From contig JAOTWM010000012.1 in assembly GCA_029862885.1 (NCBI GenBank), forward strand, positions 1 to 30,346: a stretch of DNA of 30,346 bases. Direction: 5' to 3'. Every line of letters starts with the position of its first letter. The stretch's first letter is position 1. The notes beneath the pieces were generated by a model that had not been told where the DNA came from, did no database searches, and worked only from the letters and a program-made list of their open reading frames with translations. The stretch comes from Gammaproteobacteria bacterium. GTDB taxonomy: Bacteria > Pseudomonadota > Gammaproteobacteria > Arenicellales > JAOTWM01. Positions 1 to 30,346 of the stretch are shown here, one piece after another. The translations under genes were made by a program, and so were the position numbers.

Positions 1-1
1 C

Positions 2-334
2 AAGGCAATCTCGGCAGCTGCCAAACAAGGTCAAGACGTGGCCCTTAGCGATGTGATCGATATGGACAGCGAATATGCTTCGCCCCTTTTGTGTGGCATA
101 GCGTCATCCTGGGGGAAGGATATTGATCTTGTTTCAACCGCCGATTTCGCCAGCGCCACTGGCGAGCTCGGCTTTCAGGCACTGAACGGCTATGGCAATC
201 TGGTTGCCGCATGGGGTGCGGGCGTTGCGGTGTCACTCAATACCCGCGTTGAGCGTATCGATTGGTCAGGTCATGGTGTGACGGTCGAGACGCCCAAAGG
301 AGCCATTGCGGGACACACGTGCGTATACCGGTAG
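2..334 (+). CDS. Flavin-containing amine oxidase-like protein, internal fragment. The 5' end is cut by the window edge and the reading frame stops where the IS21 terminal repeats begin.
   Basis: Frame is open from nt 2. The translation ...VSLNTRVERIDWSGHGVTVETPKGAIAG... resembles the substrate-domain stretch of Amino_oxidase-family enzymes. The stop at 332-334 lies at the start of the IS terminal-repeat zone, consistent with insertional truncation. Confidence 0.4.
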   Translation, partial: KAISAAAKQGQDVALSDVIDMDSEYASPLLCGIASSWGKDIDLVSTADFASATGELGFQALNGYGNLVAAWGAGVAVSLNTRVERIDWSGHGVTVETPKGAIAGHTCVYR

Positions 335-399
335 CTATGAACGCCGATTCTGGAGCATCGTGAACAGGTGATTGTGTAACGCATCGACGAGTTGAGTTT

Positions 400-1155
400 T
401 TAACTCAGGTGTTCACGATCAGTCAACTTGTTAAGTATTTTTGGCATAGATTCTCCTTTGAGTTGTAGTCTATGAGCGTTGTGCATTAATCGGTCGAGGA
501 TGGCGTCGGCGAGGGTGTTGTCACCGATGGTTGCATACCATTGATCAGTGGGGAGTTGGCTGAGCATCATGGTAGATGAGTGGCCATGTCGGTCATCCAT
601 GATCTCCATTAAATCGTGACGATGGGAGGTAGTGAGTGTTTCCAGTCCCCAATCATCGATGATTAATAATTGTATTTTGGCGATGCGGGTCAGAAGTTTG
701 TGGTAAGTGCCGTCGGCCTTGGCCTGGGTGAGTTCCAACATCAAGCGAGAGAGCCGGTAGTAACGCACGCTGATGCCGCGTAAACAGGCGTTGTGCCCGA
801 GTGCACAGGCGAGATAGGTTTTACCACTGCCACAGGGTCCGGTGATTAAGAGATTGTGGGCGCGTTGGATCCAATCCTCTTGAGCGAGCTGGGCGATGCG
901 TTTTTTAGTGATATTGCGCGCATGCTGATAGTCGATGTCCTGGATGGAGGCGGAGAGTTTAAAGCGGGCCTGACGGATGAGGCGTTGTTGTTTACGTTGT
1001 TCCCGGGTCAGGCATTCCTGTTCCAGCAACAGAGATAATCGCTCGACGAAGGTCAGTTCTTCATAGGTGCCGAGTTGTTCGAGCTGGGATGTGAGGGCAC
1101 TGGCCATGCCGGAGAGTTTGAGTTCACGTAGACGCTGGTTAAGTTGTGTATTCAT
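400..1155 (-). CDS. istB: IS21-family helper ATPase IstB
   Basis: Walker A GPCGSGKT and Walker B LLIIDD motifs. The gene lies immediately downstream of istA, typical of IstB. Confidence 0.9.
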   Translation of the reverse strand: MNTQLNQRLRELKLSGMASALTSQLEQLGTYEELTFVERLSLLLEQECLTREQRKQQRLIRQARFKLSASIQDIDYQHARNITKKRIAQLAQEDWIQRAHNLLITGPCGSGKTYLACALGHNACLRGISVRYYRLSRLMLELTQAKADGTYHKLLTRIAKIQLLIIDDWGLETLTTSHRHDLMEIMDDRHGHSSTMMLSQLPTDQWYATIGDNTLADAILDRLMHNAHRLQLKGESMPKILNKLTDREHLS

Positions 1156-1172
1156 AAGATTCAGATCCTGGT

Positions 1173-2714
1173 TTAGTGGAAGTTCCCGGGGCCGCGGATA
1201 TTGTCGTGGTCCTGGGGCAAGGTTGTGGTTAGGTTGATTTGTTCAGGCAATTGATCACGGTTGCTTTTCAAGATGGCTTTGATGTGTTTGAGGCGGTCGA
1301 GTTTTTCGCGATTGGCGAGGGCACAAGCACGGTTCAAACGCTGGGCCGGGTAGCTACGGCTGAGATTGAGTAATCCCAGGCAGACCCGATAAGCCTGTTC
1401 CGGATGGGGTTTGGATTGAAGATGTGCGGTGATCCAGATCAGACAATCGGGACCGATATCCCGGGCCCAGTTTTTTATTCTTCCCGGGGTCCATTGTTGG
1501 TGTTTTCGATGCCGTTTCGGCATGTGGTCGGGTTGAGTGGTGAAGCCTGGACGATAGCTGCGAGGATGAGAGGCAATCATTTTGTGCTGGAAATACAGGC
1601 TGATCAGGTGATCTGAGGCCTGTAGTTCCAGGGTTTCGCCCACCAACTGATGGGGGACGGAGTAGTGATGCAGTTCGTATTGGACGTGGTAATCGATATT
1701 GACCTTGACCGGTTTGATATCGACATAGCGGTAGGGATGAGGAGGCAACGGTTTTAGCGCGGGCTGGTCGAGTTGTTCGAAGGCCTGGCGGCGGTTGCCC
1801 GGCAGTTGTTTGAAGGGTTTGTGGTTGAGTTCATGGAGCAGAGCCTGGATACACTGATTGAGTTCGGCCAGGGAGAAGAAGGTGTGATGGCGCAGTCTAG
1901 CCAGTATCCAGCGCTCGACGATCTGCACCCCGGCTTCCACTTTGGCTTTGTCTTTGGGTTTAAAGGGTCGTGCCGGCACCACCGCCACTTGATAGTGTTC
2001 CGCCAGTTGCTGGTAGCTCGGATTCACATCGGGATCGTAGCGGCACGCTCGGGTGACGCCACCCTTTAAATTATCCGGCACCACGATCTCAGTCGAGCCG
2101 CCAAAGTACTGGAACGCCTGCACATGGCTTTGCAACCAGTCGGGCAAGGTTTGGGTTAGGGTGGCCTCGGCATAGGTGTAGTTGGAGGCGCCCAATACCG
2201 CCACAAAGACTTGCGCTTCCCGGATTTCGCCGGTACCCGAATGAATGATTGGGACGGTTTGTCCGGCATAGTCGACAAACAGCTTCTCACCGGCCTTGTG
2301 GGTTTGGCGCATGGAGCGCTTTTGCTTTTGCCGCCAATGCCGGTAGCGATCACAGAACTGGGAATAACTGTAACAGCGGTTGGGATACTGTTGGGTGTAT
2401 TCCTCCCATAACAGGAGTTTCGTAACCCCCTTACGTTTGAGTTCTTGGTGGATGCCTGGCCAATCCGGAACTTCAAAGCGACCGGAGATACGGGCGTCTG
2501 CATCGGGATAGAACAATCGGGCCAGTTTGTCGTCGCTGAGTTCCGGTGGCAGCGGCCAGCTGATTTCCAGCGCATCGGCTCTGGCCCGCAGTTTCTGGAT
2601 GGCGCCTACACTGAGCTTGGTGCTGGCCCGGATCTGGCGTATGGATAATCCGGCACTGTGCCGTAAACGTAATACATCTCGAATCTTTCGCATTGTGATT
2701 CTCTTGGTTGACAT
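1173..2714 (-). CDS. istA: IS21-family transposase IstA
   Basis: N-terminal HTH (TMRKIRDVLRL) and DDE-type catalytic core. The ATG at 2714 has GGAGAGG upstream; the ORF tracker's TTG at 2747 is less likely. The 3' end slightly overlaps istB. Confidence 0.88.
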   Translation of the reverse strand: MSTKRITMRKIRDVLRLRHSAGLSIRQIRASTKLSVGAIQKLRARADALEISWPLPPELSDDKLARLFYPDADARISGRFEVPDWPGIHQELKRKGVTKLLLWEEYTQQYPNRCYSYSQFCDRYRHWRQKQKRSMRQTHKAGEKLFVDYAGQTVPIIHSGTGEIREAQVFVAVLGASNYTYAEATLTQTLPDWLQSHVQAFQYFGGSTEIVVPDNLKGGVTRACRYDPDVNPSYQQLAEHYQVAVVPARPFKPKDKAKVEAGVQIVERWILARLRHHTFFSLAELNQCIQALLHELNHKPFKQLPGNRRQAFEQLDQPALKPLPPHPYRYVDIKPVKVNIDYHVQYELHHYSVPHQLVGETLELQASDHLISLYFQHKMIASHPRSYRPGFTTQPDHMPKRHRKHQQWTPGRIKNWARDIGPDCLIWITAHLQSKPHPEQAYRVCLGLLNLSRSYPAQRLNRACALANREKLDRLKHIKAILKSNRDQLPEQINLTTTLPQDHDNIRGPGNFH

Positions 2715-3109
2715 CGCCTCTCCAAAAAAAGTTGGAGAGGATATCAAATAGATTGAAAAACAATGCGTTACAAATCATTCCGGCTCATCGTGAACACCGA
2801 TTCCGGAAAAAACGGAAAAGTGTTCACGATGGACCGGAATCACTGTTCACACAAAACCGGAATCGGTGTTCACAATAAACCAGAATCACTGTTCACGCTC
2901 GGCCGGAATATGCACTAACTGTGGTAGGCATACACTTGACGTTTGCTGCCTCAAACCGAATGTCCGCAAAGTATTCCAGCCACATTTGCAAATTTCGACA
3001 TCCACATACTGCACGCGCGGTTTCCCACCGCCGACCAGGGCTTCTGATCCTGGCGCCAGAGTGTTCAGGTGTGTGGGCCCGGGATCTAACAAAGACGCTG
3101 ATATAGAAG

Positions 3110-3400
3110 AGAATGGCCCGGAATGAACCCATGAGACGCGCAACAGCTTCCGCCATTAGAGAATCCAACATAAGCTTGTCGTAAGCGCCAAATTCACCCC
3201 GAATTCGAGCGCCGTAAAAAGTGTGCTTTGTTTGTAGGGCCATTCAGGTAAGCAGCCGGGCGCTTACTCGTATTACGCAGGTTCTCCTCAACACCTCCGG
3301 CGAGGATTTCCAACCACGGTTTATCGAATAAATTCTTAAGTAAAACGACACCGTCTCTCTGGTAGCTGGCAATTTGATTGTCTGTAAGCAAAACGCTCAT
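3110..3400 (-). pseudogene. Phytanoyl-CoA dioxygenase (PhyH)-family gene remnant, frameshifted near 3200-3243 and losing homology by about 3110.
   Basis: N-terminus MSVLLTDNQIASYQRDGVVLLKNLFDKPWLEILAGG is PhyH-like. The continuation (EFGAYDKLMLDSLMAEAVARLMGS) is in a different frame. A GAGG Shine-Dalgarno precedes the ATG at 3400. Confidence 0.4.
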
Positions 3401-3820
3401 AGGAGCCTCGATCGATGCTTACTTTGATGCAGGCGCTGCAAAGTCCTGCGCCGTTACTGCAGATGGTTAGATAGGGAATATGATGCACCTGTTTTCTAAA
3501 GGTTGACTTGATTCAGAAAGTTTCATGGATTGAGAATATCCACATCGCGAAAACCATCCGGACATCGCGTACAGGAAGTAGCTCTCCTGGACAAAAGTAC
3601 AACGATGTGTTGTGACGCCACTCGACGTTTATTTCGACCAAATTAACCGAAGCAAGGGGAAGAACCAGTTCCATAGGAGCGAGAAGCTCTAGCAGAACTC
3701 GACTGAGCGGGTGACTGTTGATTCAGTTTGTCCGCTATACGTTTGATGCCGCGCGTTGAAGTATCTTAACTTCGAAAGTCGGGCGTGGCTGGATAGCTGG
3801 CAAGTCGAACCCGTATTCCC

Positions 3821-4705
3821 TCAGATATTTATTGTCACCCAATAGGGAAAGTGATCCGAGCCTTGGGATTTGATGTCTACGTAAGACGACTCAATTAGAT
3901 GGGCAATATCTGCGCTAATAAAGCAATAGTCTAATCGGCGCTTTGTTTGATCACGGTTTGGATCGTCCGCTTGATGGGTATGCTCGCTTGCCCCAAGGTG
4001 GTTAATTGTAAGACTGTCAACAAACTCATCCATATAACTAACCAACCCCATATCAGTATGTTCCCCACCGGTTAGTAAATTGTAGGGTGCACTGCCGGGT
4101 TCCGAATTAAAATCCCCTAATAAAATCGCATGAGGTGTTGCCGGAGGACATTGTTGTCCGGCACTCCAATCAGCCGAGCAGATATCTCCCGCTCCCGTCC
4201 ATGCGCCCCCGCGATACTGCCAATTTCGGTGTTGTTCCAGAAGTTCTTTCAACTGTAATAGTCTTTCCCTGTCCCGCAAATGACTTAAATGTAAAGAGTA
4301 AAAGCGTATCGGCCCAGCCTTAGTGTTGATCAAACCCTCAACTGCTCCAAGCTCCATGCTGAACGCTGTTGAGGCAAGCTTTCCGAAAACCAACAATCGA
4401 GAGCTTATGATAGGAGTTTTCGATAGCAACATCGTGCCAAATTGTCGCCGCTGATTTAATACGTTGCCAGATTCATCTCGAGCGCTGGCGTCCATGTCAA
4501 AAGCCGGACCATAAACCCAGTAATAGGCGGGCAGATAGCTGGCAATTTCTGCAACCTGATCAACGTTACCAGAGCGCTCCCAATAGCGCTCTACCTCCTG
4601 TAGGGCAACTACATCTGCGCCATCCACGCTTTGTGCAATTCTCTTTAGATTGTACTTACCGTCACGCCCTAGGCCGAAACGAATATTGTAGGTTACTAGC
4701 TGCAT
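3821..4705 (-). CDS. Endonuclease/exonuclease/phosphatase (EEP) family protein
   Basis: N-terminal TYNIRFGLGRDG...DVVALQEV and C-terminal SDHFP motifs are typical of the EEP fold. Confidence 0.8.
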   Translation of the reverse strand: MQLVTYNIRFGLGRDGKYNLKRIAQSVDGADVVALQEVERYWERSGNVDQVAEIASYLPAYYWVYGPAFDMDASARDESGNVLNQRRQFGTMLLSKTPIISSRLLVFGKLASTAFSMELGAVEGLINTKAGPIRFYSLHLSHLRDRERLLQLKELLEQHRNWQYRGGAWTGAGDICSADWSAGQQCPPATPHAILLGDFNSEPGSAPYNLLTGGEHTDMGLVSYMDEFVDSLTINHLGASEHTHQADDPNRDQTKRRLDYCFISADIAHLIESSYVDIKSQGSDHFPYWVTINI

Positions 4706-4938
4706 TGTAAGAACGCTTTAGGAGTTTAGTAAAACAAACCAAATAGCTAATTATCCAGAGACTTAAAGTGCAATTTTGACCGTGATGAGTATAAACCAGC
4801 CATGGCCGCTCTTTGCCCACCGCGGCCTTTCTTGGGAGCCTCCAAGTTAAAAGTAATCGAGTATTACGTTGGCGAAAGGATCAATTTCTTATTGATCGAC
4901 GAAAAACCTGTTCGCAATCTTCCAAGAACCATCCATCT

Positions 4939-5238
4939 TTACTCGTTGAAAAGTATCAAAAATTGGCCACCGAAATCAAACGTCACTGTTGCGCTATCTT
5001 TACTGAATATATTCATACTAATTATTTTTCCTTCGCCAGATCCATAAGTGGAATGGTCAGGGCTAACCCAATCATCGATCTCCTTGTCTATCGGAATGCA
5101 AAGCAGCTCCTGCTGACCTTCCTCGTTTTTCCAATATCCCACCATAGTGGCAATGCCAAGCCAAAACACTTTTTCGAGCCTTTCACGATCTTTAGTCATA
5201 TAGCCTTCGAAATAATCAAAAATCGTTTCCTTTATCAA
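4939..5238 (-). CDS. Hypothetical small protein, possibly NTF2/SnoaL-like, in an AT-rich islet. It uses a TTG start and has no clear RBS.
   Basis: The 99-aa ORF has protein-like composition (DYFEGYMTKDRERLEKVFWLG...). It sits in a low-GC stretch (4720-5440) and may be decayed. Confidence 0.3.
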   Translation of the reverse strand: MIKETIFDYFEGYMTKDRERLEKVFWLGIATMVGYWKNEEGQQELLCIPIDKEIDDWVSPDHSTYGSGEGKIISMNIFSKDSATVTFDFGGQFLILFNE

Positions 5239-5436
5239 ATCATAGTCATTTATGTGCGGAGATCCAAATTCGCATTGTTAGTTCGCCTGCACATTTTGTA
5301 TCCTTACTTCGTGCTGCAAAATAATAGTGAGTGGCTGCTCAGAGTATTCAGCGGAGATATAAGTGTTGACAGTGCCTGCCAGCTCAAATCTTCCCTCGTG
5401 GTATGATTACAAATTCACTGTCGACGGATAAATCGG

Positions 5437-6060
5437 ATGCAGATACTCTATGGGGCCAAGGGCGCGGGTTCGGTTGCTCCTCAAGCCTTGCTAACCCATC
5501 TAGAAGTGCCATTCGAGCTAAAGCTGATTAGCTTTGACGCAAACGAGCACCAGTCAGAGGCATTTCTTGCCGTCAACCCCCGGGGGCAGATCCCTGTGCT
5601 GGTTTTGGACGACAAAAGCGTCCTGACTGAATCGCTTGCCATCATGCTTCATGTCGCCGACAGCCACCTGTCCTCTGCATTGATTCCAGCACCGGGCAGT
5701 GCCGAGCGAGCCCAAGTGTATCGCTGGATGTCATTTACCGCGACGAATGTGTACGAGGGGCTCTTGCGTCTTCTATACCCAGATATGTACACGACCAACA
5801 GCGACCTGTCCAAAGTCGTAGAGTCGGCTGATCAGTATTTGAATTCAGCTTTTGGAATTCTCAATCAAGCGCTAAGTAAGGGGCCATGGTTGGTTGGAGG
5901 GCGTACGGGCGTCACCGATATCTATCTTGCGATGCTGCTGACTTGGTACCCTGATCAGCAGAGGCTATACGAAGTCTACACGAATCTGCAGCCGTCCTTG
6001 AAACAGACGTTGGCGCTCGAAGGTGTGACAAGGGTGTTTGAGGAAAATGAGTTGATCTAA
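5437..6060 (+). CDS. Glutathione S-transferase family protein
   Basis: Thioredoxin-like N-domain (QIPVLVLDD...ESLAIMLHV) and a helical C-domain. Length is 207 aa. Confidence 0.8.
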   Translation: MQILYGAKGAGSVAPQALLTHLEVPFELKLISFDANEHQSEAFLAVNPRGQIPVLVLDDKSVLTESLAIMLHVADSHLSSALIPAPGSAERAQVYRWMSFTATNVYEGLLRLLYPDMYTTNSDLSKVVESADQYLNSAFGILNQALSKGPWLVGGRTGVTDIYLAMLLTWYPDQQRLYEVYTNLQPSLKQTLALEGVTRVFEENELI

Positions 6061-6259
6061 CTTGTGGATGGGCGCATTGGTTTTTTCAAGGAAGTCAAAA
6101 TGTTGAAATGACCGATTTGAGTATTAAAGCGACTGTCACTTATTGCGATGCGAGTAACTAAATCGAAGATAGCAATGTTCGCCATGTTGCCGCACTATTA
6201 ACCGATCACCTCGTCGACCGTCTCGACGCTAGCCGAACTAGGCCAAGGAGTACGATTCG

Positions 6260-6745
6260 TTGAACTTTGGCTCAGCCTATTCGTCACCTGACGACAAAAG
6301 CTTCATCGCGAAGTATCGTGCCTGCTGCCATTGCGGCGCGGTGCGGTACGAAGTTCGCGCCGATCCGGTCGACGCCAAGATTTGTCATTGTAGCGATTGC
6401 CAGATATTGCACGGCGCGCCCATGCAGTGGGCCGCAATTTTCCACAAAGAGGATGTCAGGTTCGCAACTGGGGCTGAGCATTTGCGATTCTATAACAGCG
6501 TCCTCAACCGCCATGAAAGACTCGTGCCCTGTAAGGTGGCCTGCGCATTGTGCGGTACGCTAATCGCCGATGAAGGGCGAAATATGTGGCTGGCCTTTCC
6601 CACGCTTTTCGATTTCGGCGCGCCGCCACAGGTGCCCGAAGCGTTCAGGCCGACCTGTCACCTCTTCTACGGCATGCGGGTGATGGATATCGTCGATGAG
6701 TTGCCGAAATGGTCTGGCCACAAAGATAAATCGAGGCGACTTTGA
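6260..6745 (+). CDS. GFA-family (glutathione-dependent formaldehyde-activating / CENP-V-like) protein
   Basis: CHCGAVRYEV...CHCSDCQ...C zinc-binding pattern of the GFA domain. TTG start with an AAGGAG Shine-Dalgarno 9 nt upstream. Confidence 0.8.
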   Translation: MNFGSAYSSPDDKSFIAKYRACCHCGAVRYEVRADPVDAKICHCSDCQILHGAPMQWAAIFHKEDVRFATGAEHLRFYNSVLNRHERLVPCKVACALCGTLIADEGRNMWLAFPTLFDFGAPPQVPEAFRPTCHLFYGMRVMDIVDELPKWSGHKDKSRRL

Positions 6746-6814
6746 TCTTCGGTCGGAATCGTTGCGTTGTGCCTAACCGACGTGTTCTCGACTCCTCCCG
6801 CACCGCCGGGAAAA

Positions 6815-7236
6815 GGGTCAGGTCTTGCAATCAAGCACCACCGCGATACACGTGGTGCGTGAGTCGACCGTTGCGTCTTGAGTTAGCGGGTGGTCTGTGC
6901 CAAATCGGCTCCCGCTGAGATCGTCGGGAAGATTTCTATCTAAATGACGCTGATCGTATCAAGTGGTTATTGCTATCGAGTCAGGTATGCCAACGCTTCA
7001 AATGGAGATGTCACGCGTACTGCCTGATGAGTAGTCGCTAACATATGGTAGTGGAAATGGTGGAAGGTTGTTTTTCGAATGGGATGCGCCGATTGAATAG
7101 GGTGTACACGCAGTATTTTATTTTAAAGTCAATTACTCGAGCGTGAGTCGAGCGCTAAAGAAAGCGGATTTGGGTGATGGATAGGCACCGGCATTGGTTG
7201 GGTTCGACTGATATGAGTGATTGCAAGACCTGACCC
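6815..7236. repeat. 422-bp element bounded by a perfect 19-bp inverted repeat, GGGTCAGGTCTTGCAATCA (6815-6833) and TGATTGCAAGACCTGACCC (7218-7236). MITE-like, non-coding.
   Basis: The perfect inverted repeat is read directly. The element has no credible ORF. A partial third match to the IR core (AGACCTGACCC) lies at 14733-14743. Confidence 0.5.
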
Positions 7237-7289
7237 TATTTCCTTTTTTCGTTGTTCATAGTATTTTGGTTGTTCATTGAGCTGCCGAG

Positions 7290-7442
7290 TCACGGCATCG
7301 AGCCGACACAAACAGCCGTTGGCGAGAGCGGTTCGGTACATATAGACTACCGGAGTTGGGGACCTCGCAGATCAGCACGGCCCCCTGGGTTCTTGGTGTT
7401 GCGGTATGGGGCCCAATTCATTCACGCCAATCTCATCAAACT
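7290..7442 (+). promoter_or_regulatory. Conserved ~140-nt element, copy A, ending 25 nt before the start codon of the Met/His-rich protein gene. Candidate cis-regulatory RNA or leader.
   Basis: About 70% identical to 10726-10880 (copy B). Both share tcacggcatcg, aacagYcgttggcgagag, ggagacctcRc, cccaattNatttcacgccaa. The terminal ttggcg/cgccaa can pair. Confidence 0.5.
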
Positions 7443-7454
7443 GGAGAAACAACC

Positions 7455-7871
7455 ATGAAAAAGATATATATATTAATCGTAACCGCATTTACGTTCGTAA
7501 TTGCATCTTCCGGATATACAGCTAATACCGAAGAGGAGGTATCGATGGACTCCTCATCGACTATGGAGATGAGCGAAGATATGTCGGGAATGATGGGCGG
7601 GATGCATCATAAAGGGGTGGAGCATCGGGGCATGATGGGTCATCACATGATGCATTCTGGCGTATCACCGGTAACCATCATGGTTCAACCCGGAATGATG
7701 CCGATGATGGGTCATGGCATGATGCACCGCGGAGAGAAGGGTGGTCATAAAGGGGGTGAAATGGGTCGGGGAAAAATGATGAAAGAACACATGGAACGCA
7801 TGGAGCAGCGGCTGAAAAATATCGAGGCATTGCTCAGTGAACTGGTAGAGCTGCAAAAAAAAGGCGAGTAG
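7455..7871 (+). CDS. Secreted Met/His-rich protein (PcoE/SilE-like composition) with a C-terminal coiled coil. Putative periplasmic Cu(I)/Ag(I)-binding protein.
   Basis: GGAGAAA Shine-Dalgarno 5 nt before the ATG. Signal peptide MKKIYILIVTAFTFVIASSGYTA. Mature part is dense in MxxM, HxxM and MMGHH motifs. The ORF tracker's upstream extension to 7356 only translates element A. Confidence 0.75.
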   Translation: MKKIYILIVTAFTFVIASSGYTANTEEEVSMDSSSTMEMSEDMSGMMGGMHHKGVEHRGMMGHHMMHSGVSPVTIMVQPGMMPMMGHGMMHRGEKGGHKGGEMGRGKMMKEHMERMEQRLKNIEALLSELVELQKKGE

Positions 7872-8232
7872 CCAACAGACAAGCATAAGCGGGTTTCGTT
7901 TTTGGAAGGGGCAAAACTACGATATGGGTTTTCCATAGCGTATCCGAAACTGCAAAAGGGTTTCGGCTTTAACCGAGCTGTTTATTCGGGTTTGAATCCA
8001 TGTCAGTGCTTTGGCCTTAATTTGTCAAGGTCTGAATCTGATCTTTCGATTCCGTTCGTTCAGTGCGATCTCATCTGATAGTTTGGGAAAGCGGCCATGC
8101 AACTGGTCGACCTATACGGCTGCAACTTGCCCGGAGCGGTCATTCGAGAAGATTCACTGGAGGGCGGTTCTCGGCACTTTTCGGAGGCTGGCTAGATTTG
8201 ATTGTTGGTTTCATTCGAGCGAACATCCGCTC

Positions 8233-9555
8233 ATGACTCCCGAGACTCATTTCGCTGAAAACGATGGCGTCAGCATCGCGTATCAAGTTTTCGGTGACGG
8301 CTCACAGGACCTGATATTCATACCGGGATGGTTATCGAATCTTGACATATTGTGGGAAGAGCCGAGGGTGGCTCGTTTCCTTCTGTCACTGGCGCGAATT
8401 TTTAGGGTTACTGTTATTGATAGACGCGGAACTGGGCTTTCCGATCGTGTCGCGCCCCCGACTCTAGAAGTTCAGATGGGCGATGTGACGGCGGTGATGG
8501 ATGCCGCAGGTTCCGAACGCGCAGCATTTCTCGGTAATTCCGAAGGCGGGAGTATGTGTGCGTTGTTCGCGGCGACCCATCCGGATCGAACAACGGCTCT
8601 AATTACGGTTGGTGGATATGCTAAATGGATAAAGTCTGACGATTATCCGTATGGAACGAAACCGAGTGAAGCTGAGCAGTGGTTTGAACAAGTTGAAAAC
8701 GAGTGGGGTGGTCCCATCGCAATCGACTTTATCTCACCGAGTTTGGCAAACGATGAAAAACACCGACACTGGTTGGCTAAATTTTACCGATCGAGTGCAA
8801 GCAAGGCGAACGCCATTGCAATGCTAAGAATGGGTGCGGATATTGACCTTCGAGCAATATTGCCGACCATCAATGTTCCAAGCTTGGTGCTTCAAGCCAA
8901 AGCCGACCTTACCAACTCATTGGATTCGGGTCGCGACCTCGCAAGCCGAATCCCAAATGCGAAACTTGTCGAAATGGAATGCAGAGATCACGTGCTATGG
9001 GGGGACTGCAGTGAAGTGATTATTGGTGAGATACAGAACTTTCTCGGCGAAAAACAGACGATTTCGGTCACTGATCGAGCATTAGCCACCGTATTGTTCA
9101 CTGACATAGTCGATTCAACACAACTTGCGAACGATTTGGGCGATGAAAAATGGAGCGATCTACTTGAGGGACATAATGAAGCGGTCAGAAGGCAGCTTGA
9201 AATATTCCGTGGCAACGAGGTAAAGACTACCGGTGACGGCTTTCATGCAACATTTGACGGGCCCGCTCGAGCAATCCAATGTGCAGCCTCGATACGAGAA
9301 GCGACACGTCAATTAGGTTTAAGTCTCCGAATTGGCATACATACTGGAGAATGTGAGATTCGTGGAGAATCACTTGAGGGGGTGGCGATTCACTTGGCGG
9401 CACGTGTATCAGGGATGGCTTCTGCCGGGGAAATTGTTGTGTCAAGAACAGTTAAGGACCTTGTTGCTGGGTCAGGAATTGAGTTTGAAGACTTTGGTGT
9501 TCATGCCCTTAAGGGAATCTCTGGTGAACAACAACTATTCAAGGTGGTGGCGTAG
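8233..9555 (+). CDS. Alpha/beta-hydrolase-fold domain fused to a class III adenylate/guanylate cyclase catalytic domain (LipJ/Rv1900c-type architecture).
   Basis: N-terminal half resembles alpha/beta hydrolases. C-terminal VLFTDIVDSTQLANDLGD...TTGDGFHATF...RIGIHTGE are cyclase CHD motifs. The start codon is uncertain; the frame is open back to 8011. Confidence 0.75.
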   Translation: MTPETHFAENDGVSIAYQVFGDGSQDLIFIPGWLSNLDILWEEPRVARFLLSLARIFRVTVIDRRGTGLSDRVAPPTLEVQMGDVTAVMDAAGSERAAFLGNSEGGSMCALFAATHPDRTTALITVGGYAKWIKSDDYPYGTKPSEAEQWFEQVENEWGGPIAIDFISPSLANDEKHRHWLAKFYRSSASKANAIAMLRMGADIDLRAILPTINVPSLVLQAKADLTNSLDSGRDLASRIPNAKLVEMECRDHVLWGDCSEVIIGEIQNFLGEKQTISVTDRALATVLFTDIVDSTQLANDLGDEKWSDLLEGHNEAVRRQLEIFRGNEVKTTGDGFHATFDGPARAIQCAASIREATRQLGLSLRIGIHTGECEIRGESLEGVAIHLAARVSGMASAGEIVVSRTVKDLVAGSGIEFEDFGVHALKGISGEQQLFKVVA

Positions 9556-9639
9556 TCCTCTATCGCAGAGATATGTCTGCTATTCCGACTCCGGGACTTA
9601 CTGAATTCACGTTGCGGTGCTAGATACACATACGCGACA

Positions 9640-10320
9640 ATGGCAACAATAAGACCCATGATCAAGGTTATCACCAACAAATACGCGTCCTCACCCTACA
9701 GTCGGAAAGGCATCATTGTGCTGGAGGAGAAGGGCCTACCCTATGAGCAGGAAAACATCGACCCGGATTTCCTGCCGGACGGGTTCGAGTCGATGAACCC
9801 CAACCTGCGGGCGTCCTTGTTGATCGATCAGGGCCAGATGATATTTGAGTCGGACAACATCGTAGACTATCTCTTGCGGACGTATCCGGGGGAGCGGTCA
9901 GCGGATGCGCCGGACCCGCCCCTGACCGAAACCATGACACGCCCGGATCACCACATCCACGATTCTATGATCCTGGTTACGATTGAAACTGTCCTGAATA
10001 GCGCGAATAACATATCATTTTTTGCCACTGGCGGAATCGACCCCGCGAAGATCGAGCCCTATGGGTGGATATGGGAACGGGACAAGGTCCGCATCGATTC
10101 CTGCATGACTTGGCTGGACCAGCCAGCAATACCCGAGGGATTTGCTCCTGGAGTTTTTTCCATCATGGATCTAAAAATGATGTGCGCGTTCCGGTGTTTA
10201 ACCCGATGCGCGAATGATGACTGGAACCCCGACTGGAGCAAATATCGAAATCTCGATTCGATTTATGCGTTTTATCGGGACCGACCCTCCATTGTGAAAA
10301 CTGACCCTGGGCTAGGATAG
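9640..10320 (+). CDS. GST N-terminal-domain (thioredoxin-like) family protein
   Basis: SPYSRKG...NPNLRASLLIDQGQMIFESDNIVDYL fits the GST_N fold. The C-terminal half is atypical. An alternative start lies at 9658. Confidence 0.6.
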   Translation: MATIRPMIKVITNKYASSPYSRKGIIVLEEKGLPYEQENIDPDFLPDGFESMNPNLRASLLIDQGQMIFESDNIVDYLLRTYPGERSADAPDPPLTETMTRPDHHIHDSMILVTIETVLNSANNISFFATGGIDPAKIEPYGWIWERDKVRIDSCMTWLDQPAIPEGFAPGVFSIMDLKMMCAFRCLTRCANDDWNPDWSKYRNLDSIYAFYRDRPSIVKTDPGLG

Positions 10321-10422
10321 TTCTGCCAGAGGGTGCGGCGGTAGTTATCGGAACACGGACATCAAGCGACTTTGGCGGGAAATGGCGATTTAAAAACCAG
10401 GGCCAATGTCCGCAACGAGTAG

Positions 10423-10589
10423 AGACTGTGTGAAAACACAAAAAATAATGAGGCTGTTGGGACAGTGCTGCTTAATCTTCATCCGCGGAGACAACTTTTG
10501 CAGTTGAAGCTCCACTTATAACGTTAGAATTTAACAAGCGTGATCGTTATCCCCACCAACAATTTTGATCCTGCGTTTTCACACAGTCT
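10423..10589. mobile_element. MITE-like element copy 1 (167 bp) with terminal inverted repeat AGACTGTGTGAAAAC and a possible GAGTA target-site duplication.
   Basis: IRs at 10423-10437 and 10575-10589. A diverged second copy with the same IRs lies at 14274-14439. Confidence 0.6.
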
Positions 10590-10725
10590 GAGTATGAAGC
10601 GGAAGTTTTCCATGATAACTCAATTGGCCGCTTTTGGGGTTTTGAGACCCTCGCGAAGGTCAAAGTTAGGGTGCTATCGGGTGCCATGCTTCGTCAGAAA
10701 ACTCCGGGGTTTCGCGCGGTGGGAA

Positions 10726-10880
10726 TCACGGCATCGGTCTGAAAAAACAGTCGTTGGCGAGAGGGGTTGGCCATATATAGGTTATAAGATCTGGAGACCT
10801 CACGGATCGACGCAACCCCCCCCCCGGTCGCAGTGCTGTAGCATGGGACCCAATTGTATTTACGCCAAGCTCAAGAACGC
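10726..10880 (+). promoter_or_regulatory. Conserved ~140-nt element, copy B. It is an orphan; no + strand gene follows within 500 bp.
   Basis: Aligns with copy A (7290-7442) over its whole length, including about 12 nt beyond the cgccaa stem. Confidence 0.45.
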
Positions 10881-11403
10881 AGAAGCAGCGACGCAGCTCA
10901 AATTAGGCCGAACTCCGCCTGTCGCGACATCGCTTTTCTAGCCCGAATAATTCATGAAAGCATCTGATTTCAGGGGAAATCGGGCCAAGTAGTCGGTGCG
11001 ATCGTTTGTCCGATTTATAGCCGCAGCTATGGATCAAGGGGGATCGTGCCAAATATGACGCCCGATTTTTCTGAGTCCGAACAGGACATACCATATGCAG
11101 GCCCCGTGTCTTAACACACACGGTAACCGGTTCAAATATTGAAAAGAGTCCTGGTCCATCGTCGGCCTTGGTGAAATATCCGGGCTAGTCAACATATCAT
11201 TGCCGGGAATTTGATTTACTTTAATTGTACGTGTCGCGAACGGGACATTGAGGTCATGCAGTGCCGGACGCTCAGGTTGCCGAACCACGGTTCCAGCAAT
11301 ACCGCTTGCGTTAAGAAATGGAACAAATCACCATTAATACGATCTCATGCATAGAGTTCATACGAAGTATCATTCCACGGCTTAACGATCAGAAAACACG
11401 ACC

Positions 11404-12057
11404 ATGACCAAATCAACAATCAACCGGTTGCGCAGGAAACTGTTGACCCTAGTCGGCATAGTGGGTGTAGCCCCCCATTTGGCGTGGGCTGAAACACTGT
11501 TGCCGACACCACGACAATCGACTGGCCCTTTCTACCCCGAGCAACTGCCGTTGGACGACGACAACGACCTCACGCGAGTGGCAGGTCGAAACGGTTTGGC
11601 GAAGGGACAGAATACGGACCTGTCAGGTCGGATAGTAGACACAAACGGGCACCCCGTGACCGGCGTACGCATCGAAATATGGCAGTGCGATGCCAACGGT
11701 CGCTACCACCACCCGCGCGACAATCGGCAAGTGGTCCTGGATGACAATTTCCAAGGGCACGGCCACACCATCACCGACGCCGAAGGAAACTACCGATTCC
11801 GCACCATCCTGCCGGTTCAGTACCCTGGCCGCACGCCCCACATACACACAGCAGTGTTTCCGCTGGGGCATGACCCCTTAGTTACGCAGATCTACATCAA
11901 AGACGAACCGCGCAACGCCCAGGATTTTCTGTTCAATAGAATCCCCGTGGAGCGACGGCCGCTGGTCATGGCCGAATTTAAACCTACTAGCGGTGGGGAT
12001 ACTGAGTTCGTTGCCCATTTCAACCTGGTGATCGGTGCCACTCCGCAGCAGGCGTAA
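11404..12057 (+). CDS. Intradiol ring-cleavage dioxygenase-family protein with an N-terminal Tat/Sec-type signal
   Basis: RLRRKLLTLVGIVGV...AWA signal. Core GRIVD..G.PV.G..IEIWQCDA.GRY...YRFRTI.P..YPGR..HIH motifs, including the Tyr/His iron ligands. Confidence 0.75.
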   Translation: MTKSTINRLRRKLLTLVGIVGVAPHLAWAETLLPTPRQSTGPFYPEQLPLDDDNDLTRVAGRNGLAKGQNTDLSGRIVDTNGHPVTGVRIEIWQCDANGRYHHPRDNRQVVLDDNFQGHGHTITDAEGNYRFRTILPVQYPGRTPHIHTAVFPLGHDPLVTQIYIKDEPRNAQDFLFNRIPVERRPLVMAEFKPTSGGDTEFVAHFNLVIGATPQQA

Positions 12058-12292
12058 TCGTAATCTGGATCAGACTTCCGCTTTACCGTTAAAAGCAGCC
12101 GCTCCTCGGTTCTCTATATACAAGAGTCGCGAGGGGCCGCGTTCGACCCCAAGCAGTCATCTATCGTTTTACGATCTTAGTCCGTTCATTGCCCTGACCT
12201 GCCGTTCAGATAATCTCCCACGAGGGCAGTTCTCGGCCACAAGCGGACGTCGAATTGATTATGATATTCAGGACCGGCTATTCCTGCCGAGC

Positions 12293-12547
12293 CTATTCGT
12301 GCGTGTTCTGGAATCGTTTTCCGATATTACGCATGAAGTTGACCATCATCAGCATGGCGACCCCCATTACGATAAGGGTGATCGCTACAAGCCATACCAG
12401 GATCTGTGGATAAATAATGATGGTCACACCTAAGATAATGAAGACAACTCCGGGAATAATCATCCAGAACCTGGAGCCCGGCTTCTTTATCATTCCCTTG
12501 CATGTCTCTGCCATCGGGCACGTCGGCATTGGTACTGTCTCTGCCAT
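12293..12547 (-). CDS. Small two-TM membrane protein with an N-terminal CPMAETC motif
   Basis: GAAGGAG Shine-Dalgarno 6 nt upstream. Two hydrophobic helices. It is the last gene of the sigma-GST-AhpD operon. Confidence 0.65.
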   Translation of the reverse strand: MAETVPMPTCPMAETCKGMIKKPGSRFWMIIPGVVFIILGVTIIIYPQILVWLVAITLIVMGVAMLMMVNFMRNIGKRFQNTHE

Positions 12548-12593
12548 TGTTTTCTCCTTCTACTTTGAGGATCTCACTTGATTTCGCTGAGGT

Positions 12594-12815
12594 TTATTTC
12601 TCTATCGCGGTCTCGCCCAGAAGCTCGCGTGCTTTTTTGCGGATGGCGTTTTCGGCGCCACGGTTCACCATCAAACCCACCTTGACCGCTGCAGCAACCT
12701 CCTCGCGGTCAATTCCCAGCTCGTCGCACTTGGCGAGGTGGTGATCCATGCACGGATGGCAGTTCGCCGCTGCCGAAGCCCCCATGGCCACAAGCTCTTT
12801 CATATGTTCATTCAC
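12594..12815 (-). CDS. Carboxymuconolactone decarboxylase / AhpD-like family protein (CxxCxxxH)
   Basis: ANCHPCMDHH matches the AhpD C-x-x-C-x3-H active-site spacing. GTG start at 12815 with GAGGAG 7 nt upstream; the tracker's TTG at 12830 lies inside the Shine-Dalgarno. Confidence 0.65.
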   Translation of the reverse strand: MNEHMKELVAMGASAAANCHPCMDHHLAKCDELGIDREEVAAAVKVGLMVNRGAENAIRKKARELLGETAIEK

Positions 12816-12869
12816 TTTTGTTCTCCTCAATGATTGTCCGATTCAAACTTTGCTTAGTTCACACACTCT

Positions 12870-13583
12870 TTAACAGCAAGCGCAAGCGACCGATCGCTCG
12901 GTCGGACCGCAGCACGCCTGTCGAGCTTGGCCTTGCTCCGGGTGACCCAGGTAGGTCTCGTCGGACAGGTAGAAGTTGGTGAACTTCTCCACAAAATCTT
13001 CTGCGACGGATTTCTTCGGCAGACCTGTGGCGAGTACATTCTGCTGCCACGCTTTGACCTTCGGGAACTCGGCCAAGAAGTCATAACCAGAGTGCTGCTG
13101 AATGATGGCCGCACGGTGCAGCAACGGCAACCATGCAATATCAACCATGCCAACCTTATCCCCCCTGAAGAATCGACCGTCACTCAGTCTCTTTTCGGCG
13201 GTTGCGAATGCCTCATTCAGCTTGGCGCTGCGCTCCACAAACGTGACTTGATCGGGGCTCCTCTGCGTCGAGCACTGGACAAGGTAGTTCTTTGTGGCCA
13301 GGTATGACCACGCCCGCTCTCGAGCCTTCTCGACGGGATCAGCAGGGAACAGCGGATCTCCGGCAGTCTCCTCGATGTACTCTACGATGGCATCGGATTC
13401 GTGAAGCGCGCGACCATCGTCGGTTATCAGGACCGGTACCTGGCCCAGCGGTGATATCTCAAGGAACCAATCGGGCTTGTCGCTGATATCGATATCCTCG
13501 ACCTCGTAGGGGACGTTCTTGGCCTCAAGCAGGGCCGTGATCCGCTGGACGAAAGGGCAAATTCCAGAGCTGACGATTTTCAT
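12870..13583 (-). CDS. Glutathione S-transferase (CPF, Grx-like type) with a Cys-rich C-terminal tail ...QACCGPTERSVACACC
   Basis: AGGAG Shine-Dalgarno 7 nt upstream. N-terminal ICPFVQR...GQVPVL...ESDAIVEYI GST_N fold. Six cysteines lie in the last 16 residues. Confidence 0.8.
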   Translation of the reverse strand: MKIVSSGICPFVQRITALLEAKNVPYEVEDIDISDKPDWFLEISPLGQVPVLITDDGRALHESDAIVEYIEETAGDPLFPADPVEKARERAWSYLATKNYLVQCSTQRSPDQVTFVERSAKLNEAFATAEKRLSDGRFFRGDKVGMVDIAWLPLLHRAAIIQQHSGYDFLAEFPKVKAWQQNVLATGLPKKSVAEDFVEKFTNFYLSDETYLGHPEQGQARQACCGPTERSVACACC

Positions 13584-13646
13584 TCGGGATCTCCTGTTAG
13601 TCTCTACTAAGGGAGACGCGAGATACCTGAAAAAGACGCAGACTCG

Positions 13647-14204
13647 TCAGCAGCAGTCGTCGTCCTTGAGTTCGTAGGCGCTCAGGTTGCCCCTCGCATC
13701 AATCTCCAGGGCACAACACCTCTGATAGAGCTCTCTAAGCATTGCCCGACCCCGCTGGACGCGGGACTTCGCTGCTGAGTGACTTAATCCCAGTCTATCC
13801 GCCAATTCTGTCTGCGGCACATCATCAAGATCGACGGCCTGCACGGCGTCCCGGTACTTCTCGGGGAGCTGCGAAATGAAGGGCCGGATACAGTTACCCA
13901 GCTCCTGTCGGACCTCCTCGTATGCTTCCACATCGTCCTCGGGGGCCAGCAGGATATCGGGTAATGATGCCTCCGGTCGCGCTCGACGGTAGTAGTCATT
14001 CAGGGTGTTCCGGGCCACTTGGTATAACCAGGGACGGAACTTCGATGGCTCCCGAACATCGTTGATGTGCTGGTGGGACTTGATCAACACCTCCTGAACC
14101 AGGTCATCAACATCCGCGCCACGCGGTAACCGGGCATTGAGGAACTGCTTGATCCCTTGCCCGTATTCCGACCATATCGTTGCGACATCAGTTGTTGAGC
14201 CCAT
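13647..14204 (-). CDS. ECF (sigma-70 family) sigma factor with a C-terminal Cys-rich extension (CC-x19-CC), CorE/ECF44-like
   Basis: Region 2 (DLVQEVLIKSHQ...FRPWLYQVARNTLNDYYRR) and region 4 (ELADRLGLSHSAAKSRVQRGRAMLRE) are present. Tail QRCCALEIDARGNLSAYELKDDDCC. The tracker's ORF extends to 14465 but would read through the MITE, so the ATG at 14204 is chosen. Confidence 0.8.
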   Translation of the reverse strand: MGSTTDVATIWSEYGQGIKQFLNARLPRGADVDDLVQEVLIKSHQHINDVREPSKFRPWLYQVARNTLNDYYRRARPEASLPDILLAPEDDVEAYEEVRQELGNCIRPFISQLPEKYRDAVQAVDLDDVPQTELADRLGLSHSAAKSRVQRGRAMLRELYQRCCALEIDARGNLSAYELKDDDCC

Positions 14205-14273
14205 AATCCAATTTTCATCCCGCATGCATCTTGCTGTAAAGCGAGAAATCGGGTGCGGTAAACGTCCGCTCTG

Positions 14274-14439
14274 GGTCCAGACTGTGTGAAAACTCAGAAT
14301 TGGAAAAAACATTTGGGACAGCACAACAATATTAGTCATTAACCCTTTGGTTCTAGTTTCTCTGCCCCACAACTGCCTTATATAACTCGAAAAATGGGAT
14401 AGCGTGACATCATAAATAGTTTTCACACAGCCTGGGTCG
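14274..14439. mobile_element. MITE-like element copy 2 (about 166 bp), same IR family as 10423-10589. It is inserted 70 bp upstream of the ECF sigma factor start.
   Basis: IRs cagactgtgtgaaaac (14278-14293) and gttttcacacagcctg (14420-14435). Internal blocks ttgggacag and cttata.aac...agcgtga are shared with copy 1. Confidence 0.6.
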
Positions 14440-14825
14440 GTAGCCGCCTTGTACCACAGTGGCATGAATGACGGCTTCGAGTATATTGCAGCCCGTTACA
14501 ATCTCACAGCGAATGACTGCTAAGGAAAAAGAAGACGATCACGCGTTATGAAAAAAGGCCCGCTTCTTGCCCATAGCGGAAGAAACGCTGCGGTGCGGCG
14601 AACGGCTCTTCTCGGCTGCGGTTTCAACCGGTCGATGCAACACATTGGTTAAATTGTTCGCATTGGAGAAGCAGACATTTTGAGGGCGCATGAATTTGCC
14701 TCCCTGATGCTAACCGGGCATTTCTAAATTCCAGACCTGACCCATTAAGCCACAATCACATTAAGCTGAACGAAATCCTTTTCCTTACCCGTTGTGAATA
14801 AAGCGAGTTATTTGGAGTTCTTTGA

Positions 14826-15134
14826 TCAACCAGGCCAGTCCGAAAAAGGGAACGGTTTTTCGTTAGAATTAAATGTCATGAACTGGAGAATCTCGTAGAT
14901 ATACTTATTCAACCCGGCAGTGAAATCCAACAACTTCTGGTTGGTTTCGTGAGTAATCAGTTTGAAACCAAATTGAACAATGACGATTACTCCCAATACA
15001 ACTTCTGCGACGCCATAAATAAAGATAAAGAGAAGCAGAAATAGCAGGCGAATCCATGTTTCTCGACGTGTGGGTGATTCGGGGGATGGTTCGGCGAGTT
15101 TTTTCTCCACCGCATCTGTAGATTCTTCAACCAT
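14826..15134 (-). CDS. DUF4389-like small membrane protein
   Basis: RLLFLLLFIFIYGVAEVVLGVIVIV...F..NEKPFPFSDWP resembles the DUF4389 pattern. GGAG sits 9 nt upstream of the ATG. Confidence 0.6.
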   Translation of the reverse strand: MVEESTDAVEKKLAEPSPESPTRRETWIRLLFLLLFIFIYGVAEVVLGVIVIVQFGFKLITHETNQKLLDFTAGLNKYIYEILQFMTFNSNEKPFPFSDWPG

Positions 15135-15529
15135 AGTGAGTACTCCAAATTTAGTAGCCGTAAGTGAGTACGTATACTGGGTTTACGAGCTGAAAATAAA
15201 GGTAGCCAGCGCCTTTAGTAGGTTAAATTTCAACGTCTACCGCTTGTATTGTACCATCTAAGCCGACGGACCGATTTCTAGACAATCGGTCTGTGATGGT
15301 AAATTGAGCACTCGAATGAGTACTATTTGCCCTCTATTGTTATTGGAGCAAGTTCACAGGAGGGCAGTTCTCGGCCATGTCCAGACATTCGCCACCAGTG
15401 ATATAGCTATTCCTTCGCTGCCCACAATTTTTCCGTCTGGCTAAGATTCTTGGATAAAACATGAACGCGATAGCAGTGACTCTGACTTTGTTTCTTTGGG
15501 TTATCACATTGCCTTGCTATGCGGGCGCC

Positions 15530-16468
15530 ATGACAACCGGAATTGTTTATCATCCTGATTATCTCTTGCACGATCCTGGAATGGGCCATCCAGAACGGCC
15601 TGCAAGGCTTGAAGCAATCATGTCGCGATTGAAGCGTCAGGGTCTACTCGATGTCCTTACCAATATAGCCCCAGAGCCCGCAGAAAAAAGATGGTTGCGC
15701 GAGGTACACACAGAAGAGTACTTGCAGCGATTAGAACAAGCGGCGTACCAGGCGCGAACGTATCTGGACCAGGATACCGTCCTTTCAAAAAATAGCTTCC
15801 TGGTGGCAAAGCTCGCAGCGGGCGGTGTGCTTAAGGCAGTGGATGCCATCATGACAGGAAGGATCGAAAATGCCTTTGTTGCCCTGCGCCCGCCTGGCCA
15901 TCATGCGTTCGCGAATCGTGGCTCGGGTTTTTGCCTGATTAATAACGTGGCGGTCGCGGTGCGGTATGTTCAGGAGGAGTACGGGCTAAAGCGGGTGCTT
16001 ATCGTCGATTGGGATGTGCACCACGGCAATGGCACGCAAGACATCTTCTATGCTGATCCTTCCGTGTTTTATTTCAGCACCCATCAGTGGCCGTACTATC
16101 CCGGCACCGGCGCTAGTACTGAGACCGGCTCTGGAGCGGGCATCGGTAAGACCCTGAACGTTCCTTTGCCGGTCGGATCAGATGATGCAGAGGTTATACA
16201 GGCTTATAGTGATAAGCTGGTTTCGGCCGCGGAGTCGTTTCGCCCCCAATTTGTTTTTATTTCCGCTGGTTTCGATGCGCATCGCGATGATCCTCTAGCT
16301 GGGTTAAAGCTCACTGAAGTCGGGTATCGAGAACTCACTCAGATTGTCAACGATATCGCGCAACGATTTGCTAATGGAAGACTCGTATCCGTGCTGGAAG
16401 GCGGTTATAACTTGGACGCTTTAGCGCGGTCGGTTGAGGCCCACGTAAGAGAGTTGGCTGGAATGTAA
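15530..16468 (+). CDS. Histone deacetylase / acetoin-utilization (AcuC) / acetylpolyamine amidohydrolase superfamily protein
   Basis: HPERPARLEAI, RPPGHHA, DWDVHHGNGTQDIF and EGGY motifs. The tracker's start at 15461 would add a hydrophobic 23-aa leader, so the start is uncertain. Confidence 0.8.
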   Translation: MTTGIVYHPDYLLHDPGMGHPERPARLEAIMSRLKRQGLLDVLTNIAPEPAEKRWLREVHTEEYLQRLEQAAYQARTYLDQDTVLSKNSFLVAKLAAGGVLKAVDAIMTGRIENAFVALRPPGHHAFANRGSGFCLINNVAVAVRYVQEEYGLKRVLIVDWDVHHGNGTQDIFYADPSVFYFSTHQWPYYPGTGASTETGSGAGIGKTLNVPLPVGSDDAEVIQAYSDKLVSAAESFRPQFVFISAGFDAHRDDPLAGLKLTEVGYRELTQIVNDIAQRFANGRLVSVLEGGYNLDALARSVEAHVRELAGM

Positions 16469-16615
16469 ATCATCTAGGCGTCAAGTCTACACTTCTACTT
16501 TTTAGGCTGTGACTGCTTCACTTTAAAAATAGCTGGTGTGTCTCTTAGTCAATACAGTCAGGTCGTCCTATATACTTTTACGCCATTCAGATTCAGCAGA
16601 AAGGAGTTGATATAC

Positions 16616-16690
16616 ATGTGGGGAAACCTTGGTAGTCCCACCGGAACCACGAAGTACTATCATCCGGAATCAGTCTTTACCATGCACTAA
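16616..16690 (+). CDS. Candidate 24-aa small ORF (MWGNLGSPTGTTKYYHPESVFTMH) with a strong Shine-Dalgarno, inside an AT-rich spacer
   Basis: AAAGGAG lies 9 nt upstream of the ATG. The ORF is isolated in a 510-bp low-GC non-coding gap between convergent genes. Confidence 0.25.
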   Translation: MWGNLGSPTGTTKYYHPESVFTMH

Positions 16691-16978
16691 CTTGAACCAG
16701 GAGCACGACTTTACCGTCCAAATCCAATGACATACATAGTTATAGAATTGACCGCTGTGAGTATACAGCGGAAGTATACAAAGTTATCAGAAATGGCCGC
16801 TTTTGAGGTTATTGGAAACTTGTTTGTTGTCTGGTCAATTTAGAACATAACTTTTGTTCTGCTAGATCAAGTTACAACCTTTACACTTAATTTGCCTAAA
16901 TTCGTAGCATCTCTTAATGCATGCCGTACTTTCAACTAGTGGCTGTACGTTCCTTTATCCGCTACGTCGAGAGCTTGT

Positions 16979-18223
16979 TTACGCAAGGGGTTCGCGATTC
17001 ACGCCTTTTTTGATTCGCTCCCGCGTGCCCTCACGATTTCGATTCTGAAACTCGGCGTCGGTTCTCGCGGCCGCATCGCTAAGTCGAAGGTGAACAAACC
17101 GCGGTCCTACTTGACCCTCTTGTTCGATCGCACTAAGCCGCGCCTCCATTCCCTGGATCTTGACGGCTTGATGAGGTTGGCATTCGTAAATCGCGCTGAT
17201 GTCCGACGTTTCAAGATGCAGAACACCCTTGTCATGCGCTTCCTTCATTAACTCATCGCCTTTGTTGGTGCGGCTAATAAACAGATTCCAGCCGCCCCAT
17301 TCTTCCTCGCTCGGCCCGCCGCCGGGCCATGCATCCGCCACCGAGATGTCGGTCATCTCTCCGGTGGGATCAGGGCAAATTTTGCAGCGAAACTGGTGGG
17401 TCCAGCCCCATGGCCCGTACCAGAAATCGCGATAGGCCTCGTCGACCGCACGGCCATCCTTGGTTTCGGCATGGGTAGGCCCGGGGCACCCATAGCCGCG
17501 ATACCGAAACAGGCTGACTTCGTCCTCGCTCGCGATGCCGTTACGGTGCAGCATCGCGTGCGAACAATTTAAATCCGCAAACGTACCGCACGAAAACGCG
17601 AGCGTGTAGGCCACTAAATCGTCGACCCGAGGATCGAGCTTGCACATATTGTGGACGGCTGAGATGTCGCATGGCTTGCCGATTACGGCAAAGCGCTTTC
17701 CGCGATCCAGCAGCTGCTTGAAATCAACCAATGGCGCGGCCGGGCCATAACGCGAACCGGTCGCTTCCACAACCTGGGCGCGGTCAAAGCTAAGGTGACG
17801 GACCGATCGCATCGGCTGTTCGGTGGAAGCCGCAACGTGCAGTATAAAATCGACCTTCCCGGATTCGAGTAAATAGATGCCGAGCGCGGTTAAAGCGCCG
17901 CCAGATGAAGCGACATGATGGATGTATGGGTCCGACGCGTGGCCGCGCCACACATTGATCCAGGGACCAAACACCGTGTCGATCTCGGCTTGTGGATGTG
18001 TTCGTGCATCCATGGGTTGATCAATCGTCACGCCGGGGCAAGCCCGAATAATCTCCTGCTCCGTGCTCGAGTCAAGCGGCTGAAGGATTTTCGGCCGCAG
18101 CCGTCCCGGTGGATCGACCATCACCATAGACACCCGATCTGGCCCAGCCATCGATTCACATAAACCGCAGCCGATGCACAATCCGTTGGTTACGATATCT
18201 GCCAGCGATTGAGGGTGCCGCAT
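16979..18223 (-). CDS. Coenzyme F420 hydrogenase/dehydrogenase beta-subunit (FrhB/FdhB)-like Fe-S flavoprotein
   Basis: N-terminal CIGCGLCES 4Fe-4S-type motif, then a long FrhB_FdhB-like body. The ATG at 18223 has AGGAG 7 nt upstream; the tracker's start at 18304 is rejected. Confidence 0.75.
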   Translation of the reverse strand: MRHPQSLADIVTNGLCIGCGLCESMAGPDRVSMVMVDPPGRLRPKILQPLDSSTEQEIIRACPGVTIDQPMDARTHPQAEIDTVFGPWINVWRGHASDPYIHHVASSGGALTALGIYLLESGKVDFILHVAASTEQPMRSVRHLSFDRAQVVEATGSRYGPAAPLVDFKQLLDRGKRFAVIGKPCDISAVHNMCKLDPRVDDLVAYTLAFSCGTFADLNCSHAMLHRNGIASEDEVSLFRYRGYGCPGPTHAETKDGRAVDEAYRDFWYGPWGWTHQFRCKICPDPTGEMTDISVADAWPGGGPSEEEWGGWNLFISRTNKGDELMKEAHDKGVLHLETSDISAIYECQPHQAVKIQGMEARLSAIEQEGQVGPRFVHLRLSDAAARTDAEFQNRNREGTRERIKKGVNREPLA

Positions 18224-18377
18224 AACGCTACTCCTGTTGGAGTCGATGATGGTATGCATCGGCATACATTGCTGTAAAGCGTATCGGGCATCATTTCTCT
18301 TCACGGCACTGCCTCATCCTTGTACCATCCCTGCTCACCCCTCAACAATGATTGAGAGCGATAATGGGTATTTGGCT

Positions 18378-20825
18378 ATGAAATCACATGCGCGTGTAGT
18401 GGTAGTCGGCGGCGGCTGCGTCGGCGCCAATATACTTTATCACTTGAGTAAACGCGGCTGGACCGACGTGGTGTTGCTCGAGCGCACAGAACTGACGGCT
18501 GGGTCGACTTGGCATGCGGCGGGTCTGATTCCTTTGTACAGTTTCAGTCATAGTTTCGGCCGTATGATTGCGCGCAGCATCGAGCTATACGAGGCGCTCG
18601 AAGCCGAAACCGGTCAGCCGGTGGGCTGGCATAAATGCGGTCAACTGCGGGTGGCGAATTCTCGTGAGCGGATGGATGAGTATCTGAATTATATGAGCCT
18701 TGCCGAAACACAAGGAATTCATGCCGAAATCGTCTCGCCGCAGCGTGTGCACGAGTTGTGGCCGATGTTGGCGGAGAACAAGAATTTGCTCGGCGCGTTA
18801 TATCATCCGGATGATGGGCATATCGCACCGGCCGATGTCACCCAGTCGGTCGCTAAGGGTGCACGCGATAACGGTGCAAGCATTCACCGCAATACCGAAG
18901 TAACCGGTTTCGAGTGTCTGCCCGGTGGCGAGTGGAAAGTCAAAACGAATAACGGCGACATCGTTTGCGAGCATATCGTCACGGCCACCGGAAATTACGT
19001 GCAGCAGACCGGGCGTATGATCGGTGTGTCGATACCGGCCTATCCCGTTTTACATCAGTACTGGGTGACCGAACCGGTCCCGGACCTCGAACGGCGTCAG
19101 GCCGACGGGTTGCCCGAGATGCCGGTATTACGCGATGAGACCATTAATGGCTATGTGCGGGAAGAGCGCAACAGCCTGATGTTCGGACCGTACGAGCGGC
19201 CGGATAAATTGGAGCACTTCGCCGAACACGGCGTTCCCGATTGGTTCGGAGCGGATTTACTGCCGGAGAACTTCGACTCGGTGGAGGCGAACTGGGAGGC
19301 CGTCACCCGGCTACTGCCGGTATTTAACGAAGTCGGCATCAAGAACAACGTGCGCGGCCCAATATGTGTGACCCCCGACAACCTGCCACTGGTCGGGCCT
19401 GCCGCGGGGTTGCGAAACTTTTGGCTGGCGGAAGGATTTTCAGGGGGCATTTTGGGCGGCGGCGGCGTCGGTGAGCAGATTGCGATCTGGATCATGGACG
19501 GCGAGCCCGAGATCGACTTGTCGGAAATAGACTCCCGCCGTTTCGGCGACTACGCCAATCACCAATGGACCGGTATGAAAAACAAGGAAGCGTTCGGACA
19601 TAACTTCGGCGTTCATTTTCCCGGTTACGAGTGGCCGGCGGCAAGGCCCTCGAAGACAGCACCATGTTACGATCGCCTGACCGCAAAGAATGCCGTTTGG
19701 GGGTCGGTGTACGGTTGGGAAACCCCTTTGTGGTATGCGCCTGAAGGTGTTGCCGCCAAAGATATCTATAGCTATCGCGAATTCAACTATTTTCCGTACG
19801 TCGGTGAGGAAGTACGAGCGGTTCGAAATGGCGCTGGTTTCTTCGAAATGACATCGATGGGTAAATACGAGATCTCGGGCTTGGGGGCGGAAGCCTGGTT
19901 GAATTCAATTCTTGCCAATCGTATGCCGGCGACGACGGGTCGCATTGCGCTGTGCCACCTGCTTACGCCGCGCGGTGGTGTGCGCGCGGAATTTACGGTG
20001 ACGCGATTAGCCAACGAGAGGTTTTATCTCGTCGGCACTCCGCGCGGCGAACGCCACGATTTTGATTGTTTGTCGCGCCTCGCGCCGAGTGACGGCAGTG
20101 TGGTATTGCGCAACGTCACATTGGAGCGAGGTTGTTTTACGATTGCCGGGCCGCTTGCACGCGACGTGTTGCAACCAATCACCGGCGCCGACTTGTCGAA
20201 CGACTCGTTTCCGTGGCTGACGGCGCAAACGACGACGGTAGGGTGGGCATCCGATGTACGCATGCTGCGGGTGAATTATGAAGGAGAGCTCGGGTGGGAG
20301 CTCTATCATCCGATCTGCCATCAGCTGCATTTGTTCGATGTGATATTCGAGGCTGGTCAAGCCCATGGTCTGCGTTTGGCCGGAAATCGCGCGATCGAAT
20401 CGCTGCGTCTGGATAAGTCCTATCGAGCGATGTATCGCGATCTAAACATCGAACACACGGCTTTGGAATCGGGGCTGGATCGGTTCATTCGTTTCGATAA
20501 GAATCAAGACTTCACCGGACGGGCCGCACTACTAAAACAACAACAGGACGGTTTGCGACGTCGTATGGTCACGCTTAAGGTGGATACCAAAGACGCCGAC
20601 GCTTATATGGGCGAAGGCGTGTACAACGGGGGCTCTCTGGTTGGGCGCGTGACGTCCGGGGCGCAATCGCACCACTTCGGCCATTGTATCTCGATGGCGT
20701 ATGTCGATGTTGATTTTGCGCAACCCGGTAGCGAATTGGAAATTCCGATTCTCGGCCAACGCCGTGCGGCCACCGTACTCGCCGATTCACCCTACGATCC
20801 ACAAAACCAGCGGCCGCGTACGTAA
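18378..20825 (+). CDS. Dimethylglycine/sarcosine dehydrogenase-family protein (FAD oxidoreductase plus GcvT aminomethyltransferase-like folate-binding domains)
   Basis: VVVVGGGCVGANILYHL Rossmann motif directly after the start. The C-terminal 400 aa has GcvT-like architecture. Alternative ATG at 18348. Confidence 0.85.
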   Translation: MKSHARVVVVGGGCVGANILYHLSKRGWTDVVLLERTELTAGSTWHAAGLIPLYSFSHSFGRMIARSIELYEALEAETGQPVGWHKCGQLRVANSRERMDEYLNYMSLAETQGIHAEIVSPQRVHELWPMLAENKNLLGALYHPDDGHIAPADVTQSVAKGARDNGASIHRNTEVTGFECLPGGEWKVKTNNGDIVCEHIVTATGNYVQQTGRMIGVSIPAYPVLHQYWVTEPVPDLERRQADGLPEMPVLRDETINGYVREERNSLMFGPYERPDKLEHFAEHGVPDWFGADLLPENFDSVEANWEAVTRLLPVFNEVGIKNNVRGPICVTPDNLPLVGPAAGLRNFWLAEGFSGGILGGGGVGEQIAIWIMDGEPEIDLSEIDSRRFGDYANHQWTGMKNKEAFGHNFGVHFPGYEWPAARPSKTAPCYDRLTAKNAVWGSVYGWETPLWYAPEGVAAKDIYSYREFNYFPYVGEEVRAVRNGAGFFEMTSMGKYEISGLGAEAWLNSILANRMPATTGRIALCHLLTPRGGVRAEFTVTRLANERFYLVGTPRGERHDFDCLSRLAPSDGSVVLRNVTLERGCFTIAGPLARDVLQPITGADLSNDSFPWLTAQTTTVGWASDVRMLRVNYEGELGWELYHPICHQLHLFDVIFEAGQAHGLRLAGNRAIESLRLDKSYRAMYRDLNIEHTALESGLDRFIRFDKNQDFTGRAALLKQQQDGLRRRMVTLKVDTKDADAYMGEGVYNGGSLVGRVTSGAQSHHFGHCISMAYVDVDFAQPGSELEIPILGQRRAATVLADSPYDPQNQRPRT

Positions 20826-20906
20826 CTGTGGGCCGGCGGGTCTGCAAAATTATCCGTCGACCCGGCGGCGATGTTTGAGTATCGGGCAAAATAAAGCACC
20901 GACCCA

Positions 20907-21665
20907 ATGTATAAAACCTGTCCAAAATGTCGTTATAAGCGCCAACCGACGGATGTGGCATCAGACGACGAATGCCCGCGTTGTGGGCTTATATTTTCCA
21001 AATGGATGGATGCGCGTTTCGCAATGGCCAGGCTTCCTGCGGAGGAATCGGCCGGTGTCGCCACGCAATTATGGGAGCGGCTTATCGCGAGCGCATTCTA
21101 TGTTCCATCGCGTGTGGACGGCGTCGTATTTGCGGGGCGTGTGGTTATTTATATCGTGTTTTTTGTGTGGGGTTGGAGTTTCATATTCGCCACGATGGAG
21201 AGCAACGAGATCGGCCGGTCGTTTATGCACAACATCGACCTCGTTTTCCACGAAGCTGGACACGTGGTGTTTCGGCCGTTCGGCCGGTTCCTTATGATCC
21301 TGGGTGGCAGTTTGGGGCAGCTCTTGATGCCTGCCATCGCGATGTTGGTGTTGCTATGGAAGAACCGCGACCCATTCGGTGCTTCAATCGGTTTGTGGTG
21401 GTTGGCGCAGAGCATGATGGACTTGGCGCCGTACATAAACGACGCGCGATCCGGTTCGTTGATGCTGTTGGGCGGTGTCACCGGCAGCGATATGCCGGGT
21501 ATCCACGATTGGCACAACATTCTCTCCGATCTCGGCATGTTGCAATACGATAATCGTATCGCTCGCATTACCGATACTTTCGGTGAAGTGCTTATGTTGG
21601 TTGCGTTTGTTTGGGGAGCATATATCCTCTTTCGGCAAAACAAAGTTCGAAGGCGATCCGCGTGA
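20907..21665 (+). CDS. Membrane protein with an N-terminal zinc ribbon (CPKC...CPRC) and an intramembrane HEAGH motif. Putative zincin-like metalloprotease.
   Basis: Paired CxxC at the N-terminus. Several TM helices. HExxH lies inside a hydrophobic segment, and a downstream DLAPY..D..SG motif is present. Confidence 0.65.
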   Translation: MYKTCPKCRYKRQPTDVASDDECPRCGLIFSKWMDARFAMARLPAEESAGVATQLWERLIASAFYVPSRVDGVVFAGRVVIYIVFFVWGWSFIFATMESNEIGRSFMHNIDLVFHEAGHVVFRPFGRFLMILGGSLGQLLMPAIAMLVLLWKNRDPFGASIGLWWLAQSMMDLAPYINDARSGSLMLLGGVTGSDMPGIHDWHNILSDLGMLQYDNRIARITDTFGEVLMLVAFVWGAYILFRQNKVRRRSA

Positions 21666-21704
21666 CAGCAAACGTTGATTTGTAATTGAACTTAAATTGA
21701 TACG

Positions 21705-21741
21705 ATCTCATACTTGACATGAGATTTTGAATCTATACAAT
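21705..21741 (+). promoter_or_regulatory. Near-consensus sigma70 promoter TTGACA-16-TACAAT, overlapped by a 7-bp inverted repeat (ATCTCAT/ATGAGAT) that could be an operator.
   Basis: TTGACA at 21714-21719 and TACAAT at 21736-21741. The IR arms at 21705-21711 and 21719-21725 straddle the -35 box. Confidence 0.5.
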
Positions 21742-21951
21742 ACCGTGCCCCATGAGATACCAGAACTGCAAACAAGTCGTCATATCAAGCGCGCGGCCGT
21801 GCCACGCGTTGACGGATCGTGTCGCCCCGAGACTCGCGCAAGTCCCCGGTGTGGTACTCGATACGTCGAATCTACGAGATGGCGTGATGTAACCTGTTGG
21901 CGAATTTATCCGCTGATAGGTGCGTGAGCGTTGCCTACCAGCGGGCATAGA

Positions 21952-21983
21952 CCCTGGTTGGCGAGCGCTACCAGGGTTTTTTT
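21952..21983 (+). terminator. Rho-independent terminator: hairpin CCCTGGT-loop-ACCAGGG followed by TTTTTTT
   Basis: A 7-bp GC-rich stem with an 11-nt loop and a T7 run, read directly. It closes a roughly 235-nt unit that begins at the promoter above. Confidence 0.6.
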
Positions 21984-22130
21984 GTGTCCGGAGATTTGGT
22001 CCGGGTGCAATGACAGAGTTTGATGCGAGTCCGCGGAGGTTCTGCGGTATAGGTTCGGAATGCCTATCCGGTGCGCTGCTGCTAATCATCGCAATGCGTA
22101 TGCCGAGCCGTTCGCAGCGTATCGAACACC

Positions 22131-22204
22131 AGCGAGATAGCTCAGCTAGGTAGAGCAACCGACTCATAATCGGTCCGTCGCAGGTTCAACTCCTGCTCTC
22201 AATT
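22131..22204 (+). tRNA. tRNA-Met(CAT)-like sequence. The D, anticodon and T arms are canonical, but the 3' acceptor strand pairs at only 5 of 7 positions. Probable pseudo-tRNA or att-site-modified tRNA.
   Basis: TAGCTCAGCTAGGTAGAGC D-arm. Anticodon stem ACCGA/TCGGT with loop CTCATAA. T-arm GCAGG TTCAACT CCTGC. Acceptor 5' AGCGAGA versus 3' TCTCAAT, with no encoded CCA. Confidence 0.55.
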
Positions 22205-22634
22205 GCCTTTGAAGCAATCTTGGAAATGGCGAAAGCCTGAATTTGTAAGTGAAGGCCCCCGTGGTTGGCATTGTTTACGGTTGTATTCGAACGCAATGTG
22301 AATCACAGCGGCTGCCGGGCCGGATAACGCTAGTTGCGCCGGCTGGCGGCGTACACGACAGCATTATGTAGCGCGCAAATTCGAATTGCGCTCACTACAG
22401 GAAGTGTCGCTACGTATCGTTCTCGGGTGCGCTTAAGTCGAGCGCCGGCGGTATTTCGCGCGGTGGTCGTGGGGCCGGATCTAAATTAGCCAATGGCAAA
22501 TACGGACGTGAAAAATGAAATACTAGCCGAGTCGGTATTGGCGGCCTGTAACGGGAACCGAGTAAGAAATCGTCATGCGGCCGGTGGATTGTTTCCGCTG
22601 GATTAATCAAGCAACCTTAATAGGGATTAGGACA

Positions 22635-23780
22635 ATGTTTGGAATTAAGCGAGTGGTGGTTGCGCGACATGAGCGTGGCCTATTGATCAAAAATCGGAAC
22701 GTACAGGAAGTGGTGCAGCCGGGAAACTATTGGGTTTTCGGGCCACGGACTCGGATCGAGACTTATGAGATCACCGTGCCGGAATTCGAACACGAATTAA
22801 CGGCATTTATCGTAAAGGATCGACAGCACCCGGCGCGGCGTTATTTCGACGTCGTTGAAATCGGGGACCGGCAAGTGGGCTTGGTCTATAAGGACAACAA
22901 ACTGGCCGATGTGTTATCGCCGGGTAGCCGCCGGCTGTACTGGAAAGGAATCGTCGATGTGCGCGTGGAAATCATCGATATCGATGAAGACTACACCGTG
23001 CCGAAGCCGGTCGTGGCTTTGCTGGCGCGCCAGCGGCCGGGCGTGTTTCCGGCCCAAGTCAAGGATTTCATCTGCGTAGCGGAAGTGGCAGATAAGTTTG
23101 TCGGCATGCTAATCGTAGATGGAGAGCTGGTGAAGACCCTGCAGCCGGGTTTGCATGCATACTGGAAGTTCAACCGGCGCATCGGTGTCGAGCAAATCGA
23201 TTTACGCTTGCAGAGCATGGAAGTGTCGGGTCAGGAAATGCTCACCAAAGACAAGGTAAGTCTGCGTGTGAACTTGTCGGCAACCTACCAGGTGGCCGAT
23301 CCGGTCAAGGCACGTTCGACGTTTCACAACTTCGTTGAGCAGTTGTACCGCGAGTTGCAGTTTGCCGTGCGCCAGGCGATTGCAGCACGTACGCTGGATG
23401 CTCTTTTGGGAAACAAGGATGAGCTTGACCGCAGCGTCTGCGCAACCGTCCGCGCCAAGGTCGGCGCCCATGGTTTGGAAGTACACGGCGTTGGCATCAA
23501 GGATGTGATCCTGCCGGGCGACATGAAGACCATCCTCAACCAAGTGGTTGAGGCGGAGAAGGTCGCGCAGGCGAACGTGATCAAGCGACGTGAAGAGACC
23601 GCGGCAACGCGGTCGGCGCTCAACACGGCGCGTCTTATGGACGAGAACCCGACCTTGTTTCGTCTGAAGGAACTCGAAGTGCTCGAGAAGGTGACGGAGA
23701 AGGTCGACCGGCTCACTGTATTCGGTGGGCTCGAAGGAGTCATGCAAGACGTCGTGAAGATCAACGTGCGTTCCGATTGA
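22635..23780 (+). CDS. SPFH/Band-7 (stomatin-prohibitin-flotillin-HflK/C) domain protein
   Basis: Core ...LTKDKVSLRVNLSATYQV.DP.KA... followed by ...GVGIKDVILPGDMKTILNQVVEAEK.AQANVIKRREE coiled-coil region. The tracker's start at 22575 is possible. Confidence 0.8.
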   Translation: MFGIKRVVVARHERGLLIKNRNVQEVVQPGNYWVFGPRTRIETYEITVPEFEHELTAFIVKDRQHPARRYFDVVEIGDRQVGLVYKDNKLADVLSPGSRRLYWKGIVDVRVEIIDIDEDYTVPKPVVALLARQRPGVFPAQVKDFICVAEVADKFVGMLIVDGELVKTLQPGLHAYWKFNRRIGVEQIDLRLQSMEVSGQEMLTKDKVSLRVNLSATYQVADPVKARSTFHNFVEQLYRELQFAVRQAIAARTLDALLGNKDELDRSVCATVRAKVGAHGLEVHGVGIKDVILPGDMKTILNQVVEAEKVAQANVIKRREETAATRSALNTARLMDENPTLFRLKELEVLEKVTEKVDRLTVFGGLEGVMQDVVKINVRSD

Positions 23781-23864
23781 TAGGCGCACATGATCGGCAA
23801 CGATTTTAATTTGGAAGGTCCGGGCAATAGGGCCCGGGCCGCCCCACGTAACCTGAATAGCATA

Positions 23865-24839
23865 ATGAAACCGCAATTGGCTCGCGAGATCATTGCTTGT
23901 CTGCCCAAAGGTCGAACGCATTTTCGATACTTTAAGGATCGCTATGCGTTCTATTTGCTGGCGTACGCCACCGGCCGTGGCCGCTCAATTTCCGAACTTA
24001 AGCTTTCACCGGTTCGACGATTGCTCGATAAACCCAGCGTAAAACAACTTATTGCCCGTCACGGCGATAATGTAATAAATCGATCTGACTTACTAAACTC
24101 GTGGATTGAACCGTCCGAACCGTTTGTTTTGGGATTGGGTATCTGGAACGGCAGTTCAAAGCATTGGCGCAATGCTCAAATATCGCGGCGCGGGGCAAAC
24201 TTGGTTTTGCAGCTCAACTTCACTAATCAGCATCAGGCCGAGTATTACCGTTTAGTGAAACCCCGGTCGACTGGTTATCTAAATGGATACGGCCATCCTG
24301 TGTTACGGGCGGGGCCGGGAAAATTTCACCGCGACACCTTGGCTTGGGCACGAATCGACCTCGATTTCGGCGCCGACGAAGCATTAATCGAGGAGATCCA
24401 GTCCGACTGGATTCGCTATGCTGATTGGGATTTACGCCCCGTGTTGAAGTGTCGGTATCGGGCGCGCCAATGTGGGTTGTGCAAGAATATTGATGGCAAG
24501 AAGCGCGACATCGCTCACTATTTGGAGCACACCCTCAAGCCGTACCGGGAAATATGGATCGAGGCGATGCTCGCCGCCACCATCGAATTCATAGCGGACG
24601 AATTGGGAATCGGGGCGATCTACTACCATACCCAGCGTTCGGGAGCCGCCCTCAAAAATATCCATTCTGGTTACCGCCAGCCGCCTCGGTCGCTATATTC
24701 CGATCTACCCCGCAAATTTTGCTTCCAATCCACAAATCGTCCGCCGGAATTTCTAGGGGCCGGTCGACACGGCGCCGGCAAGGCCAATAAATATCCTTGG
24801 TATTTATTGAGAGTCGCTGCAGCAAATACCACTAGCTAA
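23865..24839 (+). CDS. Conserved hypothetical protein coupled to the SPFH gene. No recognizable family; possibly a nuclease-like D..D/EEIQ motif.
   Basis: Long ORF with GC-typical codon use starting 10 nt after the SPFH stop. N-terminus may be at 23790 or 23865. Confidence 0.55.
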   Translation: MKPQLAREIIACLPKGRTHFRYFKDRYAFYLLAYATGRGRSISELKLSPVRRLLDKPSVKQLIARHGDNVINRSDLLNSWIEPSEPFVLGLGIWNGSSKHWRNAQISRRGANLVLQLNFTNQHQAEYYRLVKPRSTGYLNGYGHPVLRAGPGKFHRDTLAWARIDLDFGADEALIEEIQSDWIRYADWDLRPVLKCRYRARQCGLCKNIDGKKRDIAHYLEHTLKPYREIWIEAMLAATIEFIADELGIGAIYYHTQRSGAALKNIHSGYRQPPRSLYSDLPRKFCFQSTNRPPEFLGAGRHGAGKANKYPWYLLRVAAANTTS

Positions 24840-24858
24840 ATTTGGCTCCAGCAAATTC

Positions 24859-25515
24859 TTAAAGTTGCCGGCCGAGCCACCCGTCGCGCTGTTTAGTGGA
24901 TTTGCGATACAGCGCGGTAAATTCGGAGTCTATGGCCTGCTTGACTGCACCTAACCGCAACACGGCACTACTCCATGCGTCCAATTTCGGGTGGTCGCCA
25001 GGGTCTAAGAGCTGTCGTGCGGGTTTGAGAATGTCGAGCCGCGCAAATAAAGGTGCGAAGCACGCATCGACGAGGCCGGGTTCGGGTCCGTCGAAAAACA
25101 CGGCATCCGATTTTTTGTCCTCGAGGTAGTCAAACTTCTCGTCGAGATCGTACGCGGCGTCGTCGAACTCGGATTCGTCCGTTGCTGTAACGGCCCCAGA
25201 CAGATCCGCCAATACCGCCGCGCCGTACGCAATCATTGCTCGATGTCTGGCTCGTTGTAGCGGCTCCTCGGGCAATAGCGAATCCGACGCGATGTCGTTC
25301 AGGTACTCGTTGATGACTGCAGATTCAAAAACAATATGCTGGTCATCTATGCGCAGGATCGGGACCCGACCAAGCGGCGACACGTCCTCGAACCAGGGCG
25401 GTGGGTTAGTGATATCGATTATGGTTAGGCGATACGCAATGTCCTTAAGTCGCAACACGACTTCCGATGACTGCACGAACGGACAGAGCGCGATGCTGAT
25501 TAATTCCAAGTCCAT
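24859..25515 (-). CDS. Glutathione S-transferase (CPF, Grx-like type)
   Basis: N-terminal LCPFVQSSEVVL...GRVPIL...ESAVINEYL GST_N fold. Lies 35 bp downstream of the AAA gene on the same strand. Confidence 0.8.
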   Translation of the reverse strand: MDLELISIALCPFVQSSEVVLRLKDIAYRLTIIDITNPPPWFEDVSPLGRVPILRIDDQHIVFESAVINEYLNDIASDSLLPEEPLQRARHRAMIAYGAAVLADLSGAVTATDESEFDDAAYDLDEKFDYLEDKKSDAVFFDGPEPGLVDACFAPLFARLDILKPARQLLDPGDHPKLDAWSSAVLRLGAVKQAIDSEFTALYRKSTKQRDGWLGRQL

Positions 25516-25550
25516 GCGCTATTAACCCATGGCTACACCGCTTGGCAGCA

Positions 25551-27026
25551 TCAATGTGCCGGCACGGTGCGCCCGGAGGCCCACGATCGCAACGCGTTCA
25601 CCTGCTCTGCCATCACCACCGAAAGCGGTTGTGTGTCTTCGACTTCCTTTAGCACCAGTGCCGTATTCAGTGCCTCGTCCCGGGCGTGGGCGCGATACAG
25701 CGCGGAGACGACCGCTTGCTCCAATTCCGCACCGGAAAATCCATCACTCGCTTTGGCCAGCATGTCGAGATCGAACTTATCGGCATCGAGCGCGCGATTG
25801 CCAAGATGGATCTTCAGAATCAGCGCGCGGGTTTCGCGATCCGGTAAATCCACGAAAAATATTTCATCGAAGCGACCTTTGCGCACCAATTCCGGTGGCA
25901 ACAGCGAAATTTCATTGGCCGTCGCAACAATAAACACCGCGGATTTCTTTTCTGCCATCCAGGTCAACAGCGTTGCCAGGATCCGCCGTGCAGGGCCGTC
26001 GTCTTCTTGTCCCGCGATGCCTTTCTCGATTTCATCGATCCATAATATACACGGCGCCATGGTGTCCGCACTCTTCAGCGCTTCGCGCACATTGCGCTCG
26101 CTCTGGCCGTAGAACTTATTGAATATCGCTCCCATGTCCAAGCGCAACAGCGGTGCTCCGAATGCCCCGGCTACGGCGCGTGCCGCGAGGCTCTTGCCGC
26201 AGCCTTGCACTCCCAATAATAAGATGCCTTTGGGCGTATCCAATTGCGGATTACTGGATTTGCCCATAAATATATCGCGCCGGTTGGTAAGCCATTCCTT
26301 AAGTGCGTTTAAGCCACCGACCTCGGCGAATCGGCTCGTTTCATACTCAAACGTCAGGGTATTGTCACGATCGAGCAGATCGTACTTCGCTTTCATCACC
26401 CCGGGCAGGTCGGTGTGGGAGATCGCGCCGTCGTTAAAGATCGCCTTTCGAACCAGTCGCTGCGCGTCGCCGTGGGTAAGGCCCGAGAGGTTTTTAACCA
26501 ACAGCTTGGTGGCCTGCCGGTCCGCCTTGACACGCTGATTATTCTTCCCGGCGGCCCATTCATTGGCCGTGTCCACCACCATGCTTTTTAGCTCTTCCGG
26601 TGTCGGCAATCCGAGACCGAATTCAGCAGTGTAGTGCCTTAGTTCGCCGGGGATTTCGAGTTCGTGGCTAAGCAACACGATGCAGCGCTCGACGCTGGAA
26701 TGCTTTATAGCGATGTCTTTCAGCAGTCGGGTATGGACGGGCTCAGCAAGGAAATGATGATAATCCAGCAATACATAAATGCCGGGCTGGCTCTCTGCCT
26801 TAATGTGCTCCAATACGTCCTTAGGCTCGGCATGTTGGGCTTCGCCATCTATGTCATAGCGTGCGAAACGTAGACCTTCGGTTACGGACCACTTGAATAA
26901 GGGTTTGCCGAGACTTTCCGCGATTTCAATGAGTAGCGTTAGCACGCGTTGTTCTTCGTGCGATTCCACCACTACGATCGGGATCTTGGATTTGAGAATC
27001 AATGCCAAGTCGTGTCGGTTGTCCAT
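25551..27026 (-). CDS. AAA+ ATPase (classical clade) with an N-terminal domain of roughly 250 aa and unknown function
   Basis: Walker A GVQGCGKS, Walker B ILWIDEIE, sensor-1 and Arg-finger block VATANEISLLPPELVRKGRFDEIFFVDLPD. The start codon is 5 nt after the AceK stop. Confidence 0.85.
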   Translation of the reverse strand: MDNRHDLALILKSKIPIVVVESHEEQRVLTLLIEIAESLGKPLFKWSVTEGLRFARYDIDGEAQHAEPKDVLEHIKAESQPGIYVLLDYHHFLAEPVHTRLLKDIAIKHSSVERCIVLLSHELEIPGELRHYTAEFGLGLPTPEELKSMVVDTANEWAAGKNNQRVKADRQATKLLVKNLSGLTHGDAQRLVRKAIFNDGAISHTDLPGVMKAKYDLLDRDNTLTFEYETSRFAEVGGLNALKEWLTNRRDIFMGKSSNPQLDTPKGILLLGVQGCGKSLAARAVAGAFGAPLLRLDMGAIFNKFYGQSERNVREALKSADTMAPCILWIDEIEKGIAGQEDDGPARRILATLLTWMAEKKSAVFIVATANEISLLPPELVRKGRFDEIFFVDLPDRETRALILKIHLGNRALDADKFDLDMLAKASDGFSGAELEQAVVSALYRAHARDEALNTALVLKEVEDTQPLSVVMAEQVNALRSWASGRTVPAH

Positions 27027-27031
27027 ACTAA

Positions 27032-28834
27032 TTATCTAACCAACTGTTGGCTCTCCGGATAGATGCGCACGCTGGGCACTTTGTTCTGCCGAAGCTCATC
27101 CTGTAACTTTTGCCAATATTGGGTGCCCAACATGTTGCCGTGCGTGTTCCTAAAAACCCCGCGAAGATGTGCGTTTGGAATCCTTAACCCTACGCTGACT
27201 TCCTCGGGCAAAAATACTATGCCGTCGTCAAAGAACCATTCGGGAATTTCTTCGTCGCCGTCGATGCCATCGTTTCGTTCGTAAATCTTGACGTCCACAA
27301 ACGGTTCTAATGCATCGTAGTCAAACAAATATACCTTATGAAATTCACTGACACCGTAATTGCGTGCATCCAGGTCTTTATTGAATATATTCGCGGCCGC
27401 ATTATTCTTGATGCAATAGCCAAGATTTATCATTGCAGTCTCGGCGTCTTCCGGCGACGCGGTTTCCCAAAACACAGGCAAAGGTGTCATCCGGCGCTGA
27501 ACTATCAGATGTTTGAACACGACGCCCTCGTTCTGTAGCGCGACGGTCTCGCCGGCTTCGCGGACAAGCTCGTCCAGCAGTTCCTTGTCGAACCAGTCCT
27601 TGTCGAGTCTGACATCATAATAAATAATATTGTCCAGCATACTGCCGGTGCGGTTAATTTCGTGCACCCGGTTATACTTCTTTAACACCGATTCGATGCC
27701 CTCAAATTCTCCCCACTTGTAGTCTGCGGTGGGCTGGTCGCGGATTATCTTCAAGTTGTAAGCGGAGCACGGTGCGGAGAAGCCGATAGCCACGGTGCCA
27801 CGAAATCCAACTGCGGTTTGCAGCGTTTGATTTTCCCCGATCAATTCCTCCTTGAGTTCGCTCATTACTGCCAGTTTGCCCAGGTGGTTATAACCGATCG
27901 TAGAATAATGCAGACCCAGCGGCCTTTGCGGCATGATGCTGTGAAGAAATTCCGATAGTTCGTGATAATACAGGCTCGTTACATGAAAATTCGCAAGTGT
28001 GGAGCTGAAGATATTGTGGCCATCTGCGATGCGGTGCAGCACCGCATCGACATAAATACCATGATCATCGTTGAGCAGTGCAAGAATCAATGGCATGACA
28101 AACTCGTCCGTAAATATGATTCTGCCGACGATATACGCGCCGCGATTACGATAGAATCCGGCCTCGATCATTTGGATACAGCGAATCGTTCCGACCTGAC
28201 TCGGATTCGTGTTGATTACCTGGTTGATACGTTCGGTGACGAGTGTGGCATCTTCGGAAAGGTTGCGGTAAGGAATCGAAAAATTGGGACACTGTAAAAT
28301 TTCCGCCACTGTCGCGTTTTGTACTGCTTCGCCACCGGGGAATTCGCGGTAGATTTCGCTAACATATTCCCCGCTGGCCTCCACCGCTTGGCGGGACGAG
28401 TACTCAACCGGTCGCCACTCGTCCGGAGAGATCTTTCGGCGGACCGAGTGGTAATAGGCGTGCGCGAGGTCGGCCTCGTAACGCCCGTCGATGAGAATGA
28501 GATAGTGCTGCTCAACCTGGTCCCAGAGTTCTTCGCGTTCCGCAAAGATCGGAAAGTTGTCAATTAGGGTCGCGCTTAGCTGCGCAACGCTCGCGCTATA
28601 TAGTGAAAGACGCTGTTTACTCAGCGCGAGAGAAGTGCGCGGGTCGCGATTTTCGAATGCCTGTTTGGCGAGGTCCGGAATGCCGAGGAATTCCGAGTAA
28701 TATGTGTCGAATTCGTACAAGATCCATTGTGCTGACGACTCGGCCTGCGCCGACTCACCGTGCATCGATTTCAGCTGCTCGGCGTGGTCGACCACGCCGT
28801 CGGCTAGAGGGTTTGCTGGCTCCGGTGTGTGCAC
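27032..28834 (-). CDS. aceK: Isocitrate dehydrogenase kinase/phosphatase (AceK) homolog
   Basis: Collinear similarity to E. coli AceK as recalled from memory, e.g. RRMTPLPVFWE...AAANIFNKDL...NYGVSEFHKVYLFDYD versus RRMVPLNIWLE...AAANIFPGDM...NFGVTRHGRVVFYDYD. GTG start at 28834; alternative ATG at 28765. Confidence 0.85.
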   Translation of the reverse strand: MHTPEPANPLADGVVDHAEQLKSMHGESAQAESSAQWILYEFDTYYSEFLGIPDLAKQAFENRDPRTSLALSKQRLSLYSASVAQLSATLIDNFPIFAEREELWDQVEQHYLILIDGRYEADLAHAYYHSVRRKISPDEWRPVEYSSRQAVEASGEYVSEIYREFPGGEAVQNATVAEILQCPNFSIPYRNLSEDATLVTERINQVINTNPSQVGTIRCIQMIEAGFYRNRGAYIVGRIIFTDEFVMPLILALLNDDHGIYVDAVLHRIADGHNIFSSTLANFHVTSLYYHELSEFLHSIMPQRPLGLHYSTIGYNHLGKLAVMSELKEELIGENQTLQTAVGFRGTVAIGFSAPCSAYNLKIIRDQPTADYKWGEFEGIESVLKKYNRVHEINRTGSMLDNIIYYDVRLDKDWFDKELLDELVREAGETVALQNEGVVFKHLIVQRRMTPLPVFWETASPEDAETAMINLGYCIKNNAAANIFNKDLDARNYGVSEFHKVYLFDYDALEPFVDVKIYERNDGIDGDEEIPEWFFDDGIVFLPEEVSVGLRIPNAHLRGVFRNTHGNMLGTQYWQKLQDELRQNKVPSVRIYPESQQLVR

Positions 28835-28963
28835 GGCCAGCTACAATCGATTGCTATTTGTATTTACGAACATGAGCTCGGCTCGACAATTGATGGATAC
28901 GGTAGAACATAACGTCAGAATAACATCGCCCGGCATCAGTCCCAATAGCCGGGCCGAATTGTT

Positions 28964-30163
28964 GTGGAGCGCCAGGCGTTGAAACGCAACGTTATCTTAC
29001 TGGCGATCTGCCAAGCTCTCATGATGACAGGAAGTTCGCTGTTGGTCGCGAGTATCGCGCTCATTGGCCTCGCCCTCGCGCCACATCCAGGCCTCGCCAC
29101 ATTGCCGTTGGCGTTTCACTTCCTAGCGGTGATGGCCACTACATTTCCAGCGTCTATGGCTATGAAGAAAATTGGCCGCAAGAATGGTTTTATGCTGGGC
29201 TTGATTGCCGCAATCATTGGTGCATCGGTCTGCGCATACTCAATATACATCGGCCACTTCGTCGGTTATTGTATCGGCGTTGTGTCGATGGGGGTGTTTA
29301 ATGCGTTCGGACAATACTACCGGTTCGCGGCGGCCGACGTTGCGACGGTGGATTATCGCAGCCGGGCGATTTCGCTAGTACTAGCAGGCGGTCTTGTCGC
29401 GGCGTTTGCCGGGCCCAACCTCGCCAGCTTCACGCGGGACCTGGTTGCCAATGCCGAGTTTGCCGGTGGCTACGGGAGCCTCGTGTTGATCTATCTGATC
29501 TCGTTGTGGGTGGTGTCGCAATTACGTATTCCCACACCCGGAACGGAAGAACGATCCGAAGGCGGTCGCCCGTTGTTAGCGATCGCCCGCCAACCGGCAT
29601 ATTGGACCGCGGTGTTGTGCGCGATGACGGCCTACGGTTCGATGAATCTGCTGATGGCGGCCACGCCGCTGGCAATGCAACACTACGGACATCCGTTTTC
29701 ATCCGCCGCACTGGTGTTCGAGTGGCATATCGTCGGTATGTATCTCCCGTCCTTTTTTACTGGGCACCTCATTCATCGTGTCGGTGTTGTCAAGGTAATG
29801 ATGTCCGGTGCGGTTATTTTGATTTTGAGTGCACTGGTTAACATTTTTGCCGGCAACAGTGTCAGTGCTTTTTTGATCGCGTTGGCTCTGCTGGGGTTAG
29901 GTTGGAATTTTCTGTTTGTAGGCGGCACGACGCAGTTGACCACAACCTATACGCCCCCGGAAAAAGCCAAGGCCCAAGGCTTGAACGATATGCTGGTATT
30001 TGCGACCGTGGCGTGTACCGCATTGTTTTCCGGTTTGTTGCACTACACGGTAGGGTGGAGCGTACTCAATTACGGCGTGATCCCAGTCGTAGTGCTGGCT
30101 GCGATTGCGGTATTGTACGCGTCGCGTACCCGCTCTGTAGCAATTACGAATCCAGGCACGTAG
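28964..30163 (+). CDS. MFS-family transporter
   Basis: About 12 predicted TM helices and an MFS-like loop motif (GRKNGFMLG). GTG start; alternative ATG at 29021. Confidence 0.75.
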   Translation: MERQALKRNVILLAICQALMMTGSSLLVASIALIGLALAPHPGLATLPLAFHFLAVMATTFPASMAMKKIGRKNGFMLGLIAAIIGASVCAYSIYIGHFVGYCIGVVSMGVFNAFGQYYRFAAADVATVDYRSRAISLVLAGGLVAAFAGPNLASFTRDLVANAEFAGGYGSLVLIYLISLWVVSQLRIPTPGTEERSEGGRPLLAIARQPAYWTAVLCAMTAYGSMNLLMAATPLAMQHYGHPFSSAALVFEWHIVGMYLPSFFTGHLIHRVGVVKVMMSGAVILILSALVNIFAGNSVSAFLIALALLGLGWNFLFVGGTTQLTTTYTPPEKAKAQGLNDMLVFATVACTALFSGLLHYTVGWSVLNYGVIPVVVLAAIAVLYASRTRSVAITNPGT

Positions 30164-30346
30164 ATCGGGCCCACATTTCTGCGGCGCGGCTTTACCACCC
30201 GCCGGTTTTCGGTTTTGCCTCTAACCGTATATGGTCTCCTCCCGTTCGGCAAGTTCACATGTTGGCGATGACAGGGAATCAGGTTGCGTCCGACTATCCG
30301 GCCTGTTGATGAGGCGATGAGTCATGCCTCTGGCCTCGATGAAAGA

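Follow-up and report, generated by a model that had tools for sequence, protein, structure and literature searches.

A repeat beside a Met/His-rich periplasmic protein gene as the probable drifting 5' flank of that gene and the orphaned remnant of another

Two diverged copies of a non-coding element of about 150 nt occur in the 30,346-nt stretch of gammaproteobacterial DNA analysed here (the window). Copy A lies directly upstream of a gene for a secreted Met/His-rich protein, and copy B stands alone. The earlier note had proposed that the pair represents a novel cis-regulatory RNA or a duplicated promoter/operator module, and the question is what kind of element is repeated. We consider it likely that A and B are a drifting, lineage-specific 5' flank of the Met/His-rich gene and the orphaned remainder of another flank of this kind, and not a structured regulatory RNA.

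The repeat and the gene unit behind copy A

The features first needed are the following.
7287..7435, + strand: copy A, the X-type leader directly 5' of the Met/His-rich gene (aligns with 10723-10873, E 9e-20)
7436..7454, + strand: native ribosome-binding segment AAACTGGAGAAACAACC, common to all orthologs in the alignment whatever their leader type
7455..7871, + strand: gene for the secreted Met/His-rich protein (138 aa; signal peptide, Met/His-rich middle and C-terminal helical tail)
7872..7936, + strand: conserved 3' flank of the gene, about 89% identical to contig L133
10723..10873, + strand: copy B, an orphan with no gene downstream (alignment to copy A)

The repeat described in the earlier note was recovered by blastn (E 9e-20 within the window) and MAFFT, with 69 to 71% identity and small indels over 152 columns, and again as repeat families D2 and D15 in a repeat search of the window; its local alignment score is 30 sd above that of shuffled sequences. 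A profile of the two copies found no third one in the 30-kb window (nhmmer --max), which holds these two only. All of the shared blocks pointed out earlier are present (TCACGGCATCG, AACAGYCGTTGGCGAGAG, ATATAG, GGRGACCTCRCRGATC, a C tract, CCCAATT, ACGCCAA, and CTCA), but their blockiness is at the level of chance for 70% identity, as judged against random placement of mismatches (longest match run 12, p = 0.45; number of match runs, p = 0.19; sum of squared run lengths, p = 0.25). The mismatches comprise 29 transitions and 12 transversions, their scatter fits random placement, and they show no 3-base periodicity.

Significant similarity between A and B stops at 7435, 19 nt 5' of the ATG at 7455, and similarity to orthologs with another leader begins at 7434-7436, where it stops. 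This argues that the element is a lineage-specific 5' flank, which would have been acquired via a rearrangement about 20 nt 5' of the start codon. Judging from the alignments, the segment 7436..7454 is the apparent breakpoint between the X-type leader and the conserved gene unit; a profile of the ortholog leaders matches the window at 7434-7451 only (E 4.4, not significant alone).

No Pfam family was found for the 138-aa protein, and NCBIfam matches were sub-threshold only; its 52 homologs are in metagenome-assembled genomes named Gammaproteobacteria or Arenicellales. The sequence 5' of the gene unit differs discretely between lineages. The X-type flank is common to the window lineage and L133, its closest relative, and is absent upstream of the orthologs L131, L127, L123, L132, L121, and L126. 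In orthologs that are equally distant at synonymous sites (L131 0.68, L127 0.72, and L123 0.68), the upstream sequence is only 42 to 49% identical to that of the window and is unalignable; these three share a leader of a different type. Distant homology between this leader and the X-type was considered and rejected, with pairwise local alignments at z <= 2.5 and profiles in both directions matching the ribosome-binding segment only. As in known cases of promoter or leader replacement, relatives keep the coding region together with its ribosome-binding site and 3' flank while everything 5' of about -20 is swapped discretely; here three or four leader types, if not more, occur at comparable synonymous distance. 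Unlike such cases, no mobile element end was found at the junction.

A third copy and the rate of change

A third copy (C; L133:2754-2893, nhmmer E 8e-28) was found in another metagenome, directly 5' of the closest ortholog, which has an intact 124-aa reading frame from L133:2888 and 82% amino acid identity to the window protein. From 7321 on, copy A lies within one 617-column match to L133 (from L133:2754) that runs through the gene. The three copies available for comparison, from two genomes, have pairwise identities of 69% (A-B), 69% (A-C), and 77% (B-C; B-C and A-B over the shared 113 nt). Large rearrangements separate them: copy C lacks 71 nt, including both 5' conserved blocks (TCACGGCATCG and AACAGYCGTT), and copy A has no counterpart of the 10641-10722 segment upstream of B. 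Of that segment, 10641-10684 matches L133:2708-2751 at 80% identity (blastn). A flank of the B type, homologous to B in copy C and in the sequence upstream of it, therefore does lead an intact Met/His-rich gene elsewhere.

The leader is 64 to 69% identical between the window and L133, compared with 74% for four-fold degenerate sites in the genes next to it (31/42, the 42 sites being the whole neutral benchmark). The element is thus neither conserved above synonymous sites nor retained in the six orthologs listed above, the two properties by which a structured RNA or operator was to be recognised. We infer that A and B are similar through common descent, with decay at close to the neutral rate, and not through selection that maintains an RNA fold or operator. 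Orphan B has 12 private changes and gene-linked C has 11, an equality that says little if the gene loss behind B was recent. In the 3' third, private changes of A, B, and C are 11, 3, and 3, respectively, versus 9, 9, and 8 elsewhere, making B and C far more alike in that third; gene conversion or local constraint could account for this likeness.

Folding gave a similar picture. Minimum free energies of copies A and B are at the level of shuffled sequences on both strands (z-scores of -0.47 and -0.26 on the + strand and -0.21 and -0.51 on the - strand), and RNAalifold on the three copies gave -15.9 kcal/mol and a covariation term of +2.1, where positive is penalising. The closing helix proposed earlier (TTGGCG/CGCCAA) does not hold up in copy C, where three of its six pairs are broken with zero compensatory changes (covariation score 0, from three sequences). 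The earlier note had not matched the element to any riboswitch consensus. The only Rfam match in the window at gathering thresholds is a tRNA at 22131-22204, the only one at E <= 10 over 6700-11200 is a chance CRISPR-DR match (17 bits), and there is none at the third copy or the alternative leaders.

One extra homolog and the synonymous-site benchmark indicate that the A/B repeat is probably ordinary decay of duplicated non-coding DNA. The value of the result is mainly that of a correction, in that a blocky, 70%-identical repeat beside an interesting gene resembled a new riboswitch candidate.

The element would then be the non-coding 5' flank (any promoter plus the 5' UTR) in one sub-lineage of the Arenicellales-type Met/His-rich gene. 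The ancestor of the window genome and L133 probably carried two copies of flank plus gene, and copy A would be the flank that continues to serve the gene remaining at 7455. Any working part of copy A must lie in 7323-7454, because this stretch is common to both gene-linked copies. The means by which copy A drives expression can only be guessed at; the likeliest working part would be a weak non-consensus promoter around an AT-rich box at 7343-7350, followed by an unstructured 5' UTR of about 100 nt and a putative ribosome-binding site, GGAG, at 7447-7450.

Orphan copy B and its surroundings

Around copy B, three further features are relevant.
10641..10722, + strand: upstream extension of copy B, with 10641-10684 common to L133 and absent from copy A
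10874..10897, + strand: 3' of copy B, what are probably a ribosome-binding site and start codon in decay (ACG, against ATG in A and C)
10938..11188, no strand assigned: another IR-bounded stretch, within the gap without genes that follows B (24-nt arms, 79% complementary)

The region 10641-10897 may be the remains of the other ancestral copy after loss of its coding region, with the orthologous B-like flank still preceding the intact gene in L133. The segment after B has 11/20 collinear matches to copy C, counted by eye on the alignment, and is only suggestive of a residual ribosome-binding site and start codon. Copy B had been described as followed by no gene, and this was borne out: open reading frames between 10880 and 11404 have no family match, and no Met/His coding remnant was detected after 10873 by tblastn or sensitive local DNA alignment. 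Since such a remnant is absent, the gene lost behind copy B is inferred and not seen. The next gene, a dioxygenase-like gene at 11404, is 520 nt away, with the IR-bounded stretch between. Like orphaned 5' flanks or pseudogene remnants that persist when a duplicated gene is lost, the locus combines two diverged upstream copies in one genome, one gene-linked and one bare, an orthologous flank of the orphan on an intact gene in another genome, and divergence at about the synonymous rate. It differs from them in that no coding fragment survives and the copies differ by large 5'-side deletions or truncations.

Alternative explanations

It is unlikely, though the best placed of the alternatives, that A and B form a duplicated functional promoter/operator module in which both copies bind the same, possibly metal-responsive regulator and B drives, for example, an unannotated small RNA or the dioxygenase-like gene. 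The element does occupy the position required of a promoter, given the MITE-like element between the Met/His-rich gene and the GFA gene upstream of it; all three copies retain the AT-rich box, and 67 of 116 columns are invariant across them. One ortholog (L123) is located among CusF, multicopper-oxidase, and cupredoxin genes, and these copper genes and the gene product are the only indications that the gene is possibly metal responsive. However, a scan for consensus sigma-70 promoters, defined by -35 and -10 hexamers 16-18 nt apart that the copies share, found none inside A, B, or C. By eye, TTGGCG-N16-TATAG(A/G) in A and B, with a -10 lacking the final T, corresponds to GGGGCG-N16-TATTTG in copy C. 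The 5' blocks common to A and B are dispensable, because copy C lacks them and yet precedes an intact gene, and both the near-neutral divergence and the distance from B to the next gene count against a working operator. Of the module envisaged earlier, the duplicated upstream flank of a gene stands, given the B-like copy before the intact L133 ortholog, but no sign of operator-like constraint and no consensus sigma-70 promoter was seen. Sigma-54 and ECF-type promoter motifs were also compared by eye and did not fit. A leader peptide, encoded by an upstream reading frame at a conserved ATGGG (by eye), was rejected as well; a 1-nt indel puts it in another frame in A than in B and C, and every difference between B and C within it is non-synonymous.

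The position of the repeat among mobile elements raises a second alternative, in which it is a dispersed repeat or recombination site (MITE/ERIC-like or att/attC-like) that moves or mobilises the three genes between A and B. Two neighbouring elements bear on this.
6808..7243, no strand assigned: IR-bounded MITE-like element 5' of A, outside the repeat (inverted repeat I5, 26-nt arms, 92% complementary)
10423..10589, no strand assigned: IR-bounded MITE-like element of a different family 5' of B (18-nt arms, 94%; I20, I8, I2, D7, and D12)

The IR-bounded elements noted earlier upstream of each copy are real, ending 44 nt before A and 134 nt before B, but they are not a constant feature. They belong to two families, the second with a relative at 14254-14458, and copy C has no inverted repeat upstream in L133, so adjacency to such elements is not a property of the repeat.

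Mobility would suit direct repeats that bracket three accessory genes of one strand in a neighbourhood with many IS21 and MITE-like elements, a gene unit that has changed its upstream context several times, the location of the L133 ortholog in a tRNA-adjacent island with an integrase fragment, and a JGI contig (L119) that ends inside copy B. That end, however, falls 18 nt past a C10 homopolymer, and an independent assembly (Logan contig L120) starts inside 6808-7243, reads straight through A, and ends inside 10423-10589, breaking in the flanking MITEs and not in copy A. The copies resemble attC sites and ERIC, Correia, or MITE repeats in being direct intergenic repeats of about 150 nt in an array of small same-strand accessory genes, with one copy ending about 20 nt before a start codon. 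They differ in lacking an imperfect-palindrome fold (z about 0), R''/R' cores in the right polarity, an integrase, and terminal inverted repeats, and in their low copy number. Beyond the 6-nt TTGGCG/CGCCAA pair, which is offset from the ends, no terminal inverted repeats were seen, and there are two copies in 30 kb. The core sites read from the sequence (GTTGGCG ... CGCCAAT) are reversed relative to attC (RYYYAAC...GTTRRRY), there is no hairpin signal, and the window encodes no tyrosine recombinase or integron integrase. An integron cassette array, suggested by the small same-strand genes, was rejected on this polarity and on the missing fold and integrase. We regard mobility of the repeat as quite improbable.

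Searches elsewhere, which had little power, added no copies beyond A, B, and C. A scan of genome contigs with ACAGNCGTTGGCGAGAG gave at least 118 matches, with no extended similarity among the matches listed (nhmmer), but with 16 specified bases this pattern is too short to say anything on copy number. Metagenome contigs scanned with GTTGGCGAGAGNGGTTNNNNNNATATAG gave two matches without extended similarity, a weak negative as the pattern misses copy C and the source contig was not returned. Two scans of viral contigs, using blocks that do not vary among the three copies, returned 0 matches, blastn in a distant setting against plasmids gave no match to the element, and a protein search with IstA (IS21) returned the same locus only.

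A further reading, to which we give slightly less credence still, would make the X-type flank a lineage-specific operator or loosely structured RNA that, following an exchange of leaders, rewired the probably copper-related Met/His-rich gene. Orphan B would be kept as a decoy site or as the promoter of an unannotated transcript, and the constrained core would be the 3' third shared by B and C, ATGGGACCCAWTTGTATTTACRCCAAGCTCA.

Least probable of all, and already largely refuted, is a structured, riboswitch-like leader sensing a metal or other ligand to control the gene: the position fits (a region of about 100-150 nt directly 5' of the gene in two genomes) and the element is GC-rich with some self-complementary segments, but it resembles riboswitches and Rfam leaders (metal-sensing czcD/NiCo, yybP-ykoY, and M-box) only in length and in lying 5' of a metal-looking gene, and differs from them in having no covariance-model match, thermodynamic or covariation signal, conservation in orthologs of equal coding divergence, or constraint above neutral.

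Under the preferred reading of a drifting flank, a by-product of modest value concerns the gene unit itself, which begins about 20 nt 5' of the ATG and ends some 55 nt past the stop codon. The first 55 nt or so of the 3' flank are also kept in L131, L127, and L123, with no stable consensus fold (-3.4 kcal/mol). This uncharacterised Met/His-rich periplasmic family thus forms a compact unit, from the ribosome-binding site to 55 nt past the stop codon, whose upstream region was swapped several times, and among its non-coding parts the 3' flank, and not the 5' leader, shows conservation beyond the neutral rate.

The repeated segment and its surroundings

The duplicated element reported in an earlier note is real: 7287-7435 (copy A), directly 5' of a gene for a Met/His-rich protein, is homologous to 10723-10873 (copy B), with 71% identity over 152 columns and a few 1- to 2-nt indels. 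The two copies were matched by blastn within the window (E 9e-20; repeat families D2/D15) and aligned by MAFFT, with a local alignment score 30 standard deviations over shuffles. No further copy was found in the 30-kb window using nhmmer --max with a profile built from A and B. The shared blocks previously described are all present but carry no extra information, since run statistics fit randomly placed mismatches: at 70% identity over 153 columns, the longest match run is 12 (p = 0.45), with p = 0.19 for run number and p = 0.25 for the sum of squared run lengths. Substitutions comprise 29 transitions versus 12 transversions, with no codon periodicity. Copy B has a C10 homopolymer (10816-10825) that is C5 in copies A and C (a third copy, on metagenome contig L133); a JGI contig, L119, ends 18 nt past it, which probably arose in assembly or sequencing.

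The source of the window is a metagenome-assembled gammaproteobacterium; the Met/His protein is recorded from a 'Gammaproteobacteria bacterium' MAG, and its relatives as Arenicellales. The region around the copies is accessory in character and contains the following features.

338-2909: IS21-family element, with istB (400-1155) and istA (1173-2747) on the minus strand
2820-2909: three tandem 23-nt repeats of the IS21-family element, with a matching inverted copy at 338-366
6808-7243: IR-bounded element, of a family other than the 10423-10589/14254-14458 pair
7455-7871: Met/His-rich secreted protein gene, without a Pfam family
8234 (start codon): alpha/beta-hydrolase plus nucleotide-cyclase gene
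10423-10589 and 14254-14458: two members of a MITE-like family, common termini of the form AGACTGTGTGAAAAC
10938-11188: IR-bounded stretch after copy B
11404: dioxygenase-like gene
15461 (start codon): deacetylase-like gene
Same region: four GST genes and one GFA-family gene
Same region: ECF-type sigma factor gene

The inverted copy at 338-366 presumably corresponds to the multiple sites for transposase binding at the opposite end of the IS21 element. At the right edge of the first MITE-like member, 53 nt (10589-10641) recur at 16758-16810 with 77% identity.

A third copy and the leaders of related genes

The Met/His-rich protein has 52 homologs, the closest of which (P0035) is encoded on L133, where copy C (L133:2754-2893; nhmmer E 8e-28) stands directly before the gene. 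The gene caller's version is too short; the true start is L133:2888, which opens an uninterrupted frame of 124 aa with 82% identity to the window protein and a 14-residue deletion. Pairwise identity is 77% for B-C and 69% for both A-C and A-B. Copy C also has the farther-upstream flank of B (L133:2708-2751 versus window 10641-10684, 80%), so that B extends farther to the left than had been noted. Because copy C precedes an intact gene, the Met/His-rich gene of another genome does have a B-type flank as its leader. Copy C lacks 71 nt, including the TCACGGCATCG and AACAGYCGTT blocks; the 5' blocks common to A and B are thus dispensable for a gene-linked copy. At L133:160-873 there is an apparent tRNA-adjacent island, a tRNA (160-232) followed by a truncated tyrosine-recombinase ORF (189 aa, minus strand), past which lie glyoxalase-family and flavodoxin-like genes and then the Met/His-rich gene.

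Copy B is indeed followed by no gene: no ORF up to 11404 has a family match, and neither the Met/His-rich gene nor its 3' flank was detected there by tblastn or DNA similarity. Of the 20 nt past 10873, 11 match the RBS/start segment of C collinearly, ACG standing where C has ATG; the resemblance hints at a possible remnant but no more.

Upstream DNA was compared for homologs at 81, 78, 78, 70, 68, and 55% identity (L131, L127, L132, L121, L123, and L126, respectively), and nhmmer found the element at none of these six loci. A different leader (type 2) of about 170 nt is common to L131, L127, L132, and L123 (L123 versus L127, z = 34); it had no Rfam match at the loci searched, L127 and L131. 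In most close orthologs (L123/L124/L125, L127, L131, and L132), its sequence is TTTTAYGCAATC...GTAAGYCAACGTAAGKCGCAATGTTGYGCTAAACATTTACGG...GTACAACTTG. Yet other upstream sequences occur in L121 and L126, where the Met/His-rich gene follows a small SHOCT-domain gene. In the window, the type-2 profile has its sole match at 7434-7451, on the ribosome-binding segment AAACTGGAGAAACA (ribosome-binding site GGAG, 7447-7450). As this match starts where A/B similarity stops, the junction of the element with the conserved gene unit falls about 20 nt 5' of the ATG. In L123:8527-12423, the ortholog adjoins cytochrome c genes, a CusF-domain protein, a multicopper oxidase, and a cupredoxin, a neighbourhood that provides the sole evidence from gene context for a putative copper-related role of the family.

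Divergence of the flanking DNA

Comparison of the window gene with that of L133 gives 86% identity across the coding sequence and 74% (31/42) at the 42 four-fold degenerate sites used as the neutral benchmark; three copies from two genomes entered the copy comparison. Leader identity is 64-69%, below the four-fold level, as against about 89% for the 65 nt past the stop codon. Since the 3' flank exceeds the four-fold level and the leader does not, constraint is detectable in flanking DNA where present and undetectable in the element. The type-2 leader likewise tracks four-fold-site identity (0.88 versus 0.86, 0.74 versus 0.77, and 0.74 versus 0.65). Four-fold identity of the window gene is 0.68-0.72 to L131, L127, and L123 and 0.74 to L133, yet the window upstream region is unalignable with those of L131, L127, and L123 (42-49% identity), which indicates discrete replacement of the leader rather than gradual drift.

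Private changes number 12 in orphan B and 11 in gene-linked C; judged from these sequences, gene loss would not have quickened change in B. Similarity between copies B and C is far higher in the 3' third than over the rest, which may reflect either gene conversion or local constraint. The 3' flank (~55-65 nt) is conserved across relatives with differing 5' leaders and has neither a stable consensus fold (-3.4 kcal/mol) nor a terminator-like T run. It begins CCAACAGACAAGCATAAGCGGGTTTCGTTTTTGGAAGGGGCAAAACTAC and lies at 7872-7936, at L133:3263-3327, and past the stop codons in L131, L127, and L123.

Origin of the element and alternative explanations

We consider it probable that the element is a lineage-specific 5' flank of the Met/His-rich gene, and that A and B come from a duplicated flank-plus-gene unit. 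In the simplest reading, they would be its two descendants, the gene behind B having later been lost. A promoter for A, if any, would lie inside 7323-7454, the stretch that A and C, the two gene-linked copies, have in common. The sole AT-rich box of this stretch is at 7343-7350, and a consensus sigma-70 promoter occurs in none of the three copies; a functional promoter/operator module, as the earlier note had suggested, is doubtful. A mobile or recombination element, for which the accessory surroundings might speak, is still less likely: contigs from two independent assemblies are interrupted within the MITE-like elements of the locus, suggesting that these are multi-copy in the genome, and read through copy A (L120, 7004-10517). 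Least credible is the structured cis-regulatory RNA also proposed there. Rfam gave no match at A or B with gathering thresholds, nor with the limit relaxed to E <= 10, and minimum free energies on both strands are at the level of dinucleotide shuffles (z -0.2 to -0.5). The two-sequence consensus folds of A and B are weak and bulged, and the three-copy RNAalifold structure (-15.9 kcal/mol) has a positive covariation term. The supposed closing helix TTGGCG/CGCCAA reads GGGGCG/CACCAA in copy C, breaking 3/6 pairs with 0 compensatory changes (covariation score 0).

Separately, three plus-strand sites (8159-8175, 12221-12237, and 15359-15375; 0 expected from 100 shuffles) carry a 17-nt motif, GGAGGGCRGTTCTCGGC, embedded in ~70-90 nt of weaker similarity that also has TTGCCC, invariant, about 30 nt 5' of the motif. 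Two of these sites precede start codons, that of the hydrolase-cyclase gene (8234) by 75 nt and that of the deacetylase-like gene (15461) by 102 nt; a shared regulatory site and a small repeat are both possible explanations of the motif.

What the first reader, a model, noticed from the sequence alone, without database searches (positions are those of the whole stretch)
7455..7871. Secreted Met/His-rich protein with a C-terminal coiled coil: putative Cu(I)/Ag(I) sponge
The mature protein after the signal peptide is about 25% Met with clustered MxxM, HxxM and MMGHHMMH motifs. This composition resembles PcoE/SilE-type periplasmic metal-binding proteins. It ends in a heptad-like helix (EHMERMEQRLKNIEALLSELVELQKK) that suggests oligomerisation. 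The gene is AT-rich relative to its flanks, suggesting acquisition.
Basis: partly seen in the sequence, partly recalled or inferred. Interest (0 to 1): 0.55.

Follow-up and report, generated by a model that had tools for sequence, protein, structure and literature searches.

The report
Secreted methionine-rich protein, likely copper-binding
This is a real gene for a small secreted, mostly disordered protein that is one-fifth methionine and ends in a highly conserved coiled-coil helix; it belongs to an unnamed protein family whose distant members sit inside copper-resistance operons, so it probably buffers copper in the periplasm, although nothing in this window itself links it to copper.

Summary
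The ORF at 7455-7871 (+) is a real, conserved gene: about 52 full-length homologues and dN/dS of 0.20-0.29. It encodes a Sec-type signal peptide, an ~80-residue Met/His/Gly-rich region that AlphaFold2 models as disordered, and a confident C-terminal heptad helix.

Three reader details need correcting. The mature protein is 20% Met, not about 25%. The MxxM/HxxM counts are no higher than composition predicts. The low GC comes from ATG codons, not from acquisition.

It is not a SilE/PcoE, CopM or MrpX homologue, and it has no Pfam, NCBIfam or PDB match.

A profile search found 148 cluster representatives at E<=1e-3. The sequences I read are small signal-peptide-bearing Met-rich proteins ending in HMxxMExRLANIEALLxELVELQK, mostly from sulfur-oxidising Gammaproteobacteria.
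- In 13 of 62 non-redundant genome loci the gene lies in a copper island. In 7 of them it follows a MerR-type promoter and precedes merR and a Cu-type P1B ATPase.
- In 11 other loci it lies in a probable sigma-54 operon with DUF4399.
- The window's own subfamily is mostly stand-alone, and the window holds no copper gene.

Best reading (confidence 0.55): an oligomeric periplasmic Cu(I)/Ag(I) buffer. It is analogous to SilE/PcoE but belongs to an undescribed family.

The parts
7443..7448 (+). Ribosome-binding site GGAGAA, 8 nt before the ATG
   Evidence: Read directly from the sequence. The GGA of this site is nearly invariant in the alignment of 11 subfamily upstream regions.
7455..7871 (+). 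Coding sequence, 138 aa plus stop codon: secreted Met/His/Gly-rich protein
   Evidence: ORF listing. About 52 full-length homologues at 48-83% identity, all unnamed. dN/dS 0.20-0.29.
7455..7514 (+). Predicted Sec signal peptide (residues 1-20, MKKIYILIVTAFTFVIASSG). Cleavage is most likely after the invariant G20, at the consensus S-A-G
   Evidence: Hydropathy and the -3/-1 rule. AF2 helix at residues 2-19. G20 is invariant in 46 sequences. The cleavage site is inferred; SignalP was not run.
7515..7760 (+). Predicted disordered region (residues 21-102): an acidic Ser/Glu-rich start followed by Met/His/Gly-rich sequence (23.6% Met over residues 24-112)
   Evidence: AF2 pLDDT is below 50 for residues 23-62 and about 50-55 for 63-100. 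Composition.
7638..7718 (+). Conserved core of this subfamily, GHHMMHSGVSPVTIMVQPGMMPMMGHG (residues 62-88). It includes an internal repeat, MMGHHMMH / MMGHGMMH
   Evidence: H64, S71, P72, P79, P83 and M85 are invariant, and H63, M65, G69, T74, G80 and M84 are at least 90% conserved, in 46 sequences. DNA direct repeat 7632-7654 / 7704-7726 at 91% identity.
7761..7862 (+). C-terminal amphipathic heptad helix (residues 103-136). This is the module that defines the wider family, HMxxMExRLANIEALLxELVELQK
   Evidence: AF2 helix with pLDDT about 90 over residues 111-130. a/d positions are 97-100% hydrophobic in 139 sequences. BLASTP E = 2e-10 and 63% identity to the Sedimenticola selenatireducens homologue over this stretch only.
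7788..7805 (+). H112-M113-E-R-M116-E117: near-invariant His/Met/Glu cluster at the start of the heptad core, a candidate inter-helix metal site
   Evidence: H 97%, M 95%, M 99% and E 98% conserved in 139 sequences. The role as a metal site is inference.
7962..7980 (+). Weak terminator-like hairpin about 90 nt after the stop codon
   Evidence: Consensus scan only; 4 sites found in the region against 1.4 expected. Low confidence.
6808..7243 (.). Context, not part of the gene: a 436-bp stretch bounded by 26-nt inverted repeats, 212 nt upstream of the start codon. It holds stop-interrupted ORF fragments
   Evidence: Inverted repeat at 92% complementarity. Translation. No Pfam hit. The resemblance to a transposase is from memory only.

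Best explanation
The gene encodes a periplasmic, intrinsically disordered Met/His-rich protein that binds soft monovalent metal ions, most likely Cu(I) and by chemistry also Ag(I).

Proposed mechanism:
- Many weak thioether and imidazole sites capture the metal.
- The C-terminal coiled-coil helix assembles the protein into an oligomer, so several metal-catching arms hang from one stalk.
- The protein would then act as a buffer or hand-off point for copper in the periplasm.

It is the stand-alone representative of an undescribed family that has a variable metal-binding head and a constant C-terminal HMxxMExRLANIEALLxELVELQK module. Other members of that family are co-transcribed with copper-export and copper-oxidation genes.

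Shown here: the gene is real and under selection; it has signal-peptide features; the middle is predicted disordered; the heptad helix is conserved; the protein belongs to the family; distant family members are linked to copper operons.

Inferred: metal binding, metal specificity, oligomerisation, and transfer of the copper role from the distant members to this subfamily.
For: 1. Composition. The mature protein is 20% Met, 8.7% His and 15.7% Gly with no Cys. Met-rich segments are known to recruit Cu(I) transiently (CueO Met-rich domain, PMC11494321). Disordered His/Met proteins are known periplasmic Ag/Cu sponges (SilE/PcoE, PMC5008109).

2. Structure. AF2 shows only a signal helix and a confident C-terminal helix, and a low-confidence middle.

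3. Family. A profile search of 1.84 billion proteins gave 148 cluster representatives at E <= 1e-3. The 40 or so sequences I read are all signal-peptide-bearing and Met-rich (MPMMG, MMNPEMM repeats), or occasionally Cys-rich, and all end in the same helix.

4. Context of distant members.
- 13 of 62 non-redundant genome loci show the same-strand order Cys-rich protein, multicopper oxidase, cytochrome c, DUF411/CopG, DUF4399 or DUF302, Met-rich gene, MerR, P1B ATPase, SHOCT.
- 17 of 62 loci have at least one copper marker gene within 5 kb.
- The loci come from Sedimenticola, Thiotrichaceae, Thiotrichales, Ca. Endoriftia and uncultured Gammaproteobacteria.

5. Regulation of distant members. In 7 of these loci a MerR-type promoter (TTGACC, a dyad, a 19-20 bp spacer) lies 74-87 nt upstream of the Met-rich gene. 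The downstream ATPase passes the curated cut-off of the copper P1B-1 model TIGR01511 (599 bits against 397).

6. Bridges to the window's own subfamily.
- A SHOCT membrane-protein gene from the same cluster as those in the copper islands lies directly upstream in L001 and L003.
- In Arenicellales (L004-L006) the gene sits between cytochrome c genes. It lies 2-6 kb from a tandem-CusF protein, an outer-membrane efflux protein, a multicopper oxidase and a cupredoxin.

7. The rival oxidant-scavenger system is absent. No MsrP or MsrQ occurs in 763 kb of family loci.
Against: - No copper-related gene occurs anywhere in the 30 kb window.
- The window subfamily has a different, unrelated neighbourhood in each of about 9 distinct contexts.
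- No MerR-type operator or sigma-54 promoter lies upstream of the window gene.
- Homology to the copper-linked members rests on the ~32-residue C-terminal helix plus shared composition. The helix could be a generic oligomerisation module attached to heads with different functions.
- The MerR regulators in the islands score best against ZntR-type models and reach no curated cut-off, so the metal they sense is not established.
- Metal binding and oligomerisation are untested.
- MxxM and HxxM spacing shows no enrichment over chance.
Confidence: 0.55

Rival explanations
1. It is a sacrificial periplasmic oxidant scavenger like MrpX. Its many methionines would be oxidised by hypochlorite or other reactive species and re-reduced by a periplasmic methionine sulfoxide reductase.
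For: MrpX is also a small signal-peptide-bearing periplasmic protein with 20% Met (PMC4436054), the same Met fraction as here. Some family hosts (Sedimenticola) are, from my own knowledge,chlorate or selenate respirers. The window gene has no copper context.
Against: - MrpX is defined by the yedYZ(msrPQ)-mrpX operon. tblastn with E. coli MsrP and MsrQ found nothing in all 77 loci, 763 kb in total.
- The presumed MrpX of E. coli 536 PAI-II lies next to its molybdopterin oxidoreductase and cytochrome b genes. It is a pentapeptide MxKDx repeat protein without any C-terminal helix.
- hhalign of the family profile against that protein gives probability 0.6%.
- The conserved His residues (H63, H64, H98, H112) are not needed for oxidant scavenging.
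- Distant relatives lie in Cu-ATPase and multicopper-oxidase operons.
Confidence: 0.12
2. It is a periplasmic binder or envelope-stress chaperone for divalent metals (Zn, Cd, Ni or Cu(II)), working mainly through its His and Glu residues. It would be functionally like ZraP rather than a Cu(I) sponge.
For: - The protein has 10 His and 17 acidic residues in the mature part.
- The MerR regulators beside distant relatives score best against ZntR models (91-95 bits, below cut-off).
- A second context type has a sigma-54 response regulator and histidine kinase next to the gene. A TGGCAC-N5-YTGCA promoter is present in 9 of those 11 loci. From my own knowledge this resembles zraSR-zraP.
- SilE itself binds Cu(II), Zn(II) and Ni(II) at lower stoichiometry (PMC5008109).
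Against: - Met, a soft ligand that favours Cu(I) and Ag(I), dominates at 23 Met against 10 His. Most distant members have almost no His.
- The adjacent ATPase is of the copper subtype.
- Multicopper oxidase, CopG/DUF411 and CusF neighbours are copper-specific.
- There is no hit to the Pfam families that hold ZraP, CpxP and Spy.
Confidence: 0.12
3. It has a non-metal role. The conserved C-terminal helix would be the functional part, for example docking to an envelope partner, forming a scaffold, or inserting into the membrane. The Met-rich region would be a flexible low-complexity spacer.
For: The helix is by far the most conserved element. The heads vary widely in length and repeat type. The genomic context of the window subfamily is uninformative. 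The only weak library hits are to coiled-coil proteins: PspB at 19 bits, and YadA and KCNQ1 coiled coils at E about 0.7.
Against: A mere spacer would not keep 20% Met across hundreds of diverged sequences, nor keep invariant His, Met and Pro positions in the core. Some members replace the Met-rich head with Cys-rich ones, so the alternative heads also consist of metal-ligand residues. The copper-operon linkage of distant members also argues against this reading.
Confidence: 0.1

Closest known systems
SilE / PcoE (periplasmic Ag(I)/Cu(I) 'molecular sponge' proteins of the sil and pco operons)
   Same: Similar size (138 aa against 143 aa) and a Sec signal peptide. Both are His- and Met-rich with no Cys in the mature part. 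SilE is disordered in the apo form, and this protein is predicted to be disordered. PcoE dimerises on Cu(I) binding, and this protein carries a built-in coiled-coil helix (PMC5008109).
   Different: No sequence homology. The SilE motifs MxxHx6HxxM and HxxMxxxHxxM are absent. Met content is much higher and the protein is Gly-rich. It has a constitutive C-terminal heptad helix rather than metal-induced helices. It is not in a sil or pco operon and has no CusRS-type regulator nearby. No match in 72,556 plasmids.
MrpX (methionine-rich periplasmic hypochlorite scavenger of the yedYZ-mrpX operon; pentapeptide MxKDx repeat family TIGR02953)
   Same: A small secreted protein with about 20% Met and many charged residues (PMC4436054).
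   Different: No msrPQ/yedYZ gene near any family member. No MxKDx repeats and no TIGR02953 hit. hhalign probability 0.6% against the presumed E. coli 536 MrpX. That E. coli 536 MrpX-like protein lacks the C-terminal helix. This family has conserved His residues and copper-operon relatives.
Met-rich domains of copper-handling proteins (the CueO Met-rich insert; the His/Met-rich region of CopI; from my own knowledge also the PcoA/CopA MxxM repeats)
   Same: Flexible Met/His/Gly-rich sequence in the periplasm, proposed to bind Cu(I) transiently and pass it on (PMC11494321). Multicopper oxidases in the family's copper islands carry such inserts themselves.
   Different: Here the Met-rich segment is a free-standing protein with its own oligomerisation helix, not a loop of an enzyme.
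PspB (leucine-zipper membrane protein of the phage-shock system)
   Same: Weak similarity of the C-terminal helix to the PspB leucine zipper: 19 bits, E = 0.0013.
   Different: Far below the curated cut-off of 51.7 bits. There is no psp context. The N-terminal hydrophobic segment here has signal-peptide features with possible signal peptidase I sites, rather than the transmembrane anchor I expect of PspB (from my own knowledge).

Membership tests
SilE/PcoE | Sequence homology to SilE/PcoE (the two share 48% identity; NCBIfam NF047789 AgBindSilE) | tested here: not met
   The SilE model recognises SilE at 289 bits but does not list the window protein at E <= 10. hhalign probability 1.2%. BLASTP E = 0.08.
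SilE/PcoE | Repeated motifs MxxHx5-6HxxM and HxxMxxxHxxM | tested here: not met
   A regex search finds 0 occurrences of either motif. The motifs are as given in PMC5008109.
SilE/PcoE | Encoded in a sil or pco operon under a CusRS/SilRS/PcoRS-type two-component system | tested here: not met
   No efflux, multicopper-oxidase or two-component genes in the window.
SilE/PcoE | Exported to the periplasm and disordered in the apo form | tested here: inconclusive
   Signal-peptide features and low AF2 confidence for residues 23-100 are consistent with this, but they are predictions only.
SilE/PcoE | Binds several Ag(I)/Cu(I) ions and folds on binding | not testable with these tools
   Needs purified protein.
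MrpX / pentapeptide MxKDx repeat proteins | Gene in an operon with yedYZ (msrPQ) | tested here: not met
   tblastn of E. coli MsrP and MsrQ against the window and 76 family loci (763 kb): no hit.
MrpX / pentapeptide MxKDx repeat proteins | Sequence similarity to MrpX-type proteins (TIGR02953) | tested here: not met
   No TIGR02953 hit for the window protein, whereas the presumed E. coli 536 MrpX scores 35 bits. hhalign probability 0.6%. The Azospira MrpX sequence itself was not available.
MrpX / pentapeptide MxKDx repeat proteins | Control by SigF/NrsF and induction by reactive chlorine species | not tested
   An ECF-type sigma factor gene lies 6 kb away (13647-14465), but no link to this gene was examined. 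Induction needs an experiment.
CopM (DUF305) | DUF305 domain (PF03713) | tested here: not met
   Pfam scan at E <= 10 lists only a sub-threshold Roadblock/LC7 hit.
ZraP/CpxP/Spy periplasmic chaperones | LTXXQ / Metal_resist domains | tested here: not met
   No such Pfam hit for the window protein or for any of 43 family members.
Unnamed family of secreted Met-rich proteins with the C-terminal HMxxMExRLANIEALLxELVELQK module (defined here) | C-terminal ~30-residue module at the very end of the protein | tested here: met
   Window residues 108-136 are MMKEHMERMEQRLKNIEALLSELVELQKK. Profile hits reach E = 1e-8 to 1e-14 for proteins that share only this part. Pairwise E = 2e-10.
Unnamed family of secreted Met-rich proteins with the C-terminal HMxxMExRLANIEALLxELVELQK module (defined here) | N-terminal signal peptide followed by a Met-rich low-complexity region | tested here: met
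Unnamed family of secreted Met-rich proteins with the C-terminal HMxxMExRLANIEALLxELVELQK module (defined here) | Location in a copper island or a sigma-54/DUF4399 operon | tested here: not met
   True for 13 and 11 of 62 loci respectively, but not for the window. It is not a universal feature of the family.

The most novel reading that the evidence does not exclude
The C-terminal module is a previously undescribed oligomerising metal-site domain. In this reading the near-invariant His-Met-x-x-Met-Glu layer lines the core of a parallel coiled coil and forms a Cu(I) site. The helix bundle tethers several disordered Met-rich arms, making a multivalent thioether-only copper trap. Sulfur-oxidising Gammaproteobacteria might favour such a trap because cysteine-based copper ligands would react with periplasmic sulfur intermediates. 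The window gene would then be a His-enriched, stand-alone branch of this system, with its own still unknown regulation.
Probability: 0.25. Interest if true: 0.65.

Novelty: new variant of a known kind. Interest (0 to 1): 0.47.

Why it matters
Periplasmic copper buffering by disordered Met/His proteins is so far known mainly from the plasmid-borne SilE/PcoE pair of enterobacteria. This family would be an independent solution to the same problem, with a different architecture: a disordered head on a fixed coiled-coil stalk.

- It is found mostly in sulfur-oxidising Gammaproteobacteria, including animal symbionts such as Ca. Endoriftia.
- It has no Pfam or NCBIfam model, and every member that carries a source name is called 'hypothetical protein'.
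- Defining it would improve the annotation of these copper islands.
- It would also give a compact ~30-residue module to test for metal-dependent oligomerisation.
- One cultured host, Sedimenticola selenatireducens DSM 17993, carries the gene directly behind a MerR-type promoter and ahead of merR and copA. The copper hypothesis can therefore be tested directly in that organism.

Tried and rejected
- Pfam, NCBIfam and PDB sequence searches with the single protein, the family profile and 43 family members gave nothing above threshold.
- Rfam on 6700-8300 gave nothing.
- tblastn against 72,556 plasmids gave no match.
- The search for related loci with the full-length family alignment A2 failed because it has no conserved stretch. 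An alignment of the C-terminal 30-mers (A3) worked.
- Fold search was not run. The AF2 model (mean pLDDT 60) has only two helices, so matches would be meaningless.
- I looked for an MrpX sequence next to plasmid msrPQ copies in E. coli, Azospirillum and Amphritea and found none. blastn for a second msrP copy in E. coli genomes found only the K-12 type. The presumed MrpX was finally found by reading PAI-II of E. coli 536.
- The paper's supplements were not available.
- Scans of the window's upstream region found no sigma-70-like promoter, sigma-54 promoter or MerR-type operator.
- The idea that the 436-bp repeat-flanked stretch upstream is a decayed IS200/RAYT-type element got no Pfam support. 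It remains a recollection only.
- The ORF being spurious is rejected.

Full report
**The observation.** The window holds an ATG-initiated ORF at exactly 7455-7871 (+), 138 codons, with GGAG 8 nt upstream.
- The N-terminus (MKK, then a 14-residue hydrophobic core, then A-S-S-G) has the three parts of a Sec signal peptide. It offers four positions that satisfy the -3/-1 rule. It has no lipobox Cys and no twin-arginine motif.
- The mature protein is 20.0% Met, 15.7% Gly, 13% Glu and 8.7% His. Met reaches 23.6% over residues 24-112.
- MMGHHMMH and the MxxM/HxxM motifs are present. In 2,000 composition-preserving shuffles, equal or higher counts occur in 14-73% of cases. The motifs therefore follow from the composition.
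- The 'AT-rich, hence acquired' remark does not hold. The ORF GC is 47.5% against 48.5-50.8% in the flanks. 14% of equal-sized tiles in the window are as low or lower. The ORF is 50.4% GC once its 24 ATG codons are set aside, and its GC3 lies within the neighbours' range.

**The gene is real.** A search of 5.8 billion clustered proteins returned about 52 full-length homologues of 130-168 aa at 48-83% identity. None has a name or a Pfam domain. The window itself is a Gammaproteobacteria MAG contig, and a close relative comes from an Arenicellales MAG.
- Against 10 orthologues, dN/dS is 0.20-0.29 at dS of 0.6-1.0.
- Two blocks are conserved in the alignment. One is a central GHHMMHSGVSPVTIMIQPGMMPMMGHG, with S71, P72, P79, P83 and M85 invariant. 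The other is the C-terminal HMERMEQRLANIEALLSELVELQK.

**Structure.** AlphaFold2 on the 46-sequence alignment gave a mean pLDDT of 60. It models a helix at residues 2-19 (the signal peptide) and a helix at 103-136, with pLDDT about 90 over residues 111-130. pLDDT is below 50 for residues 23-62 and about 50-55 up to residue 100.
- In 139 unique C-terminal modules the heptad a/d positions (113, 116, 120, 123, 127, 130) are 97-100% hydrophobic.
- The e and g positions 126, 131 and 133 are also hydrophobic.
- H112, M113, M116, E117, N122, I123 and E124 are 92-100% conserved.
- This pattern fits a coiled coil. The conservation is tighter than a plain zipper needs, which makes a His/Met/Glu inter-helix site plausible. 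That last point is inference.

**What it is not.**
- Pfam, NCBIfam and PDB give no significant match. The best hit is PspB at 19 bits against a cut-off of 51.7, on the helix only.
- SilE: the sequence I used is 100% identical to annotated silE. It scores 289 bits on the NCBIfam SilE model. The window protein is not listed by that model. hhalign of the family profile against SilE gives probability 1.2% over the signal peptide only. The SilE motifs described in PMC5008109 are absent.
- CopM: no DUF305 hit in Pfam.
- MrpX, the hypochlorite-scavenging periplasmic peptide with 20% Met (PMC4436054), is the main functional rival. It is defined by the yedYZ-mrpX operon. No MsrP or MsrQ homologue occurs in the window or in 76 family loci, 763 kb in total.
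- I located the presumed MrpX of E. coli 536 PAI-II next to its molybdopterin oxidoreductase and cytochrome b genes. It is a pentapeptide MxKDx repeat protein without any C-terminal helix. It is unrelated to the family profile, with hhalign probability 0.6%.

**The wider family.** A profile search of 1.84 billion cluster representatives found 148 proteins at E <= 1e-3. Most match only the last ~60 profile positions.
- The 40 or so sequences I read are 80-280 aa proteins with a signal peptide. Their Met-rich repeats are MPMMG, GGMPMMQGQP or MMNPEMMQ, or in a few cases Cys-rich stretches. All end with the same module.
- None of 43 members hits any Pfam or NCBIfam family. The members that carry a source name are all 'hypothetical protein'.
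- A scan of one genome per GTDB species with the module found 62 loci. Most are in sulfur-oxidising Gammaproteobacteria. These include Sedimenticola (with S. selenatireducens DSM 17993), Thiohalophilus, Thiolapillus, Chromatiaceae, Thiotrichaceae, Ca. Endoriftia persephone and a bivalve symbiont.

**Context of the wider family.** I clustered the neighbouring ORFs across 62 non-redundant loci (61 fetched loci plus the window itself) and annotated the recurrent clusters. Two arrangements recur.
- *Type A (13 loci).* The order on one strand is a Cys-rich ~125-aa protein, multicopper oxidase, cytochrome c, DUF411/CopG, DUF4399 or DUF302, the Met-rich gene, MerR, a P1B ATPase with HMBD and YHS domains, and a SHOCT membrane protein.
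  - In 7 of these loci a MerR-type promoter lies 74-87 nt upstream of the Met-rich gene. It reads TTGACC-TGTGYG..CGCACA-GGTTGTACGMT, with a dyad inside a 19-20 bp spacer.
  - The ATPase passes the curated cut-off of the copper-type model TIGR01511 (599 bits against 397).
  - The MerR proteins are of the heavy-metal type, but their specificity is unresolved.
- *Type B (11 loci).* A histidine kinase and a sigma-54 response regulator lie next to a small secreted protein, the Met-rich gene and DUF4399. A TGGCAC-N5-YTGCA promoter is present in 9 of the 11.
- In all, 17 of 62 loci have a copper marker gene within 5 kb. My rough estimate of the chance rate is 1-2%; this is an inference, not a computed background.

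**Context of the window's own subfamility and of the window.** The subfamily is mostly stand-alone.
- Its neighbours differ between loci: GSTs, a GFA enzyme, adenylate cyclases, a CBS protein, an AcrB-type pump and NirK.
- There are two bridges to the copper-linked members. A SHOCT gene from the same cluster as those in the copper islands lies directly upstream in L001 and L003. In Arenicellales (L004-L006) the gene sits between cytochrome c genes. It lies 2-6 kb from a tandem-CusF protein, an outer-membrane efflux protein, a multicopper oxidase and a cupredoxin.
- The window itself holds no copper gene. It carries IS21, an EEP-family phosphatase, four GSTs, GFA, a hydrolase-cyclase fusion, a dioxygenase, a sigma factor, a deacetylase and others.
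- No MerR-type operator or sigma-54 promoter lies upstream of the window gene.

**Conclusion.** The best-supported reading is an exported, disordered Met/His-rich binder of Cu(I), and by chemistry Ag(I), that is oligomerised by a conserved C-terminal coiled coil.
- It works like SilE/PcoE and like the Met-rich domain of CueO (PMC11494321).
- It is not a member of those families. It belongs to an undescribed family whose distant members are co-transcribed with copper export genes.
- The copper role is transferred to this gene by homology over the ~32-residue module plus shared composition, with only weak local context. For that reason confidence is 0.55.
- The rivals are an MrpX-like oxidant scavenger, a divalent-metal or envelope-stress protein, and a helix-centred non-metal role. 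None is excluded, but each is contradicted by at least one tested feature.

Noticed in passing
window 400-2747 (-): An IS21-family insertion sequence. istB (IstB_IS21, E = 8e-72) is at 400-1155, and istA (rve plus Mu-transposase C-terminal domain) is at 1173-2747.
   Followed up: partly
window 6808-7243: A 26-nt inverted repeat (92% complementary) bounds 384 nt holding stop-interrupted ORF pieces (…HAYCLMSSR*…GMRRLNRVYTQYF…). From memory these resemble an IS200/REP-associated tyrosine transposase, but Pfam gives no hit. The stretch occupies the position where relatives L001 and L003 carry a SHOCT gene.
   Followed up: partly
window 7632-7654 and 7704-7726: A 23-nt direct repeat (91% identity) inside the gene encodes MMGHHMMH and MMGHGMMH. 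This points to an internal duplication of an 8-residue unit.
   Followed up: no
window 5437-6060, 9640-10320, 12870-13583 (-), 24859-25515 (-), 6260-6745: Four glutathione S-transferase genes and a GFA-family gene lie within 20 kb. GST and GFA genes also recur near subfamily members in L012, L014 and L004.
   Followed up: no
window 8011-9555 (+); also L012/L013, L017, L003: An alpha/beta-hydrolase fused to an adenylate/guanylate cyclase domain lies just downstream of the gene. Cyclase genes also lie next to the homologue in three other loci. This may be coincidence in cyclase-rich genomes.
   Followed up: no
L042 5538-5570 (Sedimenticola selenatireducens DSM 17993); also L033, L038, L046, L068, L074, L076: A conserved MerR-type promoter (TTGACC, a dyad, a 19-20 bp spacer) lies directly upstream of the Met-rich gene, which is followed by merR and a Cu-type P1B ATPase. 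The Met-rich gene would be the first gene of this metal-regulated operon.
   Followed up: yes
L022, L026, L027, L030, L034, L035, L056, L060, L069: Sigma-54 promoter matches (TGGCAC-N5-YTGCA, 9-10 of 11 specified bases) lie upstream of the probable operon of small His/Asp/Glu-rich secreted protein, Met-rich protein and DUF4399. The operon is next to a sigma-54 response regulator and a histidine kinase.
   Followed up: partly
L059 4068-4445 and 9 other copper-island loci: A conserved secreted Cys-rich protein of about 125 aa (…CGDCPSDEGCSGGGCLACH…) lies at the upstream end of the copper islands in most of these loci. It has no Pfam or NCBIfam match.
   Followed up: partly
protein P0160 (family member): A hybrid protein carries MPMM repeats, KCGG repeats and the C-terminal module. 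One member of alignment A2, not identified, weakly hits the HvfA RiPP metallophore model (E = 0.008). This hints that the module can carry Cys-based copper-binding heads as well.
   Followed up: no
alignment A4 (upstream regions of 11 subfamily loci); window about 7370-7454: A conserved ~90-nt leader (TAAATCAAC[AC]TGGAGC … GTTGCGC … CAACTTG.TATCAA.CACCAAACTGGAGAA) is only partly kept in the window. No known promoter type or Rfam family was recognised. The AAC…CG spacing hints at an ECF-type promoter.
   Followed up: partly
L049: This contig is labelled Candidatus Bathyarchaeota, but its family protein is very similar to those of the Gammaproteobacteria MAGs L045 and L048. Contamination of the bin is likely.
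   Followed up: no
L082 16423-16665 (-) (E. coli 536 PAI-II): An 80-aa hypothetical protein lies next to a molybdopterin oxidoreductase and a cytochrome b. It is a pentapeptide MxKDx repeat protein, presumably the UPEC MrpX of PMC4436054, and RefSeq annotates it only as hypothetical.
   Followed up: yes

What the first reader, a model, noticed from the sequence alone, without database searches (positions are those of the whole stretch)
10423..14439. A two-copy MITE family (about 166 bp, IR AGACTGTGTGAAAAC), with one copy in the promoter region of the ECF sigma factor
Copies at 10423-10589 and 14274-14439 share 15-20-bp terminal inverted repeats and internal blocks (ttgggacag, cttata.aac, agcgtga) but are diverged in between. 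This is consistent with an old, mobile non-autonomous family. Copy 1 may be flanked by GAGTA direct repeats. Copy 2 sits 70 bp upstream of the CorE-like sigma factor ATG. It must either carry or displace that operon's promoter, which gives it a plausible regulatory impact.
Basis: seen in the sequence. Interest (0 to 1): 0.6.

Follow-up and report, generated by a model that had tools for sequence, protein, structure and literature searches.

The report
Two IS1182-type miniature transposons (MITEs)
The two short repeats are real non-coding miniature transposons derived from a well-known insertion-sequence family (IS1182); one of them landed recently just upstream of a sigma-factor gene but appears to leave that gene's own promoter intact, so the finding is genuine but ordinary.

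Summary
Both elements exist. Refined limits are c1 10422-10590 (169 bp, 4-bp target duplication AGTA) and c2 14278-14434 (157 bp, duplication GGTC). Each ends in SAGRCTGTGTGAAAAC.

They are not a private two-copy family. The same termini, about 150 bp apart, occur in more than 120 loci across many bacterial phyla, and identical 4-bp duplications flank 89 of 120 of them.

Full-length insertion sequences with these termini, the same 4-bp duplication and the same target preference encode IS1182-family transposases. Examples are a Nitrospira MAG, ISPa7-like copies on plasmids, and ISPye18 of Paracoccus yeei. IS1182-derived MITEs of 159, 160 and 169 bp with 4-bp repeats are already published.

A metagenome contig with a 99%-identical sigma factor lacks exactly 161 bp (element plus one GACC), so c2 is a recent, polymorphic insertion. 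The 73 bp between c2 and the sigma ATG is conserved in an 86% orthologue that also lacks the insert. The native promoter therefore most likely lies downstream of the insertion and was not displaced.

Both copies sit in the loop or centre of small palindromes. An uninterrupted paralogue of c1's target lies at 16748-16813.

Verdict: a new member of a known kind, of low to moderate interest.

The parts
10422..10590 (.). MITE copy 1 (169 bp, long length class). It has no ORF with any family hit.
   Evidence: Terminal repeats found. Boundaries follow the 4-bp duplication rule. The ORF at 10540-10941 has no Pfam hit.
10422..10437 (+). c1 left terminal inverted repeat, GAGACTGTGTGAAAAC
10575..10590 (-). 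c1 right terminal inverted repeat (reverse complement CAGACTGTGTGAAAAC)
10418..10421 (.). c1 target-site duplication AGTA, left copy
10591..10594 (.). c1 target-site duplication AGTA, right copy
14278..14434 (.). MITE copy 2 (157 bp). It is absent from a near-identical metagenome allele.
   Evidence: Sequence. L124 lacks exactly 161 bp, which is 157 bp plus one 4-bp duplication.
14278..14293 (+). c2 left terminal inverted repeat, CAGACTGTGTGAAAAC
14419..14434 (-). c2 right terminal inverted repeat (reverse complement CAGGCTGTGTGAAAAC)
14274..14277 (.). c2 target-site duplication GGTC, left copy
14435..14438 (.). c2 target-site duplication GGTC, right copy
16748..16813 (+). Uninterrupted paralogue of c1's target: a 66-nt repeat unit. 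Its hairpin CCGCTGTG-AGTA-TACAGCGG has the AGTA loop intact.
   Evidence: Window sequence. The site reconstructed without c1 aligns at 49/66 across the insertion point, and the hairpin folds at -8.1 kcal/mol as DNA. This is repeat D3.
13647..14204 (-). ECF sigma factor gene (SigZ-type, Cys-rich C-terminus), 73 nt downstream of c2
   Evidence: Pfam Sigma70_r2 and r4_2. NCBIfam TIGR02959 SigZ scores 186.7 against a cut-off of 168.65. The start is fixed by conservation with L125.
14211..14240 (-). Conserved sigma-70-like promoter candidate, TTTACA-N18-GAAAAT, lying between c2 and the sigma ATG
   Evidence: Consensus scan. Both hexamers are identical in the orthologue L125. This is inference, not a mapped promoter.

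Best explanation
c1 and c2 are two non-autonomous miniature inverted-repeat transposable elements (MITEs) derived from the ISPa7/ISPye18-like branch of the IS1182 family of insertion sequences. They keep only the 16-bp terminal inverted repeats (SAGRCTGTGTGAAAAC) that the family's DDE transposase recognises. In the long class there is also a subterminal [GT]TGG motif about 35 bp from the tip.

A transposase supplied in trans by a full-length IS1182-type element would cut them out and insert them with a 4-bp staggered cut, which produces the 4-bp target duplication. Insertion is aimed at the centre or loop of small palindromes of the form GNCNGC-N~5-[4 bp, often GGYC]-N~5-GCNGNC.

The two window copies arose from different master copies. 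c2 inserted recently, and the population is still polymorphic for it. It lies 73 nt upstream of the ATG of a SigZ-type ECF sigma factor gene, just distal to the conserved promoter-proximal region. Its most likely effect on that gene is therefore small: insulation from upstream read-through or upstream sites, plus a long RNA hairpin if it is transcribed.

Shown: element structure, target duplication, empty allele, autonomous partners elsewhere, and target preference.
Inferred: mobilisation in trans in this organism, and absence of a strong regulatory effect.
For: - The terminal repeats are far above chance.
- 122 elements in 120 loci from diverse phyla carry the same termini. Identical 4-bp flanks occur at offset 4 in 89/120 of them.
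- A full-length element in L002 (2601-4385) has GAGGGTGTGTGAAAAC...GTTTTCACACGGCCTC and a GACC duplication. It sits in tandem with a MITE in the same target. Its 478-aa protein scores 459 bits on NCBIfam IS1182 (cut-off 270).
- Annotated IS1182 or ISPa7-family transposase genes on Pseudomonas, Variovorax, Ralstonia and Sinorhizobium plasmids are bounded by the same repeats. GGCC or GGTC duplications flank three of the four; the Ralstonia copy has GGTC on one side and GACC on the other.
- ISPye18 on P. yeei plasmid 4 has CAGACCGTGTGAAAAC, a 15/16 match to the window repeat.
- Published IS1182-derived MITEs match in size and duplication: MITEPye1, 159 bp with 4-bp repeats (PMC11578231), and 160- and 169-bp MITEs with 4-bp repeats in M. 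acetivorans (PMC3852290).
- The empty allele L124 (sigma 99% identical) lacks exactly 161 bp, and its proximal flank matches at 127/128. The 86% orthologue L125 is also empty.
- Target palindrome: a flank logo, the folding of reconstructed sites, and the uninterrupted paralogue of c1's target.
- There is no Rfam family at either element.
Against: - No IS1182-type transposase gene lies in the 30-kb window or in the related contigs, so a resident source of transposase is not shown.
- 31 of 120 related elements lack identical 4-bp flanks, through decay or recombination.
- c1 has no empty allele in the data, only a paralogous uninterrupted site.
- Hairpin formation at reconstructed targets is only modestly stronger than at random segments (mean -5.3 versus -4.7 kcal/mol, P = 0.015).
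- Promoter statements rest on conservation and a consensus scan, not on mapped transcription starts.
Confidence: 0.93

Rival explanations
1. The two copies are part of a segmental duplication rather than independent insertions.
For: Short similarity extends a little beyond the repeats: D7 and D12, at 77-81% over about 15-20 nt.
Against: That extra similarity is the shared target-palindrome motif, which is seen around unrelated copies in many phyla. The two duplications differ (AGTA versus GGTC). The interiors are unrelated. The neighbouring genes differ. c2 is precisely absent from L124.
Confidence: 0.01
2. The elements are host REP/BIME-type palindromic units or a structured small-RNA gene, and the termini are a conserved stem rather than transposase sites.
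For: Both fold into long hairpins as RNA: -52.8 kcal/mol (z = -3.6) and -47.7 kcal/mol (z = -2.4). Both sit in intergenic DNA.
Against: - Only the 16-bp termini are conserved. The interiors fall into 66 clusters that show no similarity to one another.
- 4-bp target duplications are present.
- The same termini bound full-length IS1182 elements.
- There is a presence/absence polymorphism.
- Rfam gives no hit.
- A hairpin is expected from any inverted-repeat element.
Confidence: 0.03
3. c2 is a functional regulatory insertion that changes expression of the SigZ-type sigma operon. It could act by blocking read-through from the upstream DUF4389 and 50-aa genes, by removing upstream sites, or by creating a new promoter. 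On this view it is maintained by selection.
For: - c2 lies about 38 bp upstream of the candidate -35.
- The upstream genes are on the same strand.
- The terminal repeat contains TTCACA, a 5/6 match to a -35 hexamer, facing outward (read from the sequence).
- The insertion is polymorphic in nature.
Against: - No -10 lies at the right distance from the outward TTCACA. Seventeen nucleotides downstream is GGACGT, and the scan reports no such promoter.
- The promoter-proximal 73 bp is intact and conserved.
- In the orthologue L125 the DNA upstream of the insertion point is unrelated, so nothing conserved was displaced.
- No terminator-like T-run follows the hairpin.
Confidence: 0.15

Closest known systems
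MITEPye1 of Paracoccus yeei (ISfinder; Front Microbiol 2024, PMC11578231)
   Same: It is a non-coding element of 159 bp, which is the modal size of the superfamily found here. It has 4-bp direct repeats and an intergenic location, and its terminal repeats resemble those of the IS1182-family element ISPye18. ISPye18's own end, read here, is CAGACCGTGTGAAAAC, a 15/16 match to the window repeat.
   Different: The MITEPye1 sequence itself was not available, so direct identity was not tested. The window copies are 169 and 157 bp. Their interiors resemble none of the 122 other elements examined. They come from an uncultured organism.
IS1182-family insertion sequences of the ISPa7 / ISPye18 / ISPse1 type
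   Same: They share the 16-bp terminal repeat, the 4-bp duplication (commonly GGCC or GGTC) and the same flanking target motif. ISPse1 is 1653 bp with 16/16 inverted repeats and a 4-bp duplication (PMC3281130).
   Different: Those elements are 1.65-1.8 kb and encode a transposase of about 478 aa. The window elements carry no transposase and are about a tenth of that size.
IS1182-derived MITEs of Methanosarcina acetivorans (partner ISMac2; Kamoun et al. 2013, PMC3852290)
   Same: Sizes of 160 and 169 bp, a 4-bp duplication for the 160-bp element, and an IS1182 partner. The sizes fall in the same length classes seen here.
   Different: The host is an archaeon and the inverted repeats are 25-26 bp. 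Their sequences were not compared here.
IS1397 / ISKpn1 (IS3 family), which insert into REP/BIME loops
   Same: From my own knowledge: these elements also insert preferentially into the loop of small repeated palindromes, with a 3-4-bp duplication.
   Different: They belong to a different IS family with different termini (TG...CA), and they are autonomous elements.

Membership tests
MITE (miniature inverted-repeat transposable element) | Small size (tens to a few hundred bp) with no transposase gene | tested here: met
   The copies are 169 and 157 bp. The only overlapping ORFs have no family hit, or are an artificial 5' extension of the sigma gene.
MITE (miniature inverted-repeat transposable element) | Terminal inverted repeats | tested here: met
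   16-bp repeats, matching at 15/16 within each copy.
MITE (miniature inverted-repeat transposable element) | Target-site duplication of fixed length | tested here: met
   4 bp: AGTA and GGTC in the window, and 89/120 identical in related loci.
MITE (miniature inverted-repeat transposable element) | Evidence of insertion: filled versus empty site | tested here: met
   L124 lacks exactly the element plus one duplication copy. For c1 there is only a paralogous uninterrupted target.
MITE (miniature inverted-repeat transposable element) | An autonomous element with matching termini | tested here: met
   L002 IS, ISPa7-like and other plasmid copies, and ISPye18.
IS1182-family derivative | Termini match those of elements whose transposase passes the IS1182 model | tested here: met
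   NCBIfam NF033551 scores 459 bits against a cut-off of 270 for the L002 transposase. RefSeq annotation reads 'IS1182 family' or 'ISPa7 family' for L141-L145.
IS1182-family derivative | 4-bp direct repeats, as reported for IS1182 members | tested here: met
   Literature values come from PMC3281130 and PMC11578231.
IS1182-family derivative | A compatible transposase present in the same genome | not testable with these tools
   Only metagenome contigs of up to about 30 kb are available, and none carries an IS1182 transposase.
MITEPye1 (same named element) | Sequence identity to the ISfinder entry | not testable with these tools
   The sequence is not in the paper text or the held supplements. 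Only the size, the duplication and the ISPye18 terminal-repeat match could be checked.
Segmental duplication | Similarity continuing into the flanks, with shared junctions | tested here: not met
Known structured RNA family (Rfam) | A match at the gathering score | tested here: not met
   The only hit in the window is a tRNA at 22131-22204.
CorE-like ECF sigma factor (neighbouring gene) | ECF sigma domains plus a C-terminal Cys-rich metal-sensing extension | tested here: inconclusive
   Sigma70_r2 and r4_2 are present. NCBIfam calls the protein SigZ. The C-terminus contains ...RCCALE...DDDCC. No comparison with CorE itself was run.

The most novel reading that the evidence does not exclude
IS1182/ISPa7-type MITEs may form a single superfamily spanning most bacterial phyla and perhaps archaea. 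Its members keep only 16-bp tips, yet they are held to three discrete lengths, about 149, 159 and 170 bp, one helical turn apart. Their interiors carry AA/TT periodicity of about 11 bp.

This would mean that an element shorter than the persistence length of DNA must be intrinsically bent and helically phased for its two ends to synapse. The superfamily also aims at the loops of small palindromes.

The window copies, at 169 and 157 bp, would be two examples. A secondary possibility is that the polymorphic c2 insertion tunes the SigZ-type sigma operon.
Probability: 0.3. Interest if true: 0.55.

Novelty: new member of a known kind. Interest (0 to 1): 0.3.

Why it matters
For this window the value is mainly practical.
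- It explains two intergenic repeats.
- It corrects a gene model. Gene callers extend the sigma factor to 272 aa by reading through the MITE.
- It shows that the sigma promoter region is probably untouched.
- It provides a natural filled/empty pair of alleles for testing any regulatory effect.

More generally, one short scan showed that this terminal-repeat type is extremely widespread, has a palindrome-loop target preference, and comes in quantised sizes. If that holds up, it says something about how very short transposons are synapsed.

Tried and rejected
- Literature search for the repeat sequence itself returned only unrelated primer hits.
- Rfam at gathering thresholds found nothing at the elements.
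- I first read the flanks as 5-bp repeats offset by one base, and then as G-U-paired RNA stems. Both readings were dropped once the 4-bp rule emerged from 120 loci.
- I looked for an empty allele of c1 through exact-protein look-ups of both neighbouring genes. Only contigs of the same genotype carrying c1 were returned. One further contig (L140) ends about 520 bp past the GST-like gene and was not checked for c1.
- Global alignment of the c1 and c2 interiors gave no similarity above shuffles.
- The MITEPye1 sequence was sought in the paper's supplements and not found. A first guess at a P. yeei plasmid accession failed.
- I checked MITE pairs that flank DNA segments (L041, L013) for obvious cargo. 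Nothing informative appeared and I did not pursue it.
- An ECF-type promoter reading (GGAC...N17...) upstream of the sigma gene was considered. It was rejected because the would-be -10 is not conserved in L125, whereas TTTACA-N18-GAAAAT is conserved.
Full report
**Observation.** Reading the two stretches shows inverted termini in both. AGACTGTGTGAAAAC, allowing up to three mismatches, occurs four times in the window. The four matches form two inverted pairs, at 10423/10575 and 14279/14419. Dinucleotide-preserving shuffles give 0.44 matches on average, and none of 100 reached four. The repeat finder reports the same arms (I8, I20, D7, D12).

**Scale of the family.** One scan of 185,579 species genomes used the pattern CTGTGTGAAAAC-N{112,142}-GTTTTCACACAG. 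The hosts include Pseudomonas, Bradyrhizobium, Microvirga, Methylobacterium, Acidovorax, Rhodanobacter, Nitrospira, Nitrosomonas, Ignavibacteria, Verrucomicrobiota, Acidobacteriota, Calditrichota, Zetaproteobacteria and Francisellaceae. This is not a private two-copy family.

**Element limits and target duplication.** In the 122 elements extracted from these loci, three further positions outside the 12-nt core are nearly fixed (A-G-R), and the fourth is C or G. If the element is taken to end at that fourth base, the 4 nt immediately outside are identical on the two sides in 89 of 120 cases. Every other offset and length combination gives 0-6 identical pairs.

- The family therefore has the terminal repeat SAGRCTGTGTGAAAAC and a 4-bp target-site duplication.
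- In the window, c1 is 10422-10590 (169 bp) with AGTA at 10418-21 and 10591-94.
- c2 is 14278-14434 (157 bp) with GGTC at 14274-77 and 14435-38.

**Autonomous partner.** A search of the fetched loci for unpaired termini found a full-length element in a Nitrospira MAG (L002, 2601-4385). It begins GAGGGTGTGTGAAAAC, ends GTTTTCACACGGCCTC, and is flanked by GACC on both sides. It sits directly beside a MITE in the same GACC target. Its 478-aa ORF scores 459 bits on the NCBIfam IS1182-family transposase model, against a cut-off of 270. It also carries DUF772 and DDE_Tnp_1/DDE_Tnp_1_6 domains.

A tblastn search of annotated plasmids found relatives at 64-65% identity, annotated 'IS1182-like element ISPa7 family transposase' or 'IS1182 family transposase'. 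I inspected four of them, from Pseudomonas, Variovorax, Ralstonia and Sinorhizobium. All four are bounded by the same repeat type, and three carry GGCC or GGTC duplications; the Ralstonia copy has GGTC on one side and GACC on the other. One example is GGCC|CAGACCGTGTAAAAAC...GTTTTTACACGGTCTG|GGCC.

The IS1182-family element on P. yeei FDAARGOS_252 plasmid 4 is described in the literature as an intact ISPye18. It begins CAGACCGTGTGAAAAC, which matches the window repeat at 15 of 16 positions.

**What is already published.**
- MITEPye1 of P. yeei is 159 bp, has 4-bp direct repeats, and has 18-bp terminal repeats resembling ISPye18 of the IS1182 family (PMC11578231).
- IS1182-derived MITEs of 160 and 169 bp, with ISMac2 as partner, were reported in Methanosarcina acetivorans; the 160-bp one has a 4-bp duplication (PMC3852290).
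- ISPse1 (IS1182 family) is 1653 bp, with 16/16 inverted repeats and a 4-bp duplication (PMC3281130).

The kind of element is therefore known. The window holds two new members.

**Proof of insertion for c2.** A metagenome scan with the sigma-factor protein returned two useful loci: L124 (99% identical protein) and L125 (86%). Neither contains the repeat. The alignment shows that L124 lacks exactly 161 bp relative to the window, which is the 157-bp element plus one GACC. Its proximal flank matches at 127/128. c2 is thus a precise insertion that is polymorphic among near-identical genotypes. Because the more distant orthologue is also empty, the empty state is ancestral.

**Consequences for the sigma factor.** The gene is on the minus strand, and gene callers annotate a 272-aa product that reads through the MITE. 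The sigma domains start near residue 99 of that product. The real start is the ATG at 14204, supported by conservation with L125, whose ORF cannot extend further upstream.

The 73 nt between c2 and this ATG are 60/77 identical to L125, and they contain an invariant TTTACA-N18-GAAAAT (minus strand, 14240-14211). Sequence distal to the insertion point is unrelated between the window and L125 (61/172). I infer that the native promoter lies downstream of the insertion and was neither displaced nor replaced.

The terminal repeat does contain an outward TTCACA, but no -10 follows at a workable distance, and no terminator-like T-run follows the hairpin. If transcribed from the upstream same-strand genes, c2 would fold into a long hairpin (-52.8 kcal/mol, z = -3.6). 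Any regulatory effect remains conjecture. NCBIfam names the protein SigZ-type (186.7 bits against a cut-off of 168.65). The 'CorE-like' label was not tested.

**Target preference.** The flanks of the 118 elements with complete flanks show a weak palindromic logo: G.C.G.t...ggcc on the left and its complement on the right. Reconstructed empty sites tend to pair positions about 5-8 nt on either side of the duplication. Their folding energy is only modestly below that of random segments (-5.3 versus -4.7 kcal/mol, P = 0.015).

- In L125 the c2 site is a perfect hairpin: GACGTCC-gct-GGTC-caaatt-GGACGTC.
- For c1, removing the element and one AGTA gives a sequence that aligns at 49/66 with an uninterrupted paralogue at 16748-16813. 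The alignment crosses the insertion point, and the paralogue's hairpin CCGCTGTG-AGTA-TACAGCGG folds at -8.1 kcal/mol as DNA.
- In Pseudomonas loci the element sits against typical REP sequence, such as ...TGTGGGAGCGA....

**Relationship between c1 and c2.** Their interiors are 51% identical, against a shuffle mean of 53 +/- 2.6%. BLAST links neither of them to each other or to any of the other 122 elements. They do share TTGGGACAG at offset 35, as does L094, a MAG labelled Proteobacteria bacterium Bpl_19. L094's copy also has an AGTA duplication and similar flanking repeats. A [GT]TGG motif at offset 34-35 is typical of the long length class. The two copies are thus separate members of one superfamily, not recent copies of one another.

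**Side observation on length.**
- Total lengths cluster at about 149, 159 and 170 bp. Only 2 of 124 fall outside these three classes.
- A Rayleigh statistic on lengths peaks at R = 0.73 for a period of 11 bp.
- Each class contains 19-30 clusters that share no interior similarity.
- The interiors show an AA/TT periodicity peak at 11 bp, about 2.8 times that of random segments from the same loci.
- The published archaeal MITEs (160 and 169 bp) fall in the same classes.
- This suggests a helical-phasing constraint on synapsis of such short elements.
I report it as a lead only.

**Rivals.** A segmental duplication is excluded by the different duplications, unrelated interiors and flanks, and the empty allele. 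A REP unit or small-RNA gene is unlikely, because only the tips are conserved, target duplications exist, the tips bound full-length IS elements, and Rfam is silent.

**Verdict.** The repeats are real, correctly recognised as MITEs, and now assigned to the IS1182 family (ISPa7/ISPye18 type). The 'two-copy family' and 'promoter displaced' parts of the interpretation do not hold. This is a new member of a known kind, of low to moderate interest.

Noticed in passing
window 330-2910: An IS21-family insertion sequence. istA (1173-2747, minus strand) scores 308.6 bits on the NCBIfam IS21 model, and istB (400-1155, minus strand) scores 264.3 bits. Both ends carry multiple 23-bp terminal repeats (GTGTTCAC...CCGGAAT; D1, I1, I4, I6).
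   Followed up: partly
window 6808-7243: A 26-nt inverted repeat, 92% complementary (GGGAAAAGGGTCAGGTCTTGCAATCA), encloses 384 bp. It may be a second, unrelated MITE-like element, just upstream of the Met/His-rich protein gene.
   Followed up: no
window 7287-7385 and 10723-10820: A repeat of about 100 bp (72-76% identity; D2 and D15). One copy lies directly upstream of the Met/His-rich secreted protein gene (7452-7871). The other lies in the 1-kb intergenic region downstream of c1. It could be a shared promoter or leader, possibly a regulon signature.
   Followed up: no
window 10407-10421 + 10595-10645, 16748-16813; L094 6263-6293: A small repeat unit of about 66 nt that contains the AGTA-loop hairpin c1 inserted into. 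Part of it (GTTTYCCATGATAAC) also occurs beside the MITE in the Bpl_19 MAG (L094), which suggests a related host or a shared REP-like family.
   Followed up: partly
window 13647-14465 (minus strand): Public gene calls give the sigma factor as 272 aa, because an upstream in-frame ATG reads straight through MITE c2. The supported protein is 185 aa, starting at 14204.
   Followed up: yes
122 elements in L001-L120: Element lengths are quantised at about 149, 159 and 170 bp across 66 unrelated interior clusters. The interiors show an 11-bp AA/TT periodicity, which may reflect a helical-phasing constraint on synapsis.
   Followed up: partly
L002 2450-4389: A MITE and a full-length IS1182 element sit head to tail in one target. 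GACC is present three times, at the left, the junction and the right. This points to repeated use of the same hotspot.
   Followed up: partly
L041 3744-5680; L013 1963-5197; L095; L097: Pairs or clusters of MITE copies, often in inverted orientation, bracket 1.6-3 kb of DNA. These may be MITE-bounded composite units. The ORFs between them were not informative.
   Followed up: partly
window 12870-14204 (minus strand): The sigma factor ends in a Cys-rich tail (...RCCALE...DDDCC), and the downstream GST-like protein ends in CCGPTERSVACACC. A CMD-family gene follows. Together they could form a thiol- or metal-sensing module.
   Followed up: no

Follow-up and report, generated by a model that had tools for sequence, protein, structure and literature searches.

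The 30-kb window (the whole stretch of DNA analysed, 30,346 nt) carries four co-directional genes on its minus strand, as the initial annotation had described. The first encodes a SigZ-family ECF sigma factor (13647–14204, 185 aa) and is followed by genes for an Omega/TDR1-like Cys-GST (12870–13583, 237 aa), an AhpD/CMD-like thiol protein (12594–12815, 73 aa, GTG start) and a two-TM hairpin membrane protein (12293–12547, 84 aa), with intergenic gaps of 63, 54 and 46 nt. Each gene had been credited with its own Shine-Dalgarno sequence. AGGAG-type ribosome-binding sites are indeed clear before the GST, AhpD-like and TM genes, but only a weak site precedes the sigma ATG at 14204. An alternative sigma ATG is located at 14225, and the ORF listing contains an alternative TTG start at 12830 for the AhpD-like gene. 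An ECF-type promoter, CGTCTTTTTCAGGTATCTCGCGTCT, lies within the sigma–GST spacer (13614–13638, minus strand). Upstream of the sigma gene, a 58-nt block (14212–14269, minus strand) is identical at 55 of 58 nt to a Woeseia locus (L004) and is the sole conserved stretch in a spacer that has otherwise diverged. This block loosely resembles the SigZ motif (CGTTTA...CGCTTTA) and, as a candidate, probably represents the promoter and 5' leader of the sigma gene. The window contains no arsR, acr3, arsB or arsC gene, and no cluster combining arsR with acr3/arsB and/or arsC, as expected of an ars operon, is present in it. The only Rfam match in the window is a tRNA at 22131–22204, the two long spacers being empty in this search. 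A Met/His-rich secreted protein is encoded at 7455–7871.

The sigma factor contains detectable Sigma70_r2 and Sigma70_r4_2 domains. It scores 186.7 bits against the NCBIfam SigZ model TIGR02959 (cutoff 168.65) and 197.5 bits against the SigZ equivalog NF007215, under the cutoff of 212 that a homologue from another locus (L179) passes at 232.3. Its cysteines are C105 in the linker and C163, C164, C184 and C185 near the C-terminus (...QRCCALEIDARGNLSAYELKDDDCC), the last four forming a Cys-rich CC-x19-CC hairpin within 23 residues. The CC directly after region 4 is kept in all 120 SigZ homologues (and is invariant in alignment A1), while a second CxxC, CC or CxC is present in 109 of them. In the AF2 model (pLDDT 83.9), two strands (164–168 and 174–179) follow the last sigma-4 helix; a Foldseek search with this model returned generic ECF sigma structures only, with the Cys hairpin in no solved structure. 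No anti-sigma candidate or membrane gene is conserved next to SigZ among the 32 loci examined, in agreement with the earlier description of a Cys-tailed ECF sigma factor without an adjacent anti-sigma gene.

In the 2021 re-classification of ECF sigma factors, B. subtilis SigZ is assigned to ECF238 together with CorE2 (PMC7826278). We judged the placement of the window protein on the described features of this group (Casas-Pastor 2021), a Cys extension of ~20 aa and the lack of an anti-sigma gene; a 23-residue Cys extension is present, and no anti-sigma gene is found nearby. A CorE-like, ECF44 identity had been proposed previously. CorE and CorE2 of Myxococcus xanthus (formerly ECF44, with CorE2 now in ECF238) resemble SigZ in being ECF sigma factors without an anti-sigma factor, in having a short C-terminal Cys-rich extension taken as the sensor, and in controlling a small adjacent regulon. 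However, a CxC in the sigma2–sigma4 linker is essential in CorE/CorE2 (PMC4937300; also part of the definition in PMC8999054), and the CorE-like Cys-rich domain holds six cysteines in 28–38 residues (PMC4937300). The linker CxC is absent from the window sigma factor, which has the single C105, and from all 120 SigZ homologues, about half of which have a single linker cysteine; the SigZ extension contains four cysteines (CC...CC or CC...CxxC). The promoter and targets also differ, and the gene context of SigZ is arsenic, not Cu/Cd/Zn. By these features the protein is a SigZ-family ECF sigma factor that belongs within ECF238 but outside the CorE branch, and the ECF44 assignment is not sustained. 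ECF238, an ECF group without a known signal, consists mostly of SigZ-like proteins. B. subtilis SigZ (TIGR02959/NF007215; ECF238 subgroup 9) shares with the window protein the TIGR02959 family, a CC...C tail and the lack of an anti-sigma factor, whereas the window protein falls under the NF007215 cutoff. To our knowledge, B. subtilis SigZ has remained an orphan for decades, with no known signal, regulon or arsenic role, and therefore provides no basis for a functional assignment of the window protein.

The GST has a catalytic cysteine (C9) within ICPFVQR, a conserved C104, and the C-terminus QACCGPTERSVACACC, of which the tail CCGPTERSVACACC bears five cysteines. The domains PF13409, PF13417, PF13410 and PF00043 (GST_N and GST_C) all score above cutoff and, with the catalytic cysteine in the CPF motif, identify an Omega-type Cys-GST. 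The terminal CC and CPFVQR are invariant in alignment A2, and of the 120 best GST homologues (58–97% identity) about 110 have the CC...C...CC tail. The Cys tails of both proteins are thus carried by their orthologs and do not reflect a frameshift artefact. A relative of the GST is found in the genomes of 392 species, among them sponge symbionts, roseobacters and cyanobacteria. For the window GST, the nearest solved structures are 4ags (Leishmania TDR1) and 1eem (human GSTO1), which have the same CPF cysteine and GST N- and C-domains but lack a poly-cysteine C-terminal tail. Among GST-fold enzymes, TDR1 and GSTO1 are the ones known for the reduction of pentavalent antimonials and of methylarsonate. 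Compared to these enzymes, the bacterial origin and the control by a sigma factor or ArsR are new, and a thiol-transferase, dehydroascorbate-reductase or MMA(V)-reductase activity of the Omega type is putative here. In the C-terminal CC tail of MerA and in the ArsD metallochaperone, a mobile segment with vicinal cysteine pairs binds a soft metal or metalloid, which is then passed to an active site or pump; the Cys tails of the window have no sequence relationship to either and could be functional analogues at most. The literature searched yielded nothing relevant on Cys-tailed bacterial GSTs. A role of the GST as an anti-sigma factor of SigZ was considered and rejected.

To find related loci, genomes were scanned with the GST alignment as query, and 80 GST genome loci were inspected. 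The promoter in the window, which begins 55 nt upstream of the GST start codon, consists of a -35 element (CGTCTTT) and a -10 element (CGTCT) separated by 13 nt. It is the sole match in the window, where 0.10 would be expected by chance (≤1 mismatch). The motif is located at -52 to -67 before the GST gene in 26 of 26 SigZ-linked GST loci, which span Gamma- and Alphaproteobacteria, Cyanobacteria and Myxococcota, and it precedes the GST regardless of gene order (sigma→GST or GST→sigma). Of the 26 matches to a strict version of the motif in 1.8 Mb, 24 occupy this position upstream of the GST. Other SigZ loci have the motif before ArsI/CadI, a metallothionein-like ORF or a sigZ–ArsM pair, and it is invariant in an alignment (A5) of the sequences preceding GST, ArsI/CadI and metallothionein-like genes. 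Given the conserved position in all 26 SigZ-linked GST loci and the single match in the window, the sigma factor appears to adjoin its own target promoter, which would drive the GST and two small thiol proteins. Co-occurrence of Cys-tailed GSTs with an ECF sigma factor, proposed earlier as a check for ECF44, is seen in 26 loci with SigZ as the partner. A promoter shared with the Met/His-rich gene at 7455 had also been suggested, but no SigZ-type promoter is present upstream of that gene.

The remaining two genes have a different distribution. The CHPCMDHH sequence noted earlier in the AhpD-like protein fits the CxxCxxxH motif of the CMD domain (C19, C22, H26). This protein scores 38.4 bits against PF02627 (cutoff 23) and 25.9 against TIGR00778, marginally below the cutoff of 27.8; its best NCBIfam matches are the AhpD domains of selenoprotein families, and its PDB relatives are 1vke and 1p8c. 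The TM protein contains the motif MPTCPMAETCKGM, with an N-terminal CPMAETCKGM, predicted to be cytoplasmic by the positive-inside rule, followed by two TM helices. It matches no Pfam or NCBIfam family above threshold and belongs to an unnamed family of 209 cluster representatives (E≤0.001) with an invariant CPMAxxCxG (C10, P11, M12, A13, C16 and G18). In 40 of 94 loci the AhpD-like gene immediately precedes the TM gene, and the AhpD–TM cassette is accompanied by OsmC in 28 loci; no SigZ promoter was found in the 94 TM-cassette loci scanned. Among the 80 GST loci, searched also with a family HMM, AhpD–TM is joined to SigZ–GST only in the window lineage and the Woeseia MAG (L004). SigZ–GST is thus one widespread module and AhpD–TM a separate cassette, contrary to the initial view of the four genes as one unit. 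The association of AhpD–TM with OsmC elsewhere, without a SigZ promoter, suggests a role in peroxide or thiol redox rather than arsenic. A cassette of OsmC, a 53-aa peptide, the AhpD-like protein and the CPMAxxC membrane protein, also unnamed, is abundant in sediment.

The gene context of the relatives points to arsenic. Six sigma-side SigZ loci were sampled, picked for long contigs and not for their neighbours, and all six have arsenic-related neighbours. The gene orders are arsR-acr3-arsC-sigZ-[motif]-ArsI/CadI (L179), sigZ-[motif]-ArsI/CadI (L178), [motif]-ArsI/CadI-sigZ (L183), arsC-acr3-...-[motif]-sigZ-ArsM (L181) and arsR-arsD-arsA-arsC-sigZ (L185), while L184 combines a methyltransferase with [motif]-metallothionein-like ORF-sigZ. 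The ars-type calls are above NCBIfam cutoffs, except for arsC of L181 and L185 and for the methyltransferase of L184, whose best match, below cutoff, is ArsM. Thus acr3, arsC, arsA, arsD and ArsM recur next to SigZ. In L179, L181 and L185, sigZ closes a series of ars genes, and in two of these loci arsR comes before it. Among the loci examined, SigZ has no neighbouring gene for Cu, Zn or Cd efflux, nor for any P-type ATPase, CDF, RND or multicopper oxidase. The comparative context favours arsenic over the Cu or Cd/Zn signal proposed initially. The literature searched contained nothing relevant linking SigZ or any ECF sigma factor with arsenic.

The GST has arsenic-related partners of its own. 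In about 16 loci, from ~16 genomes, a gene of this GST subfamily stands divergently to one for an ArsR regulator, which takes the position of the sigma factor. The best solved relative of this regulator is AfArsR of Acidithiobacillus ferrooxidans (6J05, E=6e-11), an As(III) repressor, with an alignment that spans the CC...C arsenite site. AfArsR resembles SigZ in that the sensing cluster is C-terminal and opens with a vicinal CC, but it is a winged-helix repressor whose mode of action is derepression, not activation. ACR3 (375.9 bits, cutoff 282.8) comes after the GST gene in 16 Binatia loci, an adjacency confined to this single lineage. Co-transcription of the Binatia pair is not established, as a conserved ~160-bp spacer without the SigZ motif separates the two genes and may hold a separate promoter.

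On balance, we lean towards a one-component SigZ sigma factor, responsive to arsenic or another metalloid, that would drive the GST–AhpD–membrane-protein operon, a reading to which we give slightly better than even credence. Without an anti-sigma factor, SigZ would sense a thiol-seeking metalloid through the CC...CC cluster and the linker cysteine, the most probable ligand being trivalent arsenic (arsenite or methylarsenite). The active sigma factor would then transcribe from CGTCTTT-N13-CGTCT the genes for the Cys-tailed GST, the AhpD-like CxxC protein and the membrane-anchored CPMAxxC peptide. The GST might act on arsenicals together with glutathione, reducing the pentavalent species or else trapping and conjugating the trivalent ones at its tail, and the AhpD-like and membrane proteins could give thiol-redox support at the membrane. 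The arsenic reading draws on the ars neighbours of the six SigZ loci, on the AfArsR-type and ACR3 partners of the GST, and on TDR1 and GSTO1 as the nearest structures. Direct sensing is supported by the precedent of CorE and CorE2, in which metals activate through the C-terminal Cys-rich domain (PMC4937300). The conserved promoter before the GST links the sigma factor to its target. Counting against the arsenic reading are the lack of arsR, acr3, arsB and arsC in the window, the Cd-linked members of the ArsI/CadI family, the small sample of six sigma-side loci, the single-lineage origin of the GST–ACR3 pair, the company of OsmC that AhpD–TM keeps elsewhere, and the absence of a known arsenic role for B. 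subtilis SigZ. The earlier proposal of a sensing and detoxification module is upheld to this extent, as the genes do form one.

The alternative that survives best retains the arsenic link but not the sensing role: the Cys cluster would be a structural zinc ribbon, control would be exerted on sigma synthesis (e.g. by ArsR-type repressors or another promoter), and the sigma factor would merely amplify one effector gene. We regard this as unlikely, though it accounts for several observations. The placement of sigZ after an ars operon, in the same orientation, in L179, L181 and L185 means that arsenic control could act on the synthesis of the sigma factor and not on the protein. In the model, the two Cys pairs bracket a beta-hairpin in a layout that would also fit a zinc ribbon, and the 58-nt block ahead of the window's sigma gene suggests that this gene is under a transcriptional control of its own. 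However, no ArsR is adjacent in the window or in most SigZ–GST loci. Where the order is GST→sigma, sigma synthesis depends on its own promoter, and some post-translational switch would be needed. Furthermore, a few homologues lack the second Cys pair, which would be odd for a structural site, and the Cys-rich domain of CorE2 is a proven sensor (PMC4937300).

A sensor of Cu or Cd/Zn of the CorE/CorE2 type, controlling metal detoxification, is improbable. The shared ECF238 assignment with CorE2 is consistent with it, as are the metallothionein-like ORF behind the motif in L184, the Met/Cys motif of the TM protein and the Met/His-rich secreted protein of the window; the ArsI/CadI family includes Cd-linked members, and its presence next to SigZ could reflect Cd. 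These points are countered by the number and spacing of the cysteines, the missing ECF44-defining linker CxC, the recurrence of ars genes in place of metal efflux systems in the loci examined, and the lack of a SigZ-type promoter before the Met/His-rich gene.

We consider it equally doubtful that SigZ senses thiol oxidation or electrophiles, with vicinal cysteines that become oxidised or alkylated to activate the sigma factor under disulfide stress, and with the GST, AhpD-like protein and TM peptide repairing thiols or removing peroxides and electrophiles. All three effectors are thiol-redox proteins, and Omega-type GSTs are generally known as thiol transferases. The OsmC-linked AhpD–TM cassettes point in the same direction, as do a SigZ-type promoter before a PatB-type C-S lyase gene (L060) and the occurrence of this lyase gene after the GST in PadR-type loci. 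Yet such a sensor would not explain why SigZ is found repeatedly within ars operons, nor why an AfArsR-type arsenite repressor replaces the sigma factor before the same GST. Finally, the CPMAxxC protein is most improbable as an unrecognised anti-sigma factor of SigZ and was rejected as such: its small size, its membrane location, its predicted cytoplasmic Cys motif and its place in the operon would fit such a role, and a family member follows directly behind an ECF sigma gene in L094, but it is not co-conserved with SigZ (missing from 24 of 26 SigZ–GST loci and from all six sigma-side loci, and present in about 90 loci without SigZ), and its ~27-residue cytoplasmic N-terminus, with CPMAETC and no histidine, lacks the HxxxCxxC motif of zinc anti-sigma factors, whose anti-sigma domain has about 50–90 residues.

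Returning to the arsenic-responsive SigZ, a broader proposal can be made more tentatively, with somewhat less than even confidence. SigZ-type ECF238 proteins may be the first sigma factors to sense arsenic directly, with trivalent arsenic, bound on the CC...CxxC/CC hairpin, activating one neighbouring detoxification gene through a fixed promoter; the Cys-tailed Omega-like GST may represent a new enzyme of arsenic resistance that can be exchanged for ArsI or ArsM; and the AhpD-like–CPMAxxC pair may constitute an unnamed membrane-tethered thiol relay. With a conserved promoter, a defined target and a specific candidate ligand at hand, the question of the SigZ signal becomes testable. If the proposal is correct, sigma factors would stand beside ArsR-type repressors as arsenic sensors, and the marine GST subfamily, widespread with relatives in 392 species genomes, would be added to the catalogue of arsenic-resistance genes used for metagenome annotation.

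The four genes lie on the minus strand at 12293-14204, as first annotated. They encode a sigma factor (13647-14204, 185 aa, with cysteines C105, C163, C164, C184 and C185), a GST (12870-13583, 237 aa, active site ICPFVQR, tail QACCGPTERSVACACC), an AhpD/CMD-like protein (12594-12815, 73 aa, GTG start, CHPCMDHH) and a two-TM protein (12293-12547, 84 aa, containing MPTCPMAETCKGM), separated in that order by 63, 54 and 46 nt. A separate Shine-Dalgarno had been proposed for each gene; good AGGAG-type sites precede the GST, AhpD-like and TM genes, and that of the sigma gene is weak. Since no terminator-like site was found between the GST, AhpD-like and TM genes, these three are probably transcribed together. 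The nearest named relative of this marine-sediment metagenome contig is a Woeseia MAG. Upstream of the sigma gene, a conserved 58-nt block (14212-14269, minus strand) matches the Woeseia MAG at 55 positions, the spacer outside the block has diverged, and the block resembles the SigZ-type promoter described below only loosely.

The sigma factor passes the NCBIfam SigZ model TIGR02959 (186.7 bits, cutoff 168.65) and fails the stricter NF007215 (197.5 bits, cutoff 212). In the ECF re-classification of 2021, SigZ is included in group ECF238, which merges the former ECF24 with the CorE group ECF44 (PMC7826278). Two features define CorE-like proteins, a domain with six cysteines and a CxC in the linker that is essential (PMC4937300); a later review finds no CxC in ∼85% of ECF238 (PMC8999054). 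In outline the protein resembles CorE as a one-component ECF factor with a Cys-rich sensor; however, its linker contains a single cysteine, and a linker CxC is absent from all 120 homologues listed, so the CorE-type (ECF44) assignment of the initial annotation does not hold. In the AlphaFold2 model (pLDDT 83.9), Cys pairs flank both ends of a β-hairpin following the last sigma-4 helix, a feature that no solved structure covers and that could be a structural zinc site.

The Cys tails are genuine family features. Among the 120 sigma homologues listed, CC immediately past region 4 is invariant, followed by CxxC in 90, CC in 13 or CxC in 6. The GST subfamily, with relatives encoded in 392 species genomes, is tight (mean column identity 70%); its alignment shows no variation in CPFVQR, at C104 or in the terminal CC, and the CC...C...CC tail is present in ∼110 of the 120 best homologues. 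This recurrence excludes a frameshift artefact. The TM protein family (209 cluster representatives) has a CPMAxxCxG, invariant in its alignment, followed by two helices.

An ECF-like motif was first spotted upstream of the GST in loci with the order GST-sigma and was then used as a search pattern. It lies 52-67 bp upstream of the GST start in 26/26 SigZ-linked loci, in either gene order. Of the 26 matches to the strict form, CGTCTTT-N12-15-CGTCT, in 1.8 Mb, 24 fall at this position. The copy at 13614-13638, within the sigma-GST spacer, is the only match in the window, where 0.10 would be expected by chance. At a constant spacing, the motif is also found ahead of ArsI/CadI genes and of a metallothionein-like ORF at other SigZ loci, and Binatia genomes without an adjacent sigma gene have a variant of it upstream of the GST. 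The secreted Met/His-rich protein at 7455-7871 (MKKIY..., MMGHHMMH-type repeats, no Pfam match) had been grouped with the operon, a shared promoter motif being suggested as a check; no SigZ-type promoter lies upstream of its gene, and the link is unsupported.

Several loci of relatives carry further genes near such promoters. At L184:3246-3420, a SigZ-type promoter and a 47-aa metallothionein-like ORF (CECDNCRCGENTCDKCIVECTCTGCECG) lie directly upstream of the SigZ gene. L060 has a second SigZ-type promoter ahead of a PatB-family C-S lyase (TIGR04350, 343.9 bits against 340), and in Roseobacter loci with a Cys-rich PadR regulator in place of SigZ such a lyase lies downstream of the GST (L060:7709-8947; also L044, L056, L062, L065 and L079).

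Across 80 genome loci surveyed from the GST side, the GST adjoins a SigZ gene in 26, a PadR regulator with CC and CxCxxC motifs in 5, and a divergent ArsR-type regulator ending in LNDCCxxHPDIxACC..CC in ∼16. The best solved relative of the latter is the arsenite repressor AfArsR (6J05), with an alignment spanning its CC...C arsenite site. In 16 Binatia loci, all from one lineage, the gene downstream of the GST encodes an ACR3 arsenite pump. Among solved structures, the GST itself is closest to Leishmania TDR1 and human GSTO1, enzymes of the GST fold that act as reductases on pentavalent antimonials and on methylarsonate. Six SigZ homologues, selected solely for long contigs, gave the arrangements arsR-acr3-arsC-sigZ-ArsI/CadI (L179), sigZ-ArsI/CadI (L178), ArsI/CadI-sigZ (L183), arsC-acr3-sigZ-ArsM (L181), arsR-arsD-arsA-arsC-sigZ (L185), and an ArsM-like methyltransferase (under cutoff) with a metallothionein-like ORF and sigZ (L184).

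By analogy with CorE2, trivalent arsenic would bind the sigma cysteines and render the factor competent, and the holoenzyme would initiate at the promoter present at 13614-13638. The GST would then handle arsenicals with glutathione, its tail capturing the trivalent product or substrate; capture or conjugation is slightly favored over reduction, because trivalent species would be the targets of ArsI, ArsM and a metallothionein alike. The weak part of this proposal is that the AhpD-like protein, together with the membrane peptide (predicted N-in, C-in), would lend thiol-redox support at the membrane.

Several points limit the arsenic reading: genes for an ars pump or reductase are absent from the window, the ArsI/CadI family includes Cd-linked proteins, and the conserved GST-ACR3 spacer may have its own promoter. 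Four other readings are therefore retained. An arsenic-linked module whose sensor is not the sigma factor is unlikely; in its favor, sigZ in three loci could be under arsenic control through the upstream ars operon, and the sigma hairpin may hold structural zinc. Sensing of Cu, Cd or Zn by the sigma factor, as first annotated, is improbable given the ars neighborhoods and the missing linker CxC. Equally improbable is thiol or electrophile stress as the signal, for which the AhpD-TM pair is relevant. In ∼90-94 marine-sediment contigs (L084-L177) this pair belongs to a separate cassette without a SigZ promoter, in which OsmC, a 53-aa Cys/His membrane peptide (CHYxFGCDH), the AhpD-like protein of 73 aa and the two-TM CPMAxxC protein occur in shuffled order, in some cases with the Cys-tailed GST as well (for example L095:2974-4240, L100:439-1719, L111:1152-2344). 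The two-TM gene almost always comes last or immediately ahead of the GST. This context suggests a role of the pair in general thiol or peroxide chemistry. That the TM protein, co-directional with the sigma gene here, is an anti-sigma factor is very unlikely in view of this separate cassette.

The 53-aa peptide and the CPMAxxC protein belong to families without a name. At L094:1463-1864, an AhpD-like gene that neighbors genes for an ECF sigma factor and a TM-family protein contains an in-frame TGA and reads ...GCHY-U-LEVH, a selenocysteine CxxUxxxH form of the CxxCxxxH in the window protein. A bufferin-type RiPP locus (BufA1, MbnB/TglH-like, HvfC) with an ECF sigma-NrsF pair (L084:1-1371) lies ∼2.7 kb from a TM-GST pair, a copper-related neighborhood that is possibly coincidental.

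Elsewhere in the window, three more GST genes and a glutathione-dependent formaldehyde-activating (GFA) gene (5437-6060, 6260-6745, 9640-10320, 24859-25515) give an unusual density of glutathione enzymes for 30 kb. An α/β hydrolase-adenylate/guanylate cyclase domain fusion is encoded at 8011-9555; in the related contigs L087-L089, a cyclase and the same dioxygenase as in the window are also found downstream of the TM gene. A stretch of ∼1.08 kb (10321-11403), flanked by a GST gene and the gene of the intradiol dioxygenase, lacks any credible ORF and has no match in Rfam. An IS21-family element occupies 400-2747; it encodes an IstB-like ATPase at 400-1155 and, at 1173-2747, a transposase carrying rve and Mu-transposase C-terminal domains.

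The components of the module are members of known families. In the literature searched, we found no account that ties SigZ-type sigma factors to arsenic, and none that describes the CGTCTTT-N12-15-CGTCT promoter, the GST subfamily with Cys tails or the CPMAxxC protein family. Effectors behind the SigZ promoter differ among loci (GST, ArsI, ArsM or a metallothionein-like protein); the constant theme is a thiol-seeking metalloid, chiefly arsenic.

Follow-up and report, generated by a model that had tools for sequence, protein, structure and literature searches.

What is the tRNA-Met(CAT)-like gene at positions 22131-22204, whose acceptor strands do not pair at their end? The DNA analysed here, called the window, is an entire metagenome contig of 30,346 bp from an uncultured gammaproteobacterium. 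A preliminary description of it had proposed two explanations for the unpaired acceptor: a junction left by an integrase at the 3' end of a tRNA gene, or a pseudo-tRNA. The comparisons with related loci given below point to a third. The segment is very probably the cloverleaf core of a tRNA-like non-coding RNA associated with Band-7 genes, of the class named b7a-tRNA.

A tRNA-like element with an aberrant acceptor end

ARAGORN makes a single call in the window, a tRNA-Met(cat) on the plus strand at 22131-22204. The Rfam tRNA family (RF00005) matches the same segment with a score of 52.5 bits, the gathering score being 29. The sequence contains the textbook arms noted in the preliminary description: a regular D arm, the anticodon arm ACCGA/CTCATAA/TCGGT and the T arm GCAGG/TTCAACT/CCTGC. 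The nucleotides engaged in tertiary contacts are all there (U8, A14, G18G19, G15:C48 and T54T55C56). At the acceptor, the 5' strand AGCGAGA faces the 3' strand TCTCAAT. Pairs 4:69 to 7:66 (GAGA/UCUC) and 1:72 (A-U) can form, and the mismatches G2:A71 and C3:A70 leave the top unpaired. The count of two mismatches in seven pairs made earlier was therefore correct, and Rfam marks 2:71 and 3:70 as non-standard. ARAGORN and Rfam thus display a mismatched acceptor instead of the paired one of a normal tRNA. The discriminator position 73 is T (U in the RNA) and is followed by GCC, with no encoded CCA.

A CAU anticodon in the 7-nt loop of a cloverleaf is a canonical feature of elongator tRNA-Met, tRNA-Ile2 and initiator tRNA. 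The other canonical features, a fully paired 7-bp acceptor and A73 with a free or encoded CCA, are not found in the element. The initiator features, a C1xA72 mismatch and three G-C pairs at the base of the anticodon stem, are absent as well. Because its anticodon stem reads ACCGA/UCGGU, the element is no initiator tRNA. With U73, no CCA and a mismatched acceptor end, it is not an ordinary tRNA-Met gene, as had been maintained. Besides tRNA, no Rfam family matched at E values up to 10. The minimum free energy fold of the single window sequence was uninformative (z = -0.33). The coordinates of the element and of the features around it are collected in Table 1.

Table 1. Features of the tRNA-like element and of its surroundings in the window.
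Feature	Position	Strand	Basis
Sigma-70-like promoter, TTGACA-16-TACAAT	21714-21741	+	11/12 matches
Small ORF, 46 aa, almost leaderless	21752-21892	+	Comparison with L023 and L016
Intrinsic terminator, CCCTGGT...ACCAGGG stem and T7	21951-21983	+	Fold z = -3.76
Conserved 5' hairpin (GGUAUAGG / UUCGGAAUG / CCUAUCC), about 60 nt upstream of the cloverleaf	22046-22069	+	Alignment A9
tRNA-like cloverleaf, probable core of the Band-7-associated RNA	22131-22204	+	ARAGORN, Rfam tRNA, model R1, covariation
3' extension hairpin A, UUGC/GCAA stem, 7-nt anticodon-like loop CUUUGAA	22203-22217	+	Alignments A3 and A7
3' extension hairpin B, GGC-GAAA-GCC, GNRA-type tetraloop	22228-22237	+	Alignment of 15
Degenerate site of second T-arm-like hairpin C (relatives: GUGG-UUCGAAU-CCAC)	22238-22255	+	Alignments A3 and A7
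Tiny uORF ATG-AAA-TAC-TAG (MKY and stop) in the Band-7 leader, about 110 nt before the start	22515-22526	+	Five relatives
Slipin/SPFH/Band-7 protein, 381 aa	22635-23780	+	Pfam Band_7 2e-30
Third component, 324 aa, no Pfam match, GNAT-like fold	23865-24839	+	Recurrent partner; ORF intact

Directly upstream of the cloverleaf, a direct repeat GCGTAT is found twice (22096-22101 and 22117-22122, 21 nt apart). The repeat falls in a GTATACAGAAC-like motif that 9 loci keep and that may serve as an operator or a -10 region. On the minus strand, a 144-aa ORF (21733-22167) overlaps the element. It is an annotated gene in the record of the relative L016 but matches no family, and is probably spurious.

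Genes for an FrhB-like protein, a DAO/GCV_T protein and a zinc-ribbon membrane protein lie upstream of the element. Downstream are the Band-7 gene and the 324-aa gene, then GST, AAA and AceK genes on the other strand. The window encodes four glutathione S-transferase paralogues and a GFA (glutathione-dependent formaldehyde-activating) protein, at 5437-6060, 6260-6745, 9640-10320, 12870-13583 and 24859-25515. The AAA ATPase adjoining AceK (25551-27026, minus strand) matches the PADLOC IetA models at 2e-25 and, below cutoff, the NCBIfam model of the IteA anti-phage ATPase. It is conserved at 91% in relatives that are free of the module described below.

Linkage to Band-7 genes and conservation of the RNA fold

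The Band-7 protein has more than 6500 homologues and is named "slipin family protein" by NCBI. Between the window and its 96% relative L016, the coding sequence differs by codon position 12/6/30. This excess at third positions indicates that the protein is maintained by purifying selection. Some homologues carry the N-terminal beta-rich domain (residues 1-190) two to three times in tandem (L033 329-2326; P0123, 590 aa; P0150, 553 aa), a repetition that suggested a possible vault-like reading. For a homologue with 60% identity to the window protein, one source uses a name derived from PA4582 of P. aeruginosa. PA4582 lies in the rtc operon. Searches with PADLOC, PHROGs and NCBIfam returned nothing specific for the SPFH protein or its 324-aa partner.

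In the window the tRNA-like element stands 430 nt upstream of the Band-7 gene, on the same strand. Homologues of the protein were collected from metagenome loci (L023-L050, 36-73% identity). In nearly every locus with enough upstream DNA read, ARAGORN or Rfam detected a tRNA-like element on the strand of the Band-7 gene and 300-570 nt upstream of it, and the same RNA/Band-7 arrangement recurs in at least 17 other loci. The clear exception is L028, where about 700 nt upstream of the Band-7 gene contain no such element. Viral contigs yielded no close relative and, by profile search, one distant relative; a phage collection gave only a partial match at 25%. From this scarcity in viral contigs, the module is not mainly viral.

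When 10 copies are aligned with MAFFT, three hairpins come after the cloverleaf: A (anticodon-like), B (GNRA) and C (second T-arm-like). In this alignment 96.9% of the cells are paired, against 85.2% in shuffles and 36-47% in slid controls, and 14 pairs display compensatory changes. The covariance model R1, built from it, scores Band-7-adjacent elements at 62-133 bits and ordinary array tRNAs of the same loci at 58.6 bits or less. Its sole match in the window is 22131-22255, with 115.9 bits. A model-fitted alignment of 15 copies (A7) has compensatory changes in 20 of 30 pairs and 99.1% of cells paired, a percentage that is inflated by the fit to a covariance model and leans towards structure. 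All four arms of the cloverleaf are backed by covariation.

Hairpin A begins immediately after the acceptor 3' strand, and its four pairs are all compensatory among 15 sequences. The ACCA of several relatives is base-paired within it. Hairpin B is kept in 15/15 family members, with compensatory changes in two of its three pairs. Helix 7, the second T-arm, is unpaired solely in the window and L016 in alignment A3, and both rows are gapped there in A7. On the 5' side, the hairpin ahead of the cloverleaf sits in a conserved block of about 100 nt. Across nine loci (A9), 92% of its cells are paired, compared with 25-54% in slid controls, and four of seven pairs are compensatory. These alignments thus show compensatory changes that preserve the cloverleaf, the 5' hairpin and as many as three hairpins on the 3' side. 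One family member, in L031 (5565-5713), has a 25-nt insertion that lengthens the anticodon arm; downstream of the tRNA-like element, the same locus contains a group II intron D1-D4 domain (8913-9134, 172.8 bits).

The state of the acceptor is shared across the family. Seven of seven acceptor pairs are formed in 0/13 family members versus 78/89 ordinary tRNAs from the same loci. Both top pairs are formed in 2/13 versus 85/89, and 84 of the 89 ordinary tRNAs encode CCA. Even L051, where the Band-7 protein is 64% identical and the genomic context is another one, shows this 4-bp GAGA/UCUC acceptor helix again, with its top unpaired and ACCA following. Since acceptor imperfection is a family trait, the mismatches of the window copy are no recombination scar.

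The anticodon drifts too. The triplets at its position are CAT, GAT, TGT, ATA, GTG and GTT, in loops of 5-7 nt, CAU or GAU being common to several close relatives. L023 has a 6-nt anticodon loop, and in L024 ARAGORN reports a 72-nt "Leu-caa" with a 5-nt loop. Labels at other metagenome loci include Ile-gat, His, Asn, a 74-nt "Leu-tag", "Phe-aaa" and Arg-ccg, and "???" also occurs as a label; the elements labelled "Leu" have no long variable arm. Loci reached through the protein database are labelled "Thr-tgt" (L057), "Ile-gat" (L061), a 75-nt "Tyr-ata" (L062) and "Met-cat" (L053), and L051 is matched by Rfam only. Together, these comparisons show that neither the anticodon triplet nor the loop length is conserved, that the acceptor top is not kept paired and that the next hairpin encloses what would be the CCA end. 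The L-shape of a tRNA is thus retained in the RNA, but the features required for charging and decoding are not. The term pseudo-tRNA thus remains apt in the sense of a tRNA that does not decode, but not in the sense of a gene that is simply rotting, because compensatory changes keep the fold across the family.

The region upstream of the element had been described as containing a terminator at about 150 nt and no credible promoter. The terminator was confirmed. It ends 148 nt upstream of the cloverleaf, and its stem and T-run are kept in L016, L018 and L023; a consensus terminator scanner missed it because its loop exceeds 8 nt. As for the promoter, a strong sigma-70-like site does exist, kept in L023 as TTGACA-17-TAGAAT, but it stands upstream of this terminator. 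The small ORF lies between the two. L023 keeps its ATG and TAA in place and has 15 nt inserted in frame. The two differences between the window and L016 within the ORF are synonymous third positions; in L018 the ATG reads ATA. A hairpin (21913-21941) is seen between the small ORF and the terminator. The ORF may encode a leader peptide or belong to a small RNA, and the terminator is possibly an attenuator. The whole conserved unit of promoter, ORF, hairpin and terminator (21714-21983) looks like a leader-peptide attenuator or a small RNA. Upstream of the cloverleaf, inspection by eye found no fit to a sigma-54 promoter of the Citrobacter type; the repeat motif of the Anabaena L-array gave no fit by eye either.

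The leader of the Band-7 gene has its own short reading frame. At the same aligned position, uORFs of 3-4 codons read MKY in L016, MKN in L023, MRNR in L024, MRKT in L025 and MKT in L051, each ending with a stop codon. These uORFs are followed by the conserved sequence GUCGGU...CCGAGUAAGAAAUCG.

Identity of the element and competing explanations

The b7a-tRNA class is a tRNA-resembling non-coding RNA located by a Band-7 gene and linked with bacterial RNA repair, predicted by Burroughs and Aravind (Nucleic Acids Res 2016, 44:8525, as cited in 10.1101/312249). The citing work describes it as proposed to be functionally redundant with YrlA and, as of 2018, as experimentally unvalidated (10.1101/312249). 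By the comparisons above, and with the class definition taken from this secondary citation, the window element is a new member of the predicted b7a-tRNA class, in a reduced module made of the RNA, the Band-7 protein and the GNAT-fold protein. As in the cited definition, the window RNA strongly resembles a tRNA and adjoins a Band-7/SPFH gene, and its relatives also adjoin RtcB. It differs from the cited description in that the contig has no RtcB or other repair enzymes and that this copy has lost the second T-arm of most relatives.

Several observations count against this assignment, and they favour the rival view that the window copy belongs to the same RNA family but is an inactive relic in a decaying module. 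The 30-kb contig contains no RtcB (by tblastn and Pfam), RtcA, RtcR, HNH protein, nucleotidyltransferase or array tRNAs, although RtcB may be encoded elsewhere in the source genome. The second T-arm hairpin (helix 7) is lost in the window and L016. One of the four substitutions between the two cloverleaves breaks pair 27:43 in L016. The cloverleaf evolves no slower than the flanking DNA, its identity between the window and L016 being 94.6% versus 96.6% and 91.0% for the flanking non-coding segments, although such short-term data have too little power for the RNA. Finally, the sister lineage L017-L022 has lost the cloverleaf and the Band-7 gene by deletion, and with them the greater part of the GNAT-like gene. 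Against decay, the window copy retains an intact cloverleaf, including the nucleotides for tertiary contacts, as well as intact hairpins A and B and an intact 5' hairpin. The Band-7 ORF, with its sign of purifying selection, and the ORF of the GNAT-like protein are intact too. Helix 7 was lost before the window and L016 split, and the remainder of the RNA has persisted from then on. More distant members also vary the extension hairpins: hairpin A is absent in L039 and L029, and the second T-arm in L042 and L044. On balance we regard a relic as unlikely.

A functional decoding tRNA, either elongator tRNA-Met or lysidine-modified tRNA-Ile2, would have to tolerate the acceptor mismatches or have them repaired, for example through 5' editing by a Thg1-like enzyme. 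The regular cloverleaf and the 7-nt loop CUCAUAA with U33 and A37 are in line with this idea, and so is the CAU or GAU triplet of several close relatives. However, position 73 is U and not A, CCA is not encoded, and the nucleotides that follow belong to a conserved hairpin. Close homologues have anticodon loops of 5 nt (L024) or 6 nt (L023) or carry other triplets, whereas the anticodon of a canonical tRNA is constant among orthologues (CAU, GAU, UGU, AUA, GUG and GUU are seen here). Moreover, the element is linked to Band-7 nearly everywhere and duplicates an isoacceptor already present in the array-bearing loci. A decoding role is thus very improbable.

The remaining proposal was that an island had inserted into a genuine tRNA-Met gene at its 3' end, with replacement of the final nucleotides. 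As at known att sites in tRNA genes, the tRNA-like gene has an abnormal 3' end and is followed by differing genes across genomes: its divergence from a perfect acceptor is limited to positions 70-73, and the downstream genes are not those of some relatives. The preliminary description had seen no integrase in the window and expected a direct repeat of the 3' segment and an integrase further away. Within the contig, 30.3 kb in all, no second copy of the 3' segment was found with up to three mismatches allowed, and Pfam scans of all ORFs of at least 100 aa revealed no tyrosine or serine recombinase. The sole mobile element is an IS21 element 19 kb away (400-2747, minus strand), with IstB (IstB_IS21, 8e-72) and IstA (rve and Mu-transposase C-terminal domain). 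Its transposase is of the DDE type and is no site-specific integrase.

The relative L016 carries this element as well, with an identical UCUCAAUU end and four substitutions in the cloverleaf. In six contigs of an 87% (protein identity) relative, L017-L022, the tRNA and the SPFH gene are missing: the zinc-ribbon gene is followed, after about 570 bp, by GST, AAA and AceK. An att junction would have left an intact tRNA gene at this empty site, and none is present. By BLAST, the homology with the window stops at 22105, 25 nt 5' of the tRNA, reappears for 64 nt at 23862-23925, where the 324-aa gene has its N-terminus, and is found again from 24872 onwards. The break thus lies ahead of the tRNA, and the element is inside the variable segment and is not its target. 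At the junction in L018 (4987-5173; also in L017 and L019-L022), about 9 nt past the equivalent of 22105 precede the 64-nt remnant, which corresponds to the first 21 codons of the GNAT-like gene; after another 114 nt or so the GST gene starts. The remnant speaks for a deletion in L017-L022 and against an insertion in the window. In L018 the deletion begins between both GCGTAT copies. Finally, the 21-mer made of the T-arm and UCUC does not occur in any tRNA-Met of representative genomes of 185,579 species (a set that does not include the source species), where it returned only tRNA-SeC and unrelated genes. With no 3' repeat and no recombinase in the contig, relatives without a whole tRNA and an acceptor defect that is common to the family, down to the 4-bp acceptor of the distant L051, site-specific integration does not account for the 3' divergence, and we reject the integrase att junction as extremely improbable.

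Related systems and possible role of the RNA

In at least 11 related loci, RtcB is encoded no further than about 3 kb from the Band-7 gene, and HNH proteins, nucleotidyltransferases, a metallophosphatase and arrays of 18-24 tRNAs are other frequent neighbours. Such arrays stand directly upstream of the element and the Band-7 gene in L053 (2249-7645), L029 (1267-5430), L061 (1676-5636) and L062 (864-5634), usually with HNH and RtcB. The L053 array holds a GOLLD RNA (RF02032, 154.8 bits) at 3096-3581. In array-bearing relatives about 0.9-2.2 kb separate the tRNA-like element from the array.

Long arrays of tRNA genes that have HNH and rtcB as neighbours and are induced under translational stress have been described (PMC8421152); Band-7 is not mentioned there. 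The arrays with HNH and RtcB upstream of the element in L029, L053, L061 and L062 resemble these L-arrays. In contrast, the window has a single element, no array and no CCA. The element also differs from array tRNAs by its imperfect acceptor, the usual absence of CCA, its extra hairpins and its R1 score (at least 62 bits compared with at most 58.6 bits).

YrlA, a Y RNA that acts with Rsr (Ro60) and is encoded in rsr-yrlBA-rtcBA operons (Chen et al. 2014, PMC4201824; Hughes et al. 2020, PMC7790460), likewise combines a tRNA-mimicking non-coding RNA with a scaffold-type protein and is linked with RtcB/RtcR. No Ro/TROVE protein (Pfam) or Ro-binding stem is found in the window. In YrlA the tRNA-like part is a domain within a Y RNA, whereas the mimic described here is a complete colinear cloverleaf.

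In Citrobacter freundii (L055, NZ_CP151862), a slipin gene is divergent from rtcR and has a nucleotidyltransferase gene after it. The enterobacterial operon of slipin and nucleotidyltransferase next to rtcR is seen in L055 (6683-6822) and in L054 (E. coli STEC639). Its leader has a sigma-54-like TGGCAC-N5-TGGCA sequence and a lone T-arm-like hairpin, GUGGGUUCGAUUCCCA. Neither a cloverleaf nor an R1 match was found in the L055 and L054 leaders.

For a b7a-type RNA in the window, the following scheme may be proposed. The RNA would be transcribed together with the Band-7 mRNA or immediately before it, probably from the conserved promoter at 21714 with read-through of the terminator at 21951-21983. 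It would possibly be trimmed by tRNA-processing enzymes. Together with an oligomeric Band-7 scaffold and the GNAT-fold protein, it might serve as a tRNA mimic in a response to tRNA or RNA damage, either helping repair enzymes, RtcB for example, as their cofactor or platform, or acting as a decoy for nucleases that target tRNA. The RNA/Band-7 pair would then parallel the Ro60 (Rsr)/YrlA pair of rsr-yrlBA-rtcBA operons.

A broader interpretation is offered tentatively, as a possibility that we consider doubtful. The cloverleaf would be the core of a larger, undescribed structured RNA of about 230 nt, comprising a 5' block of about 100 nt with the covarying hairpin, the cloverleaf, the anticodon-like hairpin, the GNRA hairpin and the second T-arm. 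Together with the Band-7 oligomer and the previously unrecognised GNAT-fold protein, this RNA would make up a particle. The particle would be switched on by the leader ORF and terminator (21752-21983) and by the 3-codon uORF, which would sense stalled translation. The islands with tRNA arrays, RtcB, HNH and GOLLD and the minimal module would be versions of one translation-damage response.

The assignment has consequences for genome annotation and for RNA repair. Because tRNA finders label b7a-type elements as tRNA-Met, Ile, Thr, Tyr and so on, tRNA counts are inflated, and island-finding tools may take the elements for att sites. The b7a-tRNA/Band-7 pair is the predicted counterpart of the Ro/Y-RNA pair in bacterial RNA repair. 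To that prediction, the present analysis adds a covariance model that tells the elements from true tRNAs, the unpaired acceptor top and buried 3' end as traits of the family, the extra conserved hairpins, a recurrent GNAT-fold partner and the observation that the module can occur without RtcB. These results provide concrete handles for experiments on the role of a tRNA mimic that does not decode.

Follow-up and report, generated by a model that had tools for sequence, protein, structure and literature searches.

The close head-to-tail arrangement of genes for an AceK homolog, an AAA+ ATPase and a glutathione transferase (GST) raises the question of whether the three products act together or have come to lie side by side through rearrangement. 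The initial annotation had proposed that the kinase/phosphatase and an unfoldase-like partner form a regulatory or remodelling module acting on isocitrate dehydrogenase (ICDH) or another target. The cluster lies on the minus strand of the window, the whole 30,346-nt stretch of DNA analyzed, and comprises an AceK-subfamily ICDH kinase/phosphatase homolog (27032..28834; 600 aa, GTG start), the AAA+ ATPase (25551–27026; 491 aa) and an omega-class-like GST (24859..25515; 218 aa). All three open reading frames, and the gaps of 5 nt and 35 nt between them, were confirmed.

The first spacer (27027..27031, minus strand) reads TTAGT and stands between the TAA of AceK and the ATG of the AAA gene, with no strong Shine-Dalgarno sequence upstream. 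The second (25516..25550, minus strand) separates the AAA stop codon from the GST ATG, and no terminator-like site was found in it on that strand. Because the spacing is tight and co-directional, co-transcription of the three genes is likely, and translational coupling from AceK to the AAA gene is predicted from the junction sequence. On its other side, AceK is divergent from an MFS transporter gene (28964–30163, plus strand), and the 129-bp intergenic region between them (28835..28963) presumably holds the promoter of the cluster. No consensus sigma-70 site was found in this region, and promoter and terminator scans of positions 24300–29300 returned sites no more numerous than in shuffled controls. 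Rfam detected nothing but a tRNA-Met, which lies outside the cluster. Just downstream of the three genes is a variable segment that contains a tRNA (22106–24871), and no flanking repeats hinting at mobility were found around it.

The identification of the 600-aa protein as an AceK homolog collinear with E. coli AceK held. Pfam assigned both a regulatory domain (AceK_regulatory, PF20423, 3e-62; approximately residues 35–329) and a kinase/phosphatase domain (AceK_kinase, PF06315, 4e-59; approximately residues 337–593), and residues 35–596 aligned with residues 10–567 of 3EPS. The 600-aa start is supported by a sister species (L007), since it has ATG at the position of the GTG and lacks the internal ATG used by some databases. 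The catalytic residues of AceK are the triad D457/N462/D475 together with K336 and D477 (PMC3747045, PMC6591243). Their equivalents K362 (K336), D487 (D457), N492 (N462), D505 (D475) and D507 (D477) show no variation among the window protein and 40 subfamily members. The Gly-rich loop G317/G320 (E. coli numbering) is also kept, and a loop of similar length follows the D475/D477 motif. Two positions are substituted: R491 and A508 of the window protein correspond to K461 and E478. Neither K461R nor E478A varies within the subfamily; of 72 other AceK representatives, 59 have K and E there.

AceK homologs, ~2,700 in number, fall into two groups, a canonical one and a clearly separate subfamily marked by fixed K461R and E478A, whose members share at least 45% identity with one another and no more than 31% with any other representative. 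The window protein is a member of this distinct, uncharacterised subfamily (KDRNDDA type). Its hosts are uncultured marine Gamma- and Alphaproteobacteria, and no named or cultured members were found among the deep representatives.

The absence of aceA and aceB from the window was borne out by tblastn, in which E. coli AceA, AceB and Icd as queries gave zero matches across it. The location outside a glyoxylate operon is likewise real, but for this subfamily it is no anomaly. AceA, AceB and Icd homologs appear in none of the approximately 95 loci surveyed, and a stand-alone AceK outside the glyoxylate operon is the norm for the subfamily. Its neighbors vary and include genes for FAA hydrolase, a 141-aa membrane protein, AHSA1, EamA and HpcH, among others. 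No explicit statement on the operon context of aceK in Pseudomonas was found in the literature consulted, and our own locus survey was relied on.

These results bear on the substrate of the enzyme. If the KDRNDDA subfamily acted on a protein other than ICDH, at which the adjacent AAA or GST gene might hint, one could point to the 24.5% identity between the window protein and E. coli AceK, to a score below the NCBIfam NF002804 equivalog cutoff (442.4 bits vs 488), to the two fixed substitutions, to the consistent separation from aceA, aceB and icd in the loci surveyed and to the lack of named or cultured relatives among deep representatives. However, both domains are fully collinear with AceK, the triad, K336 and D477 are invariant, and the loop after the D475/D477 motif is of similar length. 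A K-to-R exchange is conservative, and E478 has been described as an important residue, though not an indispensable one (PMC6591243). The variable neighbors point to no alternative target, and a position outside the ace operon is not itself evidence of a new one. We regard a substrate other than ICDH as quite unlikely. Because the catalytic core is intact, the window protein most likely retains the ability to phosphorylate and dephosphorylate an ICDH encoded elsewhere in the genome.

The second gene had been described as encoding a classical-clade AAA+ ATPase with an extra N-terminal domain, and this description proved accurate. Pfam detected AAA (6e-32) and AAA_lid_3, with no match for the N-terminal ~260 aa, and the best PDB matches were the D2 domains of VAT and p97. 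The active module with its lid (residues 229–491; 25551..26342, minus strand) has the features of the classical clade, namely Walker A (GVQGCGKS, 272–279), Walker B (D331/E332), an aromatic pore loop 1 (K304-F-Y-G307), the sensor-1 asparagine N371 and two SRH arginine fingers (R382/R385). On structural grounds, the N-terminal domain (residues 1–228; 26343..27026, minus strand) is a degenerate, P-loop-less AAA+ module, or pseudo-D1. It begins at residue 3, shares 6–16% identity with any AAA+ protein and lacks both Walker A and Walker B, the P-loop position being occupied by ESHEEQRV. Alignment of the N-half with the C-half by hhalign gave a weak match (probability 2.6%, E 0.017). Because of the motifs, including aromatic pore loops, and the fold, the protein is presumably a hexameric remodeller that threads its substrates.

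The protein is one of a family of ~490-aa AAA+ proteins, both cellular and phage-encoded, that is very large, with more than 8,000 members, and has a wide distribution. The usual context of the AAA gene is Rrf2–AAA–Sel1–ArgA. In Woeseiaceae-type loci, a 425-aa unannotated gene directly upstream of AAA was considered as a cryptic AceK relative and rejected (BLASTP E ≥ 1). The architecture of a pseudo-D1 and an active module is also present in phages: phrog_8638 matches residues 4–490 (E 9e-113), and the full-length family includes 44 phage records at ≥80% coverage. This distribution, together with matches of the AAA domain to IetA/IteA models (PADLOC 2e-25; NCBIfam 82 bits) and the variable tRNA-containing segment downstream, would fit an anti-phage or mobile-element module on an island, for example an IetA-like AAA protein with a kinase effector. 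However, the IteA score of 81.6 bits lay far below the cutoff of 510 and came from the AAA module alone, the window contains no gene for an IetS-like protease partner, and PADLOC gave no matches to AceK or GST. Furthermore, AAA orthologs in several lineages occupy the stable chromosomal context Rrf2–AAA–Sel1–ArgA, and the flanks of the three-gene cluster are syntenic between species. Assignment as a defense system was rejected, the PADLOC similarity being at AAA-domain level only; this reading is largely refuted, and we consider it very improbable.

The third gene encodes a CPF-type GST, as first annotated, with C-P-F at residues 11–13 and Pfam matches to GST_N/GST_C. A thioredoxin-like N-domain with the catalytic Cys and a helical C-domain place it with the omega-class (Cys-type) enzymes, which are also its best solved relatives. 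It is one of four GSTs in the window, and its counterpart in the sister species is 81% identical. In the loci surveyed, no GST was found beside AceK or AAA outside the window species and its sister species.

In a conserved module the AceK–AAA adjacency should come up repeatedly, in independent lineages of each family, and this is not what the survey returned. A single-protein AceK scan of genome contigs yielded 3 loci, and an alignment-based metagenome scan was then used, which recovered 80 AceK-subfamily loci with the AAA gene adjacent in only one (L016). Altogether, apart from the window the triad turned up in just three loci, L007, L009 and L016, which represent one species (99.9% nucleotide identity to each other) that shares 84.5% nucleotide identity and syntenic flanks with the window at the same locus. 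Contigs CAXMQK010000562 and CAXMMZ010000175 belong to the sister bins. In ~80 other subfamily loci, no AAA gene is adjacent to AceK; the nearest AceK outgroups, at 65% (L012 and L014) and 61% (L013), lack it. On the AAA side, where the sample was small (8 other lineages), no AceK lies within the 5–6 kb examined, and AceK is missing from the outgroups at 71% (L015), 69% (L001/L002), 60% (L008) and 57% (L003–L006). Three more AAA lineages (L098–L100) have the Rrf2–AAA–Sel1–ArgA arrangement. One sample yielded both the AAA gene of L002 and the AceK gene of L012, each on a contig of its own. Restriction of the AceK–AAA adjacency to one genome was the outcome that the initial annotation had named as contrary to its proposal; confinement to two sister species, with absence from the nearest outgroups of both genes, comes close to it, and the proposed kinase/phosphatase–unfoldase module is not supported.

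A looser association was seen in one further lineage (L049/L055), whose AceK is 56–57% identical and lies 1.5–2.2 kb from an AAA homolog. With ~595 kb of flanking sequence surveyed and a genome of ~4 Mb assumed, ~0.15 such cases would be expected, and a single extra lineage, although weakly above this expectation, is compatible with chance.

Comparison of the window species with its sister shows strong purifying selection on each of the three genes, with dN/dS values of 0.08 for AceK, 0.06 for AAA and 0.18 for GST. L007 keeps both the 5-nt and the 35-nt spacing at dS ~0.77, with a different sequence in the 5-nt spacer. Since the spacings are kept despite the changed junction, and the AAA start has no obvious Shine-Dalgarno sequence, expression of the AAA gene appears to be tied to AceK in this lineage, which counts against three independent genes. 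A recently evolved pair would account for these observations: the AAA+ remodeller would act on the AceK–ICDH system, perhaps through dissociation or unfolding of phospho-ICDH or AceK–ICDH complexes, or would itself be a substrate of AceK, and selection would maintain the translational coupling. The purifying selection on all three genes, the proximity in L049/L055 and the abundance of both families in the same marine-sediment gammaproteobacterial assemblies are in line with such a pair. It is opposed by the absence of the adjacency from ~80 other AceK-subfamily loci and 8 other AAA lineages. The L049/L055 genes are convergent and therefore not co-transcribed, and full-length alignments with unlinked orthologs (AAA 57–71%, AceK 56–65%) revealed no lineage-specific domain or insertion. 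A recently evolved functional link may be compatible with operon membership; overall, we judge such a pair unlikely.

The arrangement is confined to two sister species, and other members of both families lack it, so the cluster is most likely the product of ordinary local gene rearrangement and not a new regulatory machine. We consider it probable that it is a lineage-specific, likely co-transcribed string of three functionally independent genes. Such a string would go back to a rearrangement in an ancestor shared by two closely related gammaproteobacterial species of Arenicellales type. The ancestral context of the AAA gene lies elsewhere (Rrf2–AAA–Sel1–ArgA), and the GST counts among several omega-like Cys-GSTs of the genome.

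Since the linkage is recent and local, the cluster is of little importance as a proposed new regulatory module. Specialists may find use in the AceK subfamily with K461R and E478A, which is widespread in uncultured marine proteobacteria and was never seen linked to glyoxylate-shunt genes. The same may hold for the AAA family with its nucleotide-free and active modules, for which the conserved Rrf2/Sel1/ArgA neighborhood may be a better clue to function than AceK. The broader proposition that in this Arenicellales lineage the AAA+ protein resets or disassembles AceK–target complexes or is controlled by AceK phosphorylation, or else that the KDRNDDA subfamily has a non-ICDH target, seems improbable to us; if true, a functional pair or a non-ICDH target would provide a first approach to the function of two large families, both uncharacterised.

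Compared with known systems, the AceK homolog resembles E. coli AceK (3EPS, 3LCB) in its regulatory and kinase-like domains, collinear over ~560 residues, and in the conserved Gly-rich loop, K336, triad and D477. It differs in its low identity, the K461R and E478A substitutions, an N-terminal extension of ~25 aa, its position outside an aceBAK operon, its sub-cutoff equivalog score and its separate subfamily. The AAA protein shares two AAA+-fold modules per chain with the type II tandem AAA+ proteins Cdc48/p97/VAT, Rix7/NVL and Pex1/6. In contrast to these, neither Walker A nor Walker B is present in its first module, it carries no N-terminal double-psi-barrel substrate/adaptor domain, and it is only 491 aa long. 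Several sources label members of its family 'SpoVK/Ycf46/Vps4 family AAA+-type ATPase', which is a generic COG label. Ycf46 itself, a cyanobacterial/plastid AAA protein (the KaiC-interacting ATPase Synpcc7942_0417), would be similar in length and in the C-terminal placement of its AAA module, which is no more than a lead. This ATPase has been linked to stress and the circadian system, its mechanism being uncharacterised (bioRxiv 10.1101/2025.07.21.665879). The phage AAA-ATPases of phrog_8638 (Rhizobium phage L338C, Mycobacterium phage Firecracker) are alike over the full length, including the N-module (residues 4–490), with 97–99% coverage, although identity is low (28–32%) and their context is that of a phage. 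Finally, the GST is related to omega-class GSTs and pyrimidodiazepine synthase (best solved relatives, E 5e-24 to 3e-20), with which it shares the catalytic Cys in CPF; it differs from them in its bacterial origin, its shorter length (218 aa) and its membership in a set of several paralogs on the contig.

The three ORFs lie on the minus strand of the window, a complete 30,346-bp MAG contig labelled Gammaproteobacteria, with an Arenicellales MAG as its nearest relative among genomes, and their coordinates match the initial annotation exactly: an AceK-like protein of 600 aa with a GTG start (27032–28834), an AAA protein of 491 aa (25551–27026) and a GST of 218 aa (24859–25515). Pfam assigned AceK_regulatory (3e-62) and AceK_kinase (4e-59) domains to the first, AAA (6e-32) and AAA_lid_3 to the second, and GST_N/GST_C to the third. 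The AceK stop codon TAA is followed by TTAGT and the ATG of the AAA gene, which bears out the proposed 5-nt spacing; the junction sequence likewise places the GST start 35 nt after the AAA stop on the same strand. No strong Shine-Dalgarno sequence was found in the 5-nt gap. A terminator scan revealed no terminator-like site between the triad genes on the minus strand, and promoter and terminator predictions around the triad did not exceed shuffled controls in number. E. coli AceA, AceB and Icd queries had no match within the window, in agreement with the reported absence of aceA and aceB near AceK.

Three further loci (L007, L009 and L016) have the triad in identical order, again spaced by 5 nt and 35 nt. 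L007 and L009 share 99.9% nucleotide identity and the tblastn statistics of L016 equal those of L009, so these loci represent one sister species, with 84.5% nucleotide identity to the window over the triad. The dN/dS values between the two species were 0.08 for AceK, 0.06 for AAA and 0.18 for GST (dS ~0.77), indicating purifying selection on each of the three. The sister species carries ATG at the position of the AceK GTG and ATC at the internal ATG chosen by some gene callers, which supports the 600-aa reading. The triad flanks are syntenic, with divergent MFS gene remnants on one side and a DAO/GCV_T gene on the other. Two sister species with one common locus point to a single evolutionary event.

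The divergent MFS transporter gene is intact in the window (28964–30163). In L007 (4695–5257), L009 and L016 it has an internal deletion, with window positions 29272–29901 missing and matches limited to residues 2–102 and 297–399; it is probably a pseudogene there. Also absent from the sister species is a 2.8-kb segment (22106–24871) with genes for tRNA-Met (22131–22204), a 401-aa SPFH/Band-7 protein (22575–23780) and a 349-aa protein that matched no family (23790–24839). A 92-aa ORF (L007 9360–9638) matching the N-terminus of the latter remains, and no flanking repeats were found around the segment.

The adjacency was not recovered elsewhere. On the AAA side, AceK was present within the 5–6 kb examined in 0/8 other lineages. 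The AAA relatives L015 (71% identity) and L001/L002 (69%) neighbour a divergently oriented Sel1/PG-binding gene. In L008 (60%) and three further lineages (L098–L100), the AAA gene (~5001–6479) stands in a conserved gene order, between a divergent Rrf2 regulator on one side and, on the other, a Sel1-repeat protein followed by an N-acetylglutamate synthase (ArgA); this neighbourhood may be a better functional clue to the AAA family than AceK. In relatives of the Woeseiaceae type (L003–L006, 57%), a 425-aa gene lies upstream of AAA and an FHA protein gene downstream of it, perhaps a separate conserved partnership of the AAA gene. In L003 and L005 (4700–8990), the 425-aa gene has no Pfam match and ends 12–24 nt before the AAA gene; comparison with AceK ruled out its product as an AceK relative.

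On the AceK side, the relatives L012 and L014 (65%) and L013 (61%, on a 5.2-Mb contig) stand alone with no AAA gene; one sample yielded both L012 and the AAA locus L002, on separate contigs. An alignment-based metagenome scan yielded 80 AceK-subfamily loci (51–89% identity), among which tblastn detected an adjacent AAA gene in L016 alone. Two loci, L049 (5971–11428) and L055 (5902–9979), carry AceK, a Dioxygenase_C gene and a convergent AAA homolog 1.5–2.2 kb downstream of AceK; they are mutually syntenic (76% nucleotide identity) and thus constitute one lineage. Their AceK gene is translationally overlapped by a 341-aa or 326-aa gene, and in L049 a caspase-domain (Peptidase_C14) protein lies beyond the AAA homolog. 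Assuming a single AAA gene per ~4-Mb genome, ~0.15 co-localisations are expected by chance in the ~595 kb of AceK flank surveyed, so a single additional lineage, and one without co-transcription, is no significant excess. The genes next to AceK vary across the subfamily: 16 loci have an FAA hydrolase and 11 a 141-aa membrane protein, and AHSA1, EamA, ApbA and HpcH also occur. Across about 87 loci, none of the neighbours was aceA, aceB or icd. An aceK gene standing on its own is typical of this subfamily, and the GST recurs solely in triad loci.

The functional AceK and AAA+ module suggested in the initial annotation is thus not sustained, as the adjacency is confined to two sister species at one locus. 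A recently evolved functional pair would fit the 5-nt junction conserved between both species and the loose proximity in the L049/L055 lineage, but it is unlikely given that the adjacency is absent in all other lineages examined and neither protein shows a lineage-specific domain change. The likely explanation is a rearrangement, restricted to one narrow lineage, that placed three independent genes side by side; their co-transcription is now probable.

Alignment supports the homology claimed for the AceK-like protein, which is collinear with E. coli AceK at 24.5% identity; its NCBIfam equivalog score of 442 bits falls short of the 488-bit cutoff. The documented catalytic residues, the D457/N462/D475 triad, K336 and D477 (PMC3747045, PMC6591243), are invariant in this protein and in 40 subfamily members, while the first-shell substitutions K461R and E478A are fixed. 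Among 1.84 billion cluster representatives searched, 983 were AceK-related, and their identities were bimodal: those at ≥45% carry the active-site signature KDRNDDA (11/12), and the remainder, ≤31% identical, the canonical KDKNDDE (59/72). The well-separated KDRNDDA group occurs in uncultured marine Gamma- and Alphaproteobacteria. Its deep members come from uncultured organisms (e.g., a Chromatiales symbiont "hypothetical protein"). The bimodality and distinct signatures indicate a distinct, uncharacterised subfamily, which has probably kept the kinase chemistry; as E478 is reported to be important but dispensable (PMC6591243), E478A could shift phosphatase or metal behaviour. A target other than ICDH is improbable for this subfamily, and AceK most likely regulates ICDH encoded elsewhere. 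AceK-like regions (25–33% identity over ~500–570 residues) were also observed, among the hits of the representative search, inside giant predicted proteins of 1,000–6,000 aa (P0252, P0257, P0258, P0263, P0278, P0284, P0330, P0383 and others).

The C-terminal module of the AAA protein is intact (Walker A GVQGCGKS, Walker B DE, pore loop K-F-Y-G, sensor-1 Asn, both arginine fingers) and most resembles the D2 domains of VAT and p97. The extra N-domain noted earlier does exist; formerly unassigned, it is by structure a degenerate, nucleotide-free AAA+ module. With at least 8,000 scored matches, this is a very large family; each of the 120 matches listed covers 99–100% of the query at 56–91% identity. 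Phages encode proteins of this full-length architecture as well (phrog_8638, E 9e-113; 44 records with ≥80% coverage), for example in KF614509.1 (40557–42071); the carriers include Rhizobium, Mycobacterium, Aeromonas, Vibrio and Pseudomonas phages and a Streptococcus satellite. Some members are labelled "SpoVK/Ycf46/Vps4 family" by sources; cyanobacterial Ycf46 proper is a stress-induced ATPase interacting with KaiC (bioRxiv 10.1101/2025.07.21.665879). Most likely the AAA protein acts as a hexamer that remodels substrates by threading, and its usual partners should be looked for in the conserved Rrf2/Sel1/ArgA context.

The GST carries the CPF catalytic-Cys motif, as annotated; it is omega-class-like and probably a bystander. 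Four GSTs, this one included, are encoded in the window, and a CPF paralog (31% identical) lies at 12870–13583. Glutathione-related genes are unusually numerous, with three more GSTs and one glutathione-dependent formaldehyde-activating (GFA) protein at 5437–6060, 6260–6745, 9640–10320 and 12870–13583. Other window genes include a 514-aa fusion of an alpha/beta-hydrolase and a class III adenylate/guanylate cyclase catalytic domain (8011–9555) and, at the contig end, an IS21-type pair (400–2747) of an IstB-like ATPase (400–1155) and a transposase with rve and Mu-transposase C domains (1173–2747).

That the triad is a defence or mobile module is very improbable; this reading and a non-ICDH target are both less likely than a functional pair or local rearrangement. 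What remains of value is that the KDRNDDA AceK subfamily has been delineated and that the AAA N-domain has been assigned by structure. The AceK-AAA-GST arrangement is not a new kind of system, and each of its genes belongs to a known family.
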